Sequence record: PZ445517.1
Reading direction: 5' to 3' (one strand)
DNA length: 64,000 nt
Origin: a phage
Shown here: piece by piece, positions 1 to 64,000 of the stretch
Position numbering within the stretch: position 1 is the first letter of the stretch
Layout of the letters: each line of letters opens with the position of its first letter
Notes under the pieces: model-generated
What the model was told of the DNA's origin: nothing
Databases searched by the model: none
Seen by the model: the letters and a program-made list of their open reading frames with translations, nothing else
Position numbers and translations under genes: made by a program

Positions 1-147
1 CTGAATAACTTCCATTGCGTTATCAGAAAGAGATAAAACCCATGCTCGACGAATTTTATTTTGGTTTTGTGGATTTGATTCAGAACGCACGTGTTTTGGC
101 TGAATATCTTTTACGTCAACAGTATAATTCACAGTAATTTTAGTCAT
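1..147 (-). CDS. hypothetical protein, N-terminal part only (ORF runs off window start)
   Basis: ATG at 145-147 preceded by AAGGTG; open frame to position 1 on minus strand; product not recognised. Confidence 0.35.
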
Positions 148-156
148 AATACACCT

Positions 157-348
157 TTAGTCATAATAATCAGTAACAGTCCAAGCTTCATTTCTATTGG
201 ACATTATTTTTGTATATTCTGCTTTAAATGCATTCCTAAGCATAGATTCAGTAACTATATGCTCTTCATTAGAAAAATTATTTCTCAGAATATATCGTTT
301 TATTTCAGGAAAAGTTAATAAATGCTGTCCAGTTGAATATTCTGCCAC
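157..348 (-). CDS. small hypothetical protein (63 aa)
   Basis: track ORF; position matches the small ORFs between genes 45 and 46 in T4-like phages; start not verified. Confidence 0.35.
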   Translation of the reverse strand: MAEYSTGQHLLTFPEIKRYILRNNFSNEEHIVTESMLRNAFKAEYTKIMSNRNEAWTVTDYYD

Positions 349-358
349 AGTTCCTCCG

Positions 359-366
359 TATAAATA
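359..366 (+). promoter_or_regulatory. T4-type late promoter (TATAAATA)
   Basis: exact TATAAATA 33 nt upstream of the HNH ATG, followed by AAGGAT Shine-Dalgarno. Confidence 0.5.
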
Positions 367-399
367 TGTTTATCACTCGCTGTATCAAAAGGATATGTT

Positions 400-1116
400 A
401 TGAATTATAAACTAATTTATGAAAAGTTAATCTCTAATGCTAAATCTCGAAAACTTGATTGTTATACTGAATCTCATCACATTATACCACGCTGTTTAAA
501 TGGCAGCGATGATGCTTCAAACTTAGTAGATTTAACACCAGAAGAGCACTATGTAGCTCATCAACTTTTAGTAAAAATTTATCCTTCTGAACCAAAATTA
601 GTCTATGCTGCTAACATGATGACAGTTTCTACGAAATACGCTAAACGCAACAATAAAACTTTCGGTTGGATTCGTCGTAAACTCTGGGAAATAGAAAAGA
701 ATAAAGAATTCTCCCAGGAGACACGAAAGAAAATGTCTGATGCAGTAGCTAATAAAGCAAGACTAACTTGTCCTCATTGCGGTAAGTCTGGATTAAGCGG
801 GAATATGAATCGTTGGCATTTTGATAACTGCCCAAATCACCCTAATCCTAAAGTTAGACCACCAATGTCTAAAGAACACAGAAATAATATCTCAAACGGG
901 CTTAAAGCAATCGTTCTTGAAGAAACATCCTGCGAATTCTGCGGAATGATAGGCAAGAAATGCGTTATCGCAGCGCATAGAAATTTCTGCAAGAAAAATC
1001 CAAATGGACGCAAGAAAACTGAAAAGACTGGTACTTGCGTCCATTGTGGTAAAGTTACCACTTTCGGAAATTTATCAAGATGGCATAATGATAACTGTAA
1101 ATATAAACTTAGCTAA
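400..1116 (+). CDS. HNH homing endonuclease with C-terminal triple zinc-ribbon repeat
   Basis: ATG start; N-terminal HHIIPRCLNGSDDASNLVDLTPEEHYVAH motif; three C-x2-CG...RWH.DNC repeats; opposite strand to all flanking early genes. Confidence 0.85.
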   Translation: MNYKLIYEKLISNAKSRKLDCYTESHHIIPRCLNGSDDASNLVDLTPEEHYVAHQLLVKIYPSEPKLVYAANMMTVSTKYAKRNNKTFGWIRRKLWEIEKNKEFSQETRKKMSDAVANKARLTCPHCGKSGLSGNMNRWHFDNCPNHPNPKVRPPMSKEHRNNISNGLKAIVLEETSCEFCGMIGKKCVIAAHRNFCKKNPNGRKKTEKTGTCVHCGKVTTFGNLSRWHNDNCKYKLS

Positions 1117-2797
1117 TCTTAGCTAAACTAAATCTACCAACTTTTTCCATCTGAATATGCTGACCATATTCTTGTGGGTCATGGTCTTTATGTGAAATTA
1201 TGAAGAAGTTGGTATCCTTCAAACCATCTAAAATTTTAGCTACATTTTTAATACCTTCAGCATCAAATGCACCGTCATACACTTCATCAAGAAATAAACA
1301 ACTTATTTTAACACCTGAAACTTTTTCAGCAATATCACGCCAAGTAAATAAAAGAGCAATATCAATTCGCGCTTTTTCACCTTGACTGAATGAAGCATAA
1401 CTAAAATCTTCACGACCACGGGATTTAATTGTCTCATTAAATTCTTCATCTAATGTAAACACATAATCCGCTTCCATTATTTTAAGATAATGGTTAATCT
1501 GCTTATTAAATAATGGAATGTACTTTTTAATAATAGCACCTTTAATACCAGAATCTTTGAGCATATCAGTCAAAATTCCTCGGTGGTATTTTTCCATTAC
1601 TAAATTAGTTTTTGTCTTAACAATTTTATCAAGTTCTTCTTGAAGCAGTGCTATTTCATCAGCATGGTCAATAAACTCAGAAGATGCTTTTTCTATAGCT
1701 GCTTTAACTTTTTTAGCTTTATCTACTGTCGTGATTAGAGATTGCTTTTTATTGCGAATATCATTTGCTAACGACTGCTGGGTTTTAATATTATCTCGGT
1801 ATTCATCAACAAGAACTTTTAAATTATCACGGTGTGTTGAAAGCTGTTCAAACGAATGCGTACATTCAGAAACTTTATCTTTAATTTTAGAAACAACTTT
1901 ATCACCGGAACTTAATTGTGACAAGCAGGTTGGACATAATCCACCTTCGTGATACATATTAATGACTTTATTATACGAGTCAATTTTTGATTTAATTAAA
2001 ACTGCTTCTTGACCGATTTTATTAAATGCATCAGTCGGGTCTTCATCTAAAACAATATTAACTAATCTTTCATTAGCTTCTTCTATTTCCGATTTTAGCG
2101 TTCTAGCTTCTTTTGCCAAATCATCATACATATTTTGAAGACGAGTAAGGTTGTCACCCGTTAATTTTTTCTGGCGTTCAACGTTATCATTATATATTTT
2201 AATTTGTTGGATAATACTATCTTTTTTAACATCAAGCACTTGGTTTTGTGAATTTAATTCACGTATTAGCGCTTTATTAAGCTTATCCATTTCAGCTAAT
2301 GTTCCTACCTCAAGCAGGTCTTCCACAAGCTTTCTTCGCGCAGGGGTCGACAAACCCATGAAAGGGGTATACCCTGCTGTACCAAGAACAACAATCTGCT
2401 TGAAACTGGCATATGACATTCCGATAAGCTGTTCAAATTCTGCTTGGAAATCTTTACTGCTGGCAGATTCATTAAGACGTGTACCGTTAACGGTGATTTC
2501 GAAAACGTTTGGTTTTTGTCCTCTTTTGATATAGTACTTTTTCTCATCATATTCCATCCACAATTCAACTAAAAGTTCTTTCTTATTTGTGCTGTTTATT
2601 AATTGACCTTTCTTTACATCACGAAATGGCTTGCCAAAAAGCCCAAATGTGATGGCTTCTAACATAGTAGACTTACCACCGCCATTTCGGCCAGTAATAA
2701 GAGTTTTTTGAACCTTATCTAATTGAATGTCAATAGGATTTCCACCTACTGACATTATATTTTGATACCTAACTCGGTTTAGTTTAAAATTCTTCAC
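1109..2797 (-). CDS. 46: gp46 recombination endonuclease ATPase subunit (Rad50/SbcC-like)
   Basis: 562 aa; Walker A GRNGGGKST, long coiled-coil, CPTC zinc hook, C-terminal FLDEVYDGAFD; GTG start with AAGGAA SD. Confidence 0.95.
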   Translation of the reverse strand: MKNFKLNRVRYQNIMSVGGNPIDIQLDKVQKTLITGRNGGGKSTMLEAITFGLFGKPFRDVKKGQLINSTNKKELLVELWMEYDEKKYYIKRGQKPNVFEITVNGTRLNESASSKDFQAEFEQLIGMSYASFKQIVVLGTAGYTPFMGLSTPARRKLVEDLLEVGTLAEMDKLNKALIRELNSQNQVLDVKKDSIIQQIKIYNDNVERQKKLTGDNLTRLQNMYDDLAKEARTLKSEIEEANERLVNIVLDEDPTDAFNKIGQEAVLIKSKIDSYNKVINMYHEGGLCPTCLSQLSSGDKVVSKIKDKVSECTHSFEQLSTHRDNLKVLVDEYRDNIKTQQSLANDIRNKKQSLITTVDKAKKVKAAIEKASSEFIDHADEIALLQEELDKIVKTKTNLVMEKYHRGILTDMLKDSGIKGAIIKKYIPLFNKQINHYLKIMEADYVFTLDEEFNETIKSRGREDFSYASFSQGEKARIDIALLFTWRDIAEKVSGVKISCLFLDEVYDGAFDAEGIKNVAKILDGLKDTNFFIISHKDHDPQEYGQHIQMEKVGRFSLAKIS

Positions 2798-3057
2798 AAA
2801 AGATTCCTTTTAATGTATCTTTTAGACCATTCTATCATATCATCATAATCTAAAAAGTATTCATCAAATTCAGCCATGCAAACAACACCTTGTGCTGCTT
2901 TTGATGTGATATAAATTATTCCAACATATCTAGAATCTTCTTCGGTATAATCAATATTTGCTATGAATTCATCATTAATGTCAAATGTCGAAAACTTCAC
3001 AGTATGCATCCTTAATACAAGATACAGCCATATCTCGTAATGATTTAGGTGTGTCAT
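2794..3057 (-). CDS. hypothetical protein (46.1 position)
   Basis: track ORF between genes 46 and 47; start may be an internal Met. Confidence 0.45.
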   Translation of the reverse strand: MTHLNHYEIWLYLVLRMHTVKFSTFDINDEFIANIDYTEEDSRYVGIIYITSKAAQGVVCMAEFDEYFLDYDDMIEWSKRYIKRNLL

Positions 3058-3244
3058 TATCTAAAATGTTGAAGTTAAAAGATACAGCCCAGTCAGTGCA
3101 GACTGTAACCTTTTTAATACAATTATCTTCAACCTCTAGCGGTTCAAACCAATATTCAATAATTTCTTTATGACCAATATCATCTTTTACTTCGCATTCA
3201 AAATGCTGACTCATCATAACATTTTTAAATTCATCAAAAGTCAT
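2981..3244 (-). CDS. hypothetical protein (46.2 position)
   Basis: track ORF; stop overlaps next gene; acidic small protein. Confidence 0.45.
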   Translation of the reverse strand: MTFDEFKNVMMSQHFECEVKDDIGHKEIIEYWFEPLEVEDNCIKKVTVCTDWAVSFNFNILDNDTPKSLRDMAVSCIKDAYCEVFDI

Positions 3245-4260
3245 TGTGTTGCCTCTACATATAGCTGATTCGCATATTGAATAAGTGCTTCACGGTCAGA
3301 ATCAGTGATGTCTGGAATTGCATTAATGTATTCTTCCATCAACGTCTGAAGAGATTGAACTTCAACTTCTTCACTTTCATCTGACTCGACAGAGTTATCA
3401 ATTTTTGACACAACTCGTAATGAATGCACAACTTTTTCTAGTTCAGATTCGAACTTCGTCAGATTTTTGTCTACCTCAGTTACTATAACACGTACTGATA
3501 GATTTGTAAAATCTTTATAGTCAATTTTTCCTTTAAATGGATAATGAATTCTACGATGCCAGGTAGTATTGTTTGGAATAAATTCCATTCGTTCTGTTTC
3601 TGTATCAAACATCCAGAACCCACGAGGGTCATTCTCGTCACCTGCAGTTAGTGTCCATGGTGTCCCAATATATCTGACGTTAGCAGCCTCAGAGATAGTA
3701 TGGAAGTGACCAGACCACACTTCTTTATAAGTCTTAAGGAAATCAGGTTCAAGACCATGAGATTTCATTCCTTTATAAAAATAAAATCCGTTCAGTTCCC
3801 AGTGACCAACGCAAAAAGAAGCAGATGAAGTTTTGATGTGTTCAAGAATTTCACCAGTATTTTCTTCACACATCCAAGGAATTAAATCAATTAAACATCC
3901 GTCAAAATCTACTGTAGTAGGCTTATCATACACTTTAACATTAGGATATTTAGCCAAAAGCTCAGTAGAGGCATTTGGATGCATTACATTTTTATAGTGG
4001 AGATCGTGATTTCCTACAATAGTATGTAATGTAATTCCAGCATCATCAAGCGTTTGAACTATTTCACGAGCGAACTCCATAGTTTTATGTGTGATTGCTT
4101 TTCGCACATCAAAAATATCACCATATTGAATCCATACAGTAATTCCATTTTTCTTAGAATATTCTATCGCTTGCTTAATTCCATCAATTTGAATACCGCG
4201 AATCCACTCATCATCGGCTTTAACGCCTAAATGCCAATCACCTAAATTTAAAATTTTCAT
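3241..4260 (-). CDS. 47: gp47 recombination endonuclease nuclease subunit (Mre11/SbcD-like)
   Basis: 339 aa; phosphoesterase motifs GDWHLG, GDIFD, GNHD, GHFH; ATG verified at 4258-4260. Confidence 0.95.
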   Translation of the reverse strand: MKILNLGDWHLGVKADDEWIRGIQIDGIKQAIEYSKKNGITVWIQYGDIFDVRKAITHKTMEFAREIVQTLDDAGITLHTIVGNHDLHYKNVMHPNASTELLAKYPNVKVYDKPTTVDFDGCLIDLIPWMCEENTGEILEHIKTSSASFCVGHWELNGFYFYKGMKSHGLEPDFLKTYKEVWSGHFHTISEAANVRYIGTPWTLTAGDENDPRGFWMFDTETERMEFIPNNTTWHRRIHYPFKGKIDYKDFTNLSVRVIVTEVDKNLTKFESELEKVVHSLRVVSKIDNSVESDESEEVEVQSLQTLMEEYINAIPDITDSDREALIQYANQLYVEATQ

Positions 4261-4397
4261 ATATCAAGAACCGTCATTGAAATGCAAAATAAAATTATTG
4301 AAATAAACCCATCTGGTGTGCTAAAGAACCCAATCCAACATGCTCTAGTGAATAGATAAAATGCAAGAAAAAGTATCACATATCCAAGAAATATCAT
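4257..4397 (-). CDS. small hydrophobic protein, 46 aa (47.1 position)
   Basis: manually translated MIFLGYVILFLAFYLFTRACWIGFF...; stop overlaps gene 47 ATG (ATGA); below track size cutoff. Confidence 0.35.
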   Translation of the reverse strand: MIFLGYVILFLAFYLFTRACWIGFFSTPDGFISIILFCISMTVLDI

Positions 4398-4420
4398 TAT
4401 ATCAAACTCCGTATAAAGCT

Positions 4421-4438
4421 AAAGGGCCGAAGCCCTTT
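4421..4438 (-). terminator. UUCG-tetraloop hairpin (GGGC-UUCG-GCCC) after a-gt
   Basis: plus aaagggccgaagcccttt immediately after the a-gt stop; A/U flanks. Confidence 0.45.
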
Positions 4439-5639
4439 ATTTTGTAATAATGTCAAACTGTTCTTTAAAGCAGAAGCTTGAATCTTGATGCTGATACAAA
4501 AATTCATATGCTTTTTCTCGCTCACGGTCATAAAGAGCTCGGTCAGATGACAGTTCTTTAATACGTTCAAATGTTGATTCCATATCATTTTCATCAAACC
4601 AAATGATACCGCTATCATGCGAGGTCAAAGGAGTATTATCAACACGGAATTTTAAATTTTCGCCAGTAGATTTCCAAAATACCGGAATTGTTCCACATGC
4701 ACCAAGCTCGAGATGAGTATATTCTAAAGAACGTTGTAGATATTTTTTGTCCAACTTACTCAGCTGATAACCAAATCCGGATTTACTCATGCGTTCAAGC
4801 ATTTCGCTATTTACATAACGGTCAAGAATTTGCGTTGGCAAATTAGGAGCAATTTTAATTTGGTCTACTTGATGAAGACGATAATACTCGTATGGAATTC
4901 CTTTTTCTTTAATAGGAATGAACGCTGGAGAACGTTCCAGACCTTCCATAATAGTACTTAGTCCTGCAGGTTTAAGATGTTTTTCGTGAAAATCAAACAT
5001 CTGATAAAAACCTTTCCATGTAGTCGTACGACCAATCCAACGGTTGATATTCATGTTAATTTCAGAAACATCTTTCCAGTAGGTTGACCGAACCTTCGCA
5101 ATATCCATAGGAGGCTGAAAGTTATATACTGTCGGTGCTTCTTCAATATCATCAAACAGAGAAACTGTTTCTGGATACCATTCTTTCATCAGAACTTTAT
5201 TAAAATCGCCATTATCAGAATGACTAAAAATAACATCAGCTCGACGAACAGTTTCTTCTAATCCCAAATTTCGGCGCAAAGAAAGAGAAGAATGGTCATG
5301 TTGATAAACTACAACACGAACAGAAGGTTTAATGTTATCAATAATTTTTTTATAGTTATTAATAGTGTCTTCTTCAACCGAAGTAGCAGGAACTGAATTG
5401 ATAATTAGAATATCACAATCATTTACCAGCTTAAGTGTTTTATCATATTCTTTTGCCAATAAAACCGGAATTGAAAATGATTTATAATCATGCGCGCAAT
5501 TACGAGTAAATGATTTATCTTTAGCATAAACCAAAGTTACTTCATGACCATTTTTAATAAACCAATCACGTTGCTCAAGAGAAAATTTAGTTACACCACA
5601 ACCTTCAAGACCTCGAGCCATAAAAATACATACTTTCAT
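4437..5639 (-). CDS. a-gt: DNA alpha-glucosyltransferase
   Basis: 400 aa, matches my recall of T4 AGT (FMARGLEGCGVTKFSLEQRDWF...); ATG verified. Confidence 0.92.
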   Translation of the reverse strand: MKVCIFMARGLEGCGVTKFSLEQRDWFIKNGHEVTLVYAKDKSFTRNCAHDYKSFSIPVLLAKEYDKTLKLVNDCDILIINSVPATSVEEDTINNYKKIIDNIKPSVRVVVYQHDHSSLSLRRNLGLEETVRRADVIFSHSDNGDFNKVLMKEWYPETVSLFDDIEEAPTVYNFQPPMDIAKVRSTYWKDVSEINMNINRWIGRTTTWKGFYQMFDFHEKHLKPAGLSTIMEGLERSPAFIPIKEKGIPYEYYRLHQVDQIKIAPNLPTQILDRYVNSEMLERMSKSGFGYQLSKLDKKYLQRSLEYTHLELGACGTIPVFWKSTGENLKFRVDNTPLTSHDSGIIWFDENDMESTFERIKELSSDRALYDREREKAYEFLYQHQDSSFCFKEQFDIITK

Positions 5640-5690
5640 TTAATATCCTCTTTGTTTTGGTTTATTTTACCAAAAATTTATAAAGCAATA

Positions 5691-5708
5691 TAGGAGCCGA
5701 AGCTCCTA
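5691..5708 (-). terminator. UUCG-tetraloop hairpin (GGAGC-UUCG-GCUCC)
   Basis: plus ataggagccgaagctcctat between small ORF and a-gt. Confidence 0.4.
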
Positions 5709-5879
5709 TCCACATAATACGCCATACAGAGGCTCGTTAGAACTTTTAAATTTTATGCGCTTATATGTTATAGTTCCTTCTGCTTTAGCTTTATCATGAG
5801 ACTCTTTAAAGCGTCTCATCATTTCCTCTTTAGAGGAACGAATTTTATTATAATCTATTTCAGAAGTCTGGATGTTCAT
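5706..5879 (-). CDS. hypothetical protein (57 aa)
   Basis: manually translated MNIQTSEIDYNKIRSSKEEMMRRFKESHDK...; ATG at 5877-5879; weak SD. Confidence 0.3.
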   Translation of the reverse strand: MNIQTSEIDYNKIRSSKEEMMRRFKESHDKAKAEGTITYKRIKFKSSNEPLYGVLCG

Positions 5880-5882
5880 CTT

Positions 5883-6089
5883 TCACAGTTGCCACCATTT
5901 TTTGACTTGATAAGAATCAACCCACACTTTCATATTAGGGTCTGCTCTTACAATAGGAGGATTAACTTCTTTAATTGAACTATCATGGTATTCTTTTTCA
6001 GAAATTTTCACACAAAGATGACCATTCAAAGATTCAGTAAATCCTGCATTAATTTTAAGACGCTTGAATTTTACGTGTGTAAGCATCAA
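5883..6089 (-). CDS. hypothetical protein (68 aa)
   Basis: track ORF in a-gt to gene 55 interval. Confidence 0.4.
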   Translation of the reverse strand: MMLTHVKFKRLKINAGFTESLNGHLCVKISEKEYHDSSIKEVNPPIVRADPNMKVWVDSYQVKKWWQL

Positions 6090-6372
6090 TCATATCCTCA
6101 ATCTGTGATCTAGTAGTCTTCCAAAGAATACTAATGAGTTCATCGTTATATGGTTGTTTTAGAATATCCCGACTTTTCTTGATAGCATATTCGTATTGAG
6201 CAAAATTATTGTTTTCAGCTGCAATCTGAGCGTGCTTATAAAGACGATTCAGTTCGCGTTTGTTTTTAGACAATAACTTATTTGCTTTTCTTTCTGCTTC
6301 AAGACGGTTCTTTTCTTCAATAGAAGAAATAAGCTTTTCCACTTCATCATTAATTTCGGGTTTATCAGTCAT
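6055..6372 (-). CDS. hypothetical coiled-coil protein (105 aa)
   Basis: track ORF; K/E-rich helical sequence. Confidence 0.5.
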   Translation of the reverse strand: MTDKPEINDEVEKLISSIEEKNRLEAERKANKLLSKNKRELNRLYKHAQIAAENNNFAQYEYAIKKSRDILKQPYNDELISILWKTTRSQIEDMIDAYTRKIQAS

Positions 6373-6373
6373 A

Positions 6374-6592
6374 TTATTTCTCTAATATAAAATAAAAATC
6401 ATCATCTGTTAAATGATACCGATAGTTTAATTCTACACCATTAGATTTAAAAGCGGTATCATACGGATTTTCTGGATCAATATCAATGTCAAGAGCTAAA
6501 ACTTCCCTGAGATACATTTTAAGTAAATAGGGAATAGCTTCAACTTCAGGTATTTCTTCCAAGAATCCGGAGAGGTTAATCGTTAGCCTCAT
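6374..6592 (-). CDS. hypothetical protein
   Basis: track ORF trimmed to ATG at 6590-6592 ([10 protein letters not shown]...); overlaps the gene 55 stop. Confidence 0.4.
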
Positions 6593-7133
6593 ATAAAAAA
6601 TCCAAACTAGGAGAATCATCTACAACACTTTTCTTTTCAGCCCCCGGTGTTCTATAGGTTGATTCTTCGTAATGCGTCATTTTATCGTAGATGTCTTGAA
6701 TAAAAGTTTCATCTACTAACGCAACCATATCGTCGTCACGGCTGTCATAGACATTGTGAACGAAGTAACTATATTTCTTTGCAACTTCCTTACGTTCTTT
6801 TTTAATACGTTGGACGAATGCATTAAAACAAGCTTGAGTTATATATGCATGTGGGTTTTTATATTTCGTTTCATCAAAATTATGAAGCCCCTTAATAGAA
6901 GCTTCTATACCATCTGCAATCATTTCTTGTTTCCAAGACTGGGTGTATCCTGAAAAGTTGAAACGTTTAGATAAGCCTTCTGCAATAAGCATAATGGCTA
7001 ATCCGATAGTATCATTCTGACGAACTACTTTATTTGGGTCTTTATTATTTGCTAATTCTGTTTTCCAATCAATAATAGCTTGTAAAAGCTCTTTATTGTT
7101 TACGTAATTATATTTAGGCTTAGTTTCTGACAT
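6576..7133 (-). CDS. 55: gp55 sigma factor for late transcription
   Basis: 185 aa from ATG at 7131-7133 ([21 protein letters not shown]...), GAGGTG SD 9 nt upstream; track start was an upstream GTG. Confidence 0.95.
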
Positions 7134-7211
7134 TTTCACCTCTTAGCTCAATTCATAGATCTATTATATCATAATATTTGAAGATCTATCTTAAAGCATA
7201 GAGGATATCAG

Positions 7212-7481
7212 TTATCTAAGTAAACAGTATGCTTGGAATACTTTTTCCATCATCTTTTTAAATTCATGAATATCTATATAATGACTAGTTAGATCAGCAT
7301 GATATAAAAAGTCTAAAAACTTTTCATGTGTGCTAACATATTCGCTTTCATTTAATTCAGAAACATGGCTTTCCCAATATCCAACACCAGTCTTATTTGG
7401 GAAAAATGAAATTTTCATGCATTGATCAACATAGAAAATGCCATAATTTTCAATAGTAATAGAAATATTAATAAATTTCAT
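7212..7481 (-). CDS. hypothetical protein (89 aa)
   Basis: track ORF, 55.x interval. Confidence 0.45.
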   Translation of the reverse strand: MKFINISITIENYGIFYVDQCMKISFFPNKTGVGYWESHVSELNESEYVSTHEKFLDFLYHADLTSHYIDIHEFKKMMEKVFQAYCLLR

Positions 7482-7693
7482 ACATTCATCAGCTTAGCCG
7501 CTCCAAGAGCTGCATCTAGTGAATCAAATTGGTCAACATATTCAATCAATTCGCCGTAATTGGCATATAACCACCATTGGCTAAATTCATACTCAAGGAT
7601 GAATCCATTTCCTTCAATTTGAGTTAAACCAATGTCATTTGTATTTACTTCATACCCAGCGAGACGTAAATCGTTAATAAGAGCTTCGTTCAT
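7478..7693 (-). CDS. hypothetical protein (71 aa)
   Basis: track ORF; stop overlaps next start. Confidence 0.45.
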   Translation of the reverse strand: MNEALINDLRLAGYEVNTNDIGLTQIEGNGFILEYEFSQWWLYANYGELIEYVDQFDSLDAALGAAKLMNV

Positions 7694-7695
7694 AA

Positions 7696-8022
7696 TTATA
7701 CCTTAGTAATTTTCAGGTCTGCAAATTTTTTCTTGCGTTGATTTTTCATGCGACGAATAGTTTTATCGGAAATTTCATGCTTTTGATAAGCTTTAGATTC
7801 TACACCAAAAGCTTTAACATCAAATTCTGACAAGATATATTGAACCAACAATTCACGGATAGTATTACGTCCAATCTTCTGATCATTCTGTTTCATCGTC
7901 TGATGAAGCTCTTTTTCCCATTTATCCAAAATTTGAGGAGTTACAATATCGCCTTTTTCTAGCAAAGAAACTACTTTATCATATGCGTAAGAATTGATGG
8001 CGTTTTTAATTTGAATAGTCAT
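7696..8022 (-). CDS. hypothetical protein (108 aa)
   Basis: track ORF. Confidence 0.5.
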   Translation of the reverse strand: MTIQIKNAINSYAYDKVVSLLEKGDIVTPQILDKWEKELHQTMKQNDQKIGRNTIRELLVQYILSEFDVKAFGVESKAYQKHEISDKTIRRMKNQRKKKFADLKITKV

Positions 8023-8060
8023 ACATTATTCTCAATTACGTTAAAATTTTATTATCCAAA

Positions 8061-8076
8061 AAGGGCCGAAGCCCTT
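8061..8076 (-). terminator. UUCG-tetraloop hairpin (GGGC-UUCG-GCCC)
   Basis: plus aagggccgaagccctt directly after the stop of ORF 8075-8275. Confidence 0.4.
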
Positions 8077-8275
8077 AGCTAAACTTTTTGGCACCCTTCC
8101 AGCCTTCATACATCATTGCGGCTGATATTAATATTGCTCCTGAGCAACTTGAATATTTGTGATTCCAAAACCAGTTTAGAAAAACTTCGTCATCAATACC
8201 TTGGGCTATCATATTTTCAAAGAACTGACGACGAGCTTCGGCAATTCGCTGCGATAATTTAGATTCAGGATTCAT
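8075..8275 (-). CDS. hypothetical protein (66 aa)
   Basis: track ORF. Confidence 0.45.
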   Translation of the reverse strand: MNPESKLSQRIAEARRQFFENMIAQGIDDEVFLNWFWNHKYSSCSGAILISAAMMYEGWKGAKKFS

Positions 8276-8407
8276 TTAAATTTTCCAGTTACCATTTTCA
8301 TCAATAAATTTAATCCAGTCATTTACTGACCACTTAGTTGTATCACCTTTTGGAGTAACATTTAAAGTGTATAACCCCTGCTTAAAAAGCATTCGTTTGA
8401 TATTCAT
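8276..8407 (-). CDS. small hypothetical protein (43 aa)
   Basis: track ORF trimmed to internal ATG with GAGGA SD to remove overlap with upstream gene. Confidence 0.3.
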   Translation of the reverse strand: MNIKRMLFKQGLYTLNVTPKGDTTKWSVNDWIKFIDENGNWKI

Positions 8408-8414
8408 ATTTTCC

Positions 8415-8708
8415 TCAGCTGTAACGATAACACTCGTTTGATTTACGTTTAGCAACTCGTTGAGAAGTATTATAATCAAAATCATCGTCAATGTAAACTG
8501 ATTTTTTCAACTTTCTTACTTCACCGCGTAATTGACGATTTAGCTCATCTTTAACTTCTGAATCAATACCTTTCATTCTACGCCATTTATCTGAGCGAAA
8601 AATGTTTTCAACCATATCTTTATGACTTACACCATCAGGAGCTTTACGCTTTCCGAAATAGTCATAATCACGTACTTTTAAATCTTTACGACGATACGTT
8701 TTACCCAT
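8415..8708 (-). CDS. hypothetical basic protein
   Basis: ATG at 8706-8708 (MGKTYRRKDLK...) overlapping the upstream stop; R/K-rich. Confidence 0.45.
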   Translation of the reverse strand: MGKTYRRKDLKVRDYDYFGKRKAPDGVSHKDMVENIFRSDKWRRMKGIDSEVKDELNRQLRGEVRKLKKSVYIDDDFDYNTSQRVAKRKSNECYRYS

Positions 8709-8877
8709 GGAGTTTAATTTCCTTAGCAACTGAACTAAATACAGCACGATCACAAACCATGCGTTTGTTCCATTTAATCACAGTATAATGAACATCTAGA
8801 TCATCGACTGCTGTAACAATAACGATATGTCCGTTAACACGATAGTACTGGTCAATTTTAATCTCTTTATCAACCAT
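8701..8877 (-). CDS. hypothetical protein (58 aa)
   Basis: manually translated MVDKEIKIDQYYRVNGHIVIVTAVDD...; first gene after the early promoter at 8905-8940. Confidence 0.4.
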   Translation of the reverse strand: MVDKEIKIDQYYRVNGHIVIVTAVDDLDVHYTVIKWNKRMVCDRAVFSSVAKEIKLHG

Positions 8878-8904
8878 ATCAATTCCTCAAAGGTAATTCA
8901 TATG

Positions 8905-8940
8905 TTAATAATACCACGGTTTGAACCTGTTGTAAACAAC
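8905..8940 (-). promoter_or_regulatory. T4-type early promoter
   Basis: minus strand GTTTACA - 17 nt - TGgTATTAT; plus shows ataataccac...tgtaaac. Confidence 0.55.
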
Positions 8941-9016
8941 TTTGTGAAAAATATTTTAGGGAATGATAAGAAAGGAACGATAGCTTAGAATGGTAATATA
9001 CAGAATGTGAGAAAGA

Positions 9017-9033
9017 AAGGCCCAGAGGGCCCG
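9017..9033 (-). terminator. intrinsic terminator-like hairpin after nrdH
   Basis: GGCCC-UCU-GGGCC stem followed by UUUCUUUCU on minus strand. Confidence 0.45.
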
Positions 9034-9035
9034 TC

Positions 9036-9359
9036 TTAATCTTCTATGATATCTCTATCATATCCAAGTGAAATGAGAGTTTCTTTGAAGTGTTTAATGT
9101 TCTTTTGTCTAGAATCATTAATGAAAATGACTGGATAACGAATGTTAAGAGATGTGAATCCAGCGCGTTTAGCAAGAGATACAATCAGTGGACGATCATA
9201 CTCAATCTTACCGTTATTTGTAAGAACTTTATAGAAAGTAAAAGGAGCATTGAGCTCCTTTAGAAGTTTTGTAACTGATTGACATCCAGGACAACGACCT
9301 ACTTCATCTGGAATTCCATAGACTTCAATCTTATTCTTTAAGTTCGAGTTTTGTTCCAC
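9036..9359 (-). CDS. nrdH: NrdH-like glutaredoxin
   Basis: KIEVYGIPDEVGRCPGCQSV redox motif and glutaredoxin fold; no in-frame ATG, start assigned to GTG at 9357-9359 with AAGGAA upstream; start uncertain. Confidence 0.65.
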   Translation of the reverse strand: MEQNSNLKNKIEVYGIPDEVGRCPGCQSVTKLLKELNAPFTFYKVLTNNGKIEYDRPLIVSLAKRAGFTSLNIRYPVIFINDSRQKNIKHFKETLISLGYDRDIIED

Positions 9360-9642
9360 GAGAAATAATTCCTTGGTAAGCCCAATAAGGAGGATTAACA
9401 GAATCCTCACCAGAGTTTTCTTCAGGAAAATAAACCTGGATAACAAATCCAGACGCATCAAAGGTAAAATAAACCGTAGGTAGTTCACCTAACAATTCGG
9501 CACGAGTATTAATTTCTTCGAGATCTCGTTCACGTCCAGCCCAAAAACTAGGATTTAGACTACATTCGTAAAAATAATAGTCATTACCGAACATATCAAA
9601 ACCCTTCCAACTCTCTACCACATACCGCTCAAAACTAATCAT
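9331..9642 (-). CDS. hypothetical protein (103 aa)
   Basis: track ORF; 3-prime end overlaps the nrdH start region. Confidence 0.5.
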   Translation of the reverse strand: MISFERYVVESWKGFDMFGNDYYFYECSLNPSFWAGRERDLEEINTRAELLGELPTVYFTFDASGFVIQVYFPEENSGEDSVNPPYWAYQGIISRGTKLELKE

Positions 9643-9644
9643 AA

Positions 9645-9860
9645 TTAAGCCTTTTTATCAAGAACAGAATTCAGTTTGTTAGTAATTTTATCCAGACGCT
9701 CATTAAACTCACTAGAAGATAAGCCCTTTTCTGGAGAAATTAAACTAATAACGAAAAATATAGCAATAAAAGGAATAAGGAAAATAGCTCCAACTGCCAT
9801 AAACAGAAAGAATGTTACAGTTGTAAGAAAATCAGCTAAACCTTTACGAAATTTATACAT
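9645..9860 (-). CDS. small membrane protein (71 aa)
   Basis: track ORF; central hydrophobic segment FFLFMAVGAIFLIPFIAIFFVISLI. Confidence 0.5.
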   Translation of the reverse strand: MYKFRKGLADFLTTVTFFLFMAVGAIFLIPFIAIFFVISLISPEKGLSSSEFNERLDKITNKLNSVLDKKA

Positions 9861-9975
9861 ATTTTACCCTTAATTAATTAACAAAGCATTGATAAGTACT
9901 AAACTATATTGGGAATAAAATTCTGGACCAAAATGAAAAATCATATCATTTATAGTATCCATAATGCAATTCAAT

Positions 9976-10446
9976 TTAATCATGTTTCCACACCCCATCG
10001 GTATTTGACCAAAGTCGCTGATTATCTGATCCTCGCCACAGCTTTTTAGTCGGAAGATTTTTCTCATACTTCCCATCAATAATAACATCAACATATTTAA
10101 GCATTTCTAGTTGTTTAATATCTTCAAACTTATATCCTGTCCACAACCAAATGCTTTTATTGGGATAAAGATTTTTAATAGTTTGAACCACAGAGTGAAT
10201 CACGTCTCTGTTATCAGGATAAAGAGGGTCACCTCCGGTTATAGTCAATCCTTCTATATAATCATTATTCAAACATTCAATTAATTGTTCTAGTGTTTCA
10301 CCAGTGAATGGAACACCATTTCTAGCATTCCATGTTGATTTATTATAACACCCTTCGCATTTATGCAAACAACCCGTAACGAAAAGAACTGTCCTGCATC
10401 CAGGACCATTAACAAAGCAGCACGGGTATATTCTGTCATAATTCAT
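9976..10446 (-). CDS. nrdG: NrdG anaerobic ribonucleotide reductase activating protein (radical SAM)
   Basis: 156 aa; CxxxCxxC-type cysteine cluster (GCLHKCEGCYN); ATG verified. Confidence 0.95.
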   Translation of the reverse strand: MNYDRIYPCCFVNGPGCRTVLFVTGCLHKCEGCYNKSTWNARNGVPFTGETLEQLIECLNNDYIEGLTITGGDPLYPDNRDVIHSVVQTIKNLYPNKSIWLWTGYKFEDIKQLEMLKYVDVIIDGKYEKNLPTKKLWRGSDNQRLWSNTDGVWKHD

Positions 10447-11275
10447 TTATATATTTCCAATTATAGCCTTCAACACTTTTACGTTCGCCATTTAAACATT
10501 TTAAAATATTTCCTTTGCTAGAAATATTAAAATATTTTGCTGCGTCTGGTATATAATTAAATGTTTTTAAAAGAACACCATCTTTATATGCGCCAAATAA
10601 ATTAAGAGTATATTTTTCTCGAAGACGCTGATGTTTCCTTTTCATAACCTCAGGATTTGCATACGCCAACTTCAATGAATTTCTGTGTTTTTCTTTTACT
10701 TCAGGTTTTTGCATTGCTAACTTAGTTAGCCTGGAAATTTTATTTCTAACTTCGTCAGTTTTCATTGCATTTGACAAATTTAATAAAGTTTTATTTCTAA
10801 CTTCAGGTTTTTGCATTGCTAACTTAGTTAGTTCTCTATGTCTTTTTCTAAAATCGTCATCCTTCCATATATTTTTCGATAATTTTGACATAGAGCGGTG
10901 AAATAATTCCTTTTCACTGGAATACAATTTAAAAATTTCATCCAATTCATCCGCATTAAATCTATCGGTATTCGAGTTTATCATTCTATGAAAGGCATAA
11001 CACATTTTACTATTGCTTGTTTTAGCTAAATAGTAATGAGCTAACGCATGGTCATAATATGACAAATTAACAATATTCCATTTATCTGTTTTATATTCAG
11101 GAAATATAGATTTGGGAAGCACGTGATGTGCTTCCGTTTTTCCTTTTATTTTAGGATTATTATAATTTTTTGTTATCAAATCAACATATGACAATAGTAA
11201 ATCATTATTTTCTTCAAATATTAAAGCTAATTTATCATTCACAAAATCGCAAGGATAAAATCTATCATAATTCAT
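10436..11275 (-). CDS. HNH homing endonuclease with C-terminal tandem DNA-binding repeats
   Basis: 279 aa; EAHHVLPKS...YDHALAH HNH region; 27-bp direct repeat in coding DNA gives LTKLAMQKPEV twice; first 14 codons near-identical to nrdG; ATG verified. Confidence 0.85.
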   Translation of the reverse strand: MNYDRFYPCDFVNDKLALIFEENNDLLLSYVDLITKNYNNPKIKGKTEAHHVLPKSIFPEYKTDKWNIVNLSYYDHALAHYYLAKTSNSKMCYAFHRMINSNTDRFNADELDEIFKLYSSEKELFHRSMSKLSKNIWKDDDFRKRHRELTKLAMQKPEVRNKTLLNLSNAMKTDEVRNKISRLTKLAMQKPEVKEKHRNSLKLAYANPEVMKRKHQRLREKYTLNLFGAYKDGVLLKTFNYIPDAAKYFNISSKGNILKCLNGERKSVEGYNWKYINEL

Positions 11276-13089
11276 TGGTGTTTAACCCTATGCATGATTT
11301 CTTTATTTTTACCGAGATTAAATCCGCGTTCATTCGGATTTCCCAAATAACCACATGTTCTTCTTATTGTGTTCATCTTTTTAGGATCAGTTTCTCCACA
11401 GATAGAACAAACAAATCCGTTTTCAGTAGGAGTCATTTCATGGGTACTTCCGCATGTAAAACACTTATCTACTGGCATATTAACACCAAAATAATCTAAA
11501 TGCTGTGCAGCATAATCCCACACGGCCTCAAGACCTTTTAAGTTATTTTTCATATCTGGAAGTTCAACATAAGAAATGTGACCGCCGGTCGCTATGAAAT
11601 GATAAGGCGCTTCACGAGAAATCTTTTCAAACGGAGTAATATTTTCTTCTACTGAAACATGGAAACTGTTAGTGTACCAGCCTTTATCGGTAACATCCTT
11701 TACACTTCCATATTTTTCTGTATCGAGTTTACAGAAGCGATAACAAAGGTTTTCAGCAGGAGTAGAATACAAGCTAAAAGCAAATCCAGTTCTTTCAGTC
11801 CACTGTTTAAGACGAGCATTCATTTTAGTTAAAATTTCTCGTCCAATATCACGACCTACAAGAATATTCAATTCGTGAATACCAATGTATCCTAGAGACA
11901 CTGAACTTCTGCCATTTTTAAATAACTCAATTATATCGTCATCAGGTTTAAGACGAACCCCGAATGCACCTTCTTGGTAAAGAATAGGAGCAACAGTCGC
12001 TTTAACTCCTTTTAAGGAACTAATTCTACACATCAAAGCTTCAAAACACAAATCCATTCGTTCATTGAACAATTCAACAAATTTCTGTTCATTGAATTGT
12101 GTTCCAATATAAGAATCTAACGCGATACGAGGAAGATTCAGTGTTACAACACCGAGATTATTACGTCCATCAAGAATTTCATTACCAGTCGAATCTTTCC
12201 ATACACTCAAGAAACTACGGCAACCCATTGGAGAAACAGGAATAGATGAACCGGTGATAGCTTTATTATTCTTAACTGAAATAATATCAGGATACATTCT
12301 TTTGCTTGCGCATTCTAGAGCGAGCTGCTTAATATCATAGTTCGGATCGTCTTTATAAAGATTAACACCTTCTTCAACGAACATAACAAGCTTAGGGAAA
12401 ATAGGAGTTATCCCATCACGGCCAAGACCTTTAATACGATTTTTCAGAATTGCTTTCTGAATCATTCGTTCAGTCCAGTCAGTTCCCGTACCAAACGTAA
12501 TTGTTACAAAAGGCGTTTGTCCGTTTGAACTAAAGAGAGTATTTACTTCATATTCATAAGCTTGGAATGCATCGTATACGTCTTTTTCTGTTTTAGATTG
12601 GGCGTAATTCAACGCATCAGCGATTTGCCATTTTTCTGCGTCCTCAATATGTTTTGCATAGGTGCGTTTAACATAAGGAGAAAGTACTTTATCTACATTC
12701 GCAAAAGTCGTTCCGCCATATTGATGAGAAGCAACCTGTGCAGTAATTTGTGCCATAATTGCAGTAGCAACGCCGATTGATTTAGGAGTTTCAATCTGTG
12801 CATTACCGAGCTTAAATCCGTTCTCAAGCATTCCTTTTAAATCTACTAAACAGCAATTAGTAAATGGAAGAGCAGGGGAATAATCAATATCATGGAAATG
12901 GATAATTCCGCTTTCATGCGCTTTCATAATAAAAGACGGGACCATATTTTTGGCAATGTGTTTAGACACAATACCAGCCATAAGGTCCCGTTGAGTTGGA
13001 AAAACACGAGAATCTTTATTAGCATTCTCGTTTAAAAGGTCTTTATTAGTTTTATGAATCAATCCTTCAATTTCTTTTTCAATTGTCAT
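11272..13089 (-). CDS. nrdD: NrdD anaerobic ribonucleoside-triphosphate reductase (intron-less)
   Basis: 605 aa continuous ORF; C-terminal glycyl radical and zinc-ribbon region (CFTCGSTHEMTPTENGFVCSICG, RRTCGYLG); ATG verified. Confidence 0.97.
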   Translation of the reverse strand: MTIEKEIEGLIHKTNKDLLNENANKDSRVFPTQRDLMAGIVSKHIAKNMVPSFIMKAHESGIIHFHDIDYSPALPFTNCCLVDLKGMLENGFKLGNAQIETPKSIGVATAIMAQITAQVASHQYGGTTFANVDKVLSPYVKRTYAKHIEDAEKWQIADALNYAQSKTEKDVYDAFQAYEYEVNTLFSSNGQTPFVTITFGTGTDWTERMIQKAILKNRIKGLGRDGITPIFPKLVMFVEEGVNLYKDDPNYDIKQLALECASKRMYPDIISVKNNKAITGSSIPVSPMGCRSFLSVWKDSTGNEILDGRNNLGVVTLNLPRIALDSYIGTQFNEQKFVELFNERMDLCFEALMCRISSLKGVKATVAPILYQEGAFGVRLKPDDDIIELFKNGRSSVSLGYIGIHELNILVGRDIGREILTKMNARLKQWTERTGFAFSLYSTPAENLCYRFCKLDTEKYGSVKDVTDKGWYTNSFHVSVEENITPFEKISREAPYHFIATGGHISYVELPDMKNNLKGLEAVWDYAAQHLDYFGVNMPVDKCFTCGSTHEMTPTENGFVCSICGETDPKKMNTIRRTCGYLGNPNERGFNLGKNKEIMHRVKHQ

Positions 13090-13559
13090 TTTAAACTCTT
13101 TCTAAGCTGCTTCTTAAATGAAGCTATTAATTGTGTTTTAGTGTCAGATTCATTATATTCAAATCCTCTTTGAAGCATCTCAGCCATCATTTCCTCTTTT
13201 CCTAAACGAGAAAATTCCTTTGATTTATCTCCAACGAAGTTAGGGTGAATATTATTTTGGGTGTAATCGGATTTTAAATAAGTAAGTAAATTTTCTAACC
13301 ATTCAAGATAATCAACGCCTTGTCCCTTTAAGCCGGAACGATTAAATTTGTGCTTCATTTGACCTTCCGCAGCATTGCAAAGATTACAGAGCAATCCACG
13401 TACCTTTCCTGCTTTTGGTCCATTTAATTCATGGTCATGGTCAAGGTGATTAGCTTGAACATCAGGATTTAGTTCTCGTTGGCAAATTAAGCATTTACCA
13501 TTTTGTGCATTATAAAATTTTTGTTTTTCTTCTTTATATAATTTGCCAGTCAATAACAT
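13086..13559 (-). CDS. 49: gp49 endonuclease VII (Holliday junction resolvase)
   Basis: 157 aa; matches my recall of T4 endo VII (MLLTGKLYKEEKQKF...CLICQRELNPDVQANHLDHDHELNG). Confidence 0.97.
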   Translation of the reverse strand: MLLTGKLYKEEKQKFYNAQNGKCLICQRELNPDVQANHLDHDHELNGPKAGKVRGLLCNLCNAAEGQMKHKFNRSGLKGQGVDYLEWLENLLTYLKSDYTQNNIHPNFVGDKSKEFSRLGKEEMMAEMLQRGFEYNESDTKTQLIASFKKQLRKSLK

Positions 13560-13607
13560 AATAAAACCCTTACCTTAAATAGATAAGGGTATTTATTATT
13601 TCAAGTA

Positions 13608-14054
13608 TTAAAACGCTCGGTCAGAAAAAGAAATTTGAGTTTCAAGCCATTCAATATATTCTGCCGCGGCTTGCATTAAATTTCCTTCATAACCATCGTT
13701 ATTTTCTTGTGCAGCTAATTTAGCTAATGCATATGAAATGCGTTCACCTTGAAAAGCGGCTTTAGGTTTATGAATAACTTGATCAACTCGTTCTACGACC
13801 TCTTCAATTTCGCCATTTTCTACTGATTCAGTATTCCACAAGCACCAATACGTAATTGGCTTATCGTAGATGTTAATAATCTTTCCATCAGAAAGTTCAA
13901 TTTCAATAATTCCAGTATCAGGTTCTATATCATCTTCGCATTCTTTTGCAAGTTCACGAACTTTAAAGACAGTACCTGCACTAAGTTCCGGCCAATAATT
14001 ACACAGCCCTTTATCAGCACGATTAATTCTAAACCACTTATCTACTGTAATCAT
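13608..14054 (-). CDS. pin: Pin, inhibitor of host Lon protease
   Basis: track ORF begins with TTG; trimmed to first ATG (MITVDKWFRIN...) with GGAG SD. Confidence 0.8.
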   Translation of the reverse strand: MITVDKWFRINRADKGLCNYWPELSAGTVFKVRELAKECEDDIEPDTGIIEIELSDGKIINIYDKPITYWCLWNTESVENGEIEEVVERVDQVIHKPKAAFQGERISYALAKLAAQENNDGYEGNLMQAAAEYIEWLETQISFSDRAF

Positions 14055-14177
14055 GCCCCATCTCCATATCAATTAAGTCATTTATCGTTGGTTCATTATA
14101 TACTGTTTCTTCATCAGTGTAAACCGGTTCTTCCGGCTCTGGCTCTACTGTTTCCCATCTAGCCGCCCACCAAGGTT

Positions 14178-14498
14178 TTATAGCGTAATCCATTCTCGTA
14201 CTGTCTGAGTTACTACACGTTCACAGGGCTCGACTAGTTCAACAGTCGGAACTGCATAATACCAGTCAGAATGGTAAGAACCTGAGCGAGATTCATTTAC
14301 AGACACATGAACGTTATGTTTTGGACTAAAATAAACGCACTGCCGATATTGGCATTTGCCATCTTGTACCCAATCTTCTATTTCGATAGGTTTAAGATAA
14401 TCCGAAAAATCGAAATCATAATTTTCTGAAAATGCATCGTGGTCTTCGATGATTTCACTCAGAACTGCATCAATATCTAATTTATTTTCAATATTCAT
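14178..14498 (-). CDS. hypothetical acidic protein (106 aa)
   Basis: track ORF. Confidence 0.5.
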   Translation of the reverse strand: MNIENKLDIDAVLSEIIEDHDAFSENYDFDFSDYLKPIEIEDWVQDGKCQYRQCVYFSPKHNVHVSVNESRSGSYHSDWYYAVPTVELVEPCERVVTQTVREWITL

Positions 14499-14508
14499 TT
14501 TTCACCAA

Positions 14509-14703
14509 TTAATTTCGCAATTTATTAAGTTCTTCATAATCAATCCAGGATTCTAGTCCTGACGGCAAATCAGATTCAATTTCCCAAAGAAGCTCTTCAA
14601 TTTTCTGAAGACGATCTAATTCTTCAGCTGGAATAGTAACCATTGATGGAGTTCTTGATACACTAATATCGTAAATCATATTTACCCCAGTTTGACCATA
14701 CAA
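14509..14703 (-). CDS. hypothetical protein (64 aa)
   Basis: track ORF. Confidence 0.4.
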   Translation of the reverse strand: MYGQTGVNMIYDISVSRTPSMVTIPAEELDRLQKIEELLWEIESDLPSGLESWIDYEELNKLRN

Positions 14704-14897
14704 TCACCGTATTTCCACTTAGAAATAGACTTTTCACCATTAGAATAATAAACTTCAAGTTTAGCACGATTATTTTTAATTTGAATAACCTTGGCTGTCA
14801 TCAAAGTTCCATACCCATAGTAAACTGCAACTTCATCACCTACATATACCGCGCTTCCGCGGTAATCGTGAATATAGTCAGTTCCTTCGAGCATCAT
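14682..14897 (-). CDS. hypothetical protein (71 aa)
   Basis: track ORF; stop overlaps next start. Confidence 0.45.
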   Translation of the reverse strand: MMLEGTDYIHDYRGSAVYVGDEVAVYYGYGTLMTAKVIQIKNNRAKLEVYYSNGEKSISKWKYGDCMVKLG

Positions 14898-15157
14898 TTA
14901 AAATATTCTCGCAGTTGGTCAAATCCACCAATATGACTTCCATCAGGAGCAAATACCTGAGGCATTGTCAAGCCGATTTGAGTATCACGACCTAGTTTCG
15001 TTAGAAGCTCAGCGATTTTCTCATCATCAAAAACACCTTTTTCCGGCATAATGTTGATAAATTCAAACGGCTGTTTCTTCACGGTCAAAAGACGTTTTGC
15101 ATTATCGCAATACACACATTTGTGAATGTTGCTATCATAACCATATACTTTAAACAT
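14894..15157 (-). CDS. nrdC: NrdC thioredoxin
   Basis: 87 aa; CVYC redox motif; matches my recall of T4 thioredoxin. Confidence 0.95.
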   Translation of the reverse strand: MFKVYGYDSNIHKCVYCDNAKRLLTVKKQPFEFINIMPEKGVFDDEKIAELLTKLGRDTQIGLTMPQVFAPDGSHIGGFDQLREYFK

Positions 15158-15158
15158 A

Positions 15159-15416
15159 TTATTCCTTAATTCCTAGTACTTGTTTAAAAGTCTCGTCATA
15201 ATCAAGACTTTGGCCCGTTTGTTCTTTATGTTTGTATATAATATCACTTACTTCTGATAGCATATTTTTATATGAACGAGTTAAAGCAGATTTAAGCACG
15301 CTGTATCTATCAGGAAATTTACCATGTTCATTATAATAAGCTATTGCTAATTCACGGACTGCCTTTTCAGCAGTCTCCATATATTCTTTACGCTTGGTCA
15401 TTTTCTTCTCTGTCAA
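15159..15416 (-). CDS. hypothetical protein (85 aa)
   Basis: track ORF. Confidence 0.5.
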
Positions 15417-15684
15417 ATCGGTGTTTACAATGACGACATTTATAACGAAGATTACTAGTCTGCCAATGAACTAATTGTACCTGTTCAGTACCGCATTCAG
15501 GACAATTAGGAACGCTTTTAGAAGCCCTTTCGCGACGTTCAACCATAGCCATAATGGCATCCCAAGCTGGAGGTTTAAAATCTAAATCGTCAGTAACTAG
15601 CAGTCCTTTATCAAACCCAGCGCATGGAGTCCATTCAGGAAAATCTGAAGCTTCGGCAATATCTTCTAATAAACGCTTTTTCAT
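15388..15684 (-). CDS. zinc-ribbon protein (98 aa)
   Basis: CPECG...CRHCKH paired cysteine motifs. Confidence 0.5.
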
Positions 15685-16607
15685 TTCAGTACCTCAATAG
15701 CATCACGTAAACCATTTGCTTTGGCGGTTAAAGCCTTAATAACTTTAGTATGCTCTTCAATCTGTTTTTCAACTTCAATCAAACGGGCACTGAGATATTC
15801 GCGTTCTTCTTTCATAGTATCATTCCCATGATTGGGCTTTGGCGTAGATTTAAATTTACTAGGGTCCTTTAACTTAATAACAACTTTAGTTTCAAACAGT
15901 GAAAGACCATAATTTGTATTATCATCAAAGGATTCAACTACGTCCATTTTAGATAATAACGTGCGAAGATTATAAGTCAAAGAACGAATCGTTTTATTAT
16001 GTTTATTAGCTTCGCACGGTTTCATATATGGAAGATTTTTATATATTTCATGCGGAGCACAAACAATAATTGACAATTCAAATGGTCCATTCTGTGATGA
16101 TGGAATGAATTTAGCTGTAACCCAATCTTTTACATTTACATTAATAGTACGGTCATCGCCATGACAAAACAGTCTACGAGAATGCTTAAAAAGCATATTC
16201 ACGTTATTATTAAATTCATGTGAAAACTCACTAGCAAATTTTTCTTTACTATTTTTAGAAAACCATTCTTCTAAATAAGTTCTTTTCACGTCATTAATAA
16301 TATTAAATGTAACAACATTAGCATTTGATACATTAGTCTCAATGTAGCTTGGATACATAAATTTTTTAACATTATTAACAGCTATCACAGAAGATAGTAA
16401 TCGGGAACGTTTGAACCACTCTAGCAAAGAACCAAGAGAATGTGAATATGCATTTTGTGTATCTTTACAAATATGGTTTTCCCATCCAATATAGTCTAAA
16501 AAATCACGAAGAATATTATTGATTACTGCTCTGTGTCCAATCTGATAACTACGGTGTTTAGTAATAAGACTGTCAAAATAATCAATATAATGTTTACGAG
16601 TTTTCAT
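15681..16607 (-). CDS. hypothetical protein, paralog family member A (C-terminal coiled coil)
   Basis: 308 aa; ATG verified; N-terminus MKTRKHYIDYF; Pro-linker then heptad-like C-terminus. Confidence 0.6.
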   Translation of the reverse strand: MKTRKHYIDYFDSLITKHRSYQIGHRAVINNILRDFLDYIGWENHICKDTQNAYSHSLGSLLEWFKRSRLLSSVIAVNNVKKFMYPSYIETNVSNANVVTFNIINDVKRTYLEEWFSKNSKEKFASEFSHEFNNNVNMLFKHSRRLFCHGDDRTINVNVKDWVTAKFIPSSQNGPFELSIIVCAPHEIYKNLPYMKPCEANKHNKTIRSLTYNLRTLLSKMDVVESFDDNTNYGLSLFETKVVIKLKDPSKFKSTPKPNHGNDTMKEEREYLSARLIEVEKQIEEHTKVIKALTAKANGLRDAIEVLK

Positions 16608-16659
16608 GTTCTTCTCACTTGGTTAATGATTTATGCTCCGAGCCATCCTTGGCTTTAAA

Positions 16660-17661
16660 TTACTTAATTAACTGTAAAGCTTGTTCAAGACGATCCAGGC
16701 GATTAACAGATTCTTCCCAAATCTTTTTAGCCTGCTCATATTCTTTCTGCGCTTTATTAGAAATTTCTAGAACTTCTTTATAAGCTTTTTCTAATGCAAT
16801 AACTTCTGGACGAATTTCTGCCGGTTCAGGCGAATCATCAAGATTATCCATTAGTTCCTCAAGGGTAGTTTCTTCTTTAGGAGTATTCACAATTTCATCA
16901 CATTTTTGTTGGTAAATTTCTTTATCAGTCGGTGAGTACGCACACTTTACTTCACGAAGACTAACTACAATTTTATATCCTTCCCAACCGCATATATTCT
17001 TAAAAGGATATGTATGAATATTTTCTACTGTTTCCATACAAAGTAATGCAGTCTCTAACTGACGAGTTATAGTGCTAGCAATTGAGAAAAATTTATTAAT
17101 ATTCTTTTGGTTAGCGTTTGGTGTAAAAAATCCATAATTCACAAAAATAGCTACTTTATTTTCATCAAGCTCATATTCTTTTACGATAATCATATCAGAA
17201 GCCAAAGGATGAATTTGACGATAATCGCCATAACATAATTTAGAAGCTGATTTTAGAATTTGTCCTTTGAAAAGTCTGAAATTACTAATCCAACGACGAG
17301 TAAAAATATTCTCAGGGTCTTCTTTATTATTAAGATGATAAGAATTAACATCACCGAACCAATTATATCCTACTACATCTTTGGTTCGTTTAATTTCTTT
17401 CCCAAAATTACCAAGAATATCCCGATTAACCAAATATGAAAGAAGACGAGACTCTTTAAAAGTTTTCTTGATAACATCTTTATCTACACGGCTAGAAATT
17501 TTACGAATTTCATGAATAAATTTAGTAGAAGAAACAATACTTGCATCAACACTATTGAGCCATTGATTGATAATAGAAAGAACGATATTTTGACCAAACA
17601 TCGGTATAGCTTTATCATCAATAACGCTATTGAATGATTTGATATATTCGTTACGAGTCAT
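16660..17661 (-). CDS. hypothetical protein, paralog family member B (C-terminal coiled coil)
   Basis: trimmed to ATG at 17659-17661 (MTRNEYIKSF) with GAGGAG SD; upstream track codons are translation of the promoter. Confidence 0.6.
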   Translation of the reverse strand: MTRNEYIKSFNSVIDDKAIPMFGQNIVLSIINQWLNSVDASIVSSTKFIHEIRKISSRVDKDVIKKTFKESRLLSYLVNRDILGNFGKEIKRTKDVVGYNWFGDVNSYHLNNKEDPENIFTRRWISNFRLFKGQILKSASKLCYGDYRQIHPLASDMIIVKEYELDENKVAIFVNYGFFTPNANQKNINKFFSIASTITRQLETALLCMETVENIHTYPFKNICGWEGYKIVVSLREVKCAYSPTDKEIYQQKCDEIVNTPKEETTLEELMDNLDDSPEPAEIRPEVIALEKAYKEVLEISNKAQKEYEQAKKIWEESVNRLDRLEQALQLIK

Positions 17662-17687
17662 ATTAATCTCCTCATTAGAAAGTAAGA

Positions 17688-17722
17688 ACATTATACCACA
17701 TCCTTGTGGCGAAGTAAACTAG
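17688..17722 (-). promoter_or_regulatory. T4-type early promoter
   Basis: minus strand TTTACT - 17 nt - gTATAAT. Confidence 0.55.
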
Positions 17723-18744
17723 TTTAGTGCATTTAGTGCATTGTTCAGTTTAGAACGTTGCTTTGTCAGATTTTGAACCCTTGACTGAGCTTGTTCTAAC
17801 ACCTTTTCAGCTTCTAGCACTTCATTGGTCGCTTTAACGAGTTCATCATCTACTGCCTTAAGAGACTTCTCAATCGCGTCAGCGTGCCATTTTTCTACAG
17901 GTTTAAGACTCGGATTTTCAACAGGAAGAAAATTCACTTTATTGAATTTCCATGCATCATTATTACCTGAACTATACATCCAAAATTTAGAATCGTTTGA
18001 TGAGTAATTGGATAAATTTAAATTTAAATTATCTTGCACTTCTTGCTTTTTCTCTTGCGGGACTTCGTCCTTTCTCAAAAAATCGTATTTAAATGAAACG
18101 ATCATATCAAGTTCATATGTTGTCGTATCTAACTTAAATCGTTCAAAACGAGGTAAAATCTTAGATTGAACAGCAGCAACAACATCCATATACTTAAATG
18201 CTTCTGTCAACTGTGATTTAAGGCATTCACAAATTGAAAGAGAATTTTTTGTATTAGGTTTAAAGCTAATTCGTGCAGTTCTATTATTTTCTTTTAACGG
18301 TCTTACTTCCATCTGAAGAGTATAACCATCAAATTTCAGATTCTTTAAGTTAATATCAGAACCTTTTAATCGACTAGCCGTAGACAAAATTTGCTTTAAT
18401 TGTTTACGGAATAGAGCAATAAATCTCCATTCAAGACGATAATGATTTGGATTAAAAAATCCTGTTGATAAATCAACCTTACTCTGACCAACGCCTTGAA
18501 CAAATAGAGGATTTTTATAATCAATAGTTTTACAGAAATCGGTGAGCTGCTCACGAGCAGTCATTTGTGTAATATATCCCGCTTTACTAAAATGACGTAA
18601 CCATTCACTGCTATTCATATACTTAAAGTGAATATCACGATTAACTTTATCAGGGTCTAAATTATTTTGGCACAAAAATGTCATAACATTACGTGTATAG
18701 CTAGCATTACGAACCATATCTTCAATTTGAGAACGAGTTTTCAT
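17719..18744 (-). CDS. hypothetical protein, paralog family member C (C-terminal coiled coil)
   Basis: 341 aa; ATG verified; N-terminus MKTRSQIEDMV similar to member A. Confidence 0.6.
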   Translation of the reverse strand: MKTRSQIEDMVRNASYTRNVMTFLCQNNLDPDKVNRDIHFKYMNSSEWLRHFSKAGYITQMTAREQLTDFCKTIDYKNPLFVQGVGQSKVDLSTGFFNPNHYRLEWRFIALFRKQLKQILSTASRLKGSDINLKNLKFDGYTLQMEVRPLKENNRTARISFKPNTKNSLSICECLKSQLTEAFKYMDVVAAVQSKILPRFERFKLDTTTYELDMIVSFKYDFLRKDEVPQEKKQEVQDNLNLNLSNYSSNDSKFWMYSSGNNDAWKFNKVNFLPVENPSLKPVEKWHADAIEKSLKAVDDELVKATNEVLEAEKVLEQAQSRVQNLTKQRSKLNNALNALN

Positions 18745-18752
18745 GGTGTTCC

Positions 18753-19640
18753 TTAAGATTTAAGTAAATCAACAATTTTAATTAATTTTTCACGCTCAGA
18801 TTTAGCTTTACTACTCAGTCCAGATAGTCTGAAAATTTCATCATCATATTGCTGAATAGAAATATTCAGCTCTTCAATCTGCTTATTAAAATAATCAATT
18901 TGTTCAGAATGTTTTTCGTTACTACGAACTGGTACAGGTTTTGTAGGCAATTTAGTTGAACTGGATTCATCCGGGCGATAAATTAAAATACAACTTGAAC
19001 CAATAGGGCATTTTGCACCAGATGAATATTCTAATGTTCCGGCTTCTTTTAAAACTTCAAAAGCTAAACAGAGATGATGACCCATATTGACATAATCTGT
19101 AGAGCGAGCTCTGATGTAATAATCATCTCCGCGAATACTAAATTTAAAGCATTTAAGGTCTTCTGTATTATTGGTCTTAAAAATCATTTGTTTATCTAGA
19201 CCTTTAGCTAATCGAGCGCCTAATGCTAATAATCGTCGTTGATTTTCCCACAAATCCGCAATCATTTGATCAAATGATAATTTCGGCATTAGTCGACCAT
19301 AAAGGTCGTATCCTTTATTATAATTGCGAAGGATTTCACTCGCATTAATACGAGACAATGCTCCAATTTTATTAAGGGCTTTCATGATGCGATTAGATAA
19401 ACCCATTCCAGACCCGTTTGTTCGTTGTAAATGTTTATCTAATCCAAACCCAATATCAACTTTAAATTTATCTAAAATTTCAGCATGAACATCTCTGTCA
19501 ATAACATTCAAATCCAAAGTTGGGTTAAATCTATGAAAAAATTTATCTGGCTCTCCACGACGAAGTACAGTCCATTCATTCAATTTTTTATTAACTAAAG
19601 ATTTAATTACTGCATTGACATTATTAATTACGACTGACAT
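18753..19640 (-). CDS. hypothetical protein, paralog family member D (C-terminal coiled coil)
   Basis: track start is TTG; trimmed to ATG at 19638-19640 with GAGGA SD. Confidence 0.55.
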   Translation of the reverse strand: MSVVINNVNAVIKSLVNKKLNEWTVLRRGEPDKFFHRFNPTLDLNVIDRDVHAEILDKFKVDIGFGLDKHLQRTNGSGMGLSNRIMKALNKIGALSRINASEILRNYNKGYDLYGRLMPKLSFDQMIADLWENQRRLLALGARLAKGLDKQMIFKTNNTEDLKCFKFSIRGDDYYIRARSTDYVNMGHHLCLAFEVLKEAGTLEYSSGAKCPIGSSCILIYRPDESSSTKLPTKPVPVRSNEKHSEQIDYFNKQIEELNISIQQYDDEIFRLSGLSSKAKSEREKLIKIVDLLKS

Positions 19641-19694
19641 ATTTTCCTCACTCAATTTCAATTTTACTAAATACGCAGAATATGATGGAAAAGA

Positions 19695-20057
19695 CTATAT
19701 AAGCACCACACACACAGATTGAACTAATACCATTCCAAAGAACCAAACAATATTATCAAACAATGTCTGTTTTACGTCGAAAGGACGTAAACTTACAGTA
19801 ATATTATCGCCTTTTTCTATTGATGAATACATCTCTGGGGAAATATATTCGCTAAATCTATAACCGTCATTGAGTTCATATACAGCAATAAACGATAAAC
19901 TAGATCCCTTTCCTTGAGTTCCTGTAAGGGTATTAACTACAGTAACATCATAATCTTTATAATGCATATAATCATTAATTGCGTAATAACCATATGCAAT
20001 TACTATACATAAACAACATATCAATAAATTCAATCTTTTAATTATCAACTGTTTCAT
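19695..20057 (-). CDS. membrane-anchored or secreted protein (120 aa)
   Basis: N-terminal hydrophobic segment LICCLCIVIAYGYYAI, second at C-terminus. Confidence 0.5.
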   Translation of the reverse strand: MKQLIIKRLNLLICCLCIVIAYGYYAINDYMHYKDYDVTVVNTLTGTQGKGSSLSFIAVYELNDGYRFSEYISPEMYSSIEKGDNITVSLRPFDVKQTLFDNIVWFFGMVLVQSVCVVLI

Positions 20058-20112
20058 AATAATCTCAGTTAAAAGGGCTTAGAACCATTATACCATCCTT
20101 GGTATAAAGCGG

Positions 20113-20640
20113 TTATGCGAGTACCGTCTTTAACCGTTCTTCAAACTTCCGAAGAGTATTCTGGCGTTCAGCTCTTTGCTTTTTGTAAGTTTCAATACGC
20201 TCTGAAATGAGAGTGTATCGTTCATTTACTGATTCTTTCATAAAATCAGGAATTTCACGAGAAGATTTAATCTCGTCAAATTTATCAATAACAGCTTGCT
20301 CTTCAGCAATTAAGTTATCATACATCAAAATATCTTTCTTGATGAACTCAATATCTTCTTGAGTTACACGAGATAATTTAGATGCTTTATCCTTTTTGTA
20401 CTGTTCATTAGTATCACGAGACCAGTGTAATGTACGATTTTTATTCGTATTTTTGTAAATTTCTACAATACCGATCTCATCAATAATAACGATCCAATTC
20501 CAACGAGATTTGTAAATTTGTCCTCCATCAACCGTGATTTCACCTCCGATTGAGATGTCATTAAAGAACTTGCTTTGTGCTTCAGATTTAAATTTACCAT
20601 CATTGTAGTTTACCAAGTTGAAAATATCTTTAGCATTCAT
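20113..20640 (-). CDS. hypothetical protein (175 aa)
   Basis: trimmed to ATG at 20638-20640 (MNAKDIFNLVNY) with GGAGG SD; track extension is promoter translation. Confidence 0.55.
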   Translation of the reverse strand: MNAKDIFNLVNYNDGKFKSEAQSKFFNDISIGGEITVDGGQIYKSRWNWIVIIDEIGIVEIYKNTNKNRTLHWSRDTNEQYKKDKASKLSRVTQEDIEFIKKDILMYDNLIAEEQAVIDKFDEIKSSREIPDFMKESVNERYTLISERIETYKKQRAERQNTLRKFEERLKTVLA

Positions 20641-20664
20641 TTTCTGTTCCTCCGTAGTTGATAG

Positions 20665-20700
20665 TTGTATAGTACCACAGAGGAACGGTCTTGTAAACAA
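20665..20700 (-). promoter_or_regulatory. T4-type early promoter
   Basis: minus strand GTTTACA - 17 nt - TACTAT; 21-bp core shared with promoters at 22105, 25676 and 36935. Confidence 0.55.
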
Positions 20701-21015
20701 CTAAAAGAAACTTCTTTCACAATTTTTTCCACTGAACCACGCGCTCACTGCTTTCTTAGTCTCAGGAGCAGTGTTATCCATAAACCATTCAAAGGCAGCC
20801 TTTTTATGATTCTGGAGAGCTTCTCGGGCTTTAATCTGCTCACGGTCTATTAACACTAACATATGAGCCTTTCTTGTCACCAAGGGCTTCTTATGATTCT
20901 TGGAGTATTCCCAGTCATTTGTCCAACGCATTGTCGTTGCGAACTGAAATACTGCTTCTTTAATTTTAATTTCGTAAATTTCACGAGCCTTTGAGTATAA
21001 CATCATTACCTCCAT
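20701..21015 (-). CDS. hypothetical protein (104 aa)
   Basis: track ORF. Confidence 0.5.
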   Translation of the reverse strand: MEVMMLYSKAREIYEIKIKEAVFQFATTMRWTNDWEYSKNHKKPLVTRKAHMLVLIDREQIKAREALQNHKKAAFEWFMDNTAPETKKAVSAWFSGKNCERSFF

Positions 21016-21104
21016 TTACCAGTTTAATTCTAGTCATCTTTTTGATGGCAGTCCATATAATCTATTTCTGAACTGCCTTTTTGTCATAGAAGGCCTCTTA
21101 TGAA

Positions 21105-22073
21105 TTATTTCAGAAGAGTAACCTCAGCAATTTCTTCCCAACCATTTTTGTCGGTCATAATAAAGTCAGCAAGATAAAGAGCAGTACGCAGTGAAACATT
21201 GCGTAAACGATTAACATTGACTTTCATCCATGATAATGCTTTATAAGTTTCTTCATCAGAAAGACCGCGCTTTTGCATCATGTCAGTTGAAAGAATAACA
21301 TCTTCAACCCTGACCATAATTTCTTCATTAGTGTGAACACCCAAATCCAAATAAACCGAGCGGGACACTAATGCTTGTAAGTGTGGGGCAAGTTTAGTAC
21401 CACGGTCTAATTCGCGGTCAATGTCAACGTTTGTGATAAAAACAATCGTTCCTTTAAATTCAAACTCACGCTCAATGCCTTTTTCTTCTAAGTAAGAAGA
21501 TGCAGTGCTCCAGCAGACTTTACGGGTCTCTCCAGTGTCCAGAGCAGCTTTCAGAAGATTAAGAATGTCCATATCAGAGAAAACATCCACATCATCAATC
21601 AAAAGGACAGAATTCTCTTCACGATTATTCCAAAGCTGCTCATAAAGACCAATACCAGAGATTTTACCATTAATGCTTTTATATTCAATGTATCCATTAT
21701 CATTTGCTTTATTTAAAGCTTTATCTAAAGAATACGTTTTACCAATACCTGCTGCGCCAGAGATAATTAATGAACGAATATTTCCATTAATAATACCATT
21801 CGTCATCATTCCCATAACATTAAATCTTTTATTAATGCGGGTTTTCATATCTTCATATGATTCTTTAACTTCTTCAACTTTTACACCATCATATGAAATA
21901 TCTGATTTGTAAACCCAAACACCACGACGTTTACCGTCAATTTCAACAAAAACTTTACCATCTCCTTGTGCATCTACCGGAGCATTATCTGGGAACCATT
22001 CGCCTAAGAGCTCAAAAGTTCCAGAGATTTCTTTACCGAAGTAGATACCCTTATTGATAGTTACAGTTTTCAT
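21105..22073 (-). CDS. P-loop NTPase
   Basis: Walker A SGAAGIGKTYS and Walker B-like LLIDDVD; trimmed to ATG with GGAG SD. Confidence 0.6.
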   Translation of the reverse strand: MKTVTINKGIYFGKEISGTFELLGEWFPDNAPVDAQGDGKVFVEIDGKRRGVWVYKSDISYDGVKVEEVKESYEDMKTRINKRFNVMGMMTNGIINGNIRSLIISGAAGIGKTYSLDKALNKANDNGYIEYKSINGKISGIGLYEQLWNNREENSVLLIDDVDVFSDMDILNLLKAALDTGETRKVCWSTASSYLEEKGIEREFEFKGTIVFITNVDIDRELDRGTKLAPHLQALVSRSVYLDLGVHTNEEIMVRVEDVILSTDMMQKRGLSDEETYKALSWMKVNVNRLRNVSLRTALYLADFIMTDKNGWEEIAEVTLLK

Positions 22074-22104
22074 TTTATTCTCCAAATCTGTATCAGTTGA
22101 TAGT

Positions 22105-22140
22105 TGTATAGTACCATAAAGCTTTATGCTTGTAAACAGT
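22105..22140 (-). promoter_or_regulatory. T4-type early promoter
   Basis: minus strand GTTTACA - 17 nt - TACTAT. Confidence 0.55.
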
Positions 22141-22165
22141 TTTGTGAAAAAATTTTGAAATAAAA

Positions 22166-22187
22166 AAGGGAGCCCGAAGGCTCCCTA
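22166..22187 (-). terminator. intrinsic terminator (GGGAGCC-UUCG-GGCUCCC + U-run)
   Basis: plus gggagcccgaaggctccc directly after the stop of ORF 22188-23201; U-rich tail on minus strand. Confidence 0.55.
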
Positions 22188-23201
22188 TCATTTATAATAA
22201 CTTCGGTGGTTTTCAAGATAAACCCTCTCAAGGAAGTCATCCCAGAAACCCATGTCTACTTTTTGCTGCATACCGTTTTTAGAAGCTTCAATGGATGCTG
22301 CTTCTACTTGATCGACAACATCTTCCAAAAACTCTTGAACCGTTTTAAATGGATGTTTACCCAACTTCACGTCGAGAATAAATGGAGCATCTTGGAGTGG
22401 ATAAACCAAGTCACCAGTTTTGTAAATTTCCAATAGTTGGAGCCCGCCACGGCAAGCATGACTTAGAGCTTTCCAATCAATGCCTTCATTCGCTTCAGCT
22501 TTACGAGCGCGTTCACCATATTCAGCATCAAGTTTATTCAAAGACTGCTTAAGCTCAATAAGAGAAAGCGTTGTCTGATATTTACGACCCAACACAGTAT
22601 AGAACGTTTGCGGGCCTGTTTTCTCATGATTATGGAATACCCATTCGCAGAATTCGTTTTCTGGAAGACGGTGTTTAATATCTGCAATTTTAGTACGACG
22701 TTGTCCTTGTGTTCCATCTTCTCGGTAATCAACCCACTGATCGGGGATTTGATTAACTACTTTCAATACATCACGCAATGCGGCCAAACGAGAACCCTTA
22801 ACACCATATTTAGAAGCTTGCTTGCGGACATATCCTAAATAGGATTTCATGTTAGTCGTATAAAAACGAGAACGATTGTCTTGGATAAATTTCCACACAT
22901 CAGGTAAATCAGATTTAACCACTAGTTCAGGTGGAGTGTGAAGCATATCCAATGCTACAGTTTCACCATCTGCTGCTAATTTAAAGAAATACTTAAGACT
23001 GTATAGTTCATGGTCAATATCATCTTTAGTGTTTTTAGATGATGTGTTGTTAGTGTTTTTACTCATATGCTCTTTAACATTTCCGATAAGAATATCGCGA
23101 GCAGGAGGAACAAAGATTTCTTTAAAATCCACATCAGATTCTGGAGTAGAAGTTCCATAAAGATGACTACCAAAATAGCTTTTCATTACTGTTTTCATCA
23201 T
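22188..23201 (-). CDS. nucleotidyltransferase-fold protein (Pol-beta-like NTase motif)
   Basis: GSHLYGTSTPESDVDF matches the GS...D.D NTase signature; 337 aa; ATG verified. Confidence 0.6.
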   Translation of the reverse strand: MMKTVMKSYFGSHLYGTSTPESDVDFKEIFVPPARDILIGNVKEHMSKNTNNTSSKNTKDDIDHELYSLKYFFKLAADGETVALDMLHTPPELVVKSDLPDVWKFIQDNRSRFYTTNMKSYLGYVRKQASKYGVKGSRLAALRDVLKVVNQIPDQWVDYREDGTQGQRRTKIADIKHRLPENEFCEWVFHNHEKTGPQTFYTVLGRKYQTTLSLIELKQSLNKLDAEYGERARKAEANEGIDWKALSHACRGGLQLLEIYKTGDLVYPLQDAPFILDVKLGKHPFKTVQEFLEDVVDQVEAASIEASKNGMQQKVDMGFWDDFLERVYLENHRSYYK

Positions 23202-23659
23202 TCAGCCTTATATTCAATAACAGGACATACTTTAGCTTTACGAGCTTTTAAAAATTCGACGATAATAGACTTCTTGGGTTGAATAGGAGGTAAACCTTTA
23301 TACGCCCTATCAATATTTTCTACATGTAAAGCATAATCCTTTTTCCATTTATAATCTTTATATTTTTCATGCAGTTGTGCAGGAATAACAAATGAACCAA
23401 TAATAAGTAAAACAAGCAAAATGGCAAGTATAAATGCTGATGGAATAAGAGTCCATAAACTACTAAAAATAAGCCAACGTTGTAAACTTTCTGCGCAGAT
23501 AATAGTTAGACCTGCGAGTATAGTACATCCAAAAACAGAAACGAAGAATGTAGGAATGGCAATAGACCAAAAATATGCACACAGTGTCTTAGGTCGTTTC
23601 CATTCATCATTAAACATTTTGAATAATTTATAATGCCAAGAGCTTTCATTAATAATCAT
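23198..23659 (-). CDS. integral membrane protein (153 aa)
   Basis: several hydrophobic helices; ATG verified. Confidence 0.5.
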   Translation of the reverse strand: MIINESSWHYKLFKMFNDEWKRPKTLCAYFWSIAIPTFFVSVFGCTILAGLTIICAESLQRWLIFSSLWTLIPSAFILAILLVLLIIGSFVIPAQLHEKYKDYKWKKDYALHVENIDRAYKGLPPIQPKKSIIVEFLKARKAKVCPVIEYKAE

Positions 23660-23661
23660 AA

Positions 23662-24183
23662 TTATCCTTTCATTGAAGGTGTAACAGTTGTTAAATACTT
23701 AATCATAGCTTCAGCTTCTGATTTTGATAATGAAATTTCTCCATTGTTTTGACGAATAGAAATAAAATCAGGGTGACGGTCACCACCAGCTTTCAAAACA
23801 CACATATAGGTATCAGTTTCATCTTCAATATTTGAAATGATTGAAGCAGTTCCGCATGAATGCGGTTTTTGATAAATCAATACAGCTTTTCTTCCGCCAT
23901 TTGACTGTTCATAAACTTTTAATACATCAAACAAATCACTTCTTTTATCAATAGCTAAAATGTTATTTTCATCTTCAATGTTAAATCCTTCGGATACTTC
24001 ATAAAGTGTCACCCATAAATCGTCAATATCAATAACAGCGTTCACTTTTCCATGACTTTCAAGAGCATGACAAATTTTCTTGATTTCGTCATAACTCATT
24101 TTAATAATATCATCTCCTTGAATAAGGAAGATGTCATTTTTAAATTCAACACGAATTAAACCGCTTCCACTTGAAATAAACAT
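23662..24183 (-). CDS. hypothetical protein (173 aa), paralog of 24190-24735
   Basis: C-terminus EAEAMIKYLTTVTPSMKG resembles EAIALKTYLDSVIPTMISK in neighbour. Confidence 0.5.
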   Translation of the reverse strand: MFISSGSGLIRVEFKNDIFLIQGDDIIKMSYDEIKKICHALESHGKVNAVIDIDDLWVTLYEVSEGFNIEDENNILAIDKRSDLFDVLKVYEQSNGGRKAVLIYQKPHSCGTASIISNIEDETDTYMCVLKAGGDRHPDFISIRQNNGEISLSKSEAEAMIKYLTTVTPSMKG

Positions 24184-24189
24184 ATTTCC

Positions 24190-24735
24190 TCACTTTGAAA
24201 TCATAGTTGGAATGACAGAATCAAGATAAGTCTTTAGCGCAATAGCTTCGTCTTTGGTAAATGTAACAATATGTGATCGAAAATCGTCAATTTGGCGAAT
24301 AGTTAAGACATCTCCCTCTTCATAACATTTTGATACATTTAAAAGAGTTTCATCATTCTGATTGCAAGCGTTAGTAATAATAGCATTGCAATTTTTGAGC
24401 CATTTTAAACTATGTTTTCTTTCATTAGAATAATAAAAATATTTAATCTTATCTATAAAACTATCCCAATGGATAACTGATAAGCATATTGACTCGCTTT
24501 CAATATTAAATCCTGGGCATGAAGAATAAAAATGAATTTTATGCTCATCATTAATGCTTACAATTTTATCAGTATAAGGATTTTCAATTTTGGTTAAATG
24601 AATGATTTCACTAGGCGTAAAATACAGCATATCGTCTTCTTGTGTCAAACGATACATATTATTTACTTTTTCTATAGCCAATTCACCAAAAAGTGAACTA
24701 ACTTCTAATACTAATCGTTTCGCCGCTACCGTCAT
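24190..24735 (-). CDS. hypothetical protein (181 aa), paralog of 23662-24183
   Basis: shared C-terminal motif with neighbour; ATG verified. Confidence 0.5.
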   Translation of the reverse strand: MTVAAKRLVLEVSSLFGELAIEKVNNMYRLTQEDDMLYFTPSEIIHLTKIENPYTDKIVSINDEHKIHFYSSCPGFNIESESICLSVIHWDSFIDKIKYFYYSNERKHSLKWLKNCNAIITNACNQNDETLLNVSKCYEEGDVLTIRQIDDFRSHIVTFTKDEAIALKTYLDSVIPTMISK

Positions 24736-24865
24736 TACATACTCCTCTGAATCATATCAATAATGTTGTTCACCAGATTATAAGTAAACATTGGGTAATT
24801 ATATTGAATCACCACATACACAACAAACAAAACTTTCATTCTCTTCTCCTTGGCAGTTGACAAGA

Positions 24866-24900
24866 TTACTATACCATAACCTTGCCAACTTGTAAACCAT
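24866..24900 (-). promoter_or_regulatory. T4-type early promoter
   Basis: minus strand GTTTACA - 17 nt - TATAGT. Confidence 0.55.
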
Positions 24901-25062
24901 TAAATGACGTTTTCGATAAAATTCTGAAGCTTTGTATGAGCATCAACCATGATTTTCATTTCTTCCTTTGCGAAAGCTGTACCTCTTTCACGAGAAGAAC
25001 ATTCATAGTCAGAAACTGCATTAGCATATTCTTCAATTAGCTTCATTAAAAACATCTGCTTT

Positions 25063-25257
25063 TCAGTTTTCATTATTCCACCTAATCATTTCAAGATATT
25101 GAACTAACTTAGCTTTGGATTTATCCAAATCCTTTTTAGCTGCTTCTATACCGTCGTATGAATATCCTTCACAATGCTCAACTGCTAATTGATATGAATC
25201 TATTTCAATATCACGTGCTAATTTAATGATTTTTTCAAACTGTTCGCGTGTTAGCAT
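25063..25257 (-). CDS. small helical protein (64 aa)
   Basis: track ORF; same small-protein family as 25260-25463, 27274-27462, 27459-27644. Confidence 0.4.
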   Translation of the reverse strand: MLTREQFEKIIKLARDIEIDSYQLAVEHCEGYSYDGIEAAKKDLDKSKAKLVQYLEMIRWNNEN

Positions 25258-25259
25258 AC

Positions 25260-25463
25260 TTAAACTCTCGTATTATGATCGATAATTTCATCAAGAAACA
25301 TATCTAACGCTTCTACAGCATTATTAACTTTATCTTCAAGTTCTTCAATACTTTTATTTGCAATGCCTGACGAAAACCAAGCAAAGTCACTAAGTTCCTC
25401 ATCTGCTTTACGAATTAAAGCTACCAATTCCTTAATTTTATCCGCTTGTTCGATACTAATCAT
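25260..25463 (-). CDS. small helical protein
   Basis: trimmed to ATG at 25461-25463 ([13 protein letters not shown]) overlapping the upstream stop. Confidence 0.4.
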   Translation of the reverse strand: MISIEQADKIKELVALIRKADEELSDFAWFSSGIANKSIEELEDKVNNAVEALDMFLDEIIDHNTRV

Positions 25464-25651
25464 TATTCCACCACATATGAAAGAGAGAATATTGCACACG
25501 CCATGTGAGTTGCAACTTCATCACACATATTATAACGTTTCTTAAGAAATTCTACAAGTTCTTCACTAGTAACTTCATCCATGTCGACGAAAAAATCACC
25601 ATTAATGATGACGTAGATATTTCCTTCTTGATTAAGTGCTTCAATTTTCAT
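25463..25651 (-). CDS. hypothetical protein (62 aa)
   Basis: trimmed to ATG at 25649-25651 ([13 protein letters not shown]); track extension is promoter translation. Confidence 0.45.
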
Positions 25652-25675
25652 GATGTTCTCCTCTTTATCCGATAG

Positions 25676-25712
25676 TTGTATAGTACCACAGCTCAAACGG
25701 AAAGTAAACCGG
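25676..25712 (-). promoter_or_regulatory. T4-type early promoter
   Basis: minus strand GTTTACT - 17 nt - TACTAT. Confidence 0.55.
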
Positions 25713-25722
25713 TAAAATGAAA

Positions 25723-25744
25723 AAAGTCTCCCGAAGGAGACTAA
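25723..25744 (-). terminator. intrinsic terminator (UCUCC-UUCG-GGAGA + U-run)
   Basis: plus agtctcccgaaggagact after the stop of ORF 25747-26133. Confidence 0.5.
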
Positions 25745-25746
25745 TG

Positions 25747-26133
25747 TTATTCGAGGGAAAGAAGATACTTACTCTGGTAAAACATTCCAGTAATATCATC
25801 TATCGTGCTTTGGATGGCTGGAGGCATTTCTTTATAAATGCTGTTAGATTGGTCTAGTATGTGATCAATCATTTTAATTGTGTCGGTAGGAAGTTTACTG
25901 GCATCTGGAATTGAAGGTGTGTATTTTCTACCAGAATACCCCAAATATTGCTCACCAAATTTATCAATCAAATCTGGCAACTCGGAGAAAATAAAATCGT
26001 ATGCTTTGTGTCTAGCATAACTTTTAGTTTCAAAATGTGCAGAATGAAAATAAGCTTGTGCAGCCATTAATAAACCTAAGTATTCATCTGCCTTTGAAGG
26101 TTTTCCACTTTGTGAAAAGTCGCTGAATTTCAT
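25747..26133 (-). CDS. hypothetical protein (rI.-1 position)
   Basis: 128 aa; immediately downstream of rI; ATG verified. Confidence 0.55.
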
Positions 26134-26423
26134 TCAGTCTCCAATTTAATGTTCATAATTCTAGCGTATGATTGTGCCATCTCCGCGCCTCGCTCTATAC
26201 ATTCAAAATCAGAAGAGCACGGGTCATTTTTATAGGTCGTTCTCATAAAACTATAGAATTGTTCAGACGATTCTACGCTTTTATTTTCAAAAAGCATATA
26301 AACGTGCCTAATACCAGATTCCATAAATTTATCAAAATGAGGATCGACATTCGCTTCAATCGGTGGAGATAAAACAAATGACAATCCTAGCATGGCAAAT
26401 AGTGCCGTTGCTTTTAAGGCCAT
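26130..26423 (-). CDS. rI: RI lysis-inhibition regulator (periplasmic antiholin)
   Basis: 97 aa; signal-anchor N-terminus; near-identical to my recall of T4 RI. Confidence 0.93.
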   Translation of the reverse strand: MALKATALFAMLGLSFVLSPPIEANVDPHFDKFMESGIRHVYMLFENKSVESSEQFYSFMRTTYKNDPCSSDFECIERGAEMAQSYARIMNIKLETE

Positions 26424-26435
26424 AAAGGCCTCCTA

Positions 26436-26648
26436 TCATTTTTGTCCTGTATTTACTTTATGCCGATGCACGGCCTTAACTTTATCAAGGTATTTTTCAA
26501 AATTTCGCAATCTAGTATAGTCTGCCGGAGATTGGTTGAGTGATACTTCTCGACGCAAAGCTGAAATGATATTTCCAACTTCCCTACGAATTTCATCTAA
26601 TTGAAGCACAGTAAGATTGCGAAGTTGCTTTTCAGTTAATTGTAGCAT
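26436..26648 (-). CDS. hypothetical protein (70 aa)
   Basis: track ORF; ATG verified. Confidence 0.5.
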
Positions 26649-26690
26649 ATATACCCCTTTAGTTAGATAAACCTATTTATAACTTTTGCA

Positions 26691-27272
26691 CTAACCGAGC
26701 TTTTTAGTTAATTCATTCCAATGTTTTCTACACAAAGAAACATAAATTTCATCACCAATACAGATTTGATTACCTTCTTTAACTGGTGATCCATCTTCCA
26801 TTAATCGAGCTGTCATAATCGCTTTTTTACCACAATGACAAACTGCCTTTAGTTCAATAAGTTTATCTGCAATCGCTAAAAGTTCTTTAGAACCTTCAAA
26901 TAATTTTCCAGCGAAATCAGTCCTTAGCCCATAAGCCATAACAGGAACATTATATGTATCAACAATTCGGCTCAATTGATGCACCTGTTCAGTTTTTAAA
27001 AACTGAGCTTCATCTACAAATACGCAATGAATATCTTTTTGTGCTTCAGCCCATTTATAGAACTCGAAAATATCCATATCATCTGTAATAATATTCGCTT
27101 CCTGCTTAATTCCAATGCGAGAAACGACTTCACAGACAGAATCGCGAGTATCAATAGCAGGCTTAAGAACTAATACACTCATTCCACGTTCTTTATAATT
27201 ATGTGCAGCAGTCAAAAGAGAAGCAGATTTTCCAGCATTCATTGCTGCATAAGTAAAAATTAAACTCGCCAT
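26691..27272 (-). CDS. tk: thymidine kinase
   Basis: 193 aa; Walker A AMNAGKSASLL; C-terminal zinc cysteines; ATG verified. Confidence 0.95.
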   Translation of the reverse strand: MASLIFTYAAMNAGKSASLLTAAHNYKERGMSVLVLKPAIDTRDSVCEVVSRIGIKQEANIITDDMDIFEFYKWAEAQKDIHCVFVDEAQFLKTEQVHQLSRIVDTYNVPVMAYGLRTDFAGKLFEGSKELLAIADKLIELKAVCHCGKKAIMTARLMEDGSPVKEGNQICIGDEIYVSLCRKHWNELTKKLG

Positions 27273-27273
27273 T

Positions 27274-27462
27274 TTAGTCCTTAGTTAAATTTTCTAAATA
27301 TGTTTCTAAATCATTTTCAGCTTTATCGATAGATTTTACTAATTCGTAATATGTTTCGGCATCTCCATAATCAGAAGATAATTCAAAAGACAAATCCTTT
27401 TCTAAACTAATAATTTCACCAACTAAAAATAATATTTCGTTCTTTTGTTCGCGAGTAATCAT
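27274..27462 (-). CDS. small helical protein (62 aa)
   Basis: tandem paralog of 27459-27644 (shared EQK..L..L..EI pattern). Confidence 0.45.
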   Translation of the reverse strand: MITREQKNEILFLVGEIISLEKDLSFELSSDYGDAETYYELVKSIDKAENDLETYLENLTKD

Positions 27463-27644
27463 AAGGAATTTATATAATTAATAAGTTCTTGTTCTTTATT
27501 ATCGAATTCTTTAGAAAGTTCTTCGTACTCGTTTGCATTAAAAGGACCGCATTCATCACAAACTTTTTCCAATTCACTATTTTTATCCATAATTTCGTGG
27601 ATAAGAGAAAAGAGTTTGTCTTTTTGTTCTTTGCTTAGGCTCAT
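27459..27644 (-). CDS. small helical protein (61 aa)
   Basis: tandem paralog of 27274-27462; ATG verified. Confidence 0.45.
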   Translation of the reverse strand: MSLSKEQKDKLFSLIHEIMDKNSELEKVCDECGPFNANEYEELSKEFDNKEQELINYINSL

Positions 27645-27814
27645 ATATTAATTTCCAGAAGTTTTAAAATAATTCGCTTTTGCTTAAATATTTCCACAGT
27701 TAAATGATCAGTATCTTTTTGACCAATTCCAATGGCAAAACCTTTATTAACAGCGAGTTCAATTAAATTATCAAGTTCACGTAACACTTCATATTGTAAC
27801 TCAGAACTATTCAT
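27641..27814 (-). CDS. hypothetical protein (57 aa)
   Basis: manually translated MNSSELQYEVLRELDNLIELAVNKGF...; start and stop both in ATGA overlaps with neighbours. Confidence 0.35.
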   Translation of the reverse strand: MNSSELQYEVLRELDNLIELAVNKGFAIGIGQKDTDHLTVEIFKQKRIILKLLEINI

Positions 27815-28023
27815 TTCGGTTTACCTTCTTTAACGAAATCAGGATAAGGATAAAATCCTGAATAAAATCCTTCACCTTTATGATTGATGCATCCTTTATT
27901 AGAACAATAGCACCAATAATCGAAATCACAAGCCATTTCATCGTTGCATAAAGCAAAAACAACCGGCCACTTACACTTTTCACAGTGGGCATTTTTAAGA
28001 ATACTAGTTTGGCTCATAACCAT
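27811..28023 (-). CDS. cysteine-rich small protein
   Basis: track start is TTG; trimmed to ATG (MVMSQTS...); 10 Cys in 70 aa. Confidence 0.5.
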   Translation of the reverse strand: MVMSQTSILKNAHCEKCKWPVVFALCNDEMACDFDYWCYCSNKGCINHKGEGFYSGFYPYPDFVKEGKPK

Positions 28024-28226
28024 GTAACCTTTAAGCAATATTCTTCTACATGTTGTTTACGACCTTTCTTATCAATAAAGGTATATTCAACGAATGTTCC
28101 AATGTAGTCTTTATCTACATCATGTGGACTATTAATTGGGCATTTAGTACGGCAAATGCGTTCCCATTGACGAATAATTACTGCTTTGTTTTTAGGATCA
28201 AACGGATGCGGGTAATGTACTTTCAT
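28014..28226 (-). CDS. hypothetical protein (70 aa)
   Basis: track ORF; ATG verified. Confidence 0.5.
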   Translation of the reverse strand: MKVHYPHPFDPKNKAVIIRQWERICRTKCPINSPHDVDKDYIGTFVEYTFIDKKGRKQHVEEYCLKVTWL

Positions 28227-28677
28227 AATCCACCACTATTAAATCAATATCAGGAGTAAACATGTCGATTAATTTAGAAACCTTATCCCAATCGCCGCCA
28301 GCAATACCACAACCTATGCGTGGAATGTAAATTACCGGTTTAAACAAAAGGGTTTCTGCCTGTAGATTTAATTCTATCATGCAGTTTACTAAAGCACCAT
28401 AATCAAGATTAGGACCCGGTTCGTATTGCGTATACAAATTATAGCATATACTAAATCCTGTGGGATTATGTTTAAAAACAATAGACATATCGCCTAATTT
28501 ATCACGAGAACCGTACTCGGTAGTGGTTTTATCTATTTCTAAAATTTTGGGATAGGCTCTTGCTAATTGACCCGCTACGCCAGAGCCCATTGTGTGGAAG
28601 CAATTGCACCCGTGCGCAATAATATTACCTTGAAGAAATAGGGCGACAATATCGCCCTTGATATATTTTACAATCAT
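28198..28677 (-). CDS. macro-domain protein (ADP-ribose binding/processing fold)
   Basis: 159 aa; N-terminal ...IAHGCNCFHTMGSGVAG... and C-terminal GCGIAGGDW glycine motifs typical of macro domains. Confidence 0.7.
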   Translation of the reverse strand: MIVKYIKGDIVALFLQGNIIAHGCNCFHTMGSGVAGQLARAYPKILEIDKTTTEYGSRDKLGDMSIVFKHNPTGFSICYNLYTQYEPGPNLDYGALVNCMIELNLQAETLLFKPVIYIPRIGCGIAGGDWDKVSKLIDMFTPDIDLIVVDYESTLPASV

Positions 28678-29021
28678 CTAGTACTCAATCCTCGATTATA
28701 AGAATCTACTAAACGGTCAACCATTGAATGACAAGCGGCTTTATCTTTCTCCTCCGCAACTGAGCATTCTAAGGTATTCCACTTTTTAGCATATCGTTTT
28801 AATAATGTATCGTTTTTGTATCTGCTTGATTTATCTCTTTCTCCGTCTTTATATGCATATATTAATTTCTGTGCAAATTCAGCTTGGCATGCTTTATTTT
28901 TCCCACAATAATCTGCCGCAGTGCGGTTTACATATTCTCTAATTTCCGTATATGATGTATCTGCTGACGCAGAAGCAGAAAATGAAATTAATCCTATACA
29001 TAAAACCAAAATTTTAGTCAT
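28674..29021 (-). CDS. secreted/periplasmic protein with signal peptide (115 aa)
   Basis: N-terminus MTKILVLCIGLISFSASASA. Confidence 0.5.
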   Translation of the reverse strand: MTKILVLCIGLISFSASASADTSYTEIREYVNRTAADYCGKNKACQAEFAQKLIYAYKDGERDKSSRYKNDTLLKRYAKKWNTLECSVAEEKDKAACHSMVDRLVDSYNRGLSTR

Positions 29022-29559
29022 TTACTATTTCCAAAAGTTTATTATTTTTAAGGTAGTTAGCCTTTTCTAGGACTTCAGAAGCATATTTAGAACCTGCTTT
29101 AACATTCCATCCCGAATTATAAGAGGATATTGCTTTTCTTATATCGCCCTTATGTATATTTAACCAATAAGAAAGTTCAATGTACGCCCAGGAAGCTGAA
29201 TTGGATCGTTTATTCAACATTCTTTTTATTTCAGCATCAGTCATATTATAACCAAGTTCCTTAACTCTCGCTCGCATAGTAGGCAAATAATTTTGGAACA
29301 TTCCATAAGCGTGATGCTTTGGTTTAGATTTTAAATTAACTCCGCCAGAGCTTTCTTGCCATAAAATGGCTGCCATTATATGACCTAATCCGCTCTTGTG
29401 GATATTTTTATGTGTTTTATATTTTCCATCCTTAGAAAATTGTTCCCCGAATTGATACGCGTAACGCATGTTATCGAGTTGGACATTACTGAAAGTATGC
29501 TCGGAGCTATGTGCCATCATTGAAATGGCCAATAGACCAGCGAGTAGTGCTTTTCTCAT
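29014..29559 (-). CDS. secreted lytic transglycosylase-like protein
   Basis: signal peptide MRKALLAGLLAISMMAHS; LWQESSGG...MFQ motif reminiscent of SLT/lysozyme-like domains. Confidence 0.55.
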   Translation of the reverse strand: MRKALLAGLLAISMMAHSSEHTFSNVQLDNMRYAYQFGEQFSKDGKYKTHKNIHKSGLGHIMAAILWQESSGGVNLKSKPKHHAYGMFQNYLPTMRARVKELGYNMTDAEIKRMLNKRSNSASWAYIELSYWLNIHKGDIRKAISSYNSGWNVKAGSKYASEVLEKANYLKNNKLLEIVND

Positions 29560-29566
29560 GCTTACC

Positions 29567-30028
29567 TCATTGAGTTTTAATTACTGCTTTAGAAGCCTTT
29601 CCTGGTAAACGACGACTGTTAATAATTGCCATCCTACATTGAAGTGACGGGTCTTTGAACTTCTCGTTAGGTTTACAAACTGTAAATCCAAGCCAAAGAT
29701 TTCCATCTGTGATTTCTAAACGTCCAGGACGATATTCAACCCCATCAATAAAATCCTCGTCAATGTCAGGACGCGGAGGCATACTCAGGAATTCATTAAC
29801 TTCTAAAACATGGTCTTTTATTTTATGGAATAATTCAAAAACATATGTCTCATCAATCTCCCGCTGAATTGCGCGATCAAGAAGATGCTGAGAATATTTT
29901 AGATGAAACGATGAGACCCCTGCTGCTTTTGATGCCTCACGAATCTCATTGTTAATTTGACGAAACTCCGACTCAAAGTGACGACGAAGCTTATTTCGAC
30001 GGATAAAAACTTCAGTGTTGATAGTCAT
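29567..30028 (-). CDS. regB: RegB site-specific endoribonuclease
   Basis: 153 aa; matches my recall of T4 RegB; ATG verified. Confidence 0.93.
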   Translation of the reverse strand: MTINTEVFIRRNKLRRHFESEFRQINNEIREASKAAGVSSFHLKYSQHLLDRAIQREIDETYVFELFHKIKDHVLEVNEFLSMPPRPDIDEDFIDGVEYRPGRLEITDGNLWLGFTVCKPNEKFKDPSLQCRMAIINSRRLPGKASKAVIKTQ

Positions 30029-30054
30029 GTTATTCTCCTCTTAACTGATAGAAA

Positions 30055-30088
30055 AATTATACCACAGTCAAGAGGAAAAGTAAACAGT
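30055..30088 (-). promoter_or_regulatory. T4-type early promoter upstream of regB
   Basis: minus strand GTTTACT - 17 nt - gTATAAT. Confidence 0.6.
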
Positions 30089-30366
30089 TATTCTTTAAAT
30101 CTAATCAATTTATTCATAGACTTTGAAACTTCTGCACGGACCTCATGTAGGTTTTTAAGTTGTTCAAGACGTTGCTCATAGTAAGCAATTTCATCTTCTT
30201 CGAGACAGTCCTGTGAATCTTCTTTAAGATAACGTGCATAGTCCTGGAAAGCTTTACGGACTACTTCCTGGAAGTCATCAAGACTTTGAATTTTCTTAGG
30301 AGCGGCAGATACACGACGAGGTGCAGTATAATACTCATAACCAAACCCTGCACTTAATTGAGCCAT
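30088..30366 (-). CDS. hypothetical protein
   Basis: track ORF begins with GTG; trimmed to ATG ([13 protein letters not shown]) overlapping the upstream stop (TAATG). Confidence 0.45.
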
Positions 30367-30632
30367 TAGTATTTTTCCTCTGGTTGGAACACTGCACGAC
30401 AAGCCCACATACTGGCTTCTTTGAGTTTCGTTTTAGCAATATTTAACTGATCGAGGCTTTCAGCATAATTCTTCGCGAGTTCATCATCTTCACACTTATC
30501 TAGTGCTTCCCAGAATTCATCATATAAAGCATCAAAGATAAGTCCTAAACGAACTTCAGCGTCTTTGATAGCATTCACTTTACCGATTTTCTCTTCAGTA
30601 TGCGGCTTATAACCTTTAATGTCTTCAATCAT
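30366..30632 (-). CDS. hypothetical protein
   Basis: trimmed to ATG at 30630-30632 ([11 protein letters not shown]) with GAGGA SD. Confidence 0.45.
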
Positions 30633-30846
30633 ATTTGACTTCCTCACCAGTACATAAATCATATTCAACTAAACGAATAGGTTCATGAATGCCATATCCC
30701 TGAACAGAAATTTCTGTCGTAGGATAAATTCCATCAATATCACCCATATTCCACGCTTCGTTAAATTGCTGTTCGCCTGAATTACTAAACCACTCGGCGA
30801 AAGCATTTAGCACATCTTTAGAACCTTCAATAATTATCTTTGCCAT
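30625..30846 (-). CDS. hypothetical protein (73 aa)
   Basis: ATG overlaps the stop of the GrcA-like gene (TAATG). Confidence 0.45.
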   Translation of the reverse strand: MAKIIIEGSKDVLNAFAEWFSNSGEQQFNEAWNMGDIDGIYPTTEISVQGYGIHEPIRLVEYDLCTGEEVKYD

Positions 30847-31208
30847 TACAAACTCTCGGTGAAGGTACGAGCGATAACGTCGCGCTGCTGTTCCGGAGTC
30901 AGAGAGTTAAAGCGAACTGCATAACCGGATACACGGATGGTCAGCTGCGGATATTTTTCCGGATGCTTAACTGCATCTTCCAGAGTTTCACGACGCAGAA
31001 CGTTAACGTTCAGATGTTGACCACCTTCAACTTTAACTGTAGGCTGTTGCTCAATTTCAATTTCACGGGCATGCAAACCGTAGAAAATTTCTGGGTCTAC
31101 AAAAGAGTCCTCTTTAAAGGTTTTAGAGACAATAATTCGTGCTTGAATACCATCTTCAAAATAAATAGTACCTTTATGTGTGCCTTCAAGAATTTGATAT
31201 GCTTTCAT
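30846..31208 (-). CDS. GrcA/YfiD-like autonomous glycyl-radical cofactor protein
   Basis: 120 aa; C-terminal glycyl-radical motif RVSGYAVRF; last ~60 codons match my recall of E. coli GrcA and use GC-rich host-like codons, unlike the AT-rich 5-prime half. Confidence 0.85.
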
Positions 31209-31215
31209 ATAAACC

Positions 31216-31596
31216 TCAATTAGAAAATAAATTTATCCAAGATTGTTCTTTAATTAAAAATGGCTCAGAATCATATGCCATTAAACTCTGTGTGATTAGT
31301 CCTTTAAAAGGCCCATCAATAAATTCCATGGTAAAATATGGAATTTTATTCATTAGCCGTGCATTAGGAGCAGTACATAAAACTCTGCACCCTTTGAATA
31401 CACCTTTTTGTAATTTGTATTGCTTGGGATAAAATTCGCTCAAAATGTTATTTTTTGCCAAAATTTCAAAATGATTCACCAATTTATTTTTAATAGTTTT
31501 TGGTGAAAAATAAAGATATTCGAAAAGCTGAGTGTCTGTCATCATTGCATTCCGATTACGAAAAACTGTGGACGAGTAATACCACCAATGCAACAT
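31216..31596 (-). CDS. hypothetical protein (126 aa or shorter)
   Basis: track ORF; true start probably an internal Met ([13 protein letters not shown]). Confidence 0.4.
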
Positions 31597-32129
31597 TTAA
31601 TATTACAGCAGCAGTGTACAGTGTCAATATGGACACTATAAATCTTATCCATATCAGGAGATTTGACAGGCTCATCAATTATATATAAAATTCGCGAAAG
31701 CTTTAAACCTCTGAACTTGCTTCCTTTATTACCTATAAAACTGCGCACAGAATCAGTAAATAAACGAAAACGTATATCATCATTAGAATAACGCGAAAAT
31801 TCCTTTTTAATGTTATTTGCAGAAATTTTAGCGTAAGCTGAAGTATTAGAAAGAACAATAACTGTTCCACCGTCATACAACCAATTAGCGGCAAAATTAG
31901 TTACTGCAGTTGATTTACCAGATTGACGTCCACCATCTAGTCGAAGTGTGCAATACTGCTTAAGTAAGTCTTCAAATGGCGGGATATATTCGTTTTTACA
32001 AATTTCTTCTACTCTAGCGTCAGAATGGTGTGTAAAAGCATTCATCAGGGATAGATAAGGACCAGTTAAAAATGTTCTCATTTTCTTCTCTCTAAATTTG
32101 GGCCATTCCATGGCGCATGAATTGTCCAT
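31542..32129 (-). CDS. P-loop kinase-like protein
   Basis: Walker A GGRQSGKST and YIIDEP Walker B-like motif; size typical of small nucleotide kinases; Cys-rich C-terminal tail may be read-through into next gene. Confidence 0.5.
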   Translation of the reverse strand: MDNSCAMEWPKFREKKMRTFLTGPYLSLMNAFTHHSDARVEEICKNEYIPPFEDLLKQYCTLRLDGGRQSGKSTAVTNFAANWLYDGGTVIVLSNTSAYAKISANNIKKEFSRYSNDDIRFRLFTDSVRSFIGNKGSKFRGLKLSRILYIIDEPVKSPDMDKIYSVHIDTVHCCCNIKCCIGGITRPQFFVIGMQ

Positions 32130-32234
32130 TTCTGTATTTACCCATTACCGCACTTGGGCTCGACCTTATTACAGGTTGGCGGGAATCCCTCACAGAATCA
32201 TGAGGTCCAGCTTGTTCCCATATTTCTTATTTGC

Positions 32235-32708
32235 TTATTTGAATGATTTAACGTACTGAATAGAACCTTTACTATTCACAAAGGCAATTTTACCATTTTT
32301 ATTATACATGGTAGCAGTACGCTGATAGCCATAAGTTTGTTTACCAGATTGATAACCAACTAATGCGAAATTATCTTCACCCATTTTATTCTGTTTAGCA
32401 CGAATACGTTCATGACCATGTGCCATAAGAACCTTAGCATCACCAGTTGCAATGGATCGACGAGTTTTTTCATCTTCAACTGTATTAACAAAGTCGTCAA
32501 ATGAATCAAATTTAGCATGAGATTTATTATACAGTTTTCCATCTACTGCATAATTATATCCTTGTACATCCATCTCAACTTCTGTACCATCATCCAATAC
32601 AGCAGTGATTTTCTGACCTTTTTTAAATTTCAAAAGATCAGTAAAAGATTCAGCAATAATTTGAGAATTAATAGCTGCTTCAGTAATAAATTCTTGATAT
32701 GTTTTCAT
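32235..32708 (-). CDS. ipII: internal head protein with N-terminal capsid-targeting sequence (ipII locus)
   Basis: starts MKTYQEFITEA, the conserved CTS; 157 aa. Confidence 0.65.
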   Translation of the reverse strand: MKTYQEFITEAAINSQIIAESFTDLLKFKKGQKITAVLDDGTEVEMDVQGYNYAVDGKLYNKSHAKFDSFDDFVNTVEDEKTRRSIATGDAKVLMAHGHERIRAKQNKMGEDNFALVGYQSGKQTYGYQRTATMYNKNGKIAFVNSKGSIQYVKSFK

Positions 32709-32749
32709 ATGTTTCCTTTAAATGTAAATAGGTCTGAGTATTAGCTTTA

Positions 32750-33331
32750 TTAAGAATTACCGCGGGCTGCATTAGCAACGGCGTAAGCGTACTGAACATT
32801 AGCGTCTTTAAACGTACCTTTAGAGGTATCTAGTTCTGCCTTAAAGCCGCCTTTAGTCATAACCTCGGCGAATTCTTTACGGAAAGCCATTGCATCAAGG
32901 CTTCTCCATGATGATTTGTGCTTGGCGAATTCAAGACCAGCGTAGTTGACAGCCTTAGCTAATTTATTATCAATAACCCATTTACCAGATTTAGGCACAA
33001 ACACCGGGCCTTTCTGTTTAGAGAATAGTTTTAAATTCCAGCGACGAAGGTCACCGTCAGCTTTAACAAAAGCTGCGTCCAAGTTACTAGCAACAACATC
33101 TTGAATATGACCAAATTTAAGCCCATCAACTTCAATATTTAAATCGGTACGCCAGCGAAGTCCTTCCCAAGCGAAGGCTTTAAAGTCGGAAGCCTTTGTA
33201 GCTAAGTACCGTTCAATAGGAGCTGTTTTAGGGTCAAAGCCGTTTCCCGATCGGTAGGTCCACTCATCTTTATTAATGCCTTTGGCCTTTACTACAGAAG
33301 CTTCGGCAATAAATTCTTGATAGGTTTTCAT
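32750..33331 (-). CDS. ipIII: internal head protein IPIII
   Basis: 193 aa; starts MKTYQEFIAEA; size matches T4 IPIII. Confidence 0.85.
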   Translation of the reverse strand: MKTYQEFIAEASVVKAKGINKDEWTYRSGNGFDPKTAPIERYLATKASDFKAFAWEGLRWRTDLNIEVDGLKFGHIQDVVASNLDAAFVKADGDLRRWNLKLFSKQKGPVFVPKSGKWVIDNKLAKAVNYAGLEFAKHKSSWRSLDAMAFRKEFAEVMTKGGFKAELDTSKGTFKDANVQYAYAVANAARGNS

Positions 33332-33389
33332 GTGTATCCTTTAAATGTAATTATTTTAATTAATAATTTATCTCTTCAAGTAACTGTGA

Positions 33390-33424
33390 ATATACTATCA
33401 CAATTCCAAGAGAAAGTAAACGGC
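33390..33424 (-). promoter_or_regulatory. T4-type early promoter upstream of ipIII
   Basis: minus strand GTTTACT - 17 nt - TAgTAT. Confidence 0.5.
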
Positions 33425-33425
33425 T

Positions 33426-34394
<969 letters not shown>

Positions 34395-34398
<4 letters not shown>

Positions 34399-34757
34399 TT
34401 TAATTTCCTGCAATCACTCACAAACTCTTTCATTGATTCATTTTCAATATAAGACATGTAGCTATTATATTCTTTTAATTGTATTTTGTAATCCTTTTTT
34501 CTTTGCCAATTTATTTTAAAATTATCATAATGAAAATATAACATGGTACCAAAGAATGAAAATAATGAAATAATTTTAGTATAGTGAAGTTCACTCCAAA
34601 CTTCTGTTATATTTACTGTGCCGTCGATGTTTAAAATAAGACAGTCAATTAACAATCCAAAAAGACTACCCGCAAGAGCTGCAGCCAACGCCACAGCAAA
34701 AATTAAAAATGACTCATGAAGCGAATATTTGACTTTATTTAGTTTTGGCTTTTGCAT
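34395..34757 (-). CDS. membrane protein (120 aa)
   Basis: two hydrophobic helices; ATG verified. Confidence 0.5.
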
Positions 34758-35131
34758 CGTGATTCCTTAACAAATTTCATAATTTCATCAAATTCATATG
34801 CAGCAAGTTTAAGCTGGTGTTCCTTTTTAATCTTTTTACACTGTGCTTTCCAATCACGTACGCGTTTACGATAATGTCTTCCTTGATACCAGTATCCTAC
34901 CCAATTTACCGGTACTAATAAAAGTGGAACTACCAATGGAAGAATTAGCATTAACACAAGTATTTCGCCAGAATCAATATCAGTCATAACATCTAAAACA
35001 CCTCCAATAATCAATAGAATTACAAATGATATAAGTATAACAGGACCTATTAATACATCAGTAGAAATTATCTGACGCTTTAATTCATACTTCAAAGGTT
35101 TACTTGGAAGGTATAGTGATGGCTTTGACAT
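34739..35131 (-). CDS. membrane protein
   Basis: track start is TTG; trimmed to ATG (MSKPSLYLPSK); two hydrophobic helices. Confidence 0.5.
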   Translation of the reverse strand: MSKPSLYLPSKPLKYELKRQIISTDVLIGPVILISFVILLIIGGVLDVMTDIDSGEILVLMLILPLVVPLLLVPVNWVGYWYQGRHYRKRVRDWKAQCKKIKKEHQLKLAAYEFDEIMKFVKESRCKSQN

Positions 35132-35708
35132 ATTCTCTACATTCCTTAACAAATTTTTCTAGTAATAAATCGCTTTCAAAACTAGGATTTTCCACTAATT
35201 TATCAAAAAGATCATCAACAATAGTTAAGATATTCTTTTTACTAAGAATACGTTTATTTTCATGCTTCGTTTCAGAATCAACTATAAGAGTAAAGAAATA
35301 TTTCTTTCCCTGAAATTTTACTGTAGTATCAATATAGAATAAATTTGACTTTTGTAAGTTACGTTTAAACCATGCGTCACTTAAACTATAAACACCGAGA
35401 TAATCAAAATCGTCGTTTAAATAACAAACTGTCCATTCAGGAGAAATGAAATCAGTAAATTCAACATCAAAATCGCATGTCAATGAATAAATTGATTCAA
35501 TACTGTTAATAAGTATTCCAGGACGTATTAAAGACTTTTTACCTCTGGAAAATCTTCCAGAAAGACTTTCATCAGTTTCATATGAAGAACCCCAATAATA
35601 ATTACGTCCTTCTGCCATACGTTTAAGAGCATTTAGTAATTGGTCTGGAACATCAACCTGTCTTTGGAACTCTTCAAACATTGAATTGAAATCACTTTGC
35701 ATTTTCAT
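35100..35708 (-). CDS. hypothetical protein (202 aa)
   Basis: track ORF; ATG verified. Confidence 0.5.
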   Translation of the reverse strand: MKMQSDFNSMFEEFQRQVDVPDQLLNALKRMAEGRNYYWGSSYETDESLSGRFSRGKKSLIRPGILINSIESIYSLTCDFDVEFTDFISPEWTVCYLNDDFDYLGVYSLSDAWFKRNLQKSNLFYIDTTVKFQGKKYFFTLIVDSETKHENKRILSKKNILTIVDDLFDKLVENPSFESDLLLEKFVKECREYVKAITIPSK

Positions 35709-35727
35709 TCCTATTTACTCCAAGTAA

Positions 35728-35745
35728 TAGGGGCCGAAGCCCCTT
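35728..35745 (-). terminator. UUCG-tetraloop hairpin (GGGGC-UUCG-GCCCC)
   Basis: plus ggggccgaagcccc between ORFs. Confidence 0.4.
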
Positions 35746-35749
35746 ATCA

Positions 35750-36342
35750 TTATTTCAGAGAATTAATATATTCCTGAACATCGGCAGAGGTAGTTTCAAC
35801 CCCAGAAATATTACCATTAAAGGTTTCAACTCGAGCAAGAGTATCTTCAATATCAACCTTAGTCAGTGCTGCAATTTCAACTACATCATCAGCAGTACTA
35901 ATTCCAAGTGCATTCGCTGCACGAGTTTCACGGATATATTCCAATTTAACTGCAAGTTCTTGGCGAGCATCATCTAACTCAACTACTTTCTTGGCGATTT
36001 CAATTCGCATTTCAGCATAACCATCAGCTTTAGTAGTCAACTGATCAGCTGTTCGACGATATAGTAAACCAAGTTTAGCATGCATTGTTACATCTTGACC
36101 TTCAGAAAGAAGCTTGCGAATTTCACGCTCTTTTGATTCGGCCTGCTTATTCTTTTCGACAATAAGTTCACGAATACGCTTTTCTTCGTTAATAGATTTA
36201 ACGGAAGCAGTTTTTAGGTCTTTAATCTTATCAAGTAGTTTTGCTGCTGCAGCAGTATACTGTTCTTCAACAGATAGATTTTAGCCATAGCAGAACCAAG
36301 TTTAGTGCGAATAAACTCAACAATTTTCTTCAGTGTGTTCAT
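35750..36342 (-). pseudogene. coiled-coil protein gene split by a frameshift
   Basis: ATG at 36340-36342 with AAGGA SD opens a 42-codon frame ending 36214; an overlapping frame is protein-like from 36280 but has no start codon until ATG at 36085; shift lies within 36217-36280. Confidence 0.45.
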
Positions 36343-36385
36343 AGTATTTCCTTAGGTTGATTAAGATTTAAAATCCGTGAGAGTA

Positions 36386-36562
36386 TTATACTCCGGATAG
36401 TTTGTAAACTATTTCAACATCGCCTTTTGCTGCTTTATAACCTTCAGCCCAAGATATAACCGAGTTTTTATCTGAAGATTCAAATTCTGGCATTGGGCTT
36501 TCGCCAATGTTCACGCAGTATGTTTCTTCATTTTCGTCGAACCAAATAATTAAAGTAGTCAT
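36386..36562 (-). CDS. hypothetical protein (58 aa)
   Basis: manually translated MTTLIIWFDENEETYCVNIGESPMPEF... Confidence 0.35.
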   Translation of the reverse strand: MTTLIIWFDENEETYCVNIGESPMPEFESSDKNSVISWAEGYKAAKGDVEIVYKLSGV

Positions 36563-36630
36563 TTATTTCTCCGTTTCTGTATTTGTTTTGATAAGTCTAT
36601 AATAACACCGTCCTTGGTGTTTGTACACAA

Positions 36631-36894
36631 TTATTTCATATTATTGAAATATTCTTCTGCGATTTCGTCGTTATCATGGTAAACTTTAGAAGACAGTTTA
36701 ACATAACCTTCAGCAGTGAACATATTAATCACAACCTTTACAGTATACCACTGACCATCTTCATTACCCATTACTGCGTAAGTTTCAAACATCGGATGAT
36801 CAGGACCGATAACTTTAATATCATTCACTGTACGACCAAAATCTTCTGAAACACATTTCATAAAGAAGTTGAACAGTTCGCCGTAATTATCCAT
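36631..36894 (-). CDS. hypothetical protein (88 aa)
   Basis: trimmed to ATG at 36892-36894 (MDNYGELFNFF) with GGAG SD. Confidence 0.5.
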   Translation of the reverse strand: MDNYGELFNFFMKCVSEDFGRTVNDIKVIGPDHPMFETYAVMGNEDGQWYTVKVVINMFTAEGYVKLSSKVYHDNDEIAEEYFNNMK

Positions 36895-36934
36895 TTCATT
36901 CTCCAAGTTGTTTTTCTGTATCAGTAGTTGATAG

Positions 36935-36970
36935 TTGTATAGTACCATGGAAGAATAGGGATGTAAACAG
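36935..36970 (-). promoter_or_regulatory. T4-type early promoter
   Basis: minus strand GTTTACA - 17 nt - TACTAT. Confidence 0.55.
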
Positions 36971-37102
36971 TTTTGTGAAAAATTTTTTAAAAAGTTTTGG
37001 GGAATTCTAGGGCAGGGAGGGCAATTAAAGGATAGGATAATATATTATAAAGGATAGAAACTAAATGATGCCTAGAGAGGCCCGGAAAGGCCTAAATACC
37101 AA

Positions 37103-37130
37103 AAAGCCCCGACCAAAAGGTTGGGGCTAA
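37103..37130 (-). terminator. intrinsic terminator-like hairpin
   Basis: minus-strand GCCCCAACC-UUUU-GGUCGGGGC followed by UUUUUGG, just after the stop at 37136. Confidence 0.5.
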
Positions 37131-37135
37131 GAATG

Positions 37136-37610
37136 TTATTTGATTTGTTTAGCAGACCAAATGCGGTCTTTAATAATTTTTTGGATGTCTTCAACATACT
37201 CAAGAGAGTGAGCATGTGGGTTATCTTTGAAACTATAAGCACGAGCTAGCTTTTGGCCTTCAGTTTTGATTACTAAAAGCTCTTTAAGGATAGCTTCATA
37301 TTTGGAGATAATTCCTTTAACAATATTTTTTTTCTTGCGTAGCTTTAGGATCTGCTTTAGGAGCAGGTTTACCTGAAGCCTTTGCAAAAGCAGCGCCAGT
37401 AGCAACTAAACTTTTCCAGGCCATACTAACAGCATTCCCCGTAAATCCTTCTGCTTTCATATCACGAGCAAATTGGAATCGTGATTCATCGGAAGCATCT
37501 TTATAGGAATATTTACCCGCGGCAATGGCAGCTTTTGCAACAGCTTGAATTTCAGTGCTAGATGCTTCATTTAACACCGCTTCATTTAAAAATTGAGCAT
37601 ATGATTTCAT
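37136..37610 (-). CDS. CTS-bearing internal-protein-like gene split by a frameshift at an A8 run
   Basis: ATG ORF 37317-37610 starts MKSYAQFLNEA; continuing frame 37136-37405 has no ATG and begins at TTG; the frames switch at the A8 run 37326-37333. Confidence 0.5.
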
Positions 37611-37658
37611 CTTATTTCCTGTTTTAATTCGTGGTTTTAATATACTTATTTATACTAA

Positions 37659-37686
37659 AAAGCCCCAACCTTTCGGCTGGGGCTAA
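37659..37686 (-). terminator. GNRA-loop hairpin, sequence-related to the hairpin at 37103-37130
   Basis: minus-strand GCCCCAGCC-GAAA-GGUUGGGGC; shares the agcccca...ggggct arms with the downstream hairpin. Confidence 0.4.
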
Positions 37687-37734
37687 GCCTTGCGGCAACC
37701 TTGTCGGGGTTCCACCTGCTAAGGCAAGTGTTTG

Positions 37735-37827
37735 TACGAAACGCCGGGATTCGAACCCGGTTATTAAGCAGTTGACGCTACTCAATATTTTTAAAAGGCC
37801 ATATCTCGACCATATCCGAACGTTCCG
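37735..37827 (-). ncRNA. tRNA-like element (possible stable RNA or degenerate tRNA)
   Basis: canonical T-arm CCGGG-TTCGAAT-CCCGG and a 7-bp acceptor pairing (CGGAACG/CGTTTCG with one G-U), but ~93 nt long with no canonical anticodon arm. Confidence 0.35.
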
Positions 37828-38000
37828 TCAAAAACGCTACTCGGCTTATGGCAAAGATATTTCCTCGAATCGATAATTCGGTGCGCCGTTTCTGCTGTGA
37901 TATAAGGGGGCATTAGCAGATCGTAAAGATTTGTTAATGCCAGTCCTTAAACAGGGAACATCAGTCCGACGACTTGCCGGTAGCGACCCGGCTTCTTGTC

Positions 38001-38076
38001 TGGTCGAGGCAGTAGGGATCGAACCTACGACCCAGGACTTAGAAGGTCCTTGCTCTTCCTTCTGAGCTATGCCTCG
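38001..38076 (-). tRNA. tRNA-Arg (anticodon UCU)
   Basis: manual cloverleaf: acceptor CGAGGCA/TGCCTCG, D-stem GCTC/GAGC, anticodon loop CT-TCT-AA, T-loop TTCGATC, encoded CCA. Confidence 0.85.
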
Positions 38077-38080
38077 GATT

Positions 38081-38155
38081 TGGCGGACGTGATAGGATTC
38101 GAACCTATAACCAATCGCTTAACAGGCGATCGCTCTGCCATTGAGCTACACATCC
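38081..38155 (-). tRNA. tRNA-Asn (anticodon GUU)
   Basis: acceptor GGATGTG/CACGTCC, anticodon stem ATCGC/GCGAT with loop CT-GTT-AA, T-loop TTCGAAT, encoded CCA. Confidence 0.8.
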
Positions 38156-38159
38156 AAAT

Positions 38160-38246
38160 TGGTGGGGAGTGATGGAGTCGAACCACCCGAGTCGCAATGA
38201 CAATGGATTTACAGTCCACACCGCTACCTCTACGGGATAACTCCCC
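38160..38246 (-). tRNA. tRNA-Tyr (anticodon GUA), class II long variable arm
   Basis: acceptor GGGGAGT/ACTCCCC, anticodon loop CT-GTA-AA, 15-nt variable arm, T-loop TTCGACT, encoded CCA. Confidence 0.75.
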
Positions 38247-38255
38247 AAATTAATT

Positions 38256-38330
38256 TGGTGGCCCTGGGTGGAATTGAACCACCATCTGGCGATTATGAGT
38301 CGCTTGCTTGAACCTTCCAGCTACAGGGCC
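38256..38330 (-). tRNA. tRNA with anticodon CAU (Ile2 lysidine-type or Met)
   Basis: acceptor GGCCCTG/CAGGGCC, anticodon loop CT-CAT-AA, T-loop TTCAATT, encoded CCA. Confidence 0.75.
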
Positions 38331-38339
38331 AAATTTTTC

Positions 38340-38822
38340 TTATTTTATGTAATATTTATTTAAAAACTTTCTAGCTTGAGTATGGCTAACATTTATAGCG
38401 TTTGCATAATTTTTAATAAAACCTCGTTCATCCATATTAAAATTTTCTAATATTTTTAATCGTCTAATTATCTCATCTTGGCTTAAGGTACTTGCATTAT
38501 TTTTAGAAATTTTTTCTAAAGACTGCACTGAGTGTTTTCGACCATTAAAATTAAAATTTTTAGGTTTTGGAGGAAATCTATCATTTAGTCTCGCATCTTT
38601 TGTATTTTGATTATTAGTTGCGCAATATATGTTATTTAATGAGTATGGTCCTTTATCACCAAAACGACACATACAGTATTCATGACCCTTTCTTCCACGC
38701 TTATCATAATTTCCTGTTGATTTCCACCAATTTAACCACTCATCAAAAGTTAAATTCCATTCAATGTTTCTACGTATAGCAGAATTCCGCTGAGAAATAT
38801 ATTTTGCATAATCTTCTTTCAT
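38340..38822 (-). CDS. hypothetical protein between the two tRNA subclusters, possible DNA-binding or endonuclease-like
   Basis: ATG at 38820-38822; Cys/His-containing N-terminal half (GHEYCMCRFGDKG) and helix-turn-helix-like C-terminus; no clear HNH or GIY-YIG signature. Confidence 0.5.
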   Translation of the reverse strand: MKEDYAKYISQRNSAIRRNIEWNLTFDEWLNWWKSTGNYDKRGRKGHEYCMCRFGDKGPYSLNNIYCATNNQNTKDARLNDRFPPKPKNFNFNGRKHSVQSLEKISKNNASTLSQDEIIRRLKILENFNMDERGFIKNYANAINVSHTQARKFLNKYYIK

Positions 38823-38869
38823 CACAAATTTCTCTACTTATTACATGCACTAAGCTAAATCAGCAAAAC

Positions 38870-38959
38870 TGGCGGAGGCGATAGGATTTGAACCTATGAG
38901 TCGCCGGAGCGACTGCCGGTTTTCAAGACCGGTGCATTAAACCACTCTGCCACGCCTCC
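38870..38959 (-). tRNA. tRNA-Ser (anticodon UGA), class II
   Basis: acceptor GGAGGCG/CGCCTCC, anticodon loop CT-TGA-AA, long variable arm, T-loop TTCAAAT, encoded CCA. Confidence 0.85.
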
Positions 38960-38961
38960 AG

Positions 38962-39035
38962 TCTCCATACAAGGATTTGAACCTTGGACCTCCTGATCCC
39001 AAATCAGGCGCTCTACCAAACTGAGCTACACGGAG
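38962..39035 (-). tRNA. tRNA-Pro (anticodon UGG)
   Basis: D-arm GCTCAGTTTGGTAGAGC, anticodon loop TT-TGG-GA, T-loop TTCAAAT; acceptor pairs with two G-U; CCA not encoded. Confidence 0.8.
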
Positions 39036-39045
39036 TAAATTAAAT

Positions 39046-39119
<74 letters not shown>

Positions 39120-39124
39120 AAATT

Positions 39125-39211
39125 TGGTGCGAGAAGTGGGACTCGAACCCACAAGGAAATCATTCCGCAGCATTTTAAGTGCTGTGCCTTTACCAATTTG
39201 ACCATTCTCGC
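39125..39211 (-). tRNA. tRNA-Leu (anticodon UAA), class II
   Basis: acceptor GCGAGAA/TTCTCGC, anticodon loop CT-TAA-AA, long variable arm, T-loop TTCGAGT, encoded CCA. Confidence 0.85.
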
Positions 39212-39217
39212 TCTATA

Positions 39218-39826
39218 TTATTTATTACGTGAAAAAGATTGTTCTATCAATTCTGGACACTTTCGTTCTATCCATTTTCTAGCTTTTTGTGGGCTTATAC
39301 CTATTATTTTAGCAGCTTTACTAACCCATCCAAATTTAGAATAATCGATTTTAACTAATTCTTCGTAAATTTCATCAGTTAAAATCTTTTCATTAATATT
39401 TACCAGTAAATGATATAATTTATTATCATTAGCAATTTTAATGAATCTTTTATAGTTTCCGCCTTTACTTAAACCTAATGAAGTAATTGCAGATGATATA
39501 GTAGCCGAATTTAATAATGCGTTTAAAATTTCTTCATCACTAACATTATAACGCTTTTTATTATTTTTAATATTTTTACCAGCAAAAGTATCAGTTTGCG
39601 AATGGCAATTTGGACATAATAATCTTAAATTTGATTTAAGATGATTTTTATTATTTCCATCAATATGGTCTAATTGCAGAACAATATGCTTATTTTGCCA
39701 TTTTGAAATTTTACAAATTGCACACTCATATGGAAAAATATTTTCTTTTATTATTTTGTCTTTCAGCTTTCCTGTACTAAAATTTGGATGTTTTCCTTCA
39801 AAAATTTCAGCTAATTTAGTATCCAT
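39218..39826 (-). CDS. HNH homing endonuclease
   Basis: LQLDHIDGNNKNHLKSNLRLLCPNCHSQTD HNH motif plus CAIC zinc pair; track start is TTG, trimmed to ATG (MDTKLAEIF); abuts tRNA-Leu. Confidence 0.8.
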   Translation of the reverse strand: MDTKLAEIFEGKHPNFSTGKLKDKIIKENIFPYECAICKISKWQNKHIVLQLDHIDGNNKNHLKSNLRLLCPNCHSQTDTFAGKNIKNNKKRYNVSDEEILNALLNSATISSAITSLGLSKGGNYKRFIKIANDNKLYHLLVNINEKILTDEIYEELVKIDYSKFGWVSKAAKIIGISPQKARKWIERKCPELIEQSFSRNK

Positions 39827-39936
39827 AATATAATTCCCAATTATTAACAAAGGCTCTCAAACAAGAACCCTTGATGATAGAGGGTATTAATCAGTGCGGT
39901 ATGAGTTAATAATAACAAATAATTCTTAAAGCATAT

Positions 39937-40230
39937 TTACCATTTATGATAATACATATTTACGATGCATTCAAGACCCAAAGGATTCTTGAAAATATCA
40001 TATTCAAGAGGACCTTTTTCTGTTTCAATAAAGAAATCAAAATTTACTGTATTAAATTTACGGTCTTCCTTCACTAATTTAACTTGAGAAGATGAACGGT
40101 CAACATAAACCTTTTCAACTTCAAAACATGTTAAAATGCCATAATCATCAATCAAGGCTTTAGCTGCTTCTTGATCATATTTATATCCATTTTCAATGGA
40201 TGATACTTTAGCATAAAGAATCATTATCAA
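39937..40230 (-). CDS. hypothetical protein (97 aa)
   Basis: track ORF. Confidence 0.5.
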   Translation of the reverse strand: MIMILYAKVSSIENGYKYDQEAAKALIDDYGILTCFEVEKVYVDRSSSQVKLVKEDRKFNTVNFDFFIETEKGPLEYDIFKNPLGLECIVNMYYHKW

Positions 40231-40637
40231 CCTTCATCAACAATAGTATGAGTATGGGCATTTACGATTTGCCACCAGTCGAAACGATTGGAACCATAAT
40301 CTGGTTTATTTTCATTCTCTTTAATGATATCACGCAGTTTATCTTCTGTTTCAGCATACGCAATTAAATCATCATATCCGCCACAAGGATAATAATTATC
40401 ACCTGCGAATAAAAGAAAATTTACCTTAGATGGATTTACGTAATAATGGTCTTTAGGATATTTAGTTCCTCTCCAATCAGTTACTTCAACATAACGGTAA
40501 GAAAATCCATTTTTACTTTCAATCCAACTCCACGCTTCAAAAGGAGTATTAAAAACTTTATCAGGTATTAAATTACCTTCAAAATGAGAAGGATTTGCAT
40601 AATCCCCGGCATAAACATAATATTCGTTAATACTCAT
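40227..40637 (-). CDS. hypothetical protein (136 aa)
   Basis: track ORF; stop overlaps next start. Confidence 0.5.
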   Translation of the reverse strand: MSINEYYVYAGDYANPSHFEGNLIPDKVFNTPFEAWSWIESKNGFSYRYVEVTDWRGTKYPKDHYYVNPSKVNFLLFAGDNYYPCGGYDDLIAYAETEDKLRDIIKENENKPDYGSNRFDWWQIVNAHTHTIVDEG

Positions 40638-40823
40638 TTATTCACCTTTAGAAATTTTATCCATAACAATAGCAATTAAACCAATTAAAAATGCTACTAC
40701 AAGTGAAAACACATTTTCTGCTGTAGTTAATAATCCGCATATAAATCCAACAAACATTGAAAAACTAAAAGCGGAAGCAGAAATTGCAATAGCAACATTT
40801 CGAATTAATTCACAACGTTTCAT
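40638..40823 (-). CDS. small membrane protein (61 aa)
   Basis: ATG verified with GAGGAG SD; two hydrophobic segments. Confidence 0.5.
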   Translation of the reverse strand: MKRCELIRNVAIAISASAFSFSMFVGFICGLLTTAENVFSLVVAFLIGLIAIVMDKISKGE

Positions 40824-40849
40824 TTTATTCTCCTCAGTAGTTGATAGGG

Positions 40850-40884
40850 TAATAATATCACACTACTACCCTACTGTAAACAAT
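40850..40884 (-). promoter_or_regulatory. T4-type early promoter
   Basis: minus strand GTTTACA - 17 nt - TATTAT. Confidence 0.55.
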
Positions 40885-41109
40885 TTATTCAACACCAGCG
40901 GCTTTCAAAAGTTTTTTAAGATTGGCAACACCTTGAGCAGAAAATGTGACCTTGCCACCTTTTTCACTGATAGAACCAACCAATTTAGCAAGTTTATCAT
41001 TAGGAATTTTTTTAAAATCAGCCAATGTTCCATCAAAGGTTTTTGAAACAAAAGGCAGTTCATCTTCATGTCTTTTAGCTTCTGCAATAAATTCTTGATA
41101 TGTTTTCAT
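40885..41109 (-). CDS. ipI: internal head protein IPI-like (CTS-bearing)
   Basis: ATG at 41107-41109 gives MKTYQEFIAEAKRH...; longer track ORF is upstream read-through. Confidence 0.7.
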   Translation of the reverse strand: MKTYQEFIAEAKRHEDELPFVSKTFDGTLADFKKIPNDKLAKLVGSISEKGGKVTFSAQGVANLKKLLKAAGVE

Positions 41110-41143
41110 TTTAGTTTCCATTTGGATGTTTTGTTTTGATAGG

Positions 41144-41180
41144 GTAATAGTATCACTACTAAAACCCCGTGTAAACAACT
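41144..41180 (-). promoter_or_regulatory. T4-type early promoter (internal-protein cassette)
   Basis: minus strand GTTTACA - 17 nt - TACTAT; same leader family as 41510 and 41840. Confidence 0.55.
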
Positions 41181-41194
41181 TTGTGAAAAATTTA

Positions 41195-41482
41195 TTACAA
41201 AAGATTTTTAGCAATAATCTTGAGATGTGCCGCAGAAATGTGTTTAGCTTTAAACAACGCAGTTTCTTCAGCAGGAGAGATAACGATTGTAGCACCATCC
41301 TTTTTAGCAGACCACCCATCGCCTAGGTAAACAGTACCTTTGATTTCTTCGCCATCAACCAGACTAATCATTGGTTTACCTTCTCGTCCTTTATTTGCTT
41401 TAATAACTTCAGAAGTAAGAGTAGCTTCGGTAATAGTAGAAACCGGGGTAGTTGTAGAAGTAAATTCTTTGAAAGTTTTCAT
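41195..41482 (-). CDS. CTS-bearing internal-protein-like gene (95 aa)
   Basis: starts MKTFKEF (CTS variant); ATG verified; ~70 nt upstream identical to the next cassette. Confidence 0.6.
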   Translation of the reverse strand: MKTFKEFTSTTTPVSTITEATLTSEVIKANKGREGKPMISLVDGEEIKGTVYLGDGWSAKKDGATIVISPAEETALFKAKHISAAHLKIIAKNLL

Positions 41483-41509
41483 TTTATTTTCCTAATTAAT
41501 TTTGATGAG

Positions 41510-41545
41510 GTAATAGTATCACTACTAAAACCCTATGTAAACAAC
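41510..41545 (-). promoter_or_regulatory. T4-type early promoter (internal-protein cassette)
   Basis: minus strand GTTTACA - 17 nt - TACTAT. Confidence 0.55.
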
Positions 41546-41554
41546 TTTGTGAAA

Positions 41555-41812
41555 TTATTTTAAATCTTCTAATCGTTTCTTCATCTTAGAACCGTTCTTA
41601 GCGATTTCGCCTGCATCAGAGCATAATGCTAAAAGCGCTTTAACTTTAGTTTGGTCTCCTTTAAAAGATGAAGGATCAACAGCAGCAGCAAGTTCTTTAA
41701 TACGAGAGAAAAGACGCTCAGCTTCAGCTAAAGCCATTCCAAGCTTTACTTCCATACCGCGGGAAGATTCAGTAATAGTAGTTTTTGTAGCAAACTCTTT
41801 GAAAGTTTTCAT
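41555..41812 (-). CDS. CTS-bearing internal-protein-like gene (85 aa)
   Basis: starts MKTFKEF; ATG verified; upstream region duplicates that of 41195-41482. Confidence 0.6.
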   Translation of the reverse strand: MKTFKEFATKTTITESSRGMEVKLGMALAEAERLFSRIKELAAAVDPSSFKGDQTKVKALLALCSDAGEIAKNGSKMKKRLEDLK

Positions 41813-41839
41813 TTTATTTTCCTAATTAATTTTGATGAG

Positions 41840-41875
41840 GTAATAGTATCACTACCTCATCAGTATGTAAACAAC
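41840..41875 (-). promoter_or_regulatory. T4-type early promoter with 10-bp inverted repeat flanking the -10
   Basis: minus strand GTTTACA - 17 nt - TACTAT; TGATGAGGTA...TACCTCATCA inverted repeat spans the -10. Confidence 0.5.
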
Positions 41876-41884
41876 TTTGTGAAA

Positions 41885-42569
<685 letters not shown>

Positions 42570-42570
<1 letters not shown>

Positions 42571-43295
42571 TATAGTACCTTTAGTGTATTTTTAATTTTA
42601 GAAAAAAGTTCTTCAAGAGAACCATCGTTTGTAATTACTAAATCACCATCACGAATTGGCAATCCAGCTTCTGTAATATGTGTATCATTGGATTTTTGAC
42701 CAGGACGAACTACATGAATTACTGTAGCACCCATCGCCCTAGCCGCATCCATTTCATGATCTTGACGAGTATCAGGAACGATATAATAATCATAACCTGA
42801 GTTAAATTTATCAAGATAATCTAAAGCAAATAATTTTACCCAATACATGCGGTCGAAGTTATTAACAATCAAATCCGTACCTAGGGCTTGCATCAGACGA
42901 CGGACTGACCATTGATCTTCAATATTATTTATAACGTCAGCAATCTTGTTAAATGCTACGAAATTAACTGATTCTTTTCCTTCGTCATCAAAAACAAACA
43001 CACCTTTAATTGGGCTTTTACTATTAAGATAGCAAAATGCTTGTTCCATAATAGTAATTACTTCTAATTTAGTCAGATTTAAATTAGTCTCACGATCATA
43101 GTCAATTCCTTCAAACTCTTTACGAGTTAAGCAAGGATAGTCAGTGTTTGCAGCAAATACGCCCCATGCATAAGCCAATGCATCTTTAATAGGACCAGCA
43201 AGTTGATATTTAACTGCAGAATAATTATTCATGATAAAATCTGCAGTAGTATCTTTTCCACTACGCTTTACACCACTTAAAAAGATTAATTTCAT
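42570..43295 (-). CDS. 1: gp1 deoxynucleoside monophosphate kinase
   Basis: 241 aa; Walker A GVKRSGKDT; ATG verified. Confidence 0.95.
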
Positions 43296-43344
43296 ATGTT
43301 TCTCCTCAAATTTAGTTAAGATTATAACACATGAAACTGAAGCA

Positions 43345-43875
43345 TTAAACTTCTGCTATAATTTTACCATCTTTTTCTACTTGAAAATACGTATAAGGAA
43401 TCGTTGCTGTACATACTAAAGCTGGGTCTGAATCTTCAGTGTAGCTAAATTCTACTTCAGACAAGTCAGAAACCCAAGGCTTATAAAAATTTATTGACAT
43501 TACAATTTCAGTTTTACTATTATCTAAAATGTAAAGCGTAATGTATTCAGGACCTGTTTTTTGGGCAGTATTTTCACCTGTAAGATAGTTGCTAGTTCCT
43601 AGCATCCATTCATACATTCCTATCCACGACTTAAGCTCTTCATCAACTATAAATCTCACAATGAGTGGGTCGTACTCAAATGTAACACCTGGACGTTGTG
43701 CTCGGCCCAGTCCAAACGGCCCAGTCACGGTATCAGTAACAGGTATTCTAATTCCTGGAATAGGAACTGATTGAGCATTTAAAGTAAAAGCAGATGTAGT
43801 ATTACTATGTGGTATTGATACTACAAAGTTAGTTGTATTTGCTTGGTTAAAAATTTGTTGCAGAGCTTGTGACAT
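43345..43875 (-). CDS. 3: gp3 tail tube terminator/sheath stabiliser
   Basis: track start is TTG; trimmed to ATG at 43873-43875 (MSQALQQIFNQ) with GAGGA SD, 176 aa. Confidence 0.88.
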   Translation of the reverse strand: MSQALQQIFNQANTTNFVVSIPHSNTTSAFTLNAQSVPIPGIRIPVTDTVTGPFGLGRAQRPGVTFEYDPLIVRFIVDEELKSWIGMYEWMLGTSNYLTGENTAQKTGPEYITLYILDNSKTEIVMSINFYKPWVSDLSEVEFSYTEDSDPALVCTATIPYTYFQVEKDGKIIAEV

Positions 43876-43981
43876 ATATTCCTCATAATGCTTTATAAAT
43901 GTTGGTGGTATAATGGGTCTAAGTCCCTTCCATTCAATTCCAATTAGAACAAACAATAGAAAAGAATGGAAGATAATAGAA

Positions 43982-44806
43982 TTAGATATTTGACCAGACT
44001 TTGTTTGCAGAGAAACGTTTTCCTTTTGAAACGAACTGCTGAAGTGGCATTAACACAACGTTCGCCCAGTCTTTTGGGGCGATTTCAACTAGGCTACCCA
44101 TGATATTACCGGGTATATATGCCTTAATCATTTGGTCTGCACCCCTAAATCCTTTCACTTGACTCCAATCAATTTTCAATTTCGTTTTATTAGTAATAGT
44201 AGGTGTATTTGCATATTGCTTTAAAAGCTCTTCTAGAAATTGCTGACGAGCTTTAGGTGGAATATAGTGCAAGTTCAATCCGTACATTAAATTGTGTTTA
44301 CCTAAACCAAGGTAAATTATCAAAGGAAATTTATCCCAATAAGGAAGAGTTTCCTTGTGTTTAGCATCATAAGCAAAAGCATATATTCGTCCCGGCTGCG
44401 GGCGAACAACTTTATGTCCTTTTACTTGCTTAATAGTTTCAGCAAACCACTTTCTGGTTTTATTATTAATTGCTGCGCCTTCATTACGAATTTTATCACG
44501 CAATGTTTGTCTGAATGAATTTATCATAAGCAGTTGTCTTTCTTGCTTATTGAGTTTATTCATTGGTTTTGATTCAAGCTTTTGAATCTTTTCGGCTGTT
44601 TTAATTCCTGAAGCATATTTTGACATTGCCGAAGTAAACGTAGAGTATTTGATTCCTCTTTCTTCAGCAAATTGCTTTCCTGTCATTCCTTTTGCTTTGG
44701 CCTTTTTGTATTCAAGACCTATCTGAATCCATTTCTTTTCGTTTAATGATTGCTTAACCTTTGGAACTTGGGGAGTGCTTTCATTAATTATTTGAAAAAT
44801 AGCCAT
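43982..44806 (-). CDS. 2: gp2 DNA end-protector protein
   Basis: 274 aa; ATG overlaps gene 4 stop (TAATG). Confidence 0.9.
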
Positions 44807-45258
44807 TATGCCCCCTTAAAGCCAAGAGCTCGTAATCCATCTTCTGTTAGAATTCTAAATTTTATTCCACGCTTTTCAGCTAAAGATTGCGCTGCTTTCC
44901 ATTTGTCGGTATTAACAGAATATGTATAAATTTCATTCATAAATCTTTTCTTCGCTGCGGTTGTTAGATGTGCTGGTTTAACCGGCGGTTGTGTTTCTTT
45001 TTTAGGTTTTATTTCAATAAAAAATTCTTGTCCAGAAGAATCTTTCATCCAAATATCCATGAAGTATCTACGTTTTTTCCCTTCTGCATTACAAAAATAA
45101 GGAATTACTGCTGTTTCACTACCCCATGCAATAATTTCTGGATTTTTATCTAACCATTCAAAAAAGAATTTTTCCCAATTTGATCTATACGTAATTTTTT
45201 TAGGGTCACCTCTATATTTTGATATATTTTTAGGAACCCATTTTCCAGAATATGCCAT
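44806..45258 (-). CDS. 4: gp4 head completion protein
   Basis: 150 aa; ATG verified with AAGGAG SD. Confidence 0.9.
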
Positions 45259-45269
45259 TGGATTCTCCT

Positions 45270-45277
45270 TATAAATA
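45270..45277 (+). promoter_or_regulatory. T4-type late promoter (TATAAATA) for gene 53
   Basis: exact TATAAATA 28 nt upstream of gene 53 ATG; AGGAGG SD follows. Confidence 0.6.
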
Positions 45278-45284
45278 GATAATA

Positions 45285-45292
45285 TATTTATA
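45285..45292 (-). promoter_or_regulatory. T4-type late promoter (TATAAATA) for gene 4
   Basis: minus-strand TATAAATA 27 nt upstream of gene 4 ATG; divergent to the gene 53 promoter. Confidence 0.55.
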
Positions 45293-45305
45293 AACAGGAG
45301 GGCCC

Positions 45306-45896
45306 ATGCTCTTTACATTTTTTGATCCGATTGAATATGCGGCCAAAACGGTGAATAAAAACGCGCCGACTATTCCTATGACAGATATTTTTAGAAACTA
45401 TAAAGACTATTTCAAACGCGCTCTTGCGGGATATCGCTTACGTACTTATTATATTAAAGGTTCACCACGCCCGGAAGAATTAGCAAATGCTATATATGGA
45501 AATCCACAGTTGTATTGGGTTTTATTGATGTGTAATGATAATTATGATCCGTATTATGGATGGATTACTTCGCAAGAAGCTGCTTATCAAGCATCTATAC
45601 AAAAATACAAAAATGTAGGTGGAGACCAAATAGTATATCACGTGAATGAGAATGGTGAAAAATTTTATAATTTAATATCATACGATGATAATCCATATGT
45701 TTGGTATGATAAAGGCGATAAAGCTAGAAAATATCCTCAATACGAAGGAGCACTTGCTGCTGTTGATACGTATGAAGCTGCTGTTCTTGAAAATGAAAAA
45801 CTTCGTCAAATAAAAATAATAGCAAAATCAGACATCAATTCATTTATGAACGACCTTATACGTATAATGGAGAAATCTTATGGAAATGATAAGTAA
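45306..45896 (+). CDS. 53: gp53 baseplate wedge protein
   Basis: 196 aa; first gene of plus-strand late block; ATG verified. Confidence 0.93.
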   Translation: MLFTFFDPIEYAAKTVNKNAPTIPMTDIFRNYKDYFKRALAGYRLRTYYIKGSPRPEELANAIYGNPQLYWVLLMCNDNYDPYYGWITSQEAAYQASIQKYKNVGGDQIVYHVNENGEKFYNLISYDDNPYVWYDKGDKARKYPQYEGALAAVDTYEAAVLENEKLRQIKIIAKSDINSFMNDLIRIMEKSYGNDK

Positions 45897-47607
45897 TAAC
45901 CTCAACTGGTTTGTTGGTGTTGTTGAAGATAGAATGGACCCATTAAAATTAGGTCGTGTTCGTGTTCGTGTGGTTGGTCTGCATCCACCTCAAAGAGCAC
46001 AAGGTGATGTAATGGGTATTCCAACCGATAAATTGCCATGGATGTCAGTTATTCAACCGATAACTTCTGCAGCAATGTCTGGAATTGGAGGTTCTGTTAC
46101 AGGGCCAGTAGAAGGAACTAGAGTATATGGTCATTTTTTAGACAAATGGAAAACTAACGGAATTGTCCTTGGAACGTATGGTGGAATAGTTCGCGAAAAA
46201 CCTAATAGACTTGAAGGATTTTCTGACCCAACTGGGCAGTATCCTAGACGTCTAGGAAATGATACTAACGTATTAAACCAAGGCGGAGAAGTAGGATATG
46301 ATTCGTCTTCTAATATTATCCAAGATAGTAATCTAGACACTGCGATAAATCCCGATGATAGACCGCTATCAGAGATTCCAACTGATGATAATCCAAATAT
46401 GTCAATGGCTGAAATGCTTCGCCGTGATGAAGGATTAAGACTAAAAGTTTATTGGGACACAGAAGGATATCCGACAATTGGTATTGGTCATCTTATCATG
46501 AAGCAACCAGTTCGTGATATGGCCCAAATTAATAAAGTTTTATCAAAACAAGTTGGTCGTGAAATTACAGGAAATCCAGGTTCCATTACAATGGAAGAAG
46601 CCGTAGCTTTATTTGAACGTGATTTGGCTGATATGCAACGTGACATTAAATCACATTCTAAAGTTGGCCCAGTTTGGAAAGCAGTTAATCGTTCTCGTCA
46701 AATGGCGTTAGAAAATATGGCATTTCAGATGGGTGTTGGCGGTGTAGCTAAATTTAACACAATGTTAACTGCTATGTTAGCCGGAGATTGGGAAAAAGCA
46801 TATAAAGCCGGACGCGATTCATTATGGTATCAACAAACAAAAGGCCGTGCATCCCGTGTTACCATGATTATTCTTACAGGGAATTTGGAATCATACGGTA
46901 TTGAAGTGAAAACGCCAGCTAGGTCTTTGTCAGCAATGGCTGCTACTGTAGCAAAGTCTTCTGACCCGGCTGACCCTCCTATTCCGAATGATTCAAGAAT
47001 TTTATTCAAAGAACCTGTTTCTTCATATAAAGGTGAATATCCGTATGTTCACACAATGGAAACTGAAAGCGGTCATATTCAGGAATTTGATGATACCCCT
47101 GGGCAAGAACGATACAGATTAGTTCATCCGACTGGAACGTATGAGGAAGTATCACCATCAGGAAGAAGAACGAGAAAAACTGTTGATAATTTGTATGATA
47201 TAACAAATGCTGATGGTAATTTTTTGGTAGCCGGCGATAAAAAGACTAACGTCGGTGGATCAGAAATTTATTACAACATGGATAATCGTCTTCACCAAAT
47301 AGATGGAAGCAATACGATATTTGTGCGCGGCGACGAAACTAAGACGGTTGAAGGTAATGGAACTATCCTAGTCAAAGGTAATGTTACTATTGTAGTTGAA
47401 GGCAATGCTGACATTACAGTTAAAGGAGATGCTACCACTTTAGTTGAAGGAAATCAAACTAACACAGTAAATGGAAACCTTTCTTGGAAAGTTGCCGGGA
47501 CAGTTGATTGGGACGTTGGTGGTGATTGGACAGAAAAAATGGCATCTATGAGTTCTATTTCATCTGGTCAATACACAATTGATGGATCGAGGATTGACAT
47601 TGGCTAA
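45880..47607 (+). CDS. 5: gp5 baseplate hub with tail lysozyme and beta-helix spike
   Basis: 575 aa; internal lysozyme domain (MAEMLRRDEGLRLKVYWDTEGYPTIGIGHL); C-terminal VxGxxxxx beta-helix repeats. Confidence 0.97.
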   Translation: MEMISNNLNWFVGVVEDRMDPLKLGRVRVRVVGLHPPQRAQGDVMGIPTDKLPWMSVIQPITSAAMSGIGGSVTGPVEGTRVYGHFLDKWKTNGIVLGTYGGIVREKPNRLEGFSDPTGQYPRRLGNDTNVLNQGGEVGYDSSSNIIQDSNLDTAINPDDRPLSEIPTDDNPNMSMAEMLRRDEGLRLKVYWDTEGYPTIGIGHLIMKQPVRDMAQINKVLSKQVGREITGNPGSITMEEAVALFERDLADMQRDIKSHSKVGPVWKAVNRSRQMALENMAFQMGVGGVAKFNTMLTAMLAGDWEKAYKAGRDSLWYQQTKGRASRVTMIILTGNLESYGIEVKTPARSLSAMAATVAKSSDPADPPIPNDSRILFKEPVSSYKGEYPYVHTMETESGHIQEFDDTPGQERYRLVHPTGTYEEVSPSGRRTRKTVDNLYDITNADGNFLVAGDKKTNVGGSEIYYNMDNRLHQIDGSNTIFVRGDETKTVEGNGTILVKGNVTIVVEGNADITVKGDATTLVEGNQTNTVNGNLSWKVAGTVDWDVGGDWTEKMASMSSISSGQYTIDGSRIDIG

Positions 47608-48136
47608 TATACTTCCAATGAGCGCTGATTTAGGAGAATCCATGGAAGGTTCTTCTATCGACGTCACCTTTACCGCTCAATTAGAAACAGGTGAAACGTT
47701 AGTATCTATAAATATAACTAGTTACGAAGAAACTCCTGGGGTTTTAGTAGAAGAAAATCGCTTATATGGAACATATGAATCTGTGTTTGGATTTGGAAAT
47801 GACGCATTGAAATATCGTTTAGGCGATGAATTTAAAACTGCTGCTTCATGGGAAGACCTTCCAACTGATTCTAATACTCAGTTATATTTATGGAAAGCTC
47901 CTCAAAATCTCCAGAAGACATTCACTTACGAAGTAACATTAATATATGACTACCAAGAACAAAGCGAATCTGGAGGTTCTGGTAGTAATTCTAGGTCATC
48001 TTCTGATACTACTGAACCGACAGATCCTCCTGCTCCAGTAAGAAAAACACTCGTTAAAAATTATACTAAAACTATAGTTGGAAATTGGAGTCGTTGGGCT
48101 AATAAATTGAGAAGCTATGTGTATGAGAGGTCATAG
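47582..48136 (+). CDS. 5.1: gp5.1-like protein
   Basis: track ORF begins with TTG; first ATG at 47582 overlaps gene 5 end; start uncertain. Confidence 0.55.
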
Positions 48137-48430
48137 ATGTCAGGATTAAGTTATGATAAGTGTGTTACTGCTGGCCATGAAGCGTGGCCTCCAACAGTTG
48201 TGAATGCTACACAAAGTAAAGTATTCACTGGAGGAATTGCTGTTCTCGTAGCAGGCGATCCAATTACAGAACATACAGAAATTAAAAAGCCGTATGAAAC
48301 ACATGGCGGAGTGACACAACCTAGAACTTCTAAGGTATATGTCACTGGAAAGAAAGCTGTTCAAATGGCTGATCCAATATCATGCGGTGATACTGTGGCT
48401 CAGGCATCATCTAAAGTATTCATTAAATAG
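48137..48430 (+). CDS. 5.4: gp5.4 PAAR-repeat spike tip protein
   Basis: 97 aa immediately after 5.1; ATG verified. Confidence 0.85.
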
Positions 48431-48438
48431 GATTTAAA

Positions 48439-50421
48439 ATGGCAAATACCCCTGTAAATTATCAATTAACAAGAACAGCAAATGCTATTCCCGAGATATT
48501 CGTCGGGGGTACGTTTGCTGAAATAAAACAAAACCTCATTGAATGGCTTAATGGCCAAAATGAATTTTTGGATTATGATTTTGAAGGCTCAAGATTAAAC
48601 GTTCTGTGTGACCTTTTGGCTTATAATACGCTGTACATTCAGCAGTTTGGTAATGCTGCTGTGTATGAAAGCTTTATGCGTACTGCTAACTTACGAAGTT
48701 CAGTTGTTCAGGCTGCACAAGATAACGGATATTTACCTACTTCAAAATCCGCTGCGCAGACCGAAATTATGTTAACATGCACCGACGCATTGAATAGGAA
48801 TTACATTACTATTCCTCGCGGAACTCGCTTTTTAGCATATGCAAAAGATACTTCTGTTAATCCATATAACTTCGTTTCTACCGAAGACGTTATTGCTATT
48901 CGTGATAAAAATAACCAATATTTTCCACGTTTAAAATTGGCCCAGGGACGTATAGTAAGAACTGAAATCATTTATGATAAATTAACACCTATTATCATTT
49001 ATGATAAAAATATTGATAGAAACCAGGTTAAATTATATGTTGATGGAGCGGAATGGATTAACTGGACGAGAAAGTCAATGGTTCATGCTGGTTCAACATC
49101 AACGATTTACTATATGCGTGAAACTATTGATGGAAACACTGAATTCTATTTTGGTGAAGGTGAAATTTCTGTTAATGCTTCTGAAGGAGCTTTGACTGCT
49201 AATTATATTGGAGGTCTTAAACCTACTCAGAACTCTACGATTGTTATTGAGTACATCAGTACTAATGGCGCTGACGCGAACGGAGCAGTCGGATTTTCAT
49301 ACGCAGATACATTAACAAATATAACTGTCATCAATATTAATGAAAATCCAAACGATGACCCAGATTTTGTTGGGGCAGATGGTGGCGGTGATCCGGAAGA
49401 TATTGAGCGTATTCGCGAATTGGGTACTATTAAACGCGAAACTCAGCAACGATGCGTAACTGCGACTGACTACGATACATTCGTTTCAGAGAGATTCGGT
49501 TCTATTATTCAAGCTGTTCAAACTTTCACTGATTCTACTAAACCTGGGTATGCATTTATTGCTGCTAAACCTAAATCAGGTCTGTATTTAACTACCGTAC
49601 AGCGCGAAGATATTAAAAATTATCTCAAAGACTATAATTTAGCTCCTATTACGCCATCAATTATTTCTCCTAATTATCTTTTTATTAAGACTAATTTAAA
49701 AGTCACATATGCTTTAAATAAGCTACAAGAATCCGAACAGTGGCTCGAAGGTCAAATAATTGATAAAATTGATCGCTATTATACCGAAGATGTAGAAATT
49801 TTTAACTCATCTTTCGCTAAATCTAAGATGTTGACATATGTAGATGATGCAGATCATTCTATCATTGGTTCATCAGCGACAATTCAAATTGTTCGTGAAG
49901 TACAAAACTTCTATAAAACGCCTGAAGCAGGTATTAAATACAATAATCAAATAAAAGATCGTTCTATGGAATCTAATACGTTTTCATTTAATTCTGGACG
50001 AAAGGTTGTAAATCCTGATACTGGTTTAGAAGAAGATGTATTATATGACGTTCGTATAGTATCAACAGACCGAGATTCTAAAGGAATTGGTAAAGTTATT
50101 ATTGGTCCATTTGCTTCTGGCGATGTTACAGAAAATGAAAACATTCAGCCGTATACAGGCAATGATTTTAACAAATTAGCAAATTCTGATGGACGCGACA
50201 AATACTATGTTATCGGTGAAATAAATTATCCGGCTGACATGATTTATTGGAATATCGCTAAAATTAATTTAACATCTGAAAAATTTGAAGTTCAGACTAT
50301 TGAATTATATTCTGACCCAACCGATGATGTTATCTTTACTCGCGATGGTTCACTGATTGTATTTGAAAATGACTTACGTCCACAATACTTAACTATCGAT
50401 TTGGAGCCTATATCACAATGA
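48439..50421 (+). CDS. 6: gp6 baseplate wedge protein
   Basis: 660 aa; size and order as in T4. Confidence 0.95.
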   Translation: MANTPVNYQLTRTANAIPEIFVGGTFAEIKQNLIEWLNGQNEFLDYDFEGSRLNVLCDLLAYNTLYIQQFGNAAVYESFMRTANLRSSVVQAAQDNGYLPTSKSAAQTEIMLTCTDALNRNYITIPRGTRFLAYAKDTSVNPYNFVSTEDVIAIRDKNNQYFPRLKLAQGRIVRTEIIYDKLTPIIIYDKNIDRNQVKLYVDGAEWINWTRKSMVHAGSTSTIYYMRETIDGNTEFYFGEGEISVNASEGALTANYIGGLKPTQNSTIVIEYISTNGADANGAVGFSYADTLTNITVININENPNDDPDFVGADGGGDPEDIERIRELGTIKRETQQRCVTATDYDTFVSERFGSIIQAVQTFTDSTKPGYAFIAAKPKSGLYLTTVQREDIKNYLKDYNLAPITPSIISPNYLFIKTNLKVTYALNKLQESEQWLEGQIIDKIDRYYTEDVEIFNSSFAKSKMLTYVDDADHSIIGSSATIQIVREVQNFYKTPEAGIKYNNQIKDRSMESNTFSFNSGRKVVNPDTGLEEDVLYDVRIVSTDRDSKGIGKVIIGPFASGDVTENENIQPYTGNDFNKLANSDGRDKYYVIGEINYPADMIYWNIAKINLTSEKFEVQTIELYSDPTDDVIFTRDGSLIVFENDLRPQYLTIDLEPISQ

Positions 50422-53400
50422 CAGTAAAAGCACCTTCAGTCACTAGTCTCAGAATTTCCAAGTTATCCGCAAATCAGGTGCAAGTACGCTGGGATGACGT
50501 TGGTGCTAATTTCTACTATTTTGTAGAAATCGCTGAGACAAAAACAAACTCGGGGGAAAATCTCCCGAGTAATCAATACAGATGGATTAACTTAGGATAT
50601 ACTGCAAATAACAGCTTCTTTTTTGATGATGCTGATCCATTGACATCATACATTATCAGAGTAGCTACAGCTGCGCAAGATTTTGAGCAGTCTGATTGGA
50701 TTTATACCGAAGAGTTTGAAACTTTTGCTACAAATGCTTATACATTTCAAAACATGATTGAAATGCAATTAGCCAATAAATTCATTCAGGAAAAATTTAC
50801 TCTTAATAATTCTGATTATGTTAATTTTAATAATGACACTATAATGGCTGCATTGATGAATGAATCATTTCAATTCAGCCCATCGTATGTTGATGTTTCA
50901 TCAATAAGTAATTTTATTATTGGTGAAAATGAGTATCATGAAATACAAGGTTCTATTCAGCAAGTATGTAAGGATATTAACCGAGTTTATTTGATGGAAT
51001 CAGAAGGAATTCTATATCTTTTTGAGCGCTATCAACCTGTAGTTAAAGTATCCAATGATAAAGGACAAACCTGGAAAGCTGTAAAGCTCTTCAATGACCG
51101 TGTAGGATATCCTTTATCTAAGACAGTATATTACCAATCTGCGAACACAACATACGTTCTAGGATACGACAAGATTTTCTACGGCCGTAAATCTACTGAT
51201 GTTAGATGGTCAGCTGATGATGTCAGATTTAGTTCGCAGGATATAACATTTGCTAAACTTGGTGACCAATTGCATCTAGGATTTGATGTAGAAATTTTTG
51301 CCACTTATGCGACTTTACCAGCGAATGTATACCGCATTGCAGAAGCTATTACTTGCACCGATGATTACATTTACGTTGTCGCCAGAGACAAAGTTAGATA
51401 CATAAAAACGAGTAATGCACCTATAGATTCTGATCCATTATCTCCAACATATTCGGAAAGACTTTTTGAACCTGATACAATGACTATAACTGGAAATCCT
51501 AAAGCAGTATGCTATAAAATGGATTCTATCGGTGATAAAGTTTTTGCTCTTATTATTGGTGAAGTTGAAACATTAAATGCTAATCCTAGAACATCAAAAA
51601 TAATTGATTCTGTTGATAAAGGAATATATGTTTTAAATCATGACGAAAAAACATGGAAAAGAGTTTTTGGTAATACCGAAGAAGAAAGAAGACGTATTCA
51701 ACCCGGATATGCGAATATGTCAACTGATGGTAAATTAGTTTCTCTGTCTTCGAGTAATTTTAAATTTTTAAGTGATAATGTTGTTAATGACCCTGAAACT
51801 GTGGTGAAATATCAGTTAATCGGTGCTGTTAAATATGAATTTCCACGTGAATGGTTAGCTGATAAGCATTATCATATGATGGCATTTATAGCAGATGAAA
51901 AATCTGATTGGGAAACTTTTACGCCTCAGCCGATGAAATACTATGCAGAACCATTCTTTAACTGGTCTAAAAAATCTAACACACGCTGTTGGATAAACAA
52001 CTCTGACAGAGCTGTAGTAGTTTATGCTGATTTAAAATATACCAAAGTTATTGAAAATTTTCCAGAAACATCGCCAGATAGATTAGTTCATGAATACTGG
52101 GATGACGGCGATTGCACTATAGTAATGCCAAATGTTAAATTCACGGGATTTAAAAAATATGCGTCTGGGATGCTTTTTTATAAATCTTCTGGTGAAATAA
52201 TTTCTTACTATGATTTTAACTATCGAGTGAGAGACACGGTTGAAATAATTTGGAAGCCAACTGGAATATTTTTAAAAGCATTTTTACAAAACCAAGAGCG
52301 TGAAACTCCTTGGTCACCGGAAGAAGAGCATGGATTAGCTGATCCTGATTTAAGACCATTGATTGGCACAATGATGCCTGATTCTTATTTGCTACAGGAT
52401 TCTAATTTTGAGGCATTCTGCGAAGCATATATTCAGTATCTTTCTGATGGATATGGAACTCAGTATAATAATTTACGAAATTTAATTCGTAATCAATATC
52501 CGCGAGAAGAGCATGCATGGGAATATTTGTGGTCAGAGATATATAAAAGAAACATTTATTTAAATGCTGATAAACGTGATGCTGTTGCAAGATTTTTTGA
52601 ATCACGTAGCTATGATTTTTATTCTACTAAAGGAATTGAAGCATCATACAAATTTCTTTTTAAAGTTCTTTATAATGAAGAAGTTGAAATTGAAATTGAA
52701 TCTGGGGCTGGTACTGAATATGATATAATCGTTCAATCTGATTCTTTGACTGAAGATTTAGTAGGACAAACGATTTATACAGCTACAGGAAGATGTAATG
52801 TTACTTATATAGAAAGAAGCTATTCCAATGGCAAATTGCAATGGACCGTAACTATTCATAATCTTTTGGGAAGATTAATTGCCGGTCAAGAAGTTAAAGC
52901 AGAAAGACTCCCTAGTTTCGAAGGCGAAATTATTCGCGGGGTTAAAGGAAAGGATTTGCTTCAAAATAATATAGACTATATTAATAGAAGTCGATCATAT
53001 TATGTAATGAAAATTAAATCCAATTTACCTTCTTCCCGCTGGAAATCTGACGTTATTCGTTTTGTTCATCCAGTAGGATTTGGATTTATAGCAATTACTC
53101 TTTTAACAATGTTTATTAATGTCGGTTTAACTCTTAAACATACAGAGACTATAATTAATAAATACAAAAACTACAAATGGGATTCTGGATTGCCTACTGA
53201 ATATGCTGATAGAGTAGCTAAATTAACTCCAACCGGTGAAATTGAGCATGATTCAGTAACAGGCGAAGCAATTTATGAACCTGGCCCAATGGCGGGTGTA
53301 AAATATCCTCTTCCTGATGACTATAATGCTGAAAATAATAATTCAATATTTCAAGGTCAATTGCCGTCTGAACGACGTAAATTAATGAGTCCTCTATTTG

Positions 53401-53516
53401 ATGCATCTGGAACAACATTTGCACAATTTAGGGATTTAGTTAATAAACGTCTAAAAGATAATATAGGAAATCCAAGAGACCCTGAAAATCCAACACAGGT
53501 TAAAATAGATGAATGA
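50418..53516 (+). CDS. 7: gp7 baseplate wedge initiator
   Basis: 1032 aa; ATGA overlap with gene 6. Confidence 0.95.
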   Translation: MTVKAPSVTSLRISKLSANQVQVRWDDVGANFYYFVEIAETKTNSGENLPSNQYRWINLGYTANNSFFFDDADPLTSYIIRVATAAQDFEQSDWIYTEEFETFATNAYTFQNMIEMQLANKFIQEKFTLNNSDYVNFNNDTIMAALMNESFQFSPSYVDVSSISNFIIGENEYHEIQGSIQQVCKDINRVYLMESEGILYLFERYQPVVKVSNDKGQTWKAVKLFNDRVGYPLSKTVYYQSANTTYVLGYDKIFYGRKSTDVRWSADDVRFSSQDITFAKLGDQLHLGFDVEIFATYATLPANVYRIAEAITCTDDYIYVVARDKVRYIKTSNAPIDSDPLSPTYSERLFEPDTMTITGNPKAVCYKMDSIGDKVFALIIGEVETLNANPRTSKIIDSVDKGIYVLNHDEKTWKRVFGNTEEERRRIQPGYANMSTDGKLVSLSSSNFKFLSDNVVNDPETVVKYQLIGAVKYEFPREWLADKHYHMMAFIADEKSDWETFTPQPMKYYAEPFFNWSKKSNTRCWINNSDRAVVVYADLKYTKVIENFPETSPDRLVHEYWDDGDCTIVMPNVKFTGFKKYASGMLFYKSSGEIISYYDFNYRVRDTVEIIWKPTGIFLKAFLQNQERETPWSPEEEHGLADPDLRPLIGTMMPDSYLLQDSNFEAFCEAYIQYLSDGYGTQYNNLRNLIRNQYPREEHAWEYLWSEIYKRNIYLNADKRDAVARFFESRSYDFYSTKGIEASYKFLFKVLYNEEVEIEIESGAGTEYDIIVQSDSLTEDLVGQTIYTATGRCNVTYIERSYSNGKLQWTVTIHNLLGRLIAGQEVKAERLPSFEGEIIRGVKGKDLLQNNIDYINRSRSYYVMKIKSNLPSSRWKSDVIRFVHPVGFGFIAITLLTMFINVGLTLKHTETIINKYKNYKWDSGLPTEYADRVAKLTPTGEIEHDSVTGEAIYEPGPMAGVKYPLPDDYNAENNNSIFQGQLPSERRKLMSPLFDASGTTFAQFRDLVNKRLKDNIGNPRDPENPTQVKIDE

Positions 53517-54513
53517 TTCAAGTGTTATCTATCGTGCGATAGTTACTTCAAAATTTAGAACAGAAAAAATGTTGAATTTTTATAATTCAATTGGAAGTGG
53601 TCCGGATAAAAACACTATCTTTATTACATTTGGAAGATCAGAACCGTGGTCATCAAACGAAAATGAGGTGGGATTTGCCCCACCTTATCCCACCGATTCT
53701 GTATTAGGTGTAACTGACATGTGGACTCATATGATGGGAACCGTGAAGGTTCTTCCATCTATGCTTGATGCAGTTATTCCTCGTCGAGATTGGGGAGATA
53801 CTAGATATCCGGATCCATACACATTTAGAATTAACGATATTGTAGTGTGTAACTCAGCTCCTTACAACGCTACCGAATCAGGCGCAGGCTGGTTAGTATA
53901 TCGTTGTTTAGATGTTCCTGATACCGGAATGTGCTCAATCGAGTCTTTAACTAATAAGGATGAATGCCTTAAGCTAGGTGGAAAATGGACTCCTTCTGTT
54001 AGGTCAATGACTCCTCCTGAAGGTCGAGGAGACGCGGAAGGAACAATCGAACCTGGAGACGGGTATGTATGGGAATATCTTTTTGAGATTCCGCCTGATG
54101 TATCTATAAACAGATGCACGAATGAATATATCGTGGTTCCTTGGCCTGAGGAATTAAAAGAAGATCCGACTAGATGGGGGTATGAAGATAACCTCACTTG
54201 GCAGCAAGATGATTTTGGATTAATTTACCGGGTTAAGGCAAATACTATTCGTTTTAAAGCATACTTAGATTCAGTTTATTTTCCTGAAGCTGCATTGCCG
54301 GGAAATAAAGGATTTAGACAAATATCGATAATCACGAATCCTCTTGAAGCTAAAGTTCATCCAAATGACCCAAACGTTAAAGCTGAAAAGGATTACTATG
54401 ATCCGGAAGATTTAATGAGGCATTCGGGCGAAATGATTTATATGGAAAATAGGCCACCTATTATTATGGCAATGGACCAAACAGAAGAAATCAATATTCT
54501 GTTTACATTTTAA
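53509..54513 (+). CDS. 8: gp8 baseplate wedge protein
   Basis: 334 aa; size and order as in T4. Confidence 0.95.
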   Translation: MNDSSVIYRAIVTSKFRTEKMLNFYNSIGSGPDKNTIFITFGRSEPWSSNENEVGFAPPYPTDSVLGVTDMWTHMMGTVKVLPSMLDAVIPRRDWGDTRYPDPYTFRINDIVVCNSAPYNATESGAGWLVYRCLDVPDTGMCSIESLTNKDECLKLGGKWTPSVRSMTPPEGRGDAEGTIEPGDGYVWEYLFEIPPDVSINRCTNEYIVVPWPEELKEDPTRWGYEDNLTWQQDDFGLIYRVKANTIRFKAYLDSVYFPEAALPGNKGFRQISIITNPLEAKVHPNDPNVKAEKDYYDPEDLMRHSGEMIYMENRPPIIMAMDQTEEINILFTF

Positions 54514-54516
54514 ATT

Positions 54517-54545
54517 AAGGGAGCCCATGGGCTCCCTTTTTCTTT
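54517..54545 (+). terminator. intrinsic terminator after gene 8
   Basis: GGGAGCC-CAUG-GGCUCCC hairpin followed by UUUUUCUUU. Confidence 0.6.
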
Positions 54546-54552
54546 ATAAATA
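54545..54552 (+). promoter_or_regulatory. T4-type late promoter (TATAAATA) for gene 9
   Basis: exact TATAAATA 25 nt upstream of gene 9 ATG. Confidence 0.6.
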
Positions 54553-54576
54553 CTATAAACTCATAAGGAAACCGCT

Positions 54577-55443
54577 ATGTTCATTCAAGAACCAAAGAAA
54601 TTGATTGATACCGGCGAAATTGGTAACGCTTCTACTGGTGATATCTTATTCGACGGTGGTAATAAAATTAATAGTGATTTTAACGCAATTTATAACGCGT
54701 TTGGCGATCAGCGTAAAATGGCAGTAGCAAATGGCACTGGTGCTGACGGCCAAATTATCCATGCTACTGGATATTATCAAAAGCATTCTATCACAGAGTA
54801 CGCAACTCCAGTAAAAGTTGGCACTAGACATGATATTGATACCTCTACTGTAGGTGTTAAAGTTATCATTGAAAGAGGAGAACTCGGTGACTGTGTTGAA
54901 TTCATTAATTCTAACGGATCGATATCAGTTACTAATCCTTTAACAATTCAAGCCATTGATTCAATTAAAGGTGTTTCGGGTAATTTGGTAGTAACTAGCC
55001 CATATAGTAAAGTTACTTTACGTTGTATTTCATCTGATAATTCTACGTCAGTTTGGAATTATTCTATTGAAAGTATGTTTGGCCAAAAAGAATCACCGGC
55101 CGAAGGTACATGGAATATTTCTACATCTGGGTCAGTTGACATTCCATTGTTTCATCGTACTGAATATAACATGGCTAAATTGTTAGTTACATGCCAATCA
55201 GTAGATGGAAGAAAAATTAAAACGGCAGAAATAAATATTCTTGTAGATACTGTTAATTCAGCGGTCATTTCTTCTGAATATGCTGTCATGCGAGTTGGGA
55301 ATGAAACCGAAGAAGACGAAATCGCTAATATTGCATTTAGTATTAAAGAAAATTATGTAACAGCGACTATAAGTTCTTCAACTGTCGGTATGAGAGCAGC
55401 AGTTAAAGTTATCGCTACGCAGAAAATCGGGGTGGCTCAATAA
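54577..55443 (+). CDS. 9: gp9 baseplate wedge, long tail fibre socket
   Basis: 288 aa; size and order as in T4. Confidence 0.95.
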   Translation: MFIQEPKKLIDTGEIGNASTGDILFDGGNKINSDFNAIYNAFGDQRKMAVANGTGADGQIIHATGYYQKHSITEYATPVKVGTRHDIDTSTVGVKVIIERGELGDCVEFINSNGSISVTNPLTIQAIDSIKGVSGNLVVTSPYSKVTLRCISSDNSTSVWNYSIESMFGQKESPAEGTWNISTSGSVDIPLFHRTEYNMAKLLVTCQSVDGRKIKTAEINILVDTVNSAVISSEYAVMRVGNETEEDEIANIAFSIKENYVTATISSSTVGMRAAVKVIATQKIGVAQ

Positions 55444-57248
55444 TGAAACAAAATATTAATATCGGTAATGTTGTTGATGATGGTACCGGTGACTACCTGC
55501 GTAAAGGTGGTATAAAAATAAATGAAAACTTTGATGAACTTTATTATGAACTTGGTGATGGAGATGTTCCATATTCAGCCGGTGCCTGGAAAACTTATAA
55601 TGCTTCATCTGGACAAACACTAACGGCAGAATGGGGAAAATCATATGCCATTAATACTTCGTCTGGAAGAGTAACTCTACAACTTCCTAAAGGAACTGTT
55701 AATGATTACAACAAGGTAATTAGAGCTAGAGACGTATTCGCTACATGGAACATCAATCCAGTTACTTTAGTAGCTGCTTCTGGAGATACAATTAAAGGGT
55801 CGTCATCATCGGTTGAAATTAATGTTCAATTTAGTGATTTAGAGTTAGTTTATTGCGCTCCAGGACGTTGGGAATATGTCAAAAACAAACAAATTGACAA
55901 AATTGTTAGTTCAGATATTAGTAATGTAGCTCGCAAAGAATTTTTAGTTGAAGTTCAAGGACAAACTGACTTTTTAGATGTTTTCAATGGAACTAGTTAT
56001 AATGTCAATAACATCAGAGTAAAACATCGTGGTAACGAATTGTATTACGGCGATGTATTTAGCGAAAACAGTGACTTTGGCTCTCCGGGCGAAAATGAAG
56101 GCGAATTAGTTCCTCTTGATGGATTTAATATTAGGCTAAGACAGCCATGTAATATTGGTGACACCGTTCAAATTGAAACATTTATGGATGGTGTATCACA
56201 ATGGAGAAGTTCATATACAAGACGCCAAATAAAAGTACTAGATTCAAAACTAACATCAAAGACTTCATTAGAAGGAAGTATTTACGTTACTGATTTATCA
56301 ACGATGAAATCAATTCCATTTTCCGCTTTTGGATTAATTCCTGGTGAACCTATTAATCCTAATTCTCTTGAAGTTCGTTTTAATGGAATTTTACAGCAAC
56401 AAGCTGGAACAGCTGGATATCCTCTGTTTTTGTGTGAAGGCGCTAATTCAGATACGCAAGAAGGATGTATATCTCTTGGCGGCGAATGGAAAGAATCAAA
56501 CACGGATTATTCTATAGAATATGAAGACGGAAAACCTATCAGTCTTTTATTTGATAGAAAATTTGAATCCGGCGACATTATCGTTATAACATGGTTCAAT
56601 AACGATTTAGGAACTCTTTTAGAAAAAGATGACATTATTGAATTAACAGATGACCGTTATGTTAGCAAAGGATCATCTACTGAAGTTACTGGTGATGTGG
56701 CCTTAACAGATTTTGATAAAATCGGTTGGCCAAATGTTGAAAAAGTTGATTCTTATACTAGAACGTATAATTCAATATCATCTATTTTCGACAGCATTTA
56801 TCCTGTTGGTTCAATTTATGAAAATGCTATAAATCCAAATAATCCGGCGACTTATATGGGATTTGGTTCATGGAAATTATTTGGTAAAGGACGAGTTTTA
56901 GTAGGATGGAATGATGATGTTACGGATCCAAACTTTGCTTTAAACAATAATGATTTAGATTCTAGCGGAAATCCTTCACATACTGCCGGTGGAACAGTTG
57001 GAACAACAACAGTGACACTTGAGAATGCAAATCTTCCTGCGACTAAAACTGATGAAAGGGTTTTAATTGAAGACGAAAATGGATCGGTTATTATTGGAGG
57101 TTGCCAATATGACCCAGACGAAACTGGTCCTATATATACAAAATATCGTGAAGACTACGCAACAACAAACTCTTCACATACTCCTCCTGCTAATATTAGT
57201 AATATTCAACCGTCTATTACTGTATACCGTTGGATAAGGATTGCATAA
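55443..57248 (+). CDS. 10: gp10 baseplate wedge, short tail fibre attachment
   Basis: 601 aa; ATGA-type overlap with gene 9. Confidence 0.95.
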
Positions 57249-57907
57249 TGAGTTTACTTAATAATAAAGCGGGAGTTATTTCCCGCTTAGCAGATTTTCT
57301 TGGTTTTAGAACTAAGAAAAATGATATTTCGGTTATGAATAATCAGCCAGTAGGTGCTGTAACAATTTCACAAATAGCAAAAGGTTTTTATGACCCAAAT
57401 GTAGAATCTGCTATTAATGATGTTAGAAATATGGCAGAGCAACAAGTTGGAGCTGTATTAGTTAATATAAGCGGCGTATCTCCTACTGGTGTGCAGCAAA
57501 CAGACTATTGGTCATTTGAAGGAACTGTTACTGATACTTCAGCCAAACCGGGTGACCCAGTTATTGTTAACATGTTTGGTATTCCAGTTAAAGCTACTAA
57601 CGGAATGACTTCAATTGAATTTACCAGTGCCGTTAGAATAGCTCTACAGGAAATGGTTGCAAAATTTATTGCAATTGATTCATTTGAAGACCATCCTACA
57701 ATAGGAAATAAAATACAAGTTAAGTATTTAGATAACCAAGAACATATCTTAGAACAATACTCTGATAAAGGAATTACTTTCAAACAAGAAATAATTTCTC
57801 CTTCTAAACCTGGATACGGAACTTGGCAATTATTAGGTGCGCAAACTGTTACGCTAGATAGTCACACACAACCTACGGTATTTTATTATTTTGAGAGAAT
57901 AGCATGA
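57248..57907 (+). CDS. 11: gp11 baseplate wedge, short tail fibre connector
   Basis: ATG at 57248 gives 219 aa ([17 protein letters not shown]); track extension begins with TTG. Confidence 0.93.
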
Positions 57908-59454
57908 GTAACAATACATATCAGCACGTATCAAATGAATCAAAATATGTTAAATTCGATCCTACTGGATCGAATTTTCCTGACACTGTCACGACAGTGC
58001 AGTCTGCATTATCAAAAATAAGTAATATCGGCGTAAATGGTATTCCTGATGCAACTATGGAAGTTAAAGGAATAGCAATGATTGCGTCAGAGCAAGAAGT
58101 TTTAGATGGAACTAATAATTCTAAAATCGTTACGCCAGCTACATTAGCAACAAGATTACTATATCCAAATGCTACTGAAACTAAATATGGTTTAACGCGT
58201 TATTCAACAAATGAAGAAACATTAGAAGGCTCAGATAATAATTCATCAATAACGCCGCAAAAACTGAAATACCACACTGACGATGTGTTCCAAAATAGAT
58301 ATTCGTCTGAGTCATCAAACGGGGTTATTAAAATATCATCTACACCTGCAGCTTTAGCTGGAGTTGATGATACTACGGCGATGACTCCGCTAAAAACCCA
58401 AAAACTTGCAATAAAATTAATTTCACAAATAGCTCCTTCCGAAGATACTGCATCAGAATCTGTGAGAGGTGTAGTTCAATTATCTACTGTTGCGCAAACT
58501 CGTCAAGGAACTCTCCGCGAAGGATATGCAATTTCTCCGTATACCTTTATGAATTCTGTTGCAACACAAGAATATAAGGGTGTTATACGTTTAGGAACAC
58601 AATCGGAAATTAACAGTAATTTAGGAGATGTTGCAGTAACAGGTGAAACACTAAATGGTCGAGGAGCTACTGGTTCTATGCGTGGAGTAGTTAAATTAAC
58701 GACGCAAGCCGGTATTGCCCCTGAAGGTGATAGCTCTGGTGCATTAGCATGGAACGCAGATGTAATTAATACTCGTGGTGGACAAACTATTAACGGTTCT
58801 TTAAATTTAGACCATCTTACAGCAAACGGAATTTGGTCGCGCGGCGGAATGTGGAAAAATGGCGATCAACCTGTTGCCACTGAAAGATATGCGTCCGAAA
58901 GGATTCCAGTTGGAACTATTATGATGTTTGCAGGTGATTCAGCACCTCCAGGTTGGATTATGTGCCACGGCGGAACCGTGTCAGGAGATCAATATCCTGA
59001 TTATAGAAACGTAGTTGGAGGAAGATTTGGTGGGGATTGGAATAATCCAGGGATTCCTGATATGCGAGGTCTTTTCGTCAGAGGAGCTGGCACGGGCGGT
59101 CATATTTTAAATCAACGTGGACAAGATGGTTATGGGAAGGATAGACTTGGCGTAGGATGTGACGGAATGCATGTTGGTGGTGTTCAGGCACAACAAATGT
59201 CATACCATAAACATGCTGGTGGTTGGGGAGAATACCAAAGACATGAAGCTCCATTTGGCGCGTCAGTTTATCAAGGATATCTTGGAACTAGAAAATATTC
59301 CGACTGGGATAATGCTTCATACTTCACTAATGATGGATTTGAATTGGGTGGACCGAGAGATGCCCTTGGTACACTTAATCGTGAAGGATTAATTGGTTAT
59401 GAAACTAGACCATGGAATATATCATTAAACTATATTATTAAAGTTCATTACTAA
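57904..59454 (+). CDS. 12: gp12 short tail fibre
   Basis: 516 aa; Gly/Thr-rich repeats; C-terminal receptor-binding region. Confidence 0.95.
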
Positions 59455-59463
59455 GGATTACAA

Positions 59464-60921
59464 ATGATTGAATTAAAAGAGTTACCTTTTGTTGATAGCG
59501 TTCCTGACGAAGGTCAGGAACGTATTTCATGGATTAAAAATGGTGAAGAAATATTAGGAGCTAGTACTAAGTATGGAAATGATGGATCAATGAATAGACC
59601 AATTGTTTCCGTGTTTAAAAACGTCGAGGTTCTTGATGAAAATGTGGGAATTCTTAAAACTGCCATTGAAACATCACAGAAAGATATTAAAACAATTCAA
59701 GGAGTTTTAGATGTATCAGGAGATATAGAAGCACTATCGCAGATCAGTGTTAATAAAAATGACATATCGAATTTAAAGACACTTACTAGTGAACACACTG
59801 ACATATTAACTGGAACTAATAATACAGTTGACAAAATTATTGCTGATATAGGTCCATTTAATGATGAAGAAAACTCTGTTTATAGAACAATTAGAAATGA
59901 TTTACTGTGGATTAAACAGGAATTAGGACAATATTCTGGCCAAGACATTAACGGTCTTCCTGTTGTTGGTAATGCTAGCACAGGAATGAAACATAGAATA
60001 ATAACAAATAGCACATTATTATCTTCACAAGGCATTCGTTTAAGCGAATTAGAAAATAAATTTACTGAATCTGACGTAGGATCATTAACTGTTGAAGTTG
60101 GTAAATTACGTGATGAACTTGGTAATAAACCGGTAGATTTTGGACCAAATATTTATAATAGATTAAACGCTATAGATGATAAACAAACTTTAATAAATTC
60201 TGATATAGCAGAAATTAAATCTTCTATTGGATACCCAGAAAATGTTTCTATAATAACAGAAATTAATAATAACAAAAGCAGCATTGAATCTATTAATAAT
60301 GAATTAAATCAGAGTGAAGGTGTTAAACAGCGCTTAACGGCTATTGAAACTTCTATAGGTTCAGATGATATTCCTTCTAGTATTAAAGGAAAAATTAAAA
60401 ATCACACAACTTCTATTGAGTCTTTAAACGGAATTGTCGGTGAAAACACTTCGTCTGGTTTAAGAGCGAATGTTTCGTGGTTAAATCAAATTGTTGGAAC
60501 TGACTCCAGCGGAGGACAACCGTCTCCTTCTGGATCTCTATTAAATAAAGTTTCAGTGCTTGAAGGAGAAGTTTCAGTTTTAAACAATAATGTTCAAAAT
60601 ATACAAGTTGAAATAGGAAATAATAGAACAGGAATTAAAGGTCAAGTTATTGAACTTACTTCACTTATAAATGGAAATAATCCTGACGGATCAACTGTTG
60701 AAGAACGAGGATTAACTAATTCTGTAAAAACGAATGAAACTAACATTGCGGCAGTCACACATGAAGTAAATACAGCTAAAGACAATATATCCTCTTTACA
60801 GAGCAGCGTTCAAGCTCTACAAGAAGCAGGTTATATTCCTGAAGCTCCAAAGGATGGTCAAGCTTACGTTCGTAAAGACGGCGAATGGGTACTACTTTCT
60901 ACCTTTTTATCACCAGCATAA
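59464..60921 (+). CDS. wac: fibritin (whisker antigen control) with C-terminal foldon
   Basis: 485 aa coiled-coil; C-terminus [27 protein letters not shown] is the foldon motif. Confidence 0.96.
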
Positions 60922-60922
60922 C

Positions 60923-60942
60923 ATGGGGCCGCAAGGCCCCAA
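60923..60942 (+). terminator. GNRA-tetraloop hairpin after wac (RNA end/stability element)
   Basis: GGGGCC-GCAA-GGCCCC directly after the wac stop; no strong U-run. Confidence 0.4.
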
Positions 60943-60952
60943 AGGATTTTAA

Positions 60953-62654
<1,702 letters not shown>

Positions 62655-62695
62655 TAAATATTATAAACTAATTAAAGCCCAGATTAGGAGAAATC

Positions 62696-64000
<1,305 letters not shown>

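What the first reader, a model, noticed from the sequence alone, without database searches (positions are those of the whole stretch)
37136..37610. A further CTS-type gene (MKSYAQFLNEA) is split across two frames at an A8 homopolymer run
The ATG ORF 37317-37610 starts with a CTS-like MKSYAQFLNEAVLNEA and stops two codons after an A8 run (minus-strand 37326-37333). The overlapping frame 37136-37405 has no ATG at all and continues as protein-like sequence (NIVKGIISKYEAILKELL...). A 1-nt shift in the A8 run would fuse them into about 158 aa. This could be a sequencing error, a slippage-prone phase-variable site, or programmed frameshifting. The gene is bracketed by two sequence-related hairpins (37103-37130 and 37659-37686), suggesting a mobile regulatory cassette.
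Basis: seen in the sequence. Interest (0 to 1): 0.6.

Follow-up and report, generated by a model that had tools for sequence, protein, structure and literature searches.

The report
Slippage frameshift in phage head-protein gene
A small accessory gene of a T4-like phage, for a protein that is probably packed into the head and injected with the DNA, is broken by one extra A in a run of A's; the break is a real allele found in nature, it recurs in many related phages, and it is a mutation hot spot, not programmed recoding.

Summary
On the minus strand, ATG 37610 opens a 97-codon ORF with a capsid-targeting-like N-terminus (MKSYAQFLNEA). It crosses an A8 run (37326-37333) and stops two codons later. 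A second frame continues to 37136 with no start codon.

Removing one A gives a 157-aa protein that matches phrog_2280 end to end. About 470 related Tequatrovirus genomes carry the gene. Nearly all have 7 bases there (A7 or AGAAAAA) and a single ORF.

The extra A is not a sequencing error. Metagenome contigs from another project are 100% identical to the window, A8 included. The same 475-nt allele also sits in a different phage backbone in a sewage metagenome.

The tract is a recurrent indel site: at least 13 records have A8 and 3 have A6, on diverged alleles. It is the longest homopolymer in the 64-kb window.

Programmed frameshifting is not supported. The out-of-frame state is the minority. 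Both +1 and -1 variants occur. The window needs a +1 shift, whereas the A_AAA_AAA heptamer would shift -1 into the wrong frame. No stimulatory RNA structure follows the run.

Best reading: replication slippage at an A7 hot spot. This matches the phage "contingency loci" described for T2/T4 in 2025.

The hairpin-bracketed cassette is real. T4 has one hairpin and no gene at this site.

The parts
37657..37684 (-). Upstream terminator-type hairpin (AGCCCCAGCCGAAAGGTTGGGGCTTTTT). It ends the tRNA/RNA C-D transcription unit and forms the left boundary of the cassette.
   Evidence: Pattern search found only 2 matches in the window against 0 expected. The terminator scan picks it up. It folds at -20.6 kcal/mol, z -3.5. 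T4 has the homologous single hairpin after rnaC.
37647..37654 (-). TATAAATA, the T4 late-promoter consensus. It lies 3 nt after the hairpin's T-run and 37 nt before the ATG.
   Evidence: The motif is not enriched in the window (12 found, 11.2 expected). Its position is suggestive, but function is inferred.
37615..37620 (-). Shine-Dalgarno-like AGGAAA, ending 4 nt before the ATG.
   Evidence: Read from the sequence; coordinates.
37317..37610 (-). Upstream ORF as it stands: 97 aa plus stop. It comprises the capsid-targeting-like leader (aa 1-10/15), the helical N-domain, the Lys/Pro/Ala linker, and then KKYC*.
   Evidence: The exact 97-aa product is encoded on 16 public contigs.
37566..37610 (-). 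Capsid-targeting-sequence-like leader MKSYAQFLNE|AVLNE|A, with two (L/I)xE|A motifs of the type cut by the T4 prohead protease.
   Evidence: It shares the motif M-K-[ST]-Y-x-x-F-[IL]-x-E-A with three other ORFs in the window, including homologues of Ip8 and IPIII. The AF2 model has residues 1-15 at pLDDT < 50. Cleavage and packaging are inferred.
37326..37333 (-). A8 homopolymer and site of the frameshift. Most relatives have A7 or AGAAAAA here, encoding Glu-Lys-Asn.
   Evidence: It is the only run of 8 in the 64-kb window, and the only one of 59 aligned long runs that differs in length from R5505.
37136..37327 (-). Downstream frame (+1): codons for N94-K157 plus stop. This is the C-terminal helical hairpin domain. 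It has no start codon of its own.
   Evidence: In the AF2 model the helices are 88-125 and 132-154. The frame is intact in all 14 A8 alleles and the 1 A6 allele examined.
37101..37128 (-). Downstream terminator-type hairpin (AGCCCCAACCTTTTGGTCGGGGCTTTTT). It is a diverged copy of the upstream one and forms the right boundary of the cassette.
   Evidence: -16.2 kcal/mol, z -3.6. The sequence after it is homologous to what follows T4's single hairpin.

Best explanation
The gene is an accessory two-domain internal head protein of the T4 type. It has an N-terminal capsid-targeting leader and sits in a late-promoter cassette bounded by hairpins, between the tRNA/RNA C-D cluster and e.8.

Its normal form is one 157-codon ORF. 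That ORF contains an A7 tract (GAA AAA AAT) at the start of the C-terminal domain. In this phage lineage, DNA-polymerase slippage added one A to give A8. Translation therefore stops two codons later.

The product is a 97-aa precursor that keeps the targeting leader and the N-domain but lacks the 64-residue C-terminal helical hairpin.

The tract is a mutational hot spot of the simple-sequence-repeat (contingency-locus) type. +1 and -1 variants arise again and again on different alleles, circulate in natural populations, and can presumably revert.

Shown here: the anatomy, the ancestral in-frame state, that the A8 allele is real, and recurrence in both directions.

Inferred: slippage as the mechanism, packaging and processing of the protein, and reversibility.
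For: 1. The fused ORF is the family norm. It matches phrog_2280 over 1-157 of the protein (profile positions 1-172 of 178) with E = 3e-60. Single 474-nt CDSs are annotated in R5505, UFV-AREG1 and AV122. The large homologue clusters are 154-157 aa long.

2. Seven bases at the tract is the common state. All IMG/VR loci and all 6 JGI metagenome contigs have 7. In about 470 INPHARED records only about 16 deviate.

3. The A8 allele is real. Contigs L033, L036, L038, L039 and L040 come from metagenome samples of one other sequencing project. They are 100% identical to the window over 0.7-4.3 kb, including A8. The identical 475-nt A8 gene also lies in a backbone that is about 96% identical, in a sewage metagenome.

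4. The indel recurs and goes both ways. A8 was confirmed by reading the locus DNA in teqhal, SF2-1, PYps55T, EC128, AUBRB02, bov10K1, FJ1, ph0021, PsgM02F, G28 and OP172786. A6 was read directly in F26; for SfPhi01 and 235Ecol030PP it rests on exact 32-nt matches to an A6 query. More diverged truncated alleles are P0008 and P0009. The window's nearest alleles are in-frame ones: R5505 at 9 differences and UFV-AREG1 at 10.

5. It is the longest homopolymer in the window. The other 58 aligned long runs keep their length relative to R5505.

6. The downstream frame is intact in every shifted allele examined. This fits recent or reversible events.

7. Published work shows that A-runs of at least 6 in T2/T4/T6 are hypermutable and reversible (bioRxiv 10.1101/2025.10.21.683753). 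The window's agt homologue carries the same tract position as the validated T2 agt locus.
Against: - No read-level data and no switching rates were available, so hypermutability and reversibility at this particular tract are inferred.
- The census gives lower bounds from exact-flank BLAST queries. It contains some RefSeq/GenBank duplicates.
- Some A8 alleles cluster together (teqhal/EC128/PYps55T; bov10K1/FJ1; ph0021/PsgM02F/SF2-1). The number of independent events is therefore smaller than the number of records.
- The downstream frame stays intact, and its variation among A8 alleles is mostly synonymous. This could also mean that the frame is still expressed.
- A few of the other shifted records could be assembly errors.
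Confidence: 0.8

Rival explanations
1. Adaptive phase variation (a true contingency locus). On this reading the tract is maintained because switching pays off. The injected protein would toggle between full-length and N-domain-only forms as a bet-hedge against host defences that either are blocked by, or sense, its C-terminal domain.
For: - ON and OFF alleles coexist in natural samples.
- Shifted alleles never show secondary decay of the downstream frame.
- The tract sits exactly at the domain boundary.
- Three of the four runs of 7 or more in the window lie in host-interaction accessory genes: agt, this gene and ip8.
- There is an experimental precedent in T2 agt and T4 rIIA (bioRxiv 10.1101/2025.10.21.683753).
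- Internal proteins are known anti-restriction effectors (PMC3012670).
Against: - The tract is not protected by selection. Three of the 8 in-frame alleles compared carry the synonymous interruption AGAAAAA.
- A-rich codon usage and a Lys-rich linker explain the run without any selection.
- No function or phenotype is known for this protein.
- The roughly 3% OFF frequency also fits mutation-selection balance in a nearly neutral gene.
Confidence: 0.15
2. Recoding rescue. In the A8 allele, a +1 ribosomal shift by tRNA-Lys on the A run, or RNA-polymerase slippage that deletes one A or adds two, would produce useful amounts of the full-length protein beside the 97-aa product. This would be programmed or 'pseudo-pseudogene' expression.
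For: - A8 is close to the length at which bacterial RNA polymerase slips. The threshold is about 9, with 8 productive in some organisms (PMC1088944).
- A +1 shift of tRNA-Lys from AAA to AAA would regenerate exactly the wild-type peptide QEKNIV (sequence).
- The downstream frame is intact, and its variation among A8 alleles is mostly synonymous.
Against: - The frameshifted arrangement is not conserved: about 96% of homologues are in frame, and A6 variants also occur. By the criterion of PMC1088944 this indicates replication slippage, not purposeful slippage.
- The perfect heptamer A_AAA_AAA favours a -1 shift, which leads to a 17-codon dead end.
- There is no stop or hungry codon at the A site, and no upstream SD-like or downstream structural stimulator (z = -1.0 and -1.8).
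- E. coli RNA polymerase mainly inserts one base at A/T runs and rarely deletes (PMC5574713). A single insertion would give A9, which is the wrong frame.
Confidence: 0.04
3. Sequencing or assembly artefact. The true genome would have A7, and the record miscounts a homopolymer.
For: - Homopolymers are the classic miscount site.
- The same record has a second single-base homopolymer frameshift 1 kb away, in the e.6 homologue (A4 versus A5). That change is absent from an otherwise identical metagenome contig.
Against: - Five contigs from metagenome samples of another sequencing project, plus a sewage-metagenome scaffold and a contig from the matching run, reproduce A8 on identical sequence.
- 58 of 59 other long runs agree with R5505.
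- No essential gene in the 64 kb is frameshifted.
Confidence: 0.01

Closest known systems
T4-type internal head proteins with a capsid targeting sequence (IPI, IPII, IPIII; Ip4-Ip12 of other T-even phages)
   Same: - It has the N-terminal motif MK(T/S)YxxF(I/L)xE|A, shared with the window's IPIII-like, Ip8 and a third CTS ORF.
- It is small, non-conserved and sits in a hyperplastic region.
- A late-promoter motif lies upstream.
- The literature describes these proteins as a highly diverse set that shares only the CTS (PMC3012670, PMC4122927).
   Different: - The mature part (phrog_2280) has no detectable similarity to any characterised IP or to any solved structure.
- The gene lies between rnaC and e.8, a site that is empty in T4.
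- Databases annotate it only as a hypothetical protein.
- Packaging, cleavage and function are untested.
Phage contingency loci: A-run repeats in T2 agt and T4 rIIA (Gomez, Barrick and Waters 2025, bioRxiv 10.1101/2025.10.21.683753); classically the Benzer/Streisinger frameshift hot spots of T4
   Same: - It is a mononucleotide A tract inside an accessory gene of a T-even phage, with ±1 variants that truncate the protein.
- The window's agt homologue carries the tract at gene offset 289-295 (A7 here). This falls within bases 288-296, the position of the T2 agt tract that was validated experimentally.
   Different: - The evidence here is comparative: fixed alleles in isolates and metagenomes, not measured switching rates within a population.
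- No selective trade-off is known.
- The OFF state leaves a possibly functional N-domain and is not a clear null allele.
Programmed frameshifting and transcriptional slippage genes (dnaX, prfB, IS element orfAB, Thermus dnaX A9)
   Same: It has a slippery A run between two overlapping frames whose fusion gives a full-length protein.
   Different: - The out-of-frame layout is not conserved among homologues.
- The direction is wrong for the heptamer.
- The run is shorter than the usual 9.
- No stimulatory element is present.
PeSL mobile regulatory cassettes of T4-type phages (Arbiol et al. 2010, PMC2839356; Comeau et al. 2014, PMC4122927)
   Same: A gene-sized indel between close relatives is bounded by conserved stem-loop regulatory sequences. 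T4 has one hairpin and no gene; the window has hairpin, gene, hairpin.
   Different: - The boundaries are terminator hairpins.
- The internal promoter is late-type.
- The nearest early-type promoter match (36939-36967) lies about 130 nt beyond the downstream hairpin, not directly after it.

Membership tests
T4-type CTS internal head proteins | N-terminal capsid targeting sequence of about 10 residues (consensus MKTYQEFIAE) ending in (L/I)-x-Glu before the cleavage point | tested here: met
   MKSYAQFLNE|A, with a second VLNE|A. It shares the motif with three other ORFs in the window, which start MKTYQEFI(A/T)EA. One of these is Ip8 by DNA match.
T4-type CTS internal head proteins | Late expression, in time for prohead core assembly | tested here: inconclusive
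   TATAAATA lies 37 nt upstream of the ATG, directly after a terminator. The motif count in the window equals the chance expectation, and no transcript data are available.
T4-type CTS internal head proteins | Physical packaging in the head, cleavage by the prohead protease, and injection with the DNA | not testable with these tools
   This needs virion proteomics or N-terminal sequencing.
phrog_2280 (unknown function) | Full-length match to the family profile | tested here: met
   The A7-corrected protein matches with E = 3.1e-60, over residues 1-157 against profile positions 1-172 of 178.
Contingency locus (repeat-mediated phase variation) | Simple sequence repeat inside the coding region, such that ±1 changes switch the frame | tested here: met
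   The A7/A8 tract lies at codons 92-94.
Contingency locus (repeat-mediated phase variation) | Length polymorphism at exactly the repeat among otherwise closely related genomes, in both directions | tested here: met
   A6, A7 and A8 all occur on alleles that differ by 9-13 substitutions. At least 13 records have A8 and 3 have A6 among about 470.
Contingency locus (repeat-mediated phase variation) | Elevated and reversible switching rate, measured within a clonal population | not testable with these tools
   No reads or stocks were available. The rate is known for other T-even A-runs (bioRxiv 10.1101/2025.10.21.683753).
Contingency locus (repeat-mediated phase variation) | A fitness trade-off between the ON and OFF states | not testable with these tools
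   The protein's function is unknown.
Programmed ribosomal frameshifting | The two-frame arrangement is conserved among homologues | tested here: not met
   The large majority of homologues are single in-frame ORFs.
Programmed ribosomal frameshifting | A slippery site that shifts into the productive frame | tested here: not met
   A_AAA_AAA supports a -1 shift. The -1 frame ends after about 17 codons. The productive frame is +1.
Programmed ribosomal frameshifting | A stimulatory element (downstream hairpin or pseudoknot, upstream SD-like sequence, or an A-site stop or rare codon) | tested here: not met
   Folds of the run plus 36 nt and plus 105 nt of downstream sequence give z = -1.0 and -1.8. 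The nearest helix starts more than 20 nt away. The A-site codon is AAA.
Programmed transcriptional slippage | A run of A or T, usually 9 or more, whose length is conserved among homologues | tested here: not met
   The run is 8 here and 7 in most homologues, and is interrupted (AGAAAAA) in some. The criterion is from PMC1088944.
PeSL cassettes | A stem-loop directly followed by an early promoter | tested here: not met
   The upstream hairpin is followed by a late-type motif. The early-like promoter match at 36939-36967 lies about 130 nt after the downstream hairpin.
PeSL cassettes | Located at indel boundaries between closely related genomes | tested here: met
   T4 has a single hairpin that joins rnaC directly to the e.8 upstream region. 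The window has promoter, gene and a second hairpin copy inserted after it.

The most novel reading that the evidence does not exclude
The A7 tract at the domain boundary of this injected head protein may be a working genetic switch. Natural Tequatrovirus populations would keep a few percent of particles loaded with an N-domain-only version of the protein. This would act as bet-hedging against hosts whose defences are triggered by, or no longer inhibited by, the C-terminal helical domain. On this reading, long A tracts in agt, ip8 and this gene form a coordinated set of switchable anti-defence genes.
Probability: 0.15. Interest if true: 0.6.

Novelty: new member of a known kind. Interest (0 to 1): 0.35.

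Why it matters
The finding gives population-level evidence from natural samples, beyond laboratory stocks, that a homopolymer tract in a T-even accessory gene exists in both ON and OFF states. The OFF allele was found in isolates from at least six countries and in metagenomes.

This complements the 2025 laboratory demonstration of phage contingency loci. It also points to a specific uncharacterised internal-protein family (phrog_2280) as a candidate anti-defence effector whose two domains can be separated naturally.

In practice, it warns annotators that the 97-aa and 111-aa "hypothetical proteins" in many Tequatrovirus records are frameshift alleles of a single 157-aa gene.

Tried and rejected
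- **Shifted-frame peptide census.** I ran tblastn with a peptide that is contiguous only in A8 alleles, hoping to count them from the coverage statistic. It failed because low-complexity masking removed the Lys/Leu-rich upstream part; even the window's own record covered only 70%.
- I reran it with the window's own 97-aa ORF.
- **Small public samples.** IMG/VR gave only 7 usable loci and JGI metagenomes only 6, all with 7 bases at the tract. These are too few to estimate the OFF frequency.
- **Function from structure.** The AF2 model (pLDDT 73) searched against BFVD and the PDB returned only self-family hits. Pfam gave nothing above threshold.
- **Control tract in ip8.** Only about 19 records carry that gene, and none has A8 or A6, so the test had no power.
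- **Origin of T4_ev240.** A literature search found no paper on its isolation or sequencing platform. The supplementary tables of the contingency-locus preprint are not held.
- **Independent start for the downstream frame.** Considered and rejected: there is no ATG, GTG or TTG in that frame after the run.
- **Selection test on the downstream frame in A8 alleles.** It gave mostly synonymous differences, but it cannot separate variation that predates the frameshifts from continuing selection.

Full report
**Source and setting.** The window is identical to Escherichia phage T4_ev240 (LR597657.1), a Tequatrovirus. The flagged gene lies on the minus strand between the tRNA cluster with its RNA C/D-like region and the e.8 homologue.

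**The observation.**
- ATG 37610 opens a 97-codon ORF: MKSYAQFLNEAVLNEASS...KATQEKKYC*.
- The A8 run is at 37326-37333, and the stop follows two sense codons later.
- The frame that continues to 37136 (NIVKGIISKYEAILKELL...SAKQIK*) has no ATG, GTG or TTG after the run. It cannot be translated on its own.
- This frame is +1 relative to the upstream frame. Removing one A (A7), or a +1 shift, gives a 157-aa protein. A -1 shift, A6 or A9 gives a 17-codon dead end.

**The fused ORF is the normal gene.**
- The A7-corrected protein matches phrog_2280 from end to end, E = 3e-60.
- R5505, UFV-AREG1 and AV122 annotate a single 474-nt CDS at the same position.
- In alignment, the only indel is at the run: A7 or AGAAAAA in relatives against A8 here.
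- The protein search found clusters of 154-157 aa with 216, 38 and 45 members, plus small clusters of truncated forms.
- All usable IMG/VR loci and all six JGI metagenome contigs have 7 bases at the tract. This includes alleles with only 60-70% amino-acid identity.

**It is not a sequencing error.**
- The exact 97-aa product is encoded on 16 public contigs.
- Five contigs from metagenome samples of one other project (three ENA LIXU21 assemblies and two Logan assemblies of SRR1400xxxx runs) are 100% identical to the window over 709-4294 nt, A8 included.
- The 4294-nt contig differs from the window at a single position elsewhere.
- A 168.6-kb sewage-metagenome scaffold and a contig from run ERR2241744, which share the same backbone, carry the identical 475-nt A8 gene. 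Their flanks are only about 96% identical and their neighbouring genes differ.
- Within the window, 58 of 59 other long homopolymers have the same length as in R5505.
- No essential gene is frameshifted.

**The tract is a recurrent indel site.**
- Exact-flank BLAST queries against about 470 phage records that carry the gene found at least 13 with A8 and 3 with A6.
- I fetched eleven shifted loci. All annotate a 294-nt or 336-nt truncated CDS.
- They come from Germany, Denmark, Hungary, Portugal, Brazil and China.
- The alleles differ from one another by 8-30 or more substitutions. The window's nearest alleles are in-frame ones (R5505 9 differences, UFV-AREG1 10). An A8 allele (AUBRB02) is closest to an A6 allele (F26).
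- More diverged truncated forms also exist: P0008 ends in ...QEKKYC, and P0009 has the A6-type tail.
- Some A8 alleles cluster, so the number of events is smaller than the number of records. At least several independent events, in both directions, are still required.
- The A8 is the only run of 8 in 64 kb, and only three runs of 7 exist.

**Programmed recoding was tested and is not supported.**
- By the comparative criterion of Baranov et al. (PMC1088944), a purposeful slippage run keeps its length among homologues. A run whose length varies among orthologues indicates replication slippage. This tract varies.
- The heptamer A_AAA_AAA is in the right phase for a -1 shift, but that frame is unproductive.
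- There is no A-site stop or rare codon.
- Folding shows no significant structure after the run: z = -1.0 for the local 81 nt and -1.8 for 116 nt.
- E. coli RNA polymerase mostly inserts single bases at A/T runs and very rarely deletes them (PMC5574713). Transcriptional rescue of A8, which needs -1 or +2, should therefore be inefficient.
- A low level of rescue cannot be excluded. Every shifted allele keeps the downstream frame open. Differences among A8 alleles in that part are mostly synonymous, for example 3:0, 4:0, 4:1 and 8:1 in close pairs. That pattern is equally expected if the frameshifts are recent events on standing variation.

**What the protein is.**
- Four ORFs in the window begin with M-K-[ST]-Y-x-x-F-[IL]-x-E-A. 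They are an IPIII-like gene, a 157-aa neighbour of it, this gene, and a 74-aa gene at the ipI locus. The last one is Ip8 of RB15 by DNA match.
- The literature describes T-even internal proteins as a highly diverse set of injected anti-defence proteins that share only the capsid targeting sequence (PMC3012670, PMC4122927).
- The AF2 model (pLDDT 73) has a disordered leader (residues 1-15), a helical N-domain (18-75), a low-confidence Lys/Pro/Ala linker (76-87) and a C-terminal helical hairpin (88-154). The tract, at codons 92-94, sits at the start of the C-terminal domain.
- Distant homologues (177-178 aa, in Yersinia and Klebsiella phages) share the N-domain but have a different C-terminal part. 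This supports a two-module build.
- Fold and profile searches gave no functional lead.
- The truncated allele should still make a leader plus N-domain. That it is packaged is an inference.

**The cassette.**
- The two hairpins (37657-37684 and 37101-37128) match at 22 of 28 positions. They are unique in the window and stable.
- A TATAAATA motif follows the upstream hairpin, 37 nt before the ATG.
- T4 has a single homologous hairpin after rnaC. It is followed directly by the sequence that, in the window, follows the downstream hairpin. T4 has no gene there.
- The unit of late promoter, gene and hairpin copy is therefore an insertion or deletion bounded by hairpin repeats.
- This resembles PeSL-mediated shuffling (PMC2839356, PMC4122927). 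It lacks the defining arrangement of a stem-loop directly followed by an early promoter.

**Relation to known work.**
- Gomez, Barrick and Waters (bioRxiv 10.1101/2025.10.21.683753) showed that A-runs of at least 6 in T2, T4 and T6 are hypermutable. Mean mutant-read frequency was about 3e-4.
- They also showed that ±1 mutants in the agt and rIIA tracts revert 1,000 to 10,000 times more often than point mutants. They named such tracts phage contingency loci.
- The window's agt homologue carries an A7 at gene offset 289-295, the same position as their validated T2 tract.
- The present case is a further member of that kind, seen as fixed alleles in nature and not as within-stock variation.
- Whether the tract is kept for its switching, or is only a by-product of A-rich codons in a Lys-rich linker, is open. 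The synonymous interruption AGAAAAA occurs in three of the eight in-frame alleles compared, which argues against strong selection for the tract.

**Verdict.** The gene is a frameshift allele of a 157-aa CTS-type accessory protein, produced by slippage at a homopolymer hot spot. Sequencing error is refuted and programmed frameshifting is unsupported. The hairpin cassette is real. Interest is moderate to low: the case is a clear example of a recently described phenomenon, not a new mechanism.

Noticed in passing
window 36279-36282 (minus strand), ORFs 36214-36342 and 35750-36085: The e.6 homologue is 197 aa in R5505 and AV122. In the window it is split by a one-base loss in an A5 run, leaving A4. 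Residues 1-21 read in one frame and 22-197 in another. A metagenome contig (L033) that is otherwise 100% identical to the window over 4.3 kb has A5 and an intact gene. This second frameshift is therefore private to the T4_ev240 record: either a recent mutation or a genuine miscount.
   Followed up: yes
window 19707-19716, ORF about 19651-20057 (minus strand): A (CA)5 dinucleotide repeat has one unit more than in R5505. This changes the frame of the last ~20 codons of a 135-aa hypothetical protein. It is a third slippage-type difference in an accessory gene.
   Followed up: partly
window 5345-5351 (in ORF 4437-5639), 41007-41013 (in ORF 40885-41109), 45195-45201 (in ORF 44806-45258): The only other homopolymers of 7 or more in the 64 kb lie in three genes. 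One is the alpha-glucosyltransferase homologue, at gene offset 289-295, the position of the validated T2 agt contingency tract. One is the Ip8 internal-protein gene. One is the head-completion gene 4 homologue. So three of the four longest runs are in host-interaction accessory genes. About 19 records carry ip8, and none has A8 or A6.
   Followed up: partly
L032 (ENA MUNK18 sewage scaffold, 168.6 kb) and L037 (ERR2241744) compared with window 37136-37610: The 475-nt A8 gene is identical in a genome whose flanks are only about 96% identical and whose neighbouring genes differ. That backbone has a 216-aa GIY-YIG ORF and a 116-aa ORF upstream, and e.7-like and Y10B-like genes downstream. This suggests the cassette moves between backbones by recombination.
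   Followed up: partly
window 37101-37128 compared with T4 (L022, about 4830-4857): The downstream hairpin reads as the reverse complement of T4's hairpin. The stem asymmetry is swapped and the loop is TTTT instead of GAAA. Other relatives (teqhal, SF2-1, F26, UFV-AREG1) keep the T4 orientation. This may be a hairpin flip by template switching.
   Followed up: no
window 38340-38825 and 39218-39850 (minus strand): Two endonuclease-like ORFs are associated with the tRNA genes: a 161-aa ORF between tRNA-Ser and tRNA-Met, and a 210-aa HNH-type ORF just upstream of the first tRNA (Leu). The window's tRNA set (Leu, Gly, Pro, Ser, Met, Tyr, Asn, Arg) differs from those of T4 and R5505. The tRNA region is a mosaic shaped by homing elements.
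   Followed up: no
window about 37690-37990 (minus strand): This stretch is nearly identical to T4 rnaC/rnaD (species 1 and 2 RNAs). No Rfam family matches it; only the tRNAs were reported. Several spurious ORFs are called across it in some records.
   Followed up: no
proteins P0012, P0013, P0014: Chimeric database proteins join 25-60 residue pieces of this family to unrelated sequence. For example, P0014 has a different N-terminus (PF26894) fused to the last ~30 residues. They may reflect recombination within the gene or assembly chimeras.
   Followed up: no

Follow-up and report, generated by a model that had tools for sequence, protein, structure and literature searches.

Two polymorphic loci for internal proteins (IPs) were described in T-even phages by Repoila, Tetart, Bouet & Krisch (EMBO J 1994). 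As that work is relayed in later papers (PMC2839356, PMC12373910, PMC3012670), unrelated IP genes with a common leader lie there beside promoter-bearing repeats. Arbiol et al. (2010; PMC2839356) relate these promoter and stem-loop elements at both variable loci and their likely role in IP shuffling. Similar arrangements are known from the PeSL cassettes of RB49/phi1-type phages (Arbiol et al. 2010; Comeau et al. 2014), in which a repeat made of a promoter and a stem-loop likewise flanks small accessory genes and likewise serves as a site of homologous recombination that shuffles them; Arbiol et al. (PMC2839356) class the IP elements as analogs, not homologs, of PeSLs. Petrov 2010 makes no mention of IPs.

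The proteins encoded at these loci are viewed as diverse defence proteins that have only a capsid-targeting sequence (CTS) in common (Rao & Black 2010; PMC3012670). One of them is IPI of T4, which is packed into the head and leaves it together with the DNA (PMC12373910, PMC9026906); there are about 360 copies per head, and propeptides are of 10-19 residues, according to a review of T4 head assembly (PMC9026906). Its mature form, IPI*, enters the cell by injection and inhibits the GmrSD type IV restriction enzyme of E. coli CT596 (PMC12373910, PMC9026906, PMC3012670). A study from the Silas laboratory (Nat Commun 2025; PMC12373910) reported that a different GmrSD is blocked by each of Ip1, Ip2, and Ip3, and in the same study ip4-ip10 gave no reproducible inhibition of the additional GmrSD systems tested.

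Here we analyse an IP locus within a window of 64,000 nucleotides of phage DNA (sequence record PZ445517.1), the sequence of which is 100% identical to Escherichia phage T4_ev240 (LR597657.1). Between gene 57B and tRNA.4 there are three small genes, all on the minus strand, which in the direction of transcription are Ip5, ipI, and Ip8; names and order follow the annotation of RB14, CM8, and T4T. The most probable reading, to which we give a probability of about 90%, is that the array occupies the polymorphic ipI locus of a Tequatrovirus, with three internal-protein cassettes in the order Ip5-IPI-Ip8. It draws on gene identities, promoters, repeats, cleavage-type motifs, the identity of IPI, and mosaic junctions, all of which are observed in this DNA. 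The proposal in the initial annotation of a tandem array of CTS internal-protein genes, each behind its own early promoter-leader unit, is supported.

Both flanks of the array are conserved. Upstream lies 57B (41885-42340, minus strand), a member of the Acb1 family of anti-CBASS nucleases (Pfam PF23474 Acb1, E-value 7e-60) that carries the name 57B in RB14, T4T, and T4. Downstream is tRNA.4 (40638-40823, minus strand), annotated under that name in T4, RB14, and T4T; it encodes a 61-residue predicted membrane protein lacking a CTS, with a match to phrog_1692 (E-value 6e-35) and sub-threshold noise only in a Pfam search. The gene order 1-57A-57B-[IPs]-tRNA.4-tRNA.3-tRNA.2 agrees with T4, RB14, RB32, and the other genomes compared, so that the array occupies the 57B-to-tRNA.4 variable IP locus. 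This is the same site as in the described T-even polymorphic IP loci (Repoila et al. 1994; Comeau et al. 2007), as far as those accounts are represented here. Other open reading frames in the region were rejected as genes: one of 144 residues at 40885-41319 extends the Ip8 frame upstream, and those on the plus strand are antisense to supported genes and lack family support. The window also contains a second IP locus, at about 32.7-33.3 kb, which includes a gene of the IPIII family. The second variable IP locus of T-even phages adjoins the lysozyme gene e.

The middle gene of the array, ipI (41195-41482, minus strand, starting MKTFKEF at 41482), encodes a protein of 95 residues that is 100% identical to IpI of T4T. 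The Pfam family PF11634 IPI_T4 covers its residues 20-95 (E-value 7e-54, profile positions 1-76 of 76). It has a leader of 19 residues ending in ITE, with the motif ITE/A, followed by a mature part of 76 residues (IPI*). The start of the mature protein at residue 20 is confirmed by the structure PDB 2JUB, which begins there (chain A, residues 1-76, corresponds to residues 20-95). Compared with T4 IPI and IPI*, the protein, leader, and mature part are thus the same, and what had been taken for the middle one of three variable bodies is T4 IPI itself; the outer two belong to the named genes Ip5 and Ip8.

Ip5 (41555-41812, minus strand, starting MKTFKEF at 41812) encodes 85 residues and has a full-length match to the profile phrog_3499 'internal head protein' (E-value 1e-48), with orthologs annotated as Ip5 in RB14, RB32, and CM8. 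Relatives were detected by tblastn in 497 phage records, with identities within the family of 80-98%. Its leader has 15 residues, MKTFKEFATKTTITE, and cleavage is predicted before S16, which would give a mature protein of 70 residues with a pI of 9.5. Ip8 (40885-41109, minus strand, starting MKTYQEF at 41109) encodes 74 residues, with a full-length match to phrog_8765 'internal virion protein' (E-value 2e-26); it has the name Ip8 in CM8, and in VR5 its ortholog is labelled 'similar to Ip8 of RB15'. Its relatives, found by tblastn in 108 phage records that include Tequatrovirus, Dhakavirus, Jiaodavirus, and Klebsiella phages, share 72-96% identity across four phage genera. The CTS of Ip8 is of the canonical 10 residues, exactly MKTYQEFIAE, with cleavage predicted before A11 and a predicted mature protein of 64 residues (pI 9.6).

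All three products therefore open with an N-terminus resembling MKTYQEFIAE, and the three reading frames beginning MKT(Y/F)(Q/K)EF that had been noted at the outset are indeed present, on the minus strand. A degenerate DNA pattern for the start of the CTS matched five times in the window, where none was expected; three of the matches are in the array and the other two in the second IP locus. The suggested inspection for sites of the gp21 protease after the CTS was also productive. I-x-E closes every leader, with A or S as the next residue, namely ITE/S in Ip5, ITE/A in IPI, and IAE/A in Ip8, and these positions are invariant in homologs (I-T-E-S throughout the Ip5 homologs). For Ip5 and Ip8 cleavage is predicted from such motifs, and the mature ends of both remain predictions since each contains a further I/L-x-E motif (LAE/A at residues 28-31 of Ip5; ISE/K at residues 47-50 of Ip8).

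Beyond the leaders the proteins diverge. As the initial annotation proposed, the bodies after the CTS are unrelated by sequence, with no detectable pairwise similarity (best BLASTP E-value 0.14), and their predicted or solved folds differ: Ip5 is modelled by AF2 as a helical hairpin (pLDDT 71.8), Ip8 as an alpha/beta core (pLDDT 85-90), and IPI is represented by 2JUB. Pfam searches with Ip5 and Ip8 gave only sub-threshold noise and no match to PF11634 IPI_T4. Profile searches of the PDB by sequence gave no usable match for either (best E-values 0.037 and 0.39, respectively), and fold searches with the predicted structures returned no informative match and no functional clue. A conserved N-terminal leader joined to unrelated bodies, under the same names Ip5 and Ip8, is also what has been described for the T-even polymorphic IP loci, in the accounts available to us.

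Several early promoters accompany these genes. The pattern GTTTACA-N17-TACTAT has six matches in the window, compared with none expected from shuffled sequences, and each gene of the array follows one of them. Unit 3 (41843-41872), which also has a TG element and is equivalent to PE2 in X03016, would drive Ip5; it is identical to the unit upstream of ipI in T4T. Unit 2 (41513-41542) would drive ipI, and unit 1 (41147-41176) would drive Ip8. The three promoters described at first are thus real, but they lie on the minus strand, reading from 41872 to 41843, 41542 to 41513, and 41176 to 41147. A fourth unit, unit 0 (40852-40881, minus strand; GTTTACA-17-TATTAT), is the equivalent of PE1 in X03016 and would drive tRNA.4. 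The cassette array ends with this unit on the downstream side, inside the range originally assigned to the array, and X03016 annotates PE1 as a potential IpI terminator stem-loop.

Two of these units are part of a longer direct repeat of 123 nucleotides, the copies of which are 90% identical and flank the body of Ip5. In copy A (41778-41900, minus strand) the 3' end of 57B is followed by the promoter, the leader, and the first six CTS codons of Ip5, and copy B (41448-41570, minus strand) comprises the 3' end of Ip5 and the corresponding elements of ipI. The repeat begins with the final three codons of whichever gene lies upstream, which read DLK-stop in both 57B and Ip5, and consists of a 33-nucleotide exact block and a 60-nucleotide exact block with eight variable bases between them; the longer block takes in the -10 element and the leader in full, together with the ribosome-binding site, the ATG, and six codons. 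The earlier estimate of about 70 nucleotides of identical upstream sequence is roughly right in light of these blocks, and the 48-nucleotide string quoted in support of it occurs exactly at 41478-41525 and 41808-41855. The claim that leaders are near-identical holds for the Ip5 and ipI units, whereas the Ip8 unit is only 61% identical over the 123 nucleotides and has a different leader. In unit 1 the left half matches the PE1 unit of T4 and the leader resembles the Ip8 leaders of Dhakavirus phages.

The repeated units might reflect nothing beyond the general consensus of T4 early promoters, given that their upstream half (tttttcacaaagttGTTTACA) also accompanies other, unrelated early promoters, such as those at 36968, 22137, and 8937 of the window. 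This is very improbable in view of the exact 60-nucleotide block running from the -10 element through six codons, and of a repeat that takes in the stop and last three codons of the upstream gene. Furthermore, the segment GTGATACTATTACC...ATCAA and a hairpin at the -10 element are typical of the IP locus. When the stability of the hairpin was compared with shuffled sequences, z was below -2 in 21 of 27 IP promoter units and in 2 of 11 other early promoters of the window.

The hairpin of unit 3 (41833-41862, minus strand) has a stem of 13 bp, TGATGAGGTAGTG / TATTACCTCATCA, that spans the -10 element, with a minimum free energy of -17.4 kcal/mol and a z-score of -5.7 relative to dinucleotide shuffles; a potential stem-loop is also marked at the corresponding position of X03016. 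Analysis of 20 promoter units with RNAalifold gave no structure in a common register. The hairpins of individual units sit in slightly different registers, and for this reason stability was assessed for each sequence against its own shuffles. The -10 hairpin may be active, insulating against or terminating transcripts that arrive from upstream or serving as a preferred site of recombination, instead of being a by-product. A repeat with a T4 early promoter and a weak AT-rich stem-loop is also reported for the T-even polymorphic IP loci, as these are cited in later work. The units differ from PeSLs in having T4-type early promoters and stems that are mostly AT-rich and variable in sequence and register, not of the form GGGG...CCCC; the hairpin in this window overlaps the -10 element, whereas the PeSL stem-loop stands beside its promoter. 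There is no sigma-70-like promoter with an adjacent G/C-rich (GGGG...CCCC) terminator stem-loop here, which places the units outside the PeSL class.

A search for the late-promoter motif TATAAATA within the IP array found none, and the proteins that reach the prohead late would accordingly come from read-through or from early-made protein that persists. For late transcripts that would pass through 57A, 57B, and the IP genes, the closest candidate promoter on the upstream side is a copy of TATAAATA inside gene 1 (42926-42933, minus strand), at the same offset, 362 nucleotides into the gene, as PL1 of X03016.

Comparison across phages shows how variable this site is. Roughly 800 Tevenvirinae genomes match this region. 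Among 13 genomes inspected by hand, the number of CTS genes between 57B and tRNA.4 ranges from none to five, in varied combinations. T4 has IPI alone, as the annotation of T4 and T4T confirms and as was stated in the initial annotation. RB32 has the order 57B-Ip5-Ip9-Ip7-tRNA.4 in RefSeq, with the remarks 'replaces ipI' and 'flanked by 43 bp direct repeat'; there are four CTS genes in UFV-AREG1, and VR5 combines Ip8 with Ip9. The order Ip5-IpI-Ip8 is shared with Shigella phage CM8, and among the records examined this exact order occurs only in T4_ev240 and CM8. Record annotations trace the names Ip5 and Ip8 to RB15, T2, T6, and related phages. Multi-gene arrays are thus largely standard in reference T-even genomes, an outcome of the proposed comparison that bears on the novelty of the interpretation and not on its correctness. 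The described T-even loci vary in the number, order, and identity of their genes, and, measured against the accounts of them available here, the present array differs in nothing in kind.

The junctions point to the way in which such variation could arise. The ipI gene of T4 carries the 57B-proximal promoter variant that in this window drives Ip5, as is to be expected, judging from the sequences, if the Ip5 cassette was gained or lost by a crossover in the repeat. The insertion junction of Ip8 lies inside the promoter unit, directly after TATTACCCTATCAA. Another origin would be tandem duplication of one ancestral IP gene in the lineage of this phage, followed by divergence into local paralogs. 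The common CTS, leader, and promoter, together with the 90% identity of the 123-nucleotide repeat between the Ip5 and ipI units, could be read in this way, and segmental duplication does occur at the locus, as seen in CM8. We reject this origin, which has next to no probability: the bodies and predicted folds are dissimilar, near-identity is restricted to the flanks, and orthologs at 95-100% identity are present in other combinations in RB32, VR5, and T4. Instead, we favour exchange of cassettes between phages, with homologous recombination at the repeated promoter-leader-CTS units adding, removing, and rearranging them, and such recombination would account for the zero to five CTS genes of related phages. 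The hairpin across the -10 element may have a role in these recombining units.

Taken with what is known of T4, these features suggest a route for the proteins. Each IP gene would be transcribed from its own strong T4 early promoter, presumably early in infection, and probably again at late times, when transcription from the gene 1 late promoter would read through the array. The N-terminal CTS (MKT[Y/F][Q/K]EF...) would bring all three proteins into the prohead's scaffolding core, where the protease gp21 would then cut after I-x-E, removing predicted leaders of 15, 19, and 10 residues from Ip5, IPI, and Ip8. The small basic products of 64-76 residues would stay in the head and be ejected into the cell with the DNA; for Ip5 and Ip8 packaging is assumed by likeness to IPI, and a literature search for virion proteomics bearing on either found none. 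Once in the cell, IPI* blocks the GmrSD of E. coli CT596, and Ip5 and Ip8 are most probably equivalent injected inhibitors of other host defences.

That the variable bodies are injected anti-defence effectors agrees with the published view of IPs (PMC3012670, PMC12373910), and T4 Ip2 and Ip3, which are specific GmrSD inhibitors, belong to the same class of CTS-bearing injected proteins as the products of the array. Unlike Ip2 and Ip3, Ip5 and Ip8 fall within the ip4-ip10 set that had no reproducible effect on additional GmrSD systems (PMC12373910), a partial test of the proposal that leaves an anti-restriction role for these two putative. One explanation is that Ip5 and Ip8 are packaged without a specific anti-defence target, as generic basic proteins that neutralise the charge of DNA or assist head assembly, and that their diversity is neutral drift in dispensable genes. 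A generic role of this kind has been suggested for T4 IPIII, mutants of which alter the rate of head assembly and the burst size (PMC9026906). The basic pI values of both predicted mature proteins, the GmrSD results for ip4-ip10, and the uninformative fold searches also fit. We nevertheless regard it as rather unlikely. All three T4 IPs, including IPIII, inhibit specific GmrSD enzymes (PMC12373910), and the predicted structure of Ip8 has a compact folded core. Moreover, the bodies of Ip5 and Ip8 are well conserved within their families while the gene sets turn over, a pattern of selected accessory genes and not of drift. The specific alternative is that one or both of Ip5 and Ip8 are injected and inhibit a defence beyond the tested GmrSDs, such as another modification-dependent nuclease or a non-nuclease system; it is a possibility that we hold tentatively.

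The literature and RefSeq annotation already contain this type of locus with its genes and repeated promoter units, as well as the anti-defence hypothesis. As a discovery the array is therefore of little weight, and its practical value is as a pointer. Ip5 and Ip8 are candidate injected proteins for targets beyond the GmrSD systems screened so far, and a phage that carries them beside IPI and Acb1 offers a handy background for knock-out and host-range tests. If they do act on such targets, the target range of CTS-delivered proteins would extend past type IV restriction, and the array, together with the adjoining anti-CBASS gene Acb1, would form a compact counter-defence island.

The DNA between genes 57B and tRNA.4 is the textbook polymorphic ipI locus, carrying three named cassettes of which one is T4 IPI; the arrangement is already known and is not new. 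The initial annotation had described a tandem array of internal-protein (IP) genes, each opening with a capsid-targeting sequence (CTS), and both the observation and its interpretation are correct, with the bodies now identified as Ip5, T4 IPI, and Ip8. The window has 100% identity with Escherichia phage T4_ev240 (LR597657.1), a Tequatrovirus, and every gene of the region lies on the minus strand. In order of transcription these are gene 1 (dNMP kinase, 42570-43295), 57A (42340-42570), 57B (41885-42340), Ip5 (85 aa, 41555-41812; phrog_3499, E 1e-48), ipI (95 aa, 41195-41482; Pfam IPI_T4, E 7e-54), Ip8 (74 aa, 40885-41109; phrog_8765, E 2e-26), and tRNA.4 (61-aa membrane protein, 40638-40823), followed by tRNA.3, tRNA.2, and then an HNH endonuclease gene and the tRNA cluster. 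Immediately 5' of the IP array, 57B falls in Acb1, a family of anti-CBASS nucleases (Pfam PF23474, E 7e-60), yet several records still label it ‘RNA ligase’. The tRNA cluster, also on the minus strand, is interrupted (38340-39850), and only 8 tRNA genes were found in the window. The HNH gene (210 aa, 39218-39850; phrog_14736) stands in place of the tRNA-Gln of T4 and RB14, as it does in Shigella phage CM8, and a 161-aa ORF of unknown function (38340-38825; phrog_16521) stands in place of their tRNA-Thr.

Each of the three ORFs is preceded by the early promoter GTTTACA-N17-TACTAT, which has six matches in the window against none expected from shuffles, and begins with a CTS start, MKTFKEF in Ip5 and ipI and MKTYQEF in Ip8. 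A DNA pattern for this start has five matches, with none expected; the other two are in a second IP locus (32235-33331, minus strand), where an IPIII-family gene (193 aa, 32750-33331; phrog_5341) is followed by a 157-aa CTS protein with the leader MKTYQEFITE (32235-32708; phrog_3155). The latter gene occupies the position of the 100-aa IPII in T4, and the promoter at 33421 is an early-promoter variant unlike those of the ipI locus. The 48-nt string originally quoted as shared has exact matches at two places, within a 123-nt direct repeat whose two copies (41448-41570 and 41778-41900) are 90% identical, made up of exact blocks of 33 nt and 60 nt with 8 variable bases between them. It takes in the final three codons of the preceding gene, which is why 57B and Ip5 both end in DLK-stop, and continues across the promoter, leader, ribosome-binding site, and ATG as far as codon 6 of the next ORF. 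The Ip8 unit is more diverged, with 61% identity and a different leader. A fourth related unit (40881-40852) drives tRNA.4, a gene without a CTS. An in-frame ATG lies four codons 5' of the Ip8 start (41109-41121), as in CM8, giving a candidate METKMKTYQEF, whereas the annotated MKT start places the CTS at the N-terminus.

Beyond their leaders the three proteins have no detectable pairwise similarity (best E 0.14). The middle protein is T4 IPI, with 100% identity to that of T4T, and the Pfam domain covers residues 20-95, the same residues as the solved mature IPI* (PDB 2JUB); its leader is therefore 19 residues, ending I-T-E before A20. A 1985 T4 record (X03016.1, locus L008, 1954-2193) annotates ‘mature IpI (aa 1-80)’, that is, cleavage after residue 15, and since the solved IPI* comprises 76 residues from residue 20 this mat_peptide feature is out of date. 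In Ip8 the leader is the canonical CTS of 10 residues, MKTYQEFIAE, with A as the next residue. The Ip5 leader is 15 residues with an I-T-E end before S, a motif invariant among Ip5 homologs, one of which has a 10-residue leader, MQTYQTFITE. I-x-E, a putative site for the prohead protease gp21, closes the leader in Ip5 (I-T-E/S), IPI (I-T-E/A20), and Ip8 (IAE/A), and the predicted mature proteins are basic (pI 9.0-9.6) and 64-76 residues long. A T4 head-assembly review (PMC9026906) puts IP propeptides at 10-19 residues and describes IPI as a cleaved protein with ~360 copies in each head. The name Ip5 is annotated in RB14, RB32, and CM8, and record notes trace it to RB15, T6, T2, RB51, and RB70; Ip8 is annotated in CM8, and the VR5 record reads ‘similar to Ip8 of Enterobacteria phage RB15’. 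AF2 models, built from shallow alignments, predict a compact alpha/beta domain for Ip8 (core pLDDT 85-90, low-confidence leader) and a two-helix hairpin for Ip5 (pLDDT about 72). Fold and sequence searches with both against solved structures gave no informative match, and the modelled structures support no proposal of function for either.

Relatives identified by tblastn occur in 497 phage records for Ip5, 291 for IPI, and 108 for Ip8, the last including Klebsiella phages of Jiaodavirus and coliphages of Dhakavirus. Between 57B and tRNA.4, CTS genes were counted in 13 genomes: none, as judged by the pattern applied, in PEi20, whose record still annotates an ipI; one in T4T, CAM-21, moha, and Mineola; two in RB14 (Ip5, IpI), VR5 (Ip8, Ip9), and PSD2002; three in T4_ev240, RB32 (Ip5, Ip9, Ip7), and IME08; four in UFV-AREG1; and five in CM8, where Ip5-IpI is duplicated and followed by Ip8. 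The RB32 RefSeq record notes ‘replaces ipI’ and ‘flanked by 43 bp direct repeat’. Among the records examined, the exact order Ip5-IpI-Ip8 is found in T4_ev240 and CM8 only. The CM8 segmental duplication (NC_054939; 1750-4200 of locus L003) reads 57B-Ip5-IpI, truncated 57B, Ip5-IpI-Ip8; at its junction a promoter unit and Ip8-type leader start (CAAAACAAACACTCA) are fused to the middle of 57B, and the C-terminus is altered in one IPI copy of the pair (...AAHFKINDRILL). The IME08 annotation (NC_014260) omits IP genes at this locus: a 69-aa CTS ORF (1513-1722 of locus L007; MKTYNEFLTE then AMESASSV) lies between 57B and an Ip8 homolog, both ORF and homolog being unannotated.

Comparison of promoter units across phages places mosaic junctions within them. 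The 57B-proximal variant (ACTGATGAGG) precedes ipI in T4 and Ip5 in the window, and this is the outcome expected if the Ip5 cassette is gained or lost through a crossover within the identical 60 nt. The Ip8 unit is the T4 PE1 unit as far as TATTACCCTATCAA, and continues with a leader like that of Dhakavirus Ip8 genes. As annotated in X03016, ipI has the early promoter PE2 and ORF2 (tRNA.4) the early promoter PE1; a ‘potential stem-loop’ overlaps each of them, that at PE1 being a ‘potential IpI terminator’, and gene 1 contains the late promoter PL1. At the position equivalent to PL1 the window has TATAAATA (42926-42933); a search of the IP array found none. A hairpin across the -10 exceeds dinucleotide shuffles in stability (z < -2) in 21 of 27 distinct ipI-locus units from 13 phages (median -3.3) and in only 2 of the window's 11 other early promoters, although the units are mutually related and these counts are therefore not independent. 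Such units lie at 40844-41862 and in comparison loci L002-L015; their hairpin arm sequences and register differ, so there is no single consensus structure. The hairpin may act on upstream transcripts, as a terminator or insulator, or may be a recombination site. Arbiol et al. 2010 (PMC2839356) credit Repoila et al. 1994 with PeSL-like sequences at two highly variable T-even IP loci, differing from PeSLs in their T4 early promoters and weaker, AT-rich stem-loops; the same authors count >30 IP variants and propose that these elements may cause the plasticity of IP loci.

According to Rao & Black 2010 (PMC3012670), IPs are highly diverse defence proteins with only the CTS in common. The T4 proteins Ip1, Ip2, and Ip3 inhibit GmrSD enzymes, a different one in each case, and trials of ip4-ip10 against additional GmrSD systems gave no new interaction, an apparent ip8 effect not being reproduced (Silas-lab, Nat Commun 2025, PMC12373910). 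In the IP mechanism, the CTS targets the protein to the prohead core, gp21 removes the leader, the mature protein is ejected with the DNA and inhibits host defence, and cassettes are shuffled through the promoter repeats. This mechanism is known for IPI, and by analogy Ip5 and Ip8 probably act in the same way. Since 57B belongs to the Acb1 family, Acb1, IPI, and two uncharacterised IPs would make up a contiguous counter-defence stretch.
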